From positions 120,001-152,000 of the forward strand of contig NC_009925.1 in assembly GCF_000018105.1 (NCBI RefSeq): a stretch of 32,000 nucleotides of DNA. Direction: 5' to 3'. The translations under genes and the position numbers were made by a program. Each line of letters starts with the position of its first letter. The first letter of the stretch is position 1. Source of the stretch: Acaryochloris marina MBIC11017 (GTDB taxonomy: Bacteria; Cyanobacteriota; Cyanobacteriia; Thermosynechococcales; Thermosynechococcaceae). This document shows, piece after piece, positions 1 through 32,000 of this stretch. The notes beneath the pieces are model-generated. The model was not told the origin of the DNA and did no database searches. It saw nothing but the letters and a program-made list of their open reading frames with translations.

Positions 1-125
1 AGAGCAGCCCCATCGTTTATGAATTACAAAAAGGCAGGATCTCATCAAACATTAAGCCTGGCTTCAGTGCATTTTTCTTTGGAGTAGCCATAGTGGGGAT
101 GTGAAGTTAATAGCGAGCACACACT

Positions 126-743
126 ATGTCAGGCCACGAAGTTAATATCACCTTGTACCGATGGGCGGGAGCATGGGGCCCTTTTAAGGTCAAAATTCCT
201 TGTGGTGAATGTACCCTGACCAAAGATGTCATTCTAGACACCTTGGAGAATGAGTTAGCGGGCATTCCCGTCATACTCGAAATTCGCGAGTGGCTCACAG
301 AATGGTGGAAGCCCTTACTCAAAGGGGGATGGCATGCTCCGATTGTGATGGTCAATGGCAAAGTGATTAGCCAAGGTCATGCACTGAATCGAGGACTACT
401 GACAGAAGCCGTTACAGCCGCTTACGCATCCAAAGCCCCCATCCAAAGAAGCCATTTATTTGGGAAAGAAAGCTGTCCTCACTGCAAACGCGCCAAAGCC
501 TATTTAGACCAAGTAGGTATTCAGTACACCTACCACGATGTGGTTCGCAGCCCTCGCGCACTCTACGAAATGTTGGCCCGAGTAAAGCCCCTCGTTGGCC
601 CCAAAACCCCTATCACTGTTCCCCAAATTTGGTTGGGAGGACAATATATCGGGGGAGCGGATCGACTAGAGCAGGTCATGCAAGAGCAAGGATTATTCCG
701 GCCTGAGTTCAACACTGTGAAGACTACTCTTCAACCTAGATAA
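126..743 (+). CDS. two-domain thioredoxin-fold / glutaredoxin family protein
   Basis: 205-aa ORF. The N-terminal half has a CGEC motif. The C-terminal half has a CPHC active site followed by TVPQIWLGGQYIGGADRL, the classic glutaredoxin signature. Confidence 0.7.
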   Translation: MSGHEVNITLYRWAGAWGPFKVKIPCGECTLTKDVILDTLENELAGIPVILEIREWLTEWWKPLLKGGWHAPIVMVNGKVISQGHALNRGLLTEAVTAAYASKAPIQRSHLFGKESCPHCKRAKAYLDQVGIQYTYHDVVRSPRALYEMLARVKPLVGPKTPITVPQIWLGGQYIGGADRLEQVMQEQGLFRPEFNTVKTTLQPR

Positions 744-877
744 GAAAAAGGTTGGGCGTACTAACTTCCAGTTAATAACAACAGGCTAGAGTAGAGACAT
801 TGCCGTAAGCGGAAACGTTGAGTCCTGTTAAGCTAATACACGAACAACGAGAATAGGATTGATCCATTCTTGAGTAG

Positions 878-1663
878 ATGAATTCTCTCGTTTCTTTATC
901 CATGCCAACGATTACAAAAGCTTTTATTCAAGAGCTAGGGAATGGAAAACTAGAAACAGAAGAGCAACTTGTGGCAGAAGCCTTAACTCAGAAAGGAATA
1001 CCGTTTTCCTTCTTTACAGCCAAGCGTATTCGTCGCCGACAGCTCCCTCTGGATGAACATTCACTGGTCGTTGGCAACATCCCTTGTATTTTGGGGGCGT
1101 TGAAGCAACTGAACATTCCTACGCCAGCGCTGAATGACTATCCAGTTTGCCTACAAAGCTTCTTACATCGGCAGATTTGGCAATCCACCCTTTCTGAATT
1201 AGCCACAAGATTAGAGAGAGGGGACTATCCAGCCATCTTCGCCAAACCTTGTTCTCGTCGAAAGCAATTTACGGGGGCCATTTTTCAATCTGAGGTAGAT
1301 TTAGCCCAGGTTTCGGGGATATCTAAGCATGAAAACTTGATTTGCTCCGAAGTCGTCCACTGGCGCAGTGAATATCGTGTTTATGTTGTTCGGTCTCAAA
1401 TTAGGGGGATTCACCACTATGAGGGCGATCCACTTGAACCAATAGATCGAGACGCTGTTGAAGAAGCGATCCGTATCCTTAACGAATCGGGTGAGGCTTA
1501 TGCAGGTTATGCGATTGATTTTGGTGTTCTCGATTCTGGAAAAACTGCTTTGATTGAAATGAATGATGGATTTGCCGTTGGTGCCTATGGGGTGAGTGCC
1601 CAAGATTACACCGATATGGTTTGGTCGAGATGGGAAGAACTGCTTAGCCAGATGGCAACCTAG
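878..1663 (+). CDS. stand-alone ATP-grasp domain protein (R2K-clade / DUF4343-like)
   Basis: 261-aa ORF. The C-terminal YAIDFGVLDSGKTALIEMNDGFAVGAYG resembles the metal/ATP-binding end of small ATP-grasp ligases. The family call is from motif memory only. Confidence 0.55.
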   Translation: MNSLVSLSMPTITKAFIQELGNGKLETEEQLVAEALTQKGIPFSFFTAKRIRRRQLPLDEHSLVVGNIPCILGALKQLNIPTPALNDYPVCLQSFLHRQIWQSTLSELATRLERGDYPAIFAKPCSRRKQFTGAIFQSEVDLAQVSGISKHENLICSEVVHWRSEYRVYVVRSQIRGIHHYEGDPLEPIDRDAVEEAIRILNESGEAYAGYAIDFGVLDSGKTALIEMNDGFAVGAYGVSAQDYTDMVWSRWEELLSQMAT

Positions 1664-1693
1664 CTGACATATAGAGAAGGCTTTACTTCAGCT

Positions 1694-2344
1694 CTATTCC
1701 GCATGGGTTTCTTTGGTCTGTTCGCGAATCACTTCGCTCCAGTTATCATCTTTGATCGCCGACTCCAAATTTTGACGCCGTTCTGCCTCGCTCTGAGGCT
1801 GGGCACTACCAGCTACGCCTAAAGCCATGGCCTTCTGCAACTTCACCTTCTTCTCTTCATAGGCTTGCCGCTCTTGAGCAGACATGGCTTGAATCGCTGC
1901 ATCTTTAACTGTTCCAGCCCATTTTCCATCCCCGGTATTTCCAGGGGGAAGACTGGGGAAAGCTGCTATCCATTCATCCCTTAACTGCTCCATTTCAGCG
2001 CGTTTGGGAAATTTAAAAGTCTGAACTTTGACTTGGGCACAAATCTCCTCGCCGTGTTGGAAAATATGGCTCTTCAAAGAGAGGGAAACATTGCGGGAAT
2101 AGTTCACGTATTGGGGATTGCCTGCTTGATCAAAGACCGCATAAACCCCCGAAATCTTGACATCTCCAGAGGCTTCACACCAAGTCGCTACAGGAATCGG
2201 AGATTCGGCAGCTTGAGCTGTGGTTGGGGTCGTCGCTGTTTCAGCAGTATGTTCGTCATCGGAACTGTAGAGAAAGTCATGCAGTCCTTGATGGGCTTGC
2301 GGTACATTCTGATGCTCGATTGCATTCGGATTTTCGATACCCAC
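1694..2344 (-). CDS. hypothetical protein with GIY-YIG-like core
   Basis: 216-aa ORF. GVYAVFDQAGNPQYVNYSRNVSLSLKSH resembles the GIY..YIG..N..R..H nuclease core. The remainder is uncharacterised and Ala/Glu/Lys-rich. Confidence 0.4.
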   Translation of the reverse strand: MGIENPNAIEHQNVPQAHQGLHDFLYSSDDEHTAETATTPTTAQAAESPIPVATWCEASGDVKISGVYAVFDQAGNPQYVNYSRNVSLSLKSHIFQHGEEICAQVKVQTFKFPKRAEMEQLRDEWIAAFPSLPPGNTGDGKWAGTVKDAAIQAMSAQERQAYEEKKVKLQKAMALGVAGSAQPQSEAERRQNLESAIKDDNWSEVIREQTKETHAE

Positions 2345-2418
2345 AGGTTTAACTCCCTTGCCGACATGCCCTTATTATCAGTCATCACGATCCCCTCGCC
2401 AGAAAATTTAGCCAAACT

Positions 2419-2445
2419 TGTCACAGCTGGGGCACCTCTCCCGTC
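2419..2445 (+). promoter_or_regulatory. ECF41-type sigma factor promoter (TGTCACA-N16-CGTC)
   Basis: TGTCACA lies at 2419-2425, followed by an exactly 16-nt spacer, then CGTC at 2442-2445. This is 34 nt upstream of the CMD gene ATG at 2479. The gene cluster ends in an ECF41-like sigma factor. Confidence 0.65.
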
Positions 2446-2478
2446 TCCTATATAGACACATAATTTGGGAGAAATTCC

Positions 2479-2940
2479 ATGACGCAACGATTCGATTTCA
2501 GTCAATCCGATCCAAAAGCCCATCAAGCGATGCTGGGGTTGGAAGCCTATCTCCGTCAGTGCGGCCTGCCGCCACAATTGCTGCATTTGATCAAAACCAG
2601 AGCTTCTCAGCTTAACGGCTGTGCCTTTTGTATTGATATGCATACCAAAGAGGCCAGAGCTGATGGAGAATCGGAGCAAAGGCTCTATGCCCTCAGTGCC
2701 TGGGCAGAAACACCCTTTTTCACACCCGCAGAACGAGCTGCCCTAGCCTTAACTGAGGTTGTCACCCGGATCTCTGAGCAAGCGGTTCCTGATGCGGTCT
2801 ATGCTGAAGCGTGCCAACATTACTCAGAAGCAGAAGTGACACAGCTACTGATAGCAATTGTGACCATCAATAGTTGGAATCGTCTGGTGATCGCATCCCA
2901 AGTCCTGCCCGGTAGCTACACTGTTCCAGTCGCCGCTTGA
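2479..2940 (+). CDS. carboxymuconolactone decarboxylase (AhpD-like) family protein
   Basis: 153-aa ORF with the CxxC-H core (NGCAFCIDMH) typical of the AhpD/CMD family. A GGGAGA Shine-Dalgarno sequence lies upstream. Confidence 0.85.
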   Translation: MTQRFDFSQSDPKAHQAMLGLEAYLRQCGLPPQLLHLIKTRASQLNGCAFCIDMHTKEARADGESEQRLYALSAWAETPFFTPAERAALALTEVVTRISEQAVPDAVYAEACQHYSEAEVTQLLIAIVTINSWNRLVIASQVLPGSYTVPVAA

Positions 2941-2948
2941 GCCACATC

Positions 2949-3353
2949 ATGAGTCATCAAACAACTCCCATCACCCGAGTGGTGATCGCCCATACTCTGA
3001 TTAGTGCTCTACATGGCCTAGCCCATCTGCTCATTCCGGTTCCGATCTCAGTCTTACAAGCCCTGTTTATTGCGGGGGTGATTTCAGCGCTGCCAATCGT
3101 TGCCGTGGTTTTGGTCTGGAGACAGCAGGTTAAATGGGCTTCAACGGTGCTGTTAGTATCGATGGCAGGGTCTCTTCTCTTTGGTCTGTACAACCACTTT
3201 GTTGTTATCAGCCCCGATCATTTTTCTCAGATGCCTCCCACGAGTTTGGGAGTTCTATTTCAGGTCACGGCAATTCTACTGGCCGTCTCGGAAGGCATTG
3301 GTATTGGAGTTAGTGTATGGGCACTCAACCCTCGGCAGCCTCTCATCCCTTAA
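2949..3353 (+). CDS. small integral membrane protein (about 4 TM helices), function unknown
   Basis: The ORF-track start at 2937 is TTG and overlaps the CMD stop, so the ATG at 2949 is more plausible. There are four hydrophobic stretches (VVIAHTLISALHGLAHLLI, FIAGVISALPIVAVVLVW, VLLVSMAGSLLFGLY, VLFQVTAILLAVSEGIGIGVSVW). The 3' end overlaps the sigma-factor ORF. Confidence 0.6.
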   Translation: MSHQTTPITRVVIAHTLISALHGLAHLLIPVPISVLQALFIAGVISALPIVAVVLVWRQQVKWASTVLLVSMAGSLLFGLYNHFVVISPDHFSQMPPTSLGVLFQVTAILLAVSEGIGIGVSVWALNPRQPLIP

Positions 3354-4237
3354 CGGATGATTTTTTGGAGTATCGGTCGCTTTTGTTTGCGATCGCATAT
3401 CGGATGCTGGGTACCGTTATGGATGCGGAGGACATGGTGCAGGATACCTTCCTCAAATGGCAGACCGTCTCAAAATCCCAGGTGCGGTCTGCCAAAAGCT
3501 ATCTGACCACCATCATTACTCGGCTGTGTATCGACCGATTGCGATCCGCTCAAGTCCAGCGCGAGCAATATATTGGCCCTTGGCTACCGGAGCCGATTGT
3601 CTCTGATCTCTCAGCCGATCCCAATCATCGAGTGGAACTAGCTGACTCCCTAACAATGGCCTTTTTGGTCATGCTGGAACGACTCTCTCCCATTGAGAGG
3701 GCCGTTTTTCTATTAAGGGAGATCTTTGACTATGACTACGACGACATTGCACCCATTGTTGATAAGAGTACGGTGAACTGTCGCCAAATTGCTCGCCGTG
3801 CTCGGCAACAGGTAACCAAACCGCGATCGCGATTTCCGTCTTCCCCTGAACAGCATCAACAACTCACCTTAAAATTTATGCAGGCCTGCCAGCAGGGAGA
3901 GATGGAGGATTTACTTCAATATCTGGCTGATGATATTACCCTCTGGTCGGATGGCGGGGGTCAAGTTACCGCAGCCCTTAAGCCCATTCAGGGCTCAGCA
4001 AAAGTGAGTGGTTTCCTCCGAGCTATCTATCGGTATCAGAGCAAATTGGGGTTCACTCCAGATCTAGAACTAGTCCAGGTCAATGGCCAGACTGGCATTC
4101 AGTTCTCCATCTCAGGCCAAGTAGAAACGATTGCTGTTTTAGAAACGACAGGGCAACAAATCATATCGATCTTTTTTATCAGAAATCCCCAAAAATTGAA
4201 GATAGAGCAAACTCATCCTTCCAGCATCTTGGATTGA
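3317..4237 (+). CDS. ECF sigma factor, ECF41/SigJ-like, with a fused C-terminal regulatory (SnoaL/NTF2-like) extension
   Basis: 306 aa. Sigma region 2 is AYRMLGTVMDAEDMVQDTFLKW. Region 4 is ERAVFLLREIFDYDYDDIAPIVDKSTVNCRQIARRAR. A C-terminal extension of about 100 aa follows. It is adjacent to a CMD gene and an ECF41-type promoter. The start could instead be a few codons downstream. Confidence 0.85.
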   Translation: MGTQPSAASHPLTDDFLEYRSLLFAIAYRMLGTVMDAEDMVQDTFLKWQTVSKSQVRSAKSYLTTIITRLCIDRLRSAQVQREQYIGPWLPEPIVSDLSADPNHRVELADSLTMAFLVMLERLSPIERAVFLLREIFDYDYDDIAPIVDKSTVNCRQIARRARQQVTKPRSRFPSSPEQHQQLTLKFMQACQQGEMEDLLQYLADDITLWSDGGGQVTAALKPIQGSAKVSGFLRAIYRYQSKLGFTPDLELVQVNGQTGIQFSISGQVETIAVLETTGQQIISIFFIRNPQKLKIEQTHPSSILD

Positions 4238-4423
4238 GAAAAATCTAAGTTCTCCCATTCAAATCTCAATCATGATGCACTTATAATTCATGATGTCTTT
4301 TTCTACTAATGGGTAATATACTCTATAAGATCATTACGGTAAGCTGGCCATTTACTCAAACAGCTAAAAAACGAAACGTCGCTAACAGTCAGTGCAAGTT
4401 GTAAGTCAATCTATGGGGGGACT

Positions 4424-4681
4424 GTGACTGACCTTCATATCAAAGCCTTGGATTTAGCCAGGGAAGGGAAATGGCATGAAGCGCATCACTTAGTAGAGCG
4501 CCAATCAGATCAAACGTCTTGCCTCATTCATGGTTACTTACATCGGGTCGAAGGCGATATAAGTAATGCTAAATATTGGTACCGTCGAGCTGGGGAAGGA
4601 ATGCCCGATAATACTTTGGCTGAAGAATTAAGGTGTTTATATAAAGTTGCCAAATCTGCAAAAAAACGCCAACGTCAGTAA
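4424..4681 (+). CDS. conserved hypothetical small protein
   Basis: 85-aa ORF with a GTG start preceded by a G-rich stretch. The helical sequence (CLIHGYLHRVEGDISNAKYWYRRAG) looks protein-like. I cannot assign a family. Confidence 0.5.
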   Translation: MTDLHIKALDLAREGKWHEAHHLVERQSDQTSCLIHGYLHRVEGDISNAKYWYRRAGEGMPDNTLAEELRCLYKVAKSAKKRQRQ

Positions 4682-4759
4682 TTCTTGAGTCGCATGCAAA
4701 CTGTTGGCCATTAACTTTTTAGATCCTTTGTACCATTCACCAAGGCAAGTCAAAGTAGA

Positions 4760-4793
4760 TTGTTGTCCTACTCATCAAATGGCAGGACAACAA
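4760..4793. other. perfect 10-bp stem hairpin (TTGTTGTCCT / AGGACAACAA, 14-nt loop)
   Basis: Read directly from the sequence, about 80 nt downstream of the 85-aa ORF. There is no U-tail on either strand, so it is not a canonical intrinsic terminator. Confidence 0.4.
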
Positions 4794-4958
4794 GAGAAAT
4801 AACTGTGTGCATCAAACATCAGATGTTGATAAATTGCCAGTAATTCCTTGGGCAGTCGGATGTCAGATGGATTGACTGTAACTGGAGGAAATGGATTGAC
4901 TCTAATCATGCCTTTCAAGGACGAGCCAAACAACCTCATGACTTAGCTCAACTGAATC

Positions 4959-5465
4959 ATGTCAGCAAAAGCGCCATTTACTATCGAAAGAATTGGTTGG
5001 TATGACATCACCGAAAGACAGCGTGAGTTCTTTTGCTTTGAAGATGATTATCTACCACTACCTAAGGAACATGCATTACAGATTCACTTGTTAACATCAT
5101 CTTCAGCACAGCGAGTTTGGGAATGGCTTAGCCCTTCACTTCCTTCAGGATGGCCTGCCTCTAAACACAGATTCGCAAAGCGTACCGCTTTCAAACTTGA
5201 TGACGAGCACTGGAATTTAGATTCTGGAATCCAGATTGTTCGACAGTGGCTTCACGATCTTGGTATTCCCTACTCCACAGATATATTCCTCATTTATGAA
5301 GCGGACAAAATTGTTCAAATGCCCTGGAAATTGGTTGTTAAATATTGGAATGCACTGGCGTGGTCTATCGGGAACTATATGCTAACAATGGACTGTACTC
5401 GACAATGGGCCTGTTGTTTTCACCATGAAGAAGTAATCATATTTGGGACATTTTCCAAAAAATGA
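4959..5465 (+). CDS. hypothetical protein (AT-rich orphan gene)
   Basis: 168-aa Trp-rich ORF. My hand counts over three 60-nt blocks give 33-42% G+C, against about 50% in neighbouring core genes. I recognised no motif. Confidence 0.5.
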   Translation: MSAKAPFTIERIGWYDITERQREFFCFEDDYLPLPKEHALQIHLLTSSSAQRVWEWLSPSLPSGWPASKHRFAKRTAFKLDDEHWNLDSGIQIVRQWLHDLGIPYSTDIFLIYEADKIVQMPWKLVVKYWNALAWSIGNYMLTMDCTRQWACCFHHEEVIIFGTFSKK

Positions 5466-5563
5466 GTTGAAGTTGATAGGCTCGAGAGCTTAGAACCTAA
5501 CAAAAGCCTCCACAACTCGTCTGTTGCAGATGTTTCCCTTTTTCCTTAAACGTTTCAATCAAA

Positions 5564-6058
5564 TTGAAAAACAAGGACAAAAAGCTAATCCCATTTAAGA
5601 AAATCGTGTCCGGTGGCCAAACAGGGGCCGATCGTGCTGCCTTGGATTGGGCTATGGTCATGGAAATCGAACATGGAGGATGGTGTCCCCAAGGTCGACG
5701 GGCTGAAGATGGGATTATTCCAACCTGTTACCACTTGCAAGAAACACCTTCTTCAGCCTATGCTCAGCGGACAGAATGGAATATTCGCGATTCTGATGCC
5801 ACAGTTATCTTGTCCCTGTCATCCTTACTTGGCGGAGGCACCCTCTTAACCCAGCAATTGGCTCAGCAAATCGAAAAGCCTTGGATACATCTCCATGCAG
5901 GTATGGGGATACAGAATGGCGCTGCTCATCTCCATCAGTTTGTCAGCCAGTTCTCGATTAAAGTCCTAAATATTGCTGGCCCCCGACAGTCGGAGGAACC
6001 CACCATTGGCGAGTTCTTGACCCAAGTAATGAACACCGCCTTTACTAGAAACGATTAG
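5564..6058 (+). CDS. SLOG-superfamily protein, 'putative molybdenum carrier'/YpsA-like
   Basis: 164 aa with a TTG start. IVSGGQTGADRAALDWA...GGWCPQGRRAEDG...RTEWNIRDSDATVIL matches the GGQTG-DRAA / CP-GRRAEDG pattern of this family. Confidence 0.65.
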   Translation: MKNKDKKLIPFKKIVSGGQTGADRAALDWAMVMEIEHGGWCPQGRRAEDGIIPTCYHLQETPSSAYAQRTEWNIRDSDATVILSLSSLLGGGTLLTQQLAQQIEKPWIHLHAGMGIQNGAAHLHQFVSQFSIKVLNIAGPRQSEEPTIGEFLTQVMNTAFTRND

Positions 6059-6077
6059 CCCCTTTCCCTAGGCTGAG

Positions 6078-6566
6078 ATGCATCATGTCCACGTCAAAAT
6101 TGTGATTCGAGCTGATCAACAAACCGTTTTTCAAGCCATTTCCGACCATGAGAAGTTCTTGAATCGTCCTGAAGTTAAGTGCCAACTTATCAAAGAAGGT
6201 TCCGACTCCATCAATGGCTGCGGTGCCATCAGAGAAGTTACTCTATCCTGGGGCACTTTTCAGGAGGAAGTGACTGTTTTCCAAGCCCCTAACCATTTTG
6301 AATATAAGATTCGTTCTTTCTCCAATACTCAGGGAGAGTCAGGTTCCTTCCAGCATGATCGAGGCTGGTTGGATTTTTCATCTGAAAACGAGGGAACACA
6401 AATCGATTGGCATACTCGATTTGAAATCCCTAGTCCAATGGGTCAAAGCATCATCGAATGGTTAGCTGGGTGGCGAACCCAAAGGATGTTTATGAAACTA
6501 TTGCATCAAGTCAAAACCAAACTTGAGGATTCTCCAATTGTAGATACCATAGCAGGGCTGTTTTAA
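6078..6566 (+). CDS. SRPBCC (polyketide cyclase/START-like) family protein with its 3' end rewritten by an IS insertion
   Basis: 162-aa ORF with a START-like pattern. The last 4 codons and the stop (AGLF*) lie inside the left inverted repeat of the ISAs1 element. Confidence 0.55.
   Translation: MHHVHVKIVIRADQQTVFQAISDHEKFLNRPEVKCQLIKEGSDSINGCGAIREVTLSWGTFQEEVTVFQAPNHFEYKIRSFSNTQGESGSFQHDRGWLDFSSENEGTQIDWHTRFEIPSPMGQSIIEWLAGWRTQRMFMKLLHQVKTKLEDSPIVDTIAGLF
6543..6552. repeat. target-site duplication (GATACCATAG), left copy
   Basis: The identical 10-mer recurs at 7719-7728, immediately outside the two inverted repeats of the ISAs1 element. Confidence 0.8.
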
Positions 6567-7718
6567 GTTAGCAGCGAAAAAATGATGTCGACCCGATTAG
6601 CAAGCTTAGTCATAGCGGTTTTGAGGGATTGATAGCCGTTTAGACGCAGAATATTAATCACAATGGTTCTAAGCACTGACCAATTGAGCAGTGCTTGTTC
6701 ATCCTCTAGTCGATAATCATCTTCACCAAAGACCACATCCTTCGGCCAATGCAACCGATTTTCAATGCCCCAATGCTCTCGGACCAGAGATTGCCAATGA
6801 TGGGGTGAGGTGGCAGCTGAACTGATGTAATAGGCCGTGTTGTGATACGCCTTGCCTTGACGAGTACCCCATCGCTGGACACAAAGCACCGAGCGAATGG
6901 CTTCCCACTCTTGTAGGGCTATGCCGACAGGCTCATAAACCTGGATACACCGATGTTCCTCTCGTCCTCTACTCTGTATGGAGTGGGTATGCTCAGCCAT
7001 GGGTTTAAGACACTCAAAGTAAGTCTGGAGGTGGTCGTAAAGACGGCCCTGATTGCGCTTAACGGCGATAAGATAGTCATTAACCGAAGCCACAACTTGC
7101 TGAAGTGTTTTTTTGGGCGTGTAAGGCATCCATGGTGATTAACAAGCCATCGAGTTGTAGTGTTTCCAATAGAGCCTGGACGACTTTGATTTCGCTATTA
7201 TCCTCCTGAGTGAGGGCTTCGAGCTTGAGGGTGATGCCTGCTTCCACTGCGAATATACTCACCAATCCTACAAAACGCTGCTTGCCGTTTTCATCGGTGA
7301 GCCCCTGACAAATCCGTTTGCCATCCATGGATGCTGCATAATTATCGGGAGAGTGAGTCTGAGCTTTCGAGAGCATCCAAGCTTCAAATTGGTGGCTCAA
7401 CGATTGGAAGTCAAGCCCCTTCATCACGCGTCGAAAGGTACAGTGAGACGGAACTTGGAAGTTCTCCAGTCCCAACAGCTCACATAAAGGCTGCTGATAA
7501 TCGCTCGTAAAAGTTTCTAAGGGACAATACCCCTGGTATCCAGCGAGCATGCCCATCACCATCAAGAGCAATAGAAGCCATAACGGATGAGTACGACCAC
7601 GGGCACTGCGGAAGTCAGGGACTTGCTTCAAGGTATCGATCAGATGGCTCATCGGTCTCTCTACTCTTATTCAGTAGAACCATCCTATTTTTTCTAGGAG
7701 GAACGTAAAACAACCCTG
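6553..7718 (-). mobile_element. ISAs1-family insertion sequence (1166 bp)
   Basis: The terminal inverted repeats are CAGGGCTGTTTTA (6553-6565) and the reverse complement of 7706-7718, CAGGGTTGTTTTA (12/13 match). A 10-bp direct repeat flanks the element. It encodes an ISAs1/H-repeat-type DDE transposase. Confidence 0.85.
6563..7652 (-). pseudogene. ISAs1-family transposase split into two ORFs (190 + 188 aa) by a frameshift in an A7 tract
   Basis: The ORFs 7652..7080 and 7129..6563 overlap. Motifs present are DALHAQK, VKRNQGRL and HWGIENRLHWPKDVVFGED. Removing one A from the AAAAAAA run (T7 at 7108-7114 on the + strand) gives a continuous ...DALHAQKTLQQVVASVNDYLIAVKRNQ... reading frame. Confidence 0.8.
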
Positions 7719-7728
7719 GATACCATAG
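7719..7728. repeat. target-site duplication (GATACCATAG), right copy
   Basis: See the left copy. Downstream it continues GGT GGC TGA, the presumed original end of the SRPBCC gene. Confidence 0.8.
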
Positions 7729-7968
7729 GTGGCTGAACGGTACCATCACTATCTAGATGTTTGAGGCTGTTTCAAGACTTTCACCCAAAGGCAGTCAAGG
7801 TTTAAGGAATCAGACAATCTCAATGGGTGTGATGATTCTCAACGGTAGATTGACTACTTTTGTTATCGTTCCACCATCTCGTCATTCTTCCCGAACCATT
7901 AAAACCAATCGTAACGGTGGGGCCAGGTTTCCATCCTGGGATATATTGTTGGGAACCTGCTGAACTCA

Positions 7969-7999
7969 AAAGCCCCAACACACAATGGCGTTGGGGCTC
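7969..7999 (-). terminator. putative intrinsic terminator
   Basis: A perfect 9-bp stem AGCCCCAAC/GTTGGGGCT (7972-7980 / 7991-7999) has a 10-nt loop. On the minus strand it is followed by CTTTTGAG. It lies downstream of the minus-strand ORF 8150..8425. Confidence 0.4.
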
Positions 8000-8149
8000 A
8001 CACAAATTTGGGATCAGCGGGGCAATCAGGTACTGTGGCTTTTGCAATCCCTTTGGCTCAAGCGAGTCCAAGGGTTAGCCTCCCTGTTTTAGCCCTCAAT
8101 CCTGTCTAATGAGGAGCATCAAGCAGTCGAAGAAAACGTCTCAAATCAC

Positions 8150-8425
8150 CTAAGAAGCAGCAGCTTCAGGGGAGCCTTCCCAAGGATCTTCAACAAAAGT
8201 GACTTTAGAAGGATCTGTTTCTTGGATTAACTTCATTTCCATTAATTCCTCGATTAATTCAACCAAAGTTTCTAGTGAATTATTGGCCTTAATCAAGAGT
8301 TGTTGAAAGGTGGCATTGCCCTTCTGTTGAGCAATAAATTGTAGAAGTTGTAGGGCAGGTTCACTCACATCCTGGTGAACGGTGTAGCGAATATGGGTTA
8401 GTGAGGAAAGTTTGCTCCGGGGCAT
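8150..8425 (-). CDS. hypothetical small protein (possibly winged-helix-like)
   Basis: 91-aa ORF with a good GGAGA Shine-Dalgarno about 5 nt upstream of the ATG. The sequence is helical and Leu/Glu-rich. I cannot assign a family. Confidence 0.5.
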   Translation of the reverse strand: MPRSKLSSLTHIRYTVHQDVSEPALQLLQFIAQQKGNATFQQLLIKANNSLETLVELIEELMEMKLIQETDPSKVTFVEDPWEGSPEAAAS

Positions 8426-8556
8426 GCTTGTCTCCGATAATCATCTGCTAAGGGCTCTTTCATGCCATTACTAAAACGGCATTCTCTATACTTAGGATGC
8501 CCAAAGTTCCTAGCGATAATAAAGTCAAAAACAAGATTAATTTGAAATAGGAAACT

Positions 8557-9702
8557 TATACTCTAGGCGGCTAAGATATTAACTTTCTTAAAAGACTGAA
8601 ACTTGAGTGATAGTAAGGTGGTGAGTTTCGCCTTATGCTCTCCATTACACTGGTCGATGCACTGTTGAATGGCCCCTTTGAAGGCGGGAAAATCAGCATA
8701 ATACTTTGAATAGAGACATTCCTTGCGTACAAAACGCCAGAGTCGCTCAATCAAATTCAAATGGGGTGAATAGGAGGGCAGATAGACCAGCTCAATATCG
8801 ACGATCTCGGCAAAGTCCGTTACAAGCTGACATTTCTGGTATCGCGCATTGTCTAAAATCACGCTGATGGGTATGACTGGGTCAAGTAGCGCCAGCTTGG
8901 CCAGTAACAGGCACATACTGTGAGAATTGATATAGGTGTGGTTGGTAACGCTGACTAGGTCTTTGGTGATAGCGTCGAGCGCGCCCAGGACATTGAAACG
9001 TTGGCGACCAGAAGGAGAAGGGATGAAGATCCGAGTGATGCACCAGACAAACCCTAGATAAGCACGGTGAACAAAGTGAGCAGCATCCACAAAAAAGACA
9101 AGACGCTCTTGGCGTTGAGCTTCCTCTAATAAGGGTTCAAGGCGAGTGTGTCGAAACTGCTCTTGCTCCTCAATTTTCTCGGGCAGACTCGACTTTCCCG
9201 GCACATACCCCACTTTTCGATAACGACAACCGATGCGTTTGAGGAAGGCTTTGATTTGGGTGGGACTGCGTTTGATGCCTGTTAATTGCTCAATGACCGC
9301 TTGAGCTTCTGCACTGGTGCGGGGAGGATGTTGCTCAAAGTAAGCTCTCACACTATCGCTATGAGCGTTGAGTAGACTCGGTTGACCTTTATATTCAAGG
9401 GTCTTCAGCCCTTCAATCCCTCCTTGTTGATACTGACGAAGAGTTTTGGCTAAAGTGGGGCGACTAATCTGACAAAGCTGGCAGATCTGGGTATGGGAAA
9501 GACCTTGACTCTTCAAGTAGAGCACTTCCATCCGTCGCTGCACCCGTGGGTGAGGGTGATGATAGCGTTCGTAATTGAGTTGTTGGATTTCCTCTGCGGT
9601 GAAATCAATTTTAATCATGGGAGTGGAGGATAGGTGCGGGGATACTCCCAGTGTGCCAAATCTCTCTACCACAATGTTAAGTCACAAGTCGTCCGCAGTA
9701 TA
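8557..9702 (-). mobile_element. IS630-family (Tc1/mariner-like) insertion sequence; ends approximate
   Basis: It encodes an IS630 transposase. Both ends carry TA|TACT termini (TATACT at 8557-8562; AGTATA at 9697-9702). The inverted repeats are only weakly similar beyond that. An alternative left end, TATACTTAGGATGCC near 8489, fits about equally well. Confidence 0.6.
8563..9618 (-). CDS. IS630-family transposase
   Basis: The probable start is M19 of the ORF-track protein (MIKIDFTAEE..., ATG at 9618). There is an N-terminal HTH (SHTQICQLCQISRPTLAKTLRQY). The DDE region includes FFVDAAHF, ILDNARYQK and YLPSYSPHLNLIERLW. Confidence 0.85.
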   Translation of the reverse strand: MIKIDFTAEEIQQLNYERYHHPHPRVQRRMEVLYLKSQGLSHTQICQLCQISRPTLAKTLRQYQQGGIEGLKTLEYKGQPSLLNAHSDSVRAYFEQHPPRTSAEAQAVIEQLTGIKRSPTQIKAFLKRIGCRYRKVGYVPGKSSLPEKIEEQEQFRHTRLEPLLEEAQRQERLVFFVDAAHFVHRAYLGFVWCITRIFIPSPSGRQRFNVLGALDAITKDLVSVTNHTYINSHSMCLLLAKLALLDPVIPISVILDNARYQKCQLVTDFAEIVDIELVYLPSYSPHLNLIERLWRFVRKECLYSKYYADFPAFKGAIQQCIDQCNGEHKAKLTTLLSLKFQSFKKVNILAA

Positions 9703-10076
9703 GCGTTTTCCAGCTTTATGTAGTGAATTTCTAGTCAATTTTCCAAAAGGACCATCTACAGGCAAAGATCAGGTTTGTGGCGCAATCCGATATTCTCACC
9801 GTTAGAAACTCAGGAGTTTGGACAATTGTCAATGAAGAAGTGCCCCCTTGAGAGTTGAAAGAGAAACCGTTCTATCCGGTTTATCAGCCCTATTTCAGAA
9901 CTATATCGTTTATGATAGTTAAGTCTTCTGAAGCTGGTGAGTTGGGTCAATCCGTCGCCACAAACTGGCCCAGACTTCCACCCCTGCGTCCGGGGTATAG
10001 CAATATACCCATGTTGTCCCTAATGCCCGATTTGATGTGATGCTGTCAAATCCGGTTACCCATTCATTATTCCCCT

Positions 10077-11801
10077 ATGTCACAACCTACCCTTTCTCGG
10101 TTTGCCGATCTTGCGATCGCACCTCCGTTACTGCAAGCCGTTGAAGAAGTCGGCTATGAGTCTCCTTCTCCGATTCAAGCCCAGAGTATTCCACCGTTAT
10201 TAGCAGGCCGAGATTTGCTCGGCCAAGCCCAAACGGGAACGGGCAAAACAGCCGCCTTTGCTCTACCGTTGCTGAGTCAGTTGGATCTCTCCCAAGCCCA
10301 TCCTCAAATTCTGGTCTTAGCGCCAACCCGAGAGTTAGCCATTCAGGTGGCCGAAGCGATGCAGACCTACGCTCGCCATCTCCCTGGCTTTCATATCGCC
10401 ACCCTATACGGTGGACAGAACATCAGCACCCAGCTCCGGCAACTCCGTCGCGGCGTTCATGTGGTTGTGGGAACCCCCGGACGACTGATCGATCACCTTC
10501 TCCGAGGCACCCTCAAGCTAGAAAACCTCTCGACGGTTGTTTTAGATGAAGCCGACGAAATGCTGCGCATGGGCTTTATCGAAGATGTTGAGAAAATCCT
10601 CGACGAAACCCCCAAAGGACGGCAGGTTGCTCTATTTTCCGCCACCATGCCCTCTGCGATTCGACGAGTGGCACAGCGACACCTCAATGATCCCGTCGAA
10701 ATTAAAATTAAGTCGAAAACGGCAACGGTTTCGACGGTCACCCAGCGTTATTGGCAAGTTCGCGGCCTCAGCAAGCTGGATGCCCTGACCCGCATCTTAG
10801 AAGTTGAAGACTTTGAAGCCATGCTGGTCTTCGTTCGCACCAAAGTGATGGCAGCCGAACTAGCCGAGAAGCTAGAGGCGAGAGGTTATTCTAGCGCGGT
10901 CCTCAGCGGCGATATTAGCCAACCTCTACGGGAAAAAACCATTGAACGAATCAAAGCGGGTCGATTAGACATCATCGTCGCCACGGACGTGGCGGCTCGG
11001 GGATTGGATGTCGAACGGATCAGCCATGTAATTAATTACGACATTCCCTACGATACGGAAACCTATGTCCATCGTATTGGTCGCACCGGGCGAGCCGGAC
11101 GCCAAGGAGATGCCATCCTGTTTGTGTCTTCTCGGGAAAAGCGGATGCTGCGTTCCATTGAGCAGGCCACCCGCCAACCCATTCAGCCCATGCAAATTCC
11201 CAGCCATGCGGATATTGCCGATCGCCGGATTGTTCAGTTCAAGCAGGTGATTACTGACACCATAGAAGATCAGGACCTTGACTTCTTTGAGGATTTAATC
11301 TCCAATTATCAGCAAGAACAGGACCTGAGCTTACGGGAAATCGCTGCATCCCTGGCCTATTTAGTCCAAAAAGATAAGCCCTTGGTCCCCCCCAAAGAAG
11401 ATTTATCCTCAGACCCAGGCCATGCTGTTCAAACCAGTAACTGGGCTGCTGACTTGGGTAAGCCCTCCCATCAACAAATGCAGCTCTTCCGCATTGAGGT
11501 GGGTCGCCAACATGAGGTAAAGCCGAAGAATATCGTCGGTGCGATCGCAAATGAAGTCAACCTCGCCCCCCGCTACATCGGTCAAATCAAACTGTTTGAT
11601 ACCTTCAGCACAGTCTATCTACCTGAGTGCATGCCGAAGCCCGTTTTTCAACATCTCAAACAGGTTCGAGTCCGGGGGCAGAAGTTGAATATTAGTTTGT
11701 GCACAAAAGAGGAGCGATCCAGAAAGCACTCCGGTAAATCCTCCCACAAAGGTCGCCATAAAAAGCATTCCCACCGCAAAGCCAAGGCCGGCAAACGCTA
11801 A
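10077..11801 (+). CDS. deaD: DEAD-box ATP-dependent RNA helicase, DeaD/CsdA-like with a DbpA-type C-terminal RNA-binding domain
   Basis: Motifs present are Q (SPSPIQ), I (AQTGTGKT), Ia (PTRELA), II (DEAD), III (SAT) and VI (HRIGRTGRAG). The C-terminal FRIEVGRQHEVKPKNIVGAIANE is a DbpA-like fold. The tail is His/Lys-rich and basic. Confidence 0.9.
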   Translation: MSQPTLSRFADLAIAPPLLQAVEEVGYESPSPIQAQSIPPLLAGRDLLGQAQTGTGKTAAFALPLLSQLDLSQAHPQILVLAPTRELAIQVAEAMQTYARHLPGFHIATLYGGQNISTQLRQLRRGVHVVVGTPGRLIDHLLRGTLKLENLSTVVLDEADEMLRMGFIEDVEKILDETPKGRQVALFSATMPSAIRRVAQRHLNDPVEIKIKSKTATVSTVTQRYWQVRGLSKLDALTRILEVEDFEAMLVFVRTKVMAAELAEKLEARGYSSAVLSGDISQPLREKTIERIKAGRLDIIVATDVAARGLDVERISHVINYDIPYDTETYVHRIGRTGRAGRQGDAILFVSSREKRMLRSIEQATRQPIQPMQIPSHADIADRRIVQFKQVITDTIEDQDLDFFEDLISNYQQEQDLSLREIAASLAYLVQKDKPLVPPKEDLSSDPGHAVQTSNWAADLGKPSHQQMQLFRIEVGRQHEVKPKNIVGAIANEVNLAPRYIGQIKLFDTFSTVYLPECMPKPVFQHLKQVRVRGQKLNISLCTKEERSRKHSGKSSHKGRHKKHSHRKAKAGKR

Positions 11802-11946
11802 ATCCGTCATTTCTTTGTCTTTCTCGCTCTGCACACCCCCCAGCATTTAGGAATAAAGGAACCAAAGTAATGACCTGGATCAGCCAAACTCACCAACATA
11901 GCCTTGGTTTATTTTCCTAAACCCGGGGAATAGGGAAGTCTGACCT

Positions 11947-11952
11947 TATAAT
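11947..11952 (+). promoter_or_regulatory. candidate -10 box (TATAAT) for ndhC
   Basis: A perfect TATAAT lies 42 nt upstream of the ndhC ATG. There is no convincing -35 element. Confidence 0.3.
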
Positions 11953-11993
11953 GTTCTACAGAACTCGACGAGAACACATCCAACCTCTACTAT

Positions 11994-12356
11994 ATGTTTG
12001 CTTTAAGCGGCTACGAATATCTATTAGGTTTCTTACTCCTGTGTAGCTTGGTCCCAGCCTTAGCCCTCAGTGCATCTAAAGTCCTTCGTCCCAGTAACCA
12101 AGGGGCCGTTCGGCGGACAACCTATGAATCCGGTATGGAGCCTGTCGGTGGAGCTTGGATTCAATTCAACATTCGCTACTACATGTTTGCACTGGTTTTC
12201 GTCATTTTTGACGTAGAAACGGTCTTTCTCTATCCCTGGGCGGTAGCGTTCCATAAACTAGGTGTTTTGGCCTTTATCGAGGCTCTGATCTTTATTGCCA
12301 TCCTGATTGTAGGTTTGGTTTACGCCTGGCGAAAAGGAGCCTTGGAGTGGTCCTAG
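11994..12356 (+). CDS. ndhC: NAD(P)H-quinone oxidoreductase (NDH-1) subunit 3
   Basis: 120 aa. It is near-identical in pattern to cyanobacterial NdhC ([45 protein letters not shown]...[11 protein letters not shown]). Confidence 0.95.
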
Positions 12357-12431
12357 TTAGGTTGGATATCCACTCTTCCTCTTTCTAAAAACTTCTTCTT
12401 CATTTTCTAGTGCATATCAAAGGAGCAAACG

Positions 12432-12980
12432 GTGGCAGATTCCTCTTCCGAATCAACCCAAGACGAACAATCTGTTGCAGAAGAACAAGCAGCACCCATT
12501 ATTGAAGCAGGTCCTGTCGCCAAGCATCTTACCCAAGCAGGTTTCACGGTTGAAGCCCTGGGTGCCGATCATCTCGGCGTAGAAATGATCAAAGTGACCG
12601 CTGACCAGCTGGTGGATGTGGCAACTACTTTGGTCAATGACGGATATAACTATCTCATGTGCCAAGGCGGATATGATTCTGGGCCAGGTCAAGAGTTGGT
12701 CAGTATGTATCATCTTCTGAAGCTCAGTGATGATGCAGACCGTCCACCAGAAGTCAGAATTAAAGTTTTTCTCTCTCGAGAAGATCCCCGCGTTCCCTCT
12801 CTATATTGGGTCTGGAAAGCCTCTGACTGGCAAGAGCGTGAGTCCTATGATATGTATGGCATCGTCTATGAAGGTCACCCAAATCTGACTCGTATCCTTA
12901 TGCCTGAAGATTGGGTTGGCTGGCCCTTGCGCAAAGATTACATCAGTCCTGATTTCTATGAACTCCAGGATGCTTATTAA
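12432..12980 (+). CDS. ndhJ: NAD(P)H-quinone oxidoreductase (NDH-1) subunit J
   Basis: 182 aa with a GTG start. [55 protein letters not shown] is the canonical NdhJ C-terminus. Confidence 0.95.
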
Positions 12981-13004
12981 GCCCTTCTAATTTTCGTTCA
13001 AAAT

Positions 13005-13038
13005 GAAAGCCTCGCTGATATAACCAAGCGGGGCTTTC
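13005..13038. terminator. bidirectional intrinsic terminator between the convergent ndhJ and inositol-3-phosphate synthase genes
   Basis: The 11-bp stem GAAAGCCTCGC / GCGGGGCTTTC has one G-U pair. It is followed by ATTTCTC on the + strand and ATTTTGAAC on the - strand. Confidence 0.6.
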
Positions 13039-13060
13039 ATTTCTCAAAAATGTAGCAATA

Positions 13061-14164
13061 TTAGTCGTCGCGGCGGCCAGCAATAAAATCTTCAGTCATA
13101 TCGTAGGCTTCCTGATCCGTAAATTGCTTCGGTGGGTGCTTCATAAAGAAAGATGAGGGAGAGTGGAGAATTCCACCTTTTTTAGCTTGAAGGGCCAGTT
13201 TGCAGCAGCGAATAGCATCAATAGAGACTCCAGCAGAATTAGGGGAGTCTTCTACAGACAGGCGAAGTTCCAAATTCATCGGCACATCGCCAAATAGCTT
13301 TCCTTCCATGCGGATAAAACAGACTTTATTATCCTGCTGCCAGGACACGTAGTCGCTTGGCCCCACATGAATATCATGATCTTCTAAGCGATCACCCAAT
13401 ACCGCCTGAACCGCCTCGGTTTTCGACTCTTTTTTCGAGGCGAGGCGACTGCGATTCAGCATATTCAGAAAGTCTGTGTTACCCCCTGTATTAAGCTGAT
13501 AGGTTCGCTCTAACTTTACCCCACGCTTCTTAAATAAGTCAGATAGAGTGCGATGGGTAATGGTGGCTCCTAGTTGAGCTTTAATATCATCGCCAACAAT
13601 GGGGAGATTATTTTGCTTAAACTTTTCGGCCCACAGGGGATTACTGGCGATAAAAACCGGAATGCAATTGACAAAGCCAACGCCCGCGTCAATCGCACAT
13701 TCTGCATAAAAGTTTGTAGCTTCTTCGGAACCGACGGGTAAATAGTTAACGAGAATCTCGGTCCCAGAGTCCTTAAGGGTTTTGACAATATCTGCTTTAG
13801 ACGGTTCTGCTGCCTGACTGAGAATAAACGTATATTCAGGCTTGTGATCGGTCATATGCTCGGAAAAGCCATCTAAGACCTTACCCATAGAGACTTTGAC
13901 ACCACTGTCGGGAATATTTGGGCAAAAGACCGTGGTGCAGTTAGGCGGAGAAAAAATAGCTTTAGAGACATCCTGACCCACTTTGCGCTCATCCACATCA
14001 AACGCCGCAACGACTTCAATATCGTGGGGTTTAAACCCACCGATATCCCAATGCATGATGCCAATGGCGTCTTCAGGGCTTTTGGTTCTGTAATATTCAA
14101 TCCCCTGAATCAGGGAGCTTGCACAGTTGCCAATCCCTATTATCGCTATCTTGATTTTTTCCAC
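13061..14164 (-). CDS. inositol-3-phosphate synthase (myo-inositol-1-phosphate synthase, short bacterial/archaeal type)
   Basis: 367 aa. There is an N-terminal Rossmann motif (KIAIIGIGNCASSLIQGIEYY). The overall pattern (GDDIKAQLGATITHRTL, NTGGNTDFLNM) is typical of about 360-aa MIPS enzymes. Confidence 0.8.
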   Translation of the reverse strand: MEKIKIAIIGIGNCASSLIQGIEYYRTKSPEDAIGIMHWDIGGFKPHDIEVVAAFDVDERKVGQDVSKAIFSPPNCTTVFCPNIPDSGVKVSMGKVLDGFSEHMTDHKPEYTFILSQAAEPSKADIVKTLKDSGTEILVNYLPVGSEEATNFYAECAIDAGVGFVNCIPVFIASNPLWAEKFKQNNLPIVGDDIKAQLGATITHRTLSDLFKKRGVKLERTYQLNTGGNTDFLNMLNRSRLASKKESKTEAVQAVLGDRLEDHDIHVGPSDYVSWQQDNKVCFIRMEGKLFGDVPMNLELRLSVEDSPNSAGVSIDAIRCCKLALQAKKGGILHSPSSFFMKHPPKQFTDQEAYDMTEDFIAGRRDD

Positions 14165-15036
14165 TAAAACTTATCTCCTTCGCAGAATTTAGGGTTTTGA
14201 GCAACCTGTTTGTTATCCAACCAAATGGCCGTAATGTAAAGCCCTTCATCTAAAAATTTTGATGGCAGCCAAACAGATACGTTCTTGTGCGAAAAACTGC
14301 TAGAGCTGATCGCGACAATCCCTGAATATCAACAACTTTTTGGTGAAACAGTTCAAGATTCTGATGAAAACACCCTTCCCAAGTAGATACAACGACAAAA
14401 GACCAAAACAATTGTTCCAACAGCCCAGGTTCCCATGGGATAAGAACATCATTGGGGTTGGATTCTCGCTTTAGTCTAGGTCCAGCATGCCAAGGAAGAA
14501 GATCAAATCTGTTCACCTAGTATGTTAGGGGACAACGGTCTAGCGCATATCCCTGCACTCTACTAGAAGATATTAACTTAGCTTTCACCATTCGTTAACC
14601 GGAGTTAACCAAAAACCTATGGTAAACCGAAGCGGTACACAAAAGAAGTAAATTCTTGAGATGGCGGAAAATGGCACCAACCCCATATCGAACTTTATGG
14701 AGATGGGACGTTGTCGGTATGAGTTGACGATCGCAGTGCTGTAGCGAGTCGAGTTGCTGAAATAAAGCGGTGTCAGTTTGGGCTAAAGCAAGGGGTAAAC
14801 AAGCCCGTTTTCTCTGACATGTATCGCATAACATACAGAGTCTATATCCTTACGAATTGGGAGGTATTGACTAATCACTAGGATGAGCAAGATCTTAAGG
14901 TTTGCTGACAAAACAACCTAAAAATCGCACGTTAGATAGAAGTAACGCTCGGTTGAGTTTGACAGCCCTCGTAAATCTAGCAATCTCCATTCGAAAAAGC
15001 AGTTGCCTTGACTACAAAATTCAAATTTGATCAGCA

Positions 15037-15534
15037 CTAAATTTTGGGAAGCTGGTCAATCTCAAAATACTGATAGAACTGATTGGTTACCTGCACCCGG
15101 TAAGACCGTCCAGTCGACTGGCGGCGTCTTTGCACAAATCCTTGATCGATCAAGTCATGAACATGCTGATAGGCACCTGACCCCCTTAATTCCACCAAAT
15201 CAGTTTGGGCAATGGGACCTTTCAAGGCAATTGCAGCTAATGTTCTTAAGGCACCTACTCCAATATCAACGGGAACGAGGGTATTCACCATGCTTTTGTA
15301 GGTTTGGCGAAGTTGCAGGCTATAGCCACCATCGGTTTCAACAATTTCTAGAGCACTGTCTCGATGGGCATAATCTTGCATTAGTTCGATCAAGGCATCT
15401 TCTGCATCATCGCGATCGCATTGGGCGTATTCCACAATTTTGCTGAGGGTCAACGGTTGGGCTTTGAGATAGAGAATGGCCTCAATCACCGTTGCTAAAC
15501 GGGTGGATGCGGCTGTTTCAGTAGTACCAACCAC
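15037..15534 (-). CDS. scpB: segregation and condensation protein B
   Basis: 165 aa. IEAILYLKAQPLTLSKI...GGYSLQ...LRTLAAIALKGPIAQTDLVELRG matches the two winged-helix ScpB repeats. Confidence 0.85.
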   Translation of the reverse strand: MVGTTETAASTRLATVIEAILYLKAQPLTLSKIVEYAQCDRDDAEDALIELMQDYAHRDSALEIVETDGGYSLQLRQTYKSMVNTLVPVDIGVGALRTLAAIALKGPIAQTDLVELRGSGAYQHVHDLIDQGFVQRRRQSTGRSYRVQVTNQFYQYFEIDQLPKI

Positions 15535-15627
15535 AGTAAATGCTCCTCGAACAATGCAGGGGGAAAGACAATCTGTCTTGCGCCAATGATAGCTTCTCTG
15601 CCCGCGATCGCAACAATAGGCCAGGAT

Positions 15628-16488
15628 TTAATCCAAATTGCGTCCCGTCAGCTCCACAAAAATATCTTCTAGGTTGGCAGGCCGAACCATCATTCCCACC
15701 CGATTGGTCTGATGATCCAGATAGTCTTGGGCTGCCGCTAAGGTGGGGAAAAATTGGTAATCCCATTGGGGACGGCTACTTTCTCCCACCTGTTTAACCA
15801 ACAATCCATCTCCATGCTGTTGTTTGAGTTCTGCCAGGGTGCCTAGGGCAATCAGTTGGCCCTTGTCGATAATACCGATGCGATCGCATAAGGATTCCAC
15901 CTCTTCCATATAGTGGGTGGTCAGTACAATCGTCATTCCTTGGTGATTTAACTCCTGGATAATTTCCCAAATTCTTCGCCTTGATTGGGGATCAAGCCCG
16001 ACCGTTGGCTCATCCAGAAATAAAATTTGAGGCTGATGTAGGAGCGCTCTGGCAATTTGCAGTCGACGCATCATCCCGCCCGACAGTTGGCGGACAACAT
16101 CTTGCTGTCGCTGCAGCAGATCAACATAGTCCAAGTAGTGGTGAATTCTATCCTGACGGAGGGATTTGGGTAAATGGTGCAGGCGGCCATGCATCTCCAT
16201 ATTTTCCCAAACCGTTAAATCCTGATCCAAACTGACCTGCTGTAAGACAACACCAATTTTGCGCTTAATTTGTTGCCCCTGATCAATATCCAGCCCCGCA
16301 ATCTGAATATTTCCTTGAGACGGTTTGGTGAGGGTGGTCATCATCCGAATCGTGGTTGATTTCCCGGCTCCGTTCGGTCCTAGCAGTCCAAATATCTCGC
16401 CTGATTGAATCGCTAAAGACAGGTCATTGACCACTGAAACCTGATTATAGATTTTGGAAATATTCTGAAGAGAAACAGATGAATTCAT
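15628..16488 (-). CDS. ABC transporter ATP-binding protein (ABC-2/DrrA-like)
   Basis: Walker A is GPNGAGKST, the signature motif is LSGGMMRRL, and Walker B is ILFLDEPT. No permease gene is adjacent. Confidence 0.9.
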   Translation of the reverse strand: MNSSVSLQNISKIYNQVSVVNDLSLAIQSGEIFGLLGPNGAGKSTTIRMMTTLTKPSQGNIQIAGLDIDQGQQIKRKIGVVLQQVSLDQDLTVWENMEMHGRLHHLPKSLRQDRIHHYLDYVDLLQRQQDVVRQLSGGMMRRLQIARALLHQPQILFLDEPTVGLDPQSRRRIWEIIQELNHQGMTIVLTTHYMEEVESLCDRIGIIDKGQLIALGTLAELKQQHGDGLLVKQVGESSRPQWDYQFFPTLAAAQDYLDHQTNRVGMMVRPANLEDIFVELTGRNLD

Positions 16489-16590
16489 GGATGTGATACG
16501 ATAAATTGTTCCGCCGACTTCATCTCCTTTCGGTTAGGTGGCGTTAAAGTCCACTAAGATTCGAAGTCCATCGTCCTTGTTGAGGTATTT

Positions 16591-16791
16591 ATGGCTAAGC
16601 GCCGCAACCTAAAAAAAGAAAAAGCCCTGCGAAATCAAGCTTATGCCCGGAAGTTTCGTAAGCGTTCAGGATCTGGCCGCTTTGGTCGACGTCAGTATAA
16701 TTCTAATCGTCAAGAATCCAATTCTGACAATCAAAACGGAGATAATCAGGACTCGAACAACTCTTCTGATACAGCCACCGCTTCTGATTAG
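16591..16791 (+). CDS. small basic protein with an Asn/Ser/Asp-rich tail (hypothetical)
   Basis: 66-aa ORF with a GAGG Shine-Dalgarno 8 nt upstream. The N-terminus MAKRRNLKKEKALRNQAYARKFRKR is Lys/Arg-rich, and a low-complexity acidic tail follows. A terminator-like hairpin lies downstream. Confidence 0.5.
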   Translation: MAKRRNLKKEKALRNQAYARKFRKRSGSGRFGRRQYNSNRQESNSDNQNGDNQDSNNSSDTATASD

Positions 16792-16858
16792 TCTTTGCTA
16801 ACAACGCTATCCTTGATTCGGGGTCTTTTTTCTCGAACAAGTTTGGCTGAACTTGAGT

Positions 16859-16890
16859 ATCCAAGGGTGATGTAGCCTTTGGATGCTTTT
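16859..16890 (+). terminator. putative intrinsic terminator
   Basis: The stem is ATCCAAGGG / CCTTTGGAT (one G-U pair, 8-nt loop), followed by GCTTTTGTG. Confidence 0.45.
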
Positions 16891-16946
16891 GTGTATGCGG
16901 GTATCAGCTGTACTTGATCCGTCCTCGCTCCTTTCTTTGCAAGATT

Positions 16947-16974
16947 GGTTGATAGGTGGATCAACCTCGTTTTT
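16947..16974 (+). terminator. second terminator-like hairpin
   Basis: The stem is GGTTGAT / ATCAACC (6-nt loop), followed by TCGTTTTT. The T-run merges into the first TTTTCTCAG repeat. Confidence 0.35.
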
Positions 16975-17054
16975 CTCAGTTTTCTCAGCAGACCCTCAAG
17001 TTCCTCTCAGGTTAGTGCTTTCATCTTTTCAGGAAAACATCATGGTTTTCTCAG
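16971..17054 (+). repeat. cluster of TTTTCTCAG direct repeats (3 exact, 2 degenerate)
   Basis: Exact 9-mers lie at 16971-16979, 16980-16988 and 17046-17054. Degenerate copies are CCTCTCAG at 17003-17010 and CTTTTCAG at 17025-17032. Confidence 0.7.
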
Positions 17055-17259
17055 AGTAAAACCCTAAGATACCGGCAAAAGGACCGAGAGGAGTATTTTA
17101 GATGGGATAGATTGCTTATGCTGTTCATTACACAATTAAACGAATTCTTTCGCCCTCTTTTATTATCCTTTGCAAGCTTGAATTAAAGTTGTCAGCCTTA
17201 TAAAAGCTTAGGGGTACCATCGCAAGAAGACCGAGAACCGTTTAGGCCAAGGGGAGACT

Positions 17260-18318
17260 ATGCAAACCATTCTTGCTGGGGATATTGGAGGCACTAAAAC
17301 CATTCTGCGCCTCGTCAAAGCAGAACCGTCGCTGTCCCACCCCTCCATTCCCCAGCTGACAACCTTATCTGAGCGGACTTATCCAAGCCAAGACTTTCCA
17401 GACTTAAGTCCTATGATTGAGCAGTTTCTGGCTCAATTCGATGCAGGAACGGCCACCCAGGCAGCCTGTTTTGGTATTGCTGGCCCTGTGGTCGATGATA
17501 CGTCAGAACTCACCAACTTATCTTGGTCTCTAAATGCTCGTCGTCTGGAGTCAGAGTTTGGCATCAACCGTGTTGCCCTGATCAATGACTTTGCTTCAGT
17601 AGGGTATGGCATTTTGGGCTTAGGAGAGCAGGATATTGCGACACTGCAGGCAGTCCCTGCAAACCCGAAAGCCCCCATTGCCGTCATTGGTGCCGGTACT
17701 GGATTAGGAGAGGGATTCTTAATGCCGAATACTAAAGGCTATCAAGTCTTTCCCAGTGAAGGGGGGCATGCAGATTTTGCACCCCGCACACCGATCGAGT
17801 TTCAGCTGCTCGATTTCTTGCGAGAGGAGATGAAGCTAGACCGGGTTTCCGTAGAACGAGTCGTGTCCGGCAAGGGGATAGTCTCGGTCTATCGATTTCT
17901 ACGCAGTTTAGGGCAACATCCAGAGTCATCTGAGATTGCTCAAGTCTTTCAGGCTTGGGAGAAAAGAGAGGGCACAGCCGAAAATTTAGTTGATCCGGCA
18001 GCTGCGATCGCACAAGCCGCCTTGCAGAAAACGGATCCCCTTTGCCAGCAAACCTTAACCCTCTTTGTCGAAGCCTACGGAGCCGAAGCCGGGAATCTGG
18101 CCTTAAAACTGTTGCCCTATGGGGGACTGTATATTGCCGGGGGGGTAGCCGCCAAAATTTTGCCTTTATTGCAGACAGGCGCATTCCTTAAAACATTTCA
18201 GACGAAGGGACGGGTTAGTCCTCTCCTTCATAAAGTCCCCATTCATGTCGTACTCAATCCCAAAGTAGGGCTCATGGGTTCCGCTATTTATGCAGCCCAG
18301 CTCTCAGCAGATTCTTAG
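17260..18318 (+). CDS. glk: glucokinase
   Basis: 352 aa with an N-terminal ILAGDIGGTKT phosphate-binding motif. The length and pattern are those of bacterial Glk. Confidence 0.9.
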   Translation: MQTILAGDIGGTKTILRLVKAEPSLSHPSIPQLTTLSERTYPSQDFPDLSPMIEQFLAQFDAGTATQAACFGIAGPVVDDTSELTNLSWSLNARRLESEFGINRVALINDFASVGYGILGLGEQDIATLQAVPANPKAPIAVIGAGTGLGEGFLMPNTKGYQVFPSEGGHADFAPRTPIEFQLLDFLREEMKLDRVSVERVVSGKGIVSVYRFLRSLGQHPESSEIAQVFQAWEKREGTAENLVDPAAAIAQAALQKTDPLCQQTLTLFVEAYGAEAGNLALKLLPYGGLYIAGGVAAKILPLLQTGAFLKTFQTKGRVSPLLHKVPIHVVLNPKVGLMGSAIYAAQLSADS

Positions 18319-18413
18319 AATTTATCCGCATAATGGTTGCGTTGATTTCGACTGATCTGGGACAGAGTTTTTCGTTTCTATCCCCATCTAATCCTGAGGA
18401 GTTTTAGCAGCCC

Positions 18414-19961
18414 ATGACACAATCTTCGTTCTCTGGTGTGAACATCCCTCCCATGGATGTTCATAATCGCAAGCTAGTGAATAACGTTCATCCGCCTGAT
18501 TGGGTGAATCCTACTCCAGTTGAATGTTATGACCTTGTTGTGATTGGCTCAGGAACGGCGGGGTTAGTCACCGCTAAGGGAGCAGCGGGTTTAGGGGTTG
18601 GCCTTAAGGTCGCCCTAATTGAAAAGCATCTGATGGGGGGAGATTGTTTAAATGTGGGCTGTGTGCCTTCTAAATGCCTGATTCGCTCCGCCCGAGTCGT
18701 TGCTGATATGCGGGATGCTCAACCCTATGGGATTCAGCCGCCTGCCCAGATAGATGTCGACTTTCAAGTCGTCATGGAGCGGATGCGCGAGGTTCGCGCC
18801 CGGATTAGCCCTGTAGACTCTGCTGCTGCTGCTGCGAAGTCTGGGGTGGATATGTATTTAGGAGAGGGCAAATTCACAGGCCCCAATACCGTATCGGTTG
18901 ATGGCAGAACTCTGCGGTTTAAAAAAGCTGTAATCACCACAGGGGCAAGGGCGGTTCGCCCTCGGATTGAGGGAATTGAAGAAGTCGGGTATCTTACCAA
19001 CGAAACGGTGTTCTCCTTAACGGAGTTACCCCAGCGCCTCGCCGTCATTGGGGGTGGTCCCATTGGTTGTGAACTGGCCCAATCCTTTCATCGCCTTGGT
19101 AGTCAGGTGGTGCTCTTCCATCGAGGGGCTCATCTGATGAGTAAAGAAGATGCTGATGCGGCAGAAATTGTCCAGCAAGCCTTTTTAAAAGAAGGCATTA
19201 AGCTGGTGTTGGCTTGTCAGATGAAGCGGGTCGAACGCACGCCTTCAGGCAAAGTGATTCACTTTGTCTGTGATGGTCGAGAAGAATCCGTGGTGGTTGA
19301 TGAAATCTTGGCGGGGGCAGGTCGTGCTCCCAATGTCGATGGCTTAAATCTGGAGGCAGTAGGGGTTGAATATGACAGTCGCAAGGGCGTTGCTGTCAAC
19401 GACTACCTGCAAACGACAAATCCCAAAATCTATGCAGCCGGGGATATCTGTATGAACTGGAAGTTTACCCATGCTGCCGATGCTGCTGCCCGCATCGTCC
19501 TTAAAAACACCTTATTTTCGCCTTTTGGTATTGGCAAATATAAACTCAGTGATTTGGTGATGCCCTGGGTGACGTTCACGGATCCTGAAATTGCCCATGT
19601 TGGTTTGTATGAGGGAGAAGCCCAGGACCGAGGTATGGATGTCAACACCATAAAAATTCTGTTTGACGATGTGGATCGAGCCCTTGCTGATGGGGAGGAA
19701 GAGGGCTTTGTCAAAATCCACCTTGCTAAAGGATCAGACAAAATCATCGGAGCCACCATCGTTGCCCGTCACGCAGGCGAAATGATCAGCGAAATTACCA
19801 CGGCCATGGTTGGCAAAGTGGGATTAGGCAGTATGGCGAGCGTGATTCACCCCTATCCCACCCAGGCCGCAGCCATCAAACAGGCCGCAGATGCCTACCG
19901 TCGCACCTTACTAACGCCCAAAACCATTAAGTTCTTGGGACTGTTGACCAAGCTGTCCTAG
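18414..19961 (+). CDS. class I pyridine nucleotide-disulfide oxidoreductase (MerA/dihydrolipoamide-dehydrogenase-like)
   Basis: The FAD motif is VVIGSGTAGL, the redox disulfide is GGDCLNVGCVPSK, and the NAD(P) motif is VIGGGPIGCE. There is no N-terminal metal-binding domain and no C-terminal Cys pair, so it is probably not a true mercuric reductase. Confidence 0.85.
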   Translation: MTQSSFSGVNIPPMDVHNRKLVNNVHPPDWVNPTPVECYDLVVIGSGTAGLVTAKGAAGLGVGLKVALIEKHLMGGDCLNVGCVPSKCLIRSARVVADMRDAQPYGIQPPAQIDVDFQVVMERMREVRARISPVDSAAAAAKSGVDMYLGEGKFTGPNTVSVDGRTLRFKKAVITTGARAVRPRIEGIEEVGYLTNETVFSLTELPQRLAVIGGGPIGCELAQSFHRLGSQVVLFHRGAHLMSKEDADAAEIVQQAFLKEGIKLVLACQMKRVERTPSGKVIHFVCDGREESVVVDEILAGAGRAPNVDGLNLEAVGVEYDSRKGVAVNDYLQTTNPKIYAAGDICMNWKFTHAADAAARIVLKNTLFSPFGIGKYKLSDLVMPWVTFTDPEIAHVGLYEGEAQDRGMDVNTIKILFDDVDRALADGEEEGFVKIHLAKGSDKIIGATIVARHAGEMISEITTAMVGKVGLGSMASVIHPYPTQAAAIKQAADAYRRTLLTPKTIKFLGLLTKLS

Positions 19962-20062
19962 TCGCCAGCTCAAGAACTCCAAAAATATTTGGCGCGTTCT
20001 TCTGTCCAGTTACAACTGGGCAGTATGTTTGGATGTTGTTATCTGTAACAAGGAAGACCTGA

Positions 20063-21742
20063 ATGTCCTTAGCATTAGATTGCGATCGCAAGTGGTGGCA
20101 CGGGGGAGTAATTTACCAGATCTATCCCCTGACCTTTGCGGATGGGAATGGGGATGGGGTAGGTGATTTACGGGGAATTATTCAACGACTGGATTACCTA
20201 AACGATGGTGACCCGGATAAAACGGCTGACTTGGGCGTCGACGCCATTTGGCTGTCTCCCGTTAATCAGTCACCGATGGTGGATAACGGCTACGATATCA
20301 GCGACTACCGAGATATTTGCCCCATCTTTGGCACCTTAGCAGAATTCAAAGAACTGCTAGAGCAATGCCATATCCGAGGGATCCGGGTAATTATGGATAT
20401 GGTACTGAACCATACCTCTAATCAGCATCCTTGGTTTATCGAATCCAGCGCTAGCCGGGACAATCCCAAAAGCGATTGGTACCTCTGGCAAGATCCAGGC
20501 TATAAGGACGGGCTTCCCAATAACTGGTTATCCTATTTTGGCGGGTCGGGCTGGACCTTTAATGAAGACCGTCAACAATATTACTTTCACGTTTTTAATG
20601 AAAACCAACCTGACTTAAATTGGCGCAATCCTGAGGTGAAGGCCGCCATTTATGACATGCTGCGCTATTGGCTTGATATGGGGGTTGATGGCTTTCGCCT
20701 AGATGCGTCTAGTGTCTATAGCAAGGACCAATATTATCGGGATAACCCCGTCAAATTCGGGGCAACGGATAAGAATGCCTACTATAACCAGGATCACCTC
20801 TACGACAAAGATCTGCCCGATAACCATGGAATTATTCGGGAAATTCGTGCTCTGATGGACGAGTACGAAGACCGGGTCCTGATTGGTGAAACTTTTATCG
20901 ACAGTCGTTTATATGACTCCAATAGCTTTTATGGGGTCAATAATGATGAGCTGCATCTTCCCTTTGCCTTCGAATTCCCCTTTAGTCCTTGGTATCCCGG
21001 TTATTTACAACGGGAAATCGAAAAGAAGGAGCGCATTACCCCGGCTGGGGCTTGGCCCACTTATTTTCTGGATAACCACGATTTACCCCGCCATTTATCT
21101 CGCTGGATTGAATGTGCTTTATGCACGAACCCCACGGAAATTGCTAAAGCCGCAGCCACTCTGCTGTTAACAGTGCGGGGGACGCCTGTACTGTACTACG
21201 GTCAAGAAATTGGCATGGTAGATAACCAAGATATCCCCCCGGAGCTACAGCGAGATCAAGCTGTGGTGGCTAGCCCCACGGGAGAGTTGCCTCCCAACCG
21301 AGATGGCTCCCGCACCCCGATGCAATGGGACGCGTCTGCGAATGCTGGATTTAGCTTTGGCAAGGAGGTTACCCCTTGGCTCCCGGTTCATGCCAACTAT
21401 CAGGAAGTCAATGTCGAAACCACCTTAAAAGATGATGCATCGATTTTGAACTTCTATCGCAAGTTACTCTACGTGCGGGCGCAAAGTGAGGCGCTTCGGT
21501 TTGGTAGTTGGCGAACGCTGATTCATTACCCCTACGAGCATATGGCCTATATGCGAGAAACGGCCTCTGAGCAGGTGCTGATCTTGATCAATTTCGCCTA
21601 TGAGAAGCCCCTAGAACTAGATAAGCCGATCACCAAAGGGGGTTGGACGGTTTTAGCTTCCAACAAATGGGAGTCGGGTAAAACCTTGGCACTTCCTGAG
21701 AATTTGCAATCCTTTGAAATTGATGTGTTGAGGAAAGCATAA
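20063..21742 (+). CDS. GH13 alpha-glucosidase / oligo-1,6-glucosidase family protein
   Basis: GH13 regions are present: DAIWLSP, DMVLNHTS, GVDGFRLDA (nucleophile), IGETF (acid/base) and FLDNHD. Confidence 0.9.
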   Translation: MSLALDCDRKWWHGGVIYQIYPLTFADGNGDGVGDLRGIIQRLDYLNDGDPDKTADLGVDAIWLSPVNQSPMVDNGYDISDYRDICPIFGTLAEFKELLEQCHIRGIRVIMDMVLNHTSNQHPWFIESSASRDNPKSDWYLWQDPGYKDGLPNNWLSYFGGSGWTFNEDRQQYYFHVFNENQPDLNWRNPEVKAAIYDMLRYWLDMGVDGFRLDASSVYSKDQYYRDNPVKFGATDKNAYYNQDHLYDKDLPDNHGIIREIRALMDEYEDRVLIGETFIDSRLYDSNSFYGVNNDELHLPFAFEFPFSPWYPGYLQREIEKKERITPAGAWPTYFLDNHDLPRHLSRWIECALCTNPTEIAKAAATLLLTVRGTPVLYYGQEIGMVDNQDIPPELQRDQAVVASPTGELPPNRDGSRTPMQWDASANAGFSFGKEVTPWLPVHANYQEVNVETTLKDDASILNFYRKLLYVRAQSEALRFGSWRTLIHYPYEHMAYMRETASEQVLILINFAYEKPLELDKPITKGGWTVLASNKWESGKTLALPENLQSFEIDVLRKA

Positions 21743-22245
21743 AGCTTAGGTGAATATTTCAAAATGATGCGAATATTTCAGTCCAACCACTATCTGCATA
21801 AGTGCGATCGCAAGCTGCAAAAAAAGAAGATATAGCATCTAGAATCATTACATTGCAAATAGTTTTTTTAGGTATTGTGCGTGTCAGGCTTGGTTCGCAC
21901 AACATCACGGACTTGCTCAAGGAGTTTGCGGGGTGGCATAGAATGCTTGATAACAACCGATATTAGGACTTATACGGTTATTTTGCCCATTAACATTCTT
22001 CATTACTGCATGACAAATATGCTGTGAACGCCTTTTCTATATTATTTTCAGGTAATCAACGATAAGTTTGCATATCGGGAAATTTCCGTAATACGTACTC
22101 TTTCTGCTGTGGTGCTGATGTAGAGAAGGTTTGGCTTTTAAAAAGCAGACAAACTGTTAATCTATTTCATGTTAAGAGGAAATTTGCCTTTTAATTATAG
22201 TTATGTCGACTAATGGACTCCACCTAATATTCAGATGGTACTGAA

Positions 22246-23259
22246 TTGAGCAACTATCGATTTTCACACGCACAGAAGTACGCCATTTGGCTTAGACATG
22301 GGAAACGTTGCTACGTATGCACAGAGCCTTTGCGGTTAGTCGAAGTCACGATTGACCATGTGATCCCAGAGCGACTTCTGAATGATGATGTTGAAAGAGA
22401 CCGTGTCTTTGGAGAATACGGATTGGACGGTTCGACTTTTCAGATAAATGGTTATGAGAATTGGCTTCCTGCGCACTATCGCTGCAACCAGGAAAAGTCC
22501 GGTAGTATTTTTGAGTTTGTTCCGGCAATAAAGCTGCGTTTGTCGAGACTCAGTAAGTTAGGCCCATCTGTTCAAAAAACTGCAGAAAGGGTGTTGGCCG
22601 ATGCACGAACGCAACGTGCACTGGCTAATGTTCTCGATGCTGTGGCGACAGGAAACCTGACTAATGAAGAACGAGAGACACTGCTCGCAGAGTTGCGCGA
22701 CGTCGGCACTGCCGACACAGATGTGATTGAGAGCGAGTTACTTGTCCGGCCGAACCCAAGCGCGGAAAGACTGCAAATACTTGCAGCAGAGTTCGAATCG
22801 CTGGAAGAATTCAAGAGGTCATTGTATTCGATTTCCTTGCAAATCAATGAATCGGATGAGGGTGACACTTCAAGGCGTGTTGGTGAGTTTCTTTCTGGAA
22901 AGATTAACCTTGCGCATTTGTACTCACACTACCTCCCTCCGAACGTGCGAAACGCAATTAATGCCGGATCTGATGCGCAGATGAGAGTACAGCAGACGCG
23001 CATGGCTGGAAAAGTCCCCGCGGGCTACGAGGATCGAGGGCTCCCGATTCAGTTCACAACTGACGCAGAACAAAAGATCATTAGCAACGCGGCTGTCAAA
23101 TGGGGAGTGTCCGAACAAGAAGCAGAAAGTGTCTATCGTGTAATTGCGTTGCTCGTTCAAGAATGTCAGACCGCAATGCAGGATGCGCTTCGTCTGGTCC
23201 ATGAAGCACTGGACAATCGACTCATTGCAATCCGGGCAGAACGCAACGAAATTATTTAG
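22246..23259 (+). CDS. HNH endonuclease domain protein with an uncharacterised roughly 240-aa C-terminal region
   Basis: 337 aa with a TTG start. The HNH/zinc-finger core is CYVC...TIDHVIPERLL...NWLPAHYRCNQEKS, all within the first 85 aa or so. The rest is helical and I recognised no motif in it. Confidence 0.7.
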   Translation: MSNYRFSHAQKYAIWLRHGKRCYVCTEPLRLVEVTIDHVIPERLLNDDVERDRVFGEYGLDGSTFQINGYENWLPAHYRCNQEKSGSIFEFVPAIKLRLSRLSKLGPSVQKTAERVLADARTQRALANVLDAVATGNLTNEERETLLAELRDVGTADTDVIESELLVRPNPSAERLQILAAEFESLEEFKRSLYSISLQINESDEGDTSRRVGEFLSGKINLAHLYSHYLPPNVRNAINAGSDAQMRVQQTRMAGKVPAGYEDRGLPIQFTTDAEQKIISNAAVKWGVSEQEAESVYRVIALLVQECQTAMQDALRLVHEALDNRLIAIRAERNEII

Positions 23260-23438
23260 GATTTAAGGTATAAGCCGTATTTCGTAGATGGTCTTGGCTC
23301 GTGTGATGTCGGCATAACTATGGGTTGAACCGGAGCCTCAAAACTGCGTTTCTTATACTATTGTCTTTTTTCCCGGCCCGGTTAACTCAAACATTTGACG
23401 CATTTTTTCTTGTATACTTTCCATCTGAATGGAAGAAA

Positions 23439-24746
23439 CTATTGCTCTGAGGTTTCTCTGGGTAAGGGTTTTGCGGGTGGTGTGATGTTGCGATCGCACA
23501 AGAATTGATCCACTCGATCCAAAAAGGCCATATCCTCCTTCGGAAAGTTCACAGAAATCGGTTGTTTTTTCGCAAACCATCCCCGTTGGGGAGGGGGTGC
23601 AGACCGCAAAAAGTCAAAGGCCTGATTAAACTTTTGAGGCGTGGTCATCACGGGTGCATCCAAATGGCAGGGAATAATGCGGCGAAAATTCCATTGCGCC
23701 ACTCGATCCGCCCACTGGAGTACCACTTCTGGATTACGATTAAAAATCAATTTTCGCAGAATAGGTGCAACAACCGGATTCCCATCCTGGCGAAACGTAT
23801 CGAAGGCTCGTTTCCAGTCTGGATGCCACTGCACGGGGAACAAGCCAAAATAAGCTTTCTTAGATCGATCAGGAGCTTGTCGAGCATCCTTAAAAGTTTG
23901 TTTGGTGTTGACAACGTCCAACACGCTCGGCTGGAAATAAAAGGCAAAAAGCGCCATCCGTTGCCACCCTTTGCGGCGAATTGTTGGTGTATCTTCAACC
24001 ACATCAAAGGCATTATCTTTGGCATGGAACAGCATTGGATAGGGCGCAAACTGCAATACCTGAGGCGGGTTGACAGGAATAGAAACAATTGAATCTGTGA
24101 TCAATAGGGTTTTGGTTGGTTTGTGATAGAGAGCGACTTCTTCAAATGGCCCAAGACCTAAATCCACTGGTCCTAAAATGGCATAGTCAAATTCATCAGC
24201 GAAGGGCGTGTCAGCACTATTGGCCGGCAGTTTTTGAGTTTGACGTCCAGAAAGCCCCAGCCAGCTCAGGGGGATATTCAGAGGAAATGTCCACTGGCTG
24301 GGAGAGACAAAAACTTGAGCTTTGGGAAACCGTTTAGAGAACGGTCCTGTAAACACCTTATGCTCAATCCCGGACGCGGTCGGCAGGATGATGTATTTAA
24401 TCTCACCATGCTTTTCAATCAGGTCTTTGACCATCCGGATACATTCCCGCGTGGGGGCAACTGGCGCATAGACCAACAACCCTCCTGCCGCCAATTTAAT
24501 AACGGTCATCCGCACCGGAATAATCACATATAGAATGCCCTGGAGCTGCTCAAAGGTCCAAATTTTACCTTTGACAATCTCCCGACAGAGGGTACGGCGT
24601 TGCCCATAGGGATACAAGGGCACAAAAGGCCAATAGGGCCATGACCAATCCCTGGAGCGTTGGGGTTGTTTGGGTACTGATTGATTTTGTTCGCTTCTCT
24701 GGGTTGTTGCCACTACCACGCATCCACACTTCAATGATTGCAGCAA
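23439..24746 (-). CDS. DUF4336-like conserved protein
   Basis: 435 aa. IWTFEQLQG...VRMTVIKLAAGGLLVYAPVAPTRECIRMV...IKYIILPTASGIEHKVF matches my memory of the cyanobacterial/plant DUF4336 pattern. The true start may be internal. Confidence 0.6.
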   Translation of the reverse strand: MLQSLKCGCVVVATTQRSEQNQSVPKQPQRSRDWSWPYWPFVPLYPYGQRRTLCREIVKGKIWTFEQLQGILYVIIPVRMTVIKLAAGGLLVYAPVAPTRECIRMVKDLIEKHGEIKYIILPTASGIEHKVFTGPFSKRFPKAQVFVSPSQWTFPLNIPLSWLGLSGRQTQKLPANSADTPFADEFDYAILGPVDLGLGPFEEVALYHKPTKTLLITDSIVSIPVNPPQVLQFAPYPMLFHAKDNAFDVVEDTPTIRRKGWQRMALFAFYFQPSVLDVVNTKQTFKDARQAPDRSKKAYFGLFPVQWHPDWKRAFDTFRQDGNPVVAPILRKLIFNRNPEVVLQWADRVAQWNFRRIIPCHLDAPVMTTPQKFNQAFDFLRSAPPPQRGWFAKKQPISVNFPKEDMAFLDRVDQFLCDRNITPPAKPLPRETSEQ

Positions 24747-24876
24747 AGCGATCGTCTTTGCCTCAATTAAAGAGTGTAGACAAATCCCTGGCTAAAATGT
24801 TTGGCATCAAGAAATATTCTCTGGGTCAGCCGAGTTAGGCGACCTACCGATACAGACTATCTATTATGAACAGAAG

Positions 24877-25053
24877 CTAGGACTGCGGCCAATTTAGAGA
24901 AGGGTTGATAATTTGATTTTGCTCTTGGACGGGCAAAGGAGAACCAGGCAGCAGATTGGGCCAAGAATTTGACAGCCAAAATAGGGTAACCATGAGCATG
25001 ACAATCATCGTGGCATGACTGAATACAACGAGGGTCTTGAACTGACTATCCAT
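24877..25053 (-). CDS. possible 58-aa membrane mini-protein (below the ORF-track cutoff)
   Basis: My hand translation is MDSQFKTLVVFSHATMIVMLMVTLFWLSNSWPNLLPGSPLPVQEQNQIINPSLNWPQS*. It has one hydrophobic helix and no strong Shine-Dalgarno. Confidence 0.25.
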   Translation of the reverse strand: MDSQFKTLVVFSHATMIVMLMVTLFWLSNSWPNLLPGSPLPVQEQNQIINPSLNWPQS

Positions 25054-25363
25054 AATTGGGCCTCTCTCTGAAATGCTAAAGGTAGGCTGCCGACGTAGCG
25101 ATATGAGTCTACAGTGCCACAGGGAGATTCTAAACGGTCAGTTCTTTATATAAATCAAAGAAAAAAGGCCCCAAAAGTATATTTTAGAGCCATTAGCAGG
25201 TGATATCTGCATTAGAGGATTTATAGAAGCTTGCGCCCCTATGCCTATATATCGGTTAGCCCTGAAGCTTTTACGCAACTTTCGGAAAAGATTTAGAAAA
25301 AAGATTTTGGTCGTGCCTGAAAATGCTTACGCCCAAAGGATTTCATAAGATAAAAATTTATAC

Positions 25364-25390
25364 AGGAACTCAACATCAGTTCCTTTTCTC
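25364..25390 (+). terminator. terminator-like hairpin in the intergenic region
   Basis: The stem is AGGAACT / AGTTCCT (7-nt loop), followed by TTTTCTC. No annotated + strand gene ends upstream of it. Confidence 0.4.
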
Positions 25391-25467
25391 TGTTGCTAGC
25401 CCATTGAGAACTGCACCGAGAGCATTCAAGGTAGGATCAAAACCACTAGCGTTAAATCTTAGTCAAC

Positions 25468-25818
25468 ATGGCCAAGCGTTCTTCTTCCTCAGTCTCTGAT
25501 CAAGCTTCTTCTCCAGAGGATCAGGACTTTACGAATTCCATGCGCATTGTCGGTGGAGTCGGCTGGTCCAGCGTCATGACCTTAATCATTGGTATTGTCT
25601 TGGTGCTAATTCCTCAGTATCCAAGACCCTGGCTATGGTATGTCATCCCTTTGTGGGTTGCATTATCAGGATTGGGCGTCTTTTTACAATGGTCTGTTGC
25701 CAGAGGCCCCTGCCCAAAATGTGGTTTGGTTCAATCCGTACCCCCAACCTTGAAGCGCTGCCCCAACTGTCGCAGCTATCTGAAAGCAGTTGATCGAAAA
25801 ATCGTCAAAGTGGGCTAG
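25468..25818 (+). CDS. membrane protein with a C-terminal zinc-ribbon (hypothetical)
   Basis: 116 aa. There are two hydrophobic helices, then CPKCG...CPNC. Confidence 0.55.
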   Translation: MAKRSSSSVSDQASSPEDQDFTNSMRIVGGVGWSSVMTLIIGIVLVLIPQYPRPWLWYVIPLWVALSGLGVFLQWSVARGPCPKCGLVQSVPPTLKRCPNCRSYLKAVDRKIVKVG

Positions 25819-26804
25819 AACAATTCCCATTCAGGAGATGACAACATTTTGAGCTGCTGAATTCGATGGCTGAAATAGCTGTCGTCTAAGCGACAGTTAT
25901 CGTGAACCTTGGCTGACTTTAGGCCAATGGACCATTGCCAGATGTGGGCCGCCTGGGAAAAAGGCTGAATGGAGTCTTCTTCCTTGGGAGTCACAGCCTG
26001 AACGGTCTGATAGCCTTCTAGGAATGAATTGCGGACCTTCTTTTCCATGCCGGTGCGGGCTGAAACATGGAGGAACTTGGCTAGCTCAAAGGCCCGCCAG
26101 CCATACCCACATTGGTCAAAGTCAAATAAGGTGACCTGGTTATCGTCGGTAAAATGAACATTGCCACTATGGGGATCGCCCCAGCAAACGCTCCAAAAAG
26201 GCGGATCCTTGGGCATGCCTTGCAGTTTATTTTTAATTTCAGCAATGATTTCGATGATGTATTCCCGATCCTTGGGGCGATGTTGTAGAAAGGGTGCGAT
26301 CGCATCTAAGGAATCATCTAACAAATAATCAAGGGTTAACGGTTGCCGATGGGCCTGGCTATGAAAATCCGTCGCAACTTGATGGAGTCGACCAATGGTT
26401 TCCCCCAGTTTCTGGCCTTGGGTATAGTTCAGATCTCCCAGAGGCACCTGGCCCGGCGCAAAGTCAAATAAAGCTGCATAACGATTCCCTTCAGGGGCCT
26501 CAATTTCGATAGAGAGTTGACCATCTAGGGTTCGTAACGGTCGAGCAACCGGGATATCACGCTGCTGCAAAAAAACCAATAACTCCAGCTCAAAGTCAAT
26601 TTCTGACTTCGTTCGCCAATGGGCATGAGACACCCTCAGCACAAAGGGTTGCTCCGACGTTTCCACTAAGTAGACATCACTCAAACCTCGATGCCACAGT
26701 TTGCAGTTGGTAATATCCTTGATCTGGAAATGGGGCAAAATCCGGGATACTAAAGCATCGCAGGCTAAGGTTGAGTAGGTAACGGGGAAAAAGGGTGAGG
26801 TCAT
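25815..26804 (-). CDS. phosphotransferase, APH / homoserine-kinase-type-II family
   Basis: 329 aa. The catalytic loop is WGDPHSGNVHF and the metal-binding motif is LFDFDQCGYGW. Confidence 0.8.
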   Translation of the reverse strand: MTSPFFPVTYSTLACDALVSRILPHFQIKDITNCKLWHRGLSDVYLVETSEQPFVLRVSHAHWRTKSEIDFELELLVFLQQRDIPVARPLRTLDGQLSIEIEAPEGNRYAALFDFAPGQVPLGDLNYTQGQKLGETIGRLHQVATDFHSQAHRQPLTLDYLLDDSLDAIAPFLQHRPKDREYIIEIIAEIKNKLQGMPKDPPFWSVCWGDPHSGNVHFTDDNQVTLFDFDQCGYGWRAFELAKFLHVSARTGMEKKVRNSFLEGYQTVQAVTPKEEDSIQPFSQAAHIWQWSIGLKSAKVHDNCRLDDSYFSHRIQQLKMLSSPEWELF

Positions 26805-27099
26805 GGCGAATGGTGGGTCATCCCGACTGAATCAACAAAACACCAAGCTGATGGTTAGGATGCCGTCAGAACTCTACAAAAGACTGCCAAGAACTAAACA
26901 TTAAGCAGAACTTGACCATTGGAAGAAAACAAGCTGTTATTATCCTTCGCTAAATCAGAAGACAAAACAGTGTTAACGGTTACAAGTTATGAAAACTCAA
27001 ACTTATTCATAGACAAAATAATATCAATATCCTGTCGATGAATAAAAAGGCGTCTCTTCTAACATCTACCTTGTCATCTGTTATTGAAGCTGTATTCTT

Positions 27100-27852
27100 A
27101 TGGTTCCTTTTGGGGAAGACTCAACTAAGAGAACGACAAATGTTATTTTCCAAATGATTATGGCTTGGCTTAGAAACAGATATTGGATATGTGTGATTGC
27201 GAGTAGCTTACTGATCGGCTGTTCAGGCTCAGAAACAGCAAAGCAGTCTCCTCAACCCAGCGTAAATTCTCCAGCACCCAAGAGCACACCTCAGGCTCCT
27301 CAAACCTCTCCTAAGGTCTCTCCTAAGGCCACCACAGCGGCAAAGCCAGCGTCTCAGCCTAAACCTGCAGCGCCAAAACCTGTATCTGCTCCAGCGAAGG
27401 TGAAGCTCTCACCCGCGCCTAAAGTGGAACTATCAAAATCAGAAAAACAGCTGGTCAGCAAAGTCCAAAAAGAAGTGCAGAAAAACGGCTCTGTTGCTAA
27501 ACAGGATACCGGCCACACTTATCTGGGCAATGTTCTGAGATCGCAACAGGCTGAGAAGTTAGTCACCGGCCGATTCACCACCAATTTACAGAAATTAGAA
27601 TCTGATTCCCCCAAAGATAGCGGTGAATTTCAACTGCAAGTGCTAGAGGCCAATGAGAATAAGGCCATCGTGGCTGCGATCGCAAAACAGAACGGCATCT
27701 TTAGCTACACGGGTGCGGTCTATGCCCAGGACGCCAGCATTCCCGTTTCTGCAATTTGCAAATCGAATGAGCCCACTCAAACTCCACCGGGTACTCCAAA
27801 GCTCACAGGCTCCACAATTGTCTGTGCCCAAGGCTCAACGGTGGTTGAATAG
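27100..27852 (+). CDS. type IV pilin-like G/H family lipoprotein
   Basis: The likely true start is 27154 or 27160 (MIMAWLRNRYWICVIASSLLIGC, with lipobox LIGC). A Pro/Ala/Lys-rich linker follows. The C-terminal TYLGNVLRSQQAEKLVTGRFTTNLQKL...ICKSN...CAQGS matches the cyanobacterial Pilin_GH pattern. Confidence 0.6.
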   Translation: MVPFGEDSTKRTTNVIFQMIMAWLRNRYWICVIASSLLIGCSGSETAKQSPQPSVNSPAPKSTPQAPQTSPKVSPKATTAAKPASQPKPAAPKPVSAPAKVKLSPAPKVELSKSEKQLVSKVQKEVQKNGSVAKQDTGHTYLGNVLRSQQAEKLVTGRFTTNLQKLESDSPKDSGEFQLQVLEANENKAIVAAIAKQNGIFSYTGAVYAQDASIPVSAICKSNEPTQTPPGTPKLTGSTIVCAQGSTVVE

Positions 27853-28028
27853 GGCAATCCTTTGGACTAGAGACTGAATGCTTACTATCTTCAGTAGTGG
27901 CAAACATTGAATCTGAAGGCAGAAATTCCCAAGAATAGACCGCCAAACGGGGATCGATCTATGGCAAGCTAAGGGGTGGAGCGTTTTTGCTCCCTGAGTT
28001 TCCTTATCGTGGTCTTACCCCCTTCACC

Positions 28029-29255
28029 ATGCAGACTTTATCAACCCCTGTCACAGGAACAGACGAGCGGTCCACCCCTGTTTCTACATCAATCACTCGG
28101 CGTAAGACTCGCCCCGTTCCCGTTGGGGATGTGATTATTGGTGGAGGCCATCCTGTGGTGGTTCAGTCCATGATCAATGAAGATACCCTCGACATTGAGG
28201 GCTCTGTAGCTGCGATTCGTCGTCTGCATGAGTTGGGTTGCGAAATCGTGCGGGTGACCGTACCCAGCATGGCCCATGCTAAAGCCCTCGCGACCATCAA
28301 AGAAAAATTAACAGCCACCTACCAGACGGTCCCCCTGGTAGCAGATGTTCACCACAACGGCATGAAAATTGCCCTGGAAGTGGCGAAGCATGTCGATAAG
28401 GTTCGCATTAATCCCGGCCTGTATGTTTTTGAAAAAGCGAAGGATGATCGGACCGAATTTTCCCAATCTGAATTTGAAAATATTGGCGATAAAATTCGTG
28501 AAACCCTTGAACCTTTAGTGGTTTCTCTCCGAGACCAAAACAAGGCCATGCGGATCGGGGTAAACCATGGCTCTTTGGCAGAGCGCATGTTGTTTACCTA
28601 TGGGGATACCCCTGAAGGCATGGTGGAGTCCGCTCTAGAGTTTATTCGCATCTGCCAATCTCTGGATTTCAATAATCTTGTGATTTCAATGAAAGCGTCT
28701 CGGGTGCCCGTGATGCTAGCTGCGTACCGCCTGATGGCCCGGCGAATGGATGAGCTAGGCATGGATTATCCGCTTCATCTCGGTGTGACTGAAGCTGGAG
28801 ATGGTGAATATGGCCGGATCAAATCTACTGCAGGGATTGCAACCCTATTGGCAGATGGGATTGGTGATACCCTGCGGGTGTCCCTGACCGAATCTCCAGA
28901 GAAAGAGATTCCCGTTTGCTACAGTATCCTGCAAGCCTTGGGCCTCCGCAAAACCATGGTGGAATACGTGGCTTGTCCCTCCTGTGGGCGGACGCTCTTC
29001 AATTTGGAAGAAGTGCTTCATCAAGTGCGATCGGCGACGAACCATCTGACGGGTCTGGATATTGCCGTTATGGGCTGTATTGTCAATGGCCCTGGTGAGA
29101 TGGCTGATGCAGACTACGGCTATGTGGGTAAGCAACCTGGCTATATTTCCCTATATCGGGGCCGAGAAGAAGTGAAGAAAGTTCCAGAGACTGAGGGGGT
29201 TGAAGAATTAATCAACCTGATTAAATCTGACGGCCGTTGGGTGGATCCTGAATAG
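28029..29255 (+). CDS. ispG: 4-hydroxy-3-methylbut-2-en-1-yl diphosphate synthase (ferredoxin)
   Basis: It aligns by eye with cyanobacterial IspG from MQTL... to ...DGRWVDP, including the CPSCGRT and GCIVNGPGE Fe-S ligand motifs. The ORF-track TTG at 27987 is probably not the start. Confidence 0.92.
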
Positions 29256-29263
29256 TTATCCGT

Positions 29264-30898
29264 TCAATTCTCTCCACTCTTGGAGCTGGTTTGAATCGAT
29301 TGTTGAACAGTAGATTGGCCGACAAACGGTGCACCCGTACCAAATTTGAATAGGTCTCCCGTTCCGCCATCTAAGATGAGGGTGAGACGGTATTTGTGAT
29401 CGCCCAGGACATCAAACTGAGACGTCAGTCCTGAGGCAACCTCCTCGCGCCATCCAGCTTGAATGGATTCCACCTTGCCCGTCTTACGGTTAAGACGTTG
29501 TAATCCCGTGATCTCGCTCTCACCAAAATCAAACTCAACGGTGAGCTGCTGACGCGTTTGTTCAATCGAATGTCTCTTGCCAGCTAATCCATTGGTGAGC
29601 ATAAAGTACTGCTGGTTAGTTGCAGGGCCATCAAAACTTTCTCGTAAAGGCTTGAAATAGCCTACCAACACATCACCATTACGCCCACCATATAGATTTC
29701 CCAGGTTTTTAACCTCTAGACTGGTCATGTAAGGATCAGCCTTGGCATCCCAATGGGGAATCTCGGGAGCAATTAAATCTGCGAGAGTCGGAGGTCTAGG
29801 CACTATTCGTACATCTGTGCTAAGCAGCCGAACGAGAGTTGGTCCTAGATTGAGGCTGTGTTGGTTGATCTCGGCGATATGTTGAAAAGCTGGCGTGGGA
29901 TCTTTTCCAAAGGGTTGTTTAAAAAATGGAGCGTTTAATTTCCCTCCAACATCACTAGTGCCATTGTAGGTAAAGGCATTAAGGAGTTTAAATCCCAGGG
30001 TTAAGGCTGCGAATTGTTGCTGACTCAGTTCCGACTCCGAAGGGAAACGCGACCAAGTCCCTACGCCAGTCGCAGATCCTTTAAAGGTTTGAAGCCATAA
30101 TCCGTAGGGAATGGGCTTCCGCCCTGTGCCGTCATTGCCAGCCAAGGCTAATCGACGATAGCGCATCATCGCGTAGTACAGTTGGGCGGGACGTCCGCCT
30201 TGATTACCCAAATCGTTCCAGATTCCATAGGGATAGGTGTCTTGCATCAGTAGATCGGGCTGGATGCGACGCATATAGCGTTGGATATTGAGGTCACTGG
30301 TACTGCCAAAGCCGCCAAAGCGTTCATCACCATGCTGGTTGGTATAGAGAAGGGTATTGGGAAGAAGCGGTCGGTAATGTTTGATCCAAGTTTCTAATTC
30401 TTGAAGTTCACTTTCTTTGCCAATATCTTGTTCGTCTTTAAATTGCCAACTGACAAGATTCTGAATTTGGTCGGATTGGAAGATACGATCAGGAAGGCTT
30501 TGGGCAGAATCTTGGGCATTGGCTTGCCAAGTAGACCAGGGCTTTTGCCCAGCGATTGTTTCGGAAGAAGCAAGTTGTCCCCTACCAATATCAAGGGTGG
30601 TAAAGTTGCTCGCTTCCCAGTTCTGCCAAAGCTCGGAATCGTTTTCTCTGCCTTTAATGGTGAAGCCAATGGTGAGGGCGTTGAGCTGTAGCCCCCTTTG
30701 AATCAAGATTCGATGGCCACGATCTAGTGATTGGAGGTCATTTGGCGTTGCGATCGCATCACCGCTTCCAGCCACAATCAGTCCCAAAAACAATCCACAG
30801 CTTTTGAGAAGCATCGCCGGCAGGGACAGAGGTTTCAATCTGCCGAGACTGGACCAGAGTTGTGTTCGGCAGGGCCTTTCCATTGCCATATTTCCCAT
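29264..30898 (-). CDS. hypothetical secreted protein
   Basis: 544-aa ORF. The internal M29 (ATG at 30814) starts a signal-peptide-like MLLKSCGLFLGLIVAGSGDAIA. I recognised no catalytic motif. Confidence 0.55.
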   Translation of the reverse strand: MGNMAMERPCRTQLWSSLGRLKPLSLPAMLLKSCGLFLGLIVAGSGDAIATPNDLQSLDRGHRILIQRGLQLNALTIGFTIKGRENDSELWQNWEASNFTTLDIGRGQLASSETIAGQKPWSTWQANAQDSAQSLPDRIFQSDQIQNLVSWQFKDEQDIGKESELQELETWIKHYRPLLPNTLLYTNQHGDERFGGFGSTSDLNIQRYMRRIQPDLLMQDTYPYGIWNDLGNQGGRPAQLYYAMMRYRRLALAGNDGTGRKPIPYGLWLQTFKGSATGVGTWSRFPSESELSQQQFAALTLGFKLLNAFTYNGTSDVGGKLNAPFFKQPFGKDPTPAFQHIAEINQHSLNLGPTLVRLLSTDVRIVPRPPTLADLIAPEIPHWDAKADPYMTSLEVKNLGNLYGGRNGDVLVGYFKPLRESFDGPATNQQYFMLTNGLAGKRHSIEQTRQQLTVEFDFGESEITGLQRLNRKTGKVESIQAGWREEVASGLTSQFDVLGDHKYRLTLILDGGTGDLFKFGTGAPFVGQSTVQQSIQTSSKSGEN

Positions 30899-31249
30899 TA
30901 GTGAGGTGACGATACAGTATCAAATCATTCAGCATGATACCGAAGTGCGATCGCATCCTCCCATATATTTAGAATCCCGCAAAATCTTCAACATCCTACC
31001 TTGTGAACCTACACTTATAGGCCAGGGAACCTAGGGGGCCAAAATTCATCAGTAAGCCTAGTTTTTGACCATCCTCAGAGAATTTTGAGGCAATTATAGA
31101 ATTGGCGGGATAGGGTTGAGGGACTTTATGATAGGAAGACTAAGACGGATCTTCTGGGGGGAGCTGCAGATTCGTTTCCAAAATGAATCTTTTAGATTAG
31201 TCCCTTAGGAAATAATATTAAAATACTTATCTCTCTTGCTTAAGCCTTT

Positions 31250-31999
31250 ATGTACGACGATATTCCAGAGGCCCGTCGGCAGGCCGTTCCAAAAACGGCG
31301 TCTTCACCTTCTCGAGGTAACCCTGCCCTATGGATTGGCAGTGGCATTGGATTGTTGGTGATTGCCGTTGGAGCCGCATTTGCAGTCGGTTTATTCAAGC
31401 CTGAACCCTCCCAAAGCAAGGTAGAAACTAGCCCCACAGCATCCACCCCTCCAACAGGAGGAACGGAGGCCCCTAATACCCCAGATACGACCTTAGGGCA
31501 TTTTTCCTACAAGGTGGCCCCAGAGAACGAATTGCAAGCCATCACCGCAGACAACCGGATTCGTTTACGGTCATCTGCCGCTCGGGCCTACAAGCAAATG
31601 TCCGCAGCAGCAGCAGCAGATGGGATCAAGCTTCAGGCCCTTTCCGGGTTTCGAACCGTAGAGGATCAAGATTACTTATTTTTTAGAGTGAAAGAAGAGC
31701 GGGCCCAAGGTGCCCAACAGCGAGCTAAAGTCAGTGCTCCTCCTGGACGTAGCGAGCACCATACTGGCTACGCCATGGATATTGGCGATGCAACTCAGCC
31801 AAATACCCATGTAAATGTCACGTTTGAAGAGACTCGGGCCTTTGAGTGGCTGCAAAAAAATGCACCCCGGTATAGCTTTGAGTTATCCTTCCCAAAAGGG
31901 AACTCCCAAGGGGTTAGTTATGAACCCTGGCACTGGCGTTATGTCGGTGACAAAGACAGTTTGGAGACCTTCTACAACGCCCGAAATTTAAAATCCTAA
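31250..31999 (+). CDS. D-alanyl-D-alanine carboxypeptidase, VanY / peptidase M15B family
   Basis: There is an N-terminal TM anchor. The zinc ligand motifs are SEHHTGYAMDI and EPWHWRY. Confidence 0.85.
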   Translation: MYDDIPEARRQAVPKTASSPSRGNPALWIGSGIGLLVIAVGAAFAVGLFKPEPSQSKVETSPTASTPPTGGTEAPNTPDTTLGHFSYKVAPENELQAITADNRIRLRSSAARAYKQMSAAAAADGIKLQALSGFRTVEDQDYLFFRVKEERAQGAQQRAKVSAPPGRSEHHTGYAMDIGDATQPNTHVNVTFEETRAFEWLQKNAPRYSFELSFPKGNSQGVSYEPWHWRYVGDKDSLETFYNARNLKS

Positions 32000-32000
32000 C

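Follow-up and report, generated by a model that had tools for sequence, protein, structure and literature searches.

Why does Acaryochloris marina MBIC11017 carry a gene for a solitary HNH nuclease, AM1_0143, between two convergent housekeeping genes, and what might its product do? In the 32-kb stretch of DNA analysed here (the window), genes for a GH13 alpha-glucosidase-like protein and a DUF4336 protein converge on an interval of 1696 bp, in which AM1_0143 is the sole gene (Table 1). An original prediction, made from the sequence alone, had described a 337-residue, TTG-initiated ORF standing by itself between these two genes and encoding a nuclease head joined to an uncharacterised tail, and had offered two models for it: a single-gene anti-phage or abortive-infection effector, or a free-standing homing endonuclease. 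The ORF is where it was said to be, and the anatomy is borne out by motifs, family alignment and tail searches.

The gene and the slot it occupies

AM1_0143 is a real, intact gene with its catalytic residues preserved. The TTG start is taken to be correct because the N-termini of related proteins (M-x-K-Y-x-F) begin at the matching residue; the shorter RefSeq call, of 309 residues, would lose the first zinc knuckle. As anticipated, neither a partner gene nor a methylase adjoins it. Pfam scans found no methyltransferase domain in the 29 ORFs scanned in the window, clustering of neighbours found no recurrent partner at 18 loci of family members, and neither the 503 bp upstream of AM1_0143, with short, unconserved ORFs only, nor the 179 bp downstream holds a credible ORF. 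The surroundings are metabolic genes, and the window is not a defence island.

Table 1. Features of the AM1_0143 locus, in window coordinates
Feature	Position	Strand	Basis or remark
GH13 alpha-glucosidase-like gene, conserved flank	20063..21742	+	PF00128, E=2.4e-130; amino acid identity 97% to L005, 87% to L006
A+T-rich non-coding leader, 503 bp, part of insert	21743..22245	.	G+C 36.8%; not conserved in L001
Lineage-specific variable segment, single-gene insert	21751..23420	.	blastn against L005 (Acaryochloris sp. IP29b_bin.137)
Direct repeat GAATATTTCA	21752 and 21771
7-bp-stem hairpin	21875-21881 / 21896-21902		-12.7 kcal/mol, z=-2.2
10-bp palindrome GGAAATTTCC	22078-22087
Candidate sigma-70-like promoter TTAAGA-18-TATAGT	22172..22201	+	45 bp upstream of start; overlaps GGAAATTTG
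Half-site GGAAATTTG	22178-22186
Inverted repeat around ORF, 13/14	22197-22210 / 23308-23321
AM1_0143, 337-residue solitary HNH nuclease gene, TTG start	22246..23259	+	ORF; protein 100% identical to ABW25229.1
HNH core (beta-beta-alpha-metal, zinc treble-clef), residues 1-85	22246..22500	+	motifs, profiles, AF2
HNH core residues	C22/C25 22309-22320; D37-H38 22354-22359; N72 22459-22461; H77/C80; N81 22486-22488	+
TA dinucleotide in codon Y23, IS630-family insertion point in A. marina MBIC10699	22312..22313	.	L112 alignment
Family-specific helical stalk, residues 86-150, basic (pI 9.7)	22501..22695	+	conserved together with HNH core
Orphan acidic all-helical C-terminal region, residues 151-337, pI 4.9	22696..23256	+	tail profile, PDB and Foldseek searches
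DUF4336 gene, conserved flank	23439..24746	-	PF14234, E=2.5e-151; present in 311 cyanobacterial stretches

Comparison with relatives shows that AM1_0143 was acquired horizontally, as the single-gene cargo of a variable slot. In L005, the closest related species, blastn homology to the window stops at 21750 and restarts at 23421, within 9 bp of one flanking stop codon and 18 bp of the other, and the same slot holds an unrelated gene of 231 codons. In a second relative, an Acaryochloris MAG (L006), the slot is only 65 bp long and forms a strong hairpin (z=-4), so that the GH13 and DUF4336 genes are adjacent with no HNH gene between them. Acquisition follows from these three observations: the slot is empty in one relative, occupied by another gene in the other, and homology ends close to the flanking stops. 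The gene is absent from all 80 retrieved cyanobacterial DUF4336 loci. The original prediction had rightly judged the G+C content of the ORF not clearly atypical (48.8%, with 48.6% for both neighbours and a GC3 that is also host-like), but its view that horizontal acquisition was undemonstrated is superseded by the slot comparison. Neither a target-site duplication at the insert boundaries (21751 and 23420) nor a tRNA was found as a signature of integration. Acaryochloris has here, where two convergent core genes meet, a small hotspot of integration. A TIR-like domain with a transmembrane helix, considered for the 231-residue product in L005, found no support in Pfam, PADLOC, PHROGs or PDB, nor when the protein was compared pairwise with a TIR_2 protein.

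A third comparison, with A. marina MBIC10699, bears on whether the gene is needed. In that strain an IS630 element of 1.14 kb, 99.9% identical to window positions 8557-9706, splits the HNH gene, with the TA target duplicated and the DNA on both sides 100% identical to that of MBIC11017. With codon 23 interrupted by the element, AM1_0143 is dispensable in this sister strain. MBIC10699 is thereby a naturally IS-inactivated mutant whose locus is the same in every other respect, available alongside the empty and alternative-cargo sites of the other relatives.

Purifying selection acts on every segment of AM1_0143. Measured against the 82%-identical orthologue in L001, dN/dS is 0.13 for the whole protein and 0.06-0.23 by segment, with values of 0.08 and 0.23 in the tail, implying that the entire protein has been maintained by selection. 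This orthologue, the only close one, sits between flanks unrelated to the GH13/DUF4336 locus. DNA homology to it runs from 4 bp before the start codon to the stop codon, as though nothing but the ORF had moved. With coding identity to L001 at 80%, however, divergence by itself may have made the noncoding flanks unrecognisable.

The leader upstream of AM1_0143 offers few clues. Its last 290 bp are low in G+C, as predicted, at 34.5% and not about 33%; intergenic sequences in the window range from 37 to 47%, so that the leader stands at the low end and is no outlier. The predicted direct repeat and hairpin are present with small corrections, the second copy of GAATATTTCA lying at 21771 instead of 21772 and the hairpin beginning at 21875 instead of about 21877. 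The palindrome, which had been put forward as an operator, the half-site and the direct repeat do not rise above chance: about half of the Markov shuffles of the 503-bp leader contain a palindrome of 10 bp by chance, the second palindrome of this length in the region is HIP1, a motif of cyanobacteria, and the direct and inverted repeats are short. We have rejected them as evidence. A structured RNA, riboswitch or guide-RNA-like leader was likewise rejected, since Rfam returned nothing even at E≤1, the leader as a whole does not fold better than its shuffles (z=-0.72) and it is not conserved with the L001 orthologue. A sigma-70 consensus scan gave two sites against 3.3 expected from shuffles, and the promoter match in Table 1 is accordingly a candidate only.

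HNH core, stalk and C-terminal tail

The first 85 or so residues had been predicted to form a complete HNH/zinc-finger core, and both the motifs and the near-invariant columns of the family alignment confirm it. The motifs are CYVC (C22, C25), DHVIP (D37, H38), ENWLP (N72) and HYRCNQEK (H77, C80, N81, K84). Among 75-149 relatives, D37, H38, N72, C80 and K84 never vary, and C22, C25 and N81 hardly do; in sets of 41-149 sequences, D37, H38, N72, N81 and K84 are invariant or nearly so. The ligands of a zinc treble-clef, CxxC plus [C/H]xxC, are supplied by C22, C25, H77 and C80, position 77 being His or Cys among relatives. The catalytic Asp-His pair, the structural Asn and the metal-binding Asn follow in canonical order and align with the HNH motifs of Cas9 and Gme.

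An insert of about 25 residues splits the core into two halves. Only the first half-motif aligns to the Pfam HNH profile PF01844 because of this insert, and the score, 20.6 bits, misses the gathering threshold of 21.4; 91 of 149 relatives match the same profile at E≤1e-3. The HNH profile phrog_2118 matches AM1_0143 with E=4.5e-8, and the family profile matches the HNH chains of Cas9 and the Gme nickase among PDB structures. The AF2 model (pLDDT 85 overall, 87-96 in the core) has strands at 34-38 and 73-77 and a helix at 78-84; its Foldseek matches to the Gme and Cas9 HNH domains are weak (prob 0.93, E 0.5). These data point to membership of the HNH, or beta-beta-alpha-metal, nuclease superfamily, and AM1_0143 is predicted to cut DNA.

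Beyond the core, conservation falls away in steps. The stalk, modelled by AF2 as helices 93-118, 120-135 and 140-153, belongs with the HNH domain: residues 1-150 define the family, and the best 150 of 856 matches from an exhaustive search all align to AM1_0143 from residue 1 to about 150, the alignment ending between about 130 and 170. Residues 151-235 are common to a small subfamily, and only the remainder, from about residue 236 to residue 337, comes close to being unique. The statement that the last 240 or so residues match nothing thus holds approximately for the final hundred and is incorrect for the family-wide stalk and the subfamily segment. A profile of the tail alone finds solely HNH-family proteins (P0003, P0012, P0215, P0216), and no tail homologue outside the small subfamily emerged from phmmer (best 150 of 856), from the tail profile or from PDB sequence searches.

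Fold searches agree. With Foldseek, which the original prediction had proposed for the C-terminal part, two AF2 models gave no tail match at E≤1e-3 in PDB and BFVD, and no known DNA-binding module of homing endonucleases was found in the tail. Pfam, PDB sequence and fold searches found no modified-base reader or sensor fold in residues 151-337. A likeness of the tail to alpha-helical pore-forming toxins (E about 1, prob about 0.1) was not credible.

Family distribution and possible function

AM1_0143 belongs to a family that is large, its clusters at 50% identity numbering at least 856 (exhaustive phmmer search, E≤1e-3), and unnamed, with a conserved 150-residue head and interchangeable C-terminal modules. 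These C-termini are highly variable: zinc ribbons (85 of 193), PLD, trypsin-like or TPR domains, or nothing known. Individual clusters are tiny, with one to nine members, the distribution is taxonomically patchy and the loci occupy unrelated genomic contexts. Swapped tails, very high diversity and tiny clusters together form a pattern typical of conflict genes. Within 5 kb of family members lie Type III restriction-modification genes, matches to Avs3a (3e-144) and to a TIR-TM protein (2.5e-66), PDC-S31, AbiEi, integrases and relaxases, a defence-neighbour signal drawn from 18 loci with no control set. The AM1_0143 protein itself has no PADLOC match at E≤1 and no NCBIfam match either. Family members show weak PtuB or Cas9 HNH-core matches only, with up to 16 of 149 matching PtuB (best E 4e-7). 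No close relatives were found in JGI metagenomes. Remote synteny through APH genes, which occur near P0005 and in the window, was rejected, as these APH genes do not cluster.

What, then, might AM1_0143 do? The reading that we favour, at roughly even odds, is that of a single-protein conflict nuclease in which a catalytic head is joined to a tail that senses or confers specificity, which would make it an anti-phage or anti-plasmid gene. The N-terminal HNH domain would cut phage or other mobile DNA, while the C-terminal module, whether as sensor, autoinhibitor or specificity module, would control the timing or the target of cleavage. The same modular logic is found in modification-dependent (Type IV) restriction enzymes and in other nuclease defences made of one protein. 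Cleavage of DNA, a part in defence and a regulating or sensing tail are all inferred here. Of the two models first proposed, the defence or abortive-infection effector is the one that gains circumstantial support, from the variable tail, the solitary gene, the defence and mobile neighbours of relatives and the dispensability in MBIC10699; the homing endonuclease gains little.

A bolder extension, which we hold only tentatively, is that AM1_0143 and its relatives, at least 856 at cluster level, constitute a new, widespread family of single-protein immune nucleases, in which an invariable head of HNH core and stalk would be coupled to swappable C-terminal sensors, among them zinc ribbons, PLD, protease and TPR domains and orphan helical domains. 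Each tail variant would then recognise a different invader cue, and in AM1_0143 the helical tail would represent a fold not seen before, serving as sensor or autoinhibitor. Should the defence reading prove true, the gene offers an entry to a large and diverse one-gene nuclease family that PADLOC 2.0 does not recognise; if it is wrong, AM1_0143 is just another accessory gene with an HNH domain, and its interest is limited.

The alternative that survives best, which we nonetheless consider unlikely, is a non-defence nuclease of the cell, serving DNA repair, recombination, competence or nucleoid processing, or else a gene without a current role that is drifting towards loss. The housekeeping neighbours, the host-like G+C and GC3, the IS disruption in MBIC10699 and the lack of a defence-library match are all consistent with such a role. 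However, neither the closest related species nor any of the 80 other cyanobacterial loci has the gene, which implies that AM1_0143 does not serve a conserved cellular function, the dN/dS of 0.13 speaks against decay, and diversity, swapped tails and tiny clusters are again typical of conflict genes.

A free-standing homing endonuclease, or other selfish nuclease, would cleave genomes that lack its gene, at the empty GH13-DUF4336 junction or at some other cognate site, and the gene would be copied in by repair. The precise placement of AM1_0143 between conserved genes, with an empty site in L006, accords with this, as does homology to L001 that is limited to the coding stretch, although flanks that have diverged undetectably would give the same picture. 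Like phage free-standing HNH homing endonucleases (PHROG 2118), AM1_0143 is an intergenic single gene with a related HNH core; the PHROG 2118 profile, however, is 301 positions long and has its core at 160-239, the opposite architecture. The inverted repeat flanking the ORF might be counted in favour, but about 0.25 such repeats are expected by chance on a rough estimate and it is not reproduced in L001, and we treat it as a chance occurrence. Tblastn found no match to AM1_0143 in 50,697 phage records, and good family members in viral data number two among 2.9 million contigs. The gene lies outside any intron or intein, and no known sequence-reading DNA-binding module of homing endonucleases was found in its product, whose tail is acidic (pI 4.9). 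The unrelated cargo of L005 in the same slot points to a general hotspot and not to nuclease-specific targeting, and family members occupy unrelated contexts. Homing is, in our judgement, distinctly unlikely.

Least probable is a nuclease toxin paired with an immunity protein or antitoxin, in the polymorphic-toxin/SUKH class, with a partner that was missed or lies elsewhere: a solitary non-specific nuclease does need self-protection, and Zhang, Iyer and Aravind 2011 (PMC3113570) name AM1_0143 as a 'conventional HNH' example among HNH toxins near SUKH immunity genes, a functional class other than the one favoured here, but Pfam finds neither SUKH/SMI1_KNR4 nor any other immunity family in the 29 ORFs of the 32-kb window, so that the SUKH neighbourhood was not recovered there, the DNA flanking the ORF offers no credible partner, and neighbour clustering finds none recurring at the 18 family loci. 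The same paper speaks of all four cysteines being retained, whereas the zinc ligands of AM1_0143 are C-C-H-C. With its HNH domain at residues 1-85 and no N-terminal delivery, secretion or trafficking domain, the protein reverses the layout of polymorphic toxins.

Comparison with known nuclease systems

Among solved structures, the best profile and fold matches to AM1_0143 are the HNH domains of Cas9 (types II-C and II-D) and Gme (PDB 9lgi, 8d2k, 4oge, 4h9d), which share the motif order CxxC, DH-x-x-P, N and [C/H]xxC-N-x-x-K. All of them match weakly (E 4e-5 to 1e-3; Foldseek E about 0.5), over nothing more than a core of about 60 residues. In contrast to Cas9, AM1_0143 is without a RuvC domain, guide RNA or CRISPR array, and its core is split by the insert. 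In defence libraries the closest family is PtuB of Septu; no PtuA ATPase gene, however, adjoins AM1_0143 or any of the 18 family loci, and the only ABC ATPase nearby lies 6 kb away on the opposite strand. Type II restriction-modification systems differ in having a cognate methyltransferase, which is missing from the 29 ORFs of the window.

A parallel in organisation exists with the Type IV modification-dependent enzymes. McrA, which carries its HNH domain at the C-terminus, differs in this from AM1_0143; some sources nonetheless label family members automatically as 'McrA'. No SRA, YTH, EVE, ASCH, winged-helix or inactive EndoIII reader was found in AM1_0143, and its tail is acidic. Like the Type IV enzymes, however, it is a solitary nuclease without a methylase, built from a catalytic module and an exchangeable second module, and a catalytic head coupled to a sensor tail is the model documented for solitary modification-dependent nucleases (PMC12191111).

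AM1_0143 and its HNH core

AM1_0143 is present as originally predicted, a 337-residue open reading frame with a TTG start between convergent GH13 and DUF4336 genes, and it is 100% identical to ABW25229.1 ('hypothetical protein AM1_0143', Acaryochloris marina MBIC11017). The TTG start is borne out by the N-termini of dozens of relatives, which coincide at M-x-K-Y-x-F and agree with this original 337-residue GenBank call. The RefSeq protein WP_041658452.1 (309 residues) starts at 22330 rather than 22246 and so loses Cys22 and Cys25 of the first zinc knuckle; the annotation in strain MBIC10699 (278 residues) likewise begins 3' of the conserved N-terminus, without these cysteines.

The HNH motifs quoted in the original prediction are confirmed as C22-x2-C25, D37-H38-V-I-P, N72-W-L-P and H77-x2-C80-N81-x2-K84. 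The half-motifs are separated by an insert of ~25 residues, and the Pfam HNH score falls narrowly under the cut-off (20.6 vs 21.4 bits); PADLOC and NCBIfam scans of the protein gave no match. A profile of the N-terminal module, compared with solved structures, matches the HNH domains of type II-D/II-C Cas9 and the Gme HNH nickase (E 4e-5 to 1e-3), and PHROG 2118 (HNH endonuclease) matches residues 3-101 (E=4.5e-8). In the AlphaFold2 model (75-sequence alignment, mean pLDDT 85), strands 34-38 and 73-77 and helix 78-84 make up a beta-beta-alpha core, and only helices come after it. Foldseek searches against the PDB and BFVD returned nothing at E<=1e-3, the weak matches being confined to the HNH core. 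Judged by its motifs and predicted fold, AM1_0143 is an HNH-superfamily nuclease, and the enzyme is probably active, since alignments of 41-149 relatives show little or no variation at the residues for catalysis and zinc binding.

A variable slot between convergent genes

Slot loci were collected with the DUF4336 protein as query, taking one genome per species. Where the slot is empty, in an uncultured Acaryochloris MAG, the gap contains a perfect 14-bp-stem hairpin (CCATTCGTATTGCT / AGCAATACGAATGG, z=-4.0) that is probably a bidirectional terminator common to both genes. The closest species, Acaryochloris sp. IP29b_bin.137 (GH13 nucleotide identity 91%), carries instead an unrelated cargo protein; its N-terminal region is of alternating beta/alpha-like type, a hydrophobic helix lies at its C-terminus, and Pfam, PADLOC, PHROGs and the PDB gave no match to it. 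Homology between this genome and the window ends at 21750 and restarts at 23421, 8-9 bp and 18 bp past the flanking stop codons. The HNH protein AM1_0143 is encoded at none of the 80 cyanobacterial DUF4336 loci collected. Within A. marina the gene keeps this position; in MBIC10699, however, a 1.14-kb IS630-family element lies in the HNH gene at the TA of codon Tyr23, between both cysteines of the first zinc knuckle, with the surrounding 5 kb otherwise 100% identical to the window. From these slot states and this disruption we conclude, by sequence comparison, that AM1_0143 is an accessory gene that was acquired horizontally, can be dispensed with, and forms the cargo of a small hotspot. The synteny test proposed earlier thus had a favourable outcome, the gene not being found at the same locus across the order.

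Features of the window and of related slots
Feature	Position	Strand	Remark
Three tandem ~165-aa genes and upstream R2K gene	4959-6566 and 878-1663		
IS4-like transposase, two overlapping ORFs	6563-7652	-	DDE_Tnp_1_assoc and DDE_Tnp_1 halves
IS630-family element	8557-9706	-	ORF 8563-9672; DDE_3 and HTH domains
GH13 alpha-amylase-family gene	20063-21742	+	5' flank; PF00128, E=2e-130
Leader	21743-22245		503 bp, non-coding
HIP1-containing palindrome	21803-21812		TGCGATCGCA
14-nt inverted repeat	22197-22210 / 23308-23321		13/14 complementary; 36 bp 5' and 49 bp 3' of ORF
AM1_0143	22246-23259	+	HNH gene carried in the A. marina MBIC11017 slot
DUF4336 gene	23439-24746	-	3' flank; PF14234, E=2.5e-151
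544-aa ORF	29264-30898	-	No Pfam match at E<=0.01
Uncultured Acaryochloris MAG (L006), slot	9285-9349		Empty; GH13/DUF4336 stops 65 bp apart
Acaryochloris sp. IP29b_bin.137 (L005), cargo	9511-10206	-	Slot 1239 bp; unrelated 231-aa orphan gene

The IS630-family element of the window has, on this evidence, been recently active in A. marina, because a 99.9% identical copy of it interrupts the MBIC10699 gene. The IS4-like transposase adjoining the window element probably represents an IS that is frameshifted or degraded. Elsewhere, an R2K-clade ATP-grasp gene (PF18299) lies upstream of three tandem genes. Of these, one encodes DUF2947, one a YpsA SLOG protein of circularly permuted type (PF12694, E=4e-58) and one a polyketide-cyclase-like protein. 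SLOG and R2K domains are occasionally present in conflict systems.

The non-coding details first described for the leader are present, with minor coordinate corrections, but do not rise above chance; when the leader is Markov-shuffled, roughly one shuffle in two contains a 10-bp palindrome. The leader folds no better than shuffled sequence (z=-0.72), and an Rfam scan of it found nothing, even at E<=1. Its G+C content (36.8%; 34.5% in the final 290 bp) is low yet inside the window's intergenic range of 37-47%, and that of the ORF is 48.8% against 48.6% for its neighbours. About 0.25 inverted repeats like that around the ORF are expected by chance, and none surrounds the orthologue in Logan contig L001. 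A second palindrome contains the cyanobacterial HIP1 motif, which suggests that the inserted leader has for some time been resident in, or was derived from, a cyanobacterial genome.

Selection, family architecture and context

The only close orthologue is P0002, encoded on L001 (82% amino acid identity), for which dN/dS is 0.13 overall, with values of 0.064, 0.13, 0.08 and 0.23 for residues 1-90, 91-150, 151-235 and 236-337, respectively. Purifying selection thus acts on the entire protein, including the tail. A non-defence or decaying gene is doubtful in view of this low dN/dS and of the way the family has diversified. When 1.84 billion representatives were searched exhaustively with phmmer, 856 proteins scored E<=1e-3, of which 385 scored E<=1e-10; the best 150 of the 856 all align from residue 1 to ~130-170, only three of these alignments reaching residues 190-233. 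The family unit is therefore, from these alignments, an HNH core to which a basic helical stalk (residues 86-150, pI 9.7) is joined. C-termini are widely divergent, with zinc ribbons in 85 of 193, PLD in three, and trypsin-like, TPR, DUF4214 and SEC-C domains in one case each; most have no known domain. Clusters are tiny (1-9 members), and hosts are scattered across cyanobacteria, Bacteroidota, Alpha- and Gammaproteobacteria and actinomycete plasmids. The tail is acidic (pI 4.9), and its profile (residues 149-337) recovers family members only (P0003, P0012, P0215 and P0216), with no match in the PDB.

Could AM1_0143 be a homing endonuclease? Its clean intergenic insertion would fit, as would the DNA homology to L001, which is confined to the ORF (from 4 bp 5' of the start codon through the stop codon, between unrelated flanks). 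We consider this unlikely, however, given the cellular distribution of the family, the acidic tail without a recognisable module, and the alternative cargo occupying the same slot. Phage genomes searched for AM1_0143 gave no match, and 2.9 million viral contigs yielded only two good family members.

The gene is solitary, as first proposed: neither beside it nor among the 29 window ORFs scanned is there a methyltransferase, a SUKH protein, an ATPase partner or a conserved small ORF. Neighbour clustering of 18 family loci found nothing common except the HNH gene. Family members occur in an IncC plasmid region of V. cholerae that also has Type III restriction-modification, SMEK and DUF4365 genes, beside an integrase in a viral or prophage contig, on plasmids with a relaxase or integrase, and also in plain metabolic surroundings. 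At a Bacteroidota locus (L090, Sunxiuqinia indica, 8889-9680) a 263-aa TIR_2 gene directly follows the family member; its product is probably the neighbour with the strong TIR-TM match, and the two genes may form a defence patch. Strong PADLOC matches among 98 family neighbours cover the Type III MTase and REase, Avs3a (3e-144), PDC-S31 (4e-99), TIR-TM (2.5e-66), WYL, a REase associated with Argonaute, AbiEi and a phospholipase effector; counted without a control set, these are suggestive of a link to defence.

Function and comparison with known systems

The anatomy and evolutionary behaviour of AM1_0143 are clear; as to function, we infer a single-protein conflict nuclease, the best-supported reading and one to which we give an even chance. 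The HNH and stalk head would be the catalytic part, and the exchangeable tail would set when or what is cut. Solitary modification-dependent nucleases are an established case of a catalytic head with an exchangeable second module (PMC12191111). That AM1_0143 is the toxin of a toxin-immunity pair is very improbable: a single sentence in Zhang, Iyer and Aravind 2011 (PMC3113570) lists it as a conventional HNH nuclease in SUKH-superfamily neighbourhoods, with four cysteines, whereas the zinc ligands are C-C-H-C, no SUKH gene is detectable in the 32-kb window, and polymorphic toxins have their domains in the reverse order.

Defining features of Septu, Type II restriction-modification, Cas9/IscB, SUKH-linked toxins and phage homing-endonuclease families were looked for and are lacking, and AM1_0143 therefore falls outside all of these. 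For the proposed conflict nuclease, although it has no recognisable reader domain, Type IV and other modular solitary nucleases would provide the closest working likeness.
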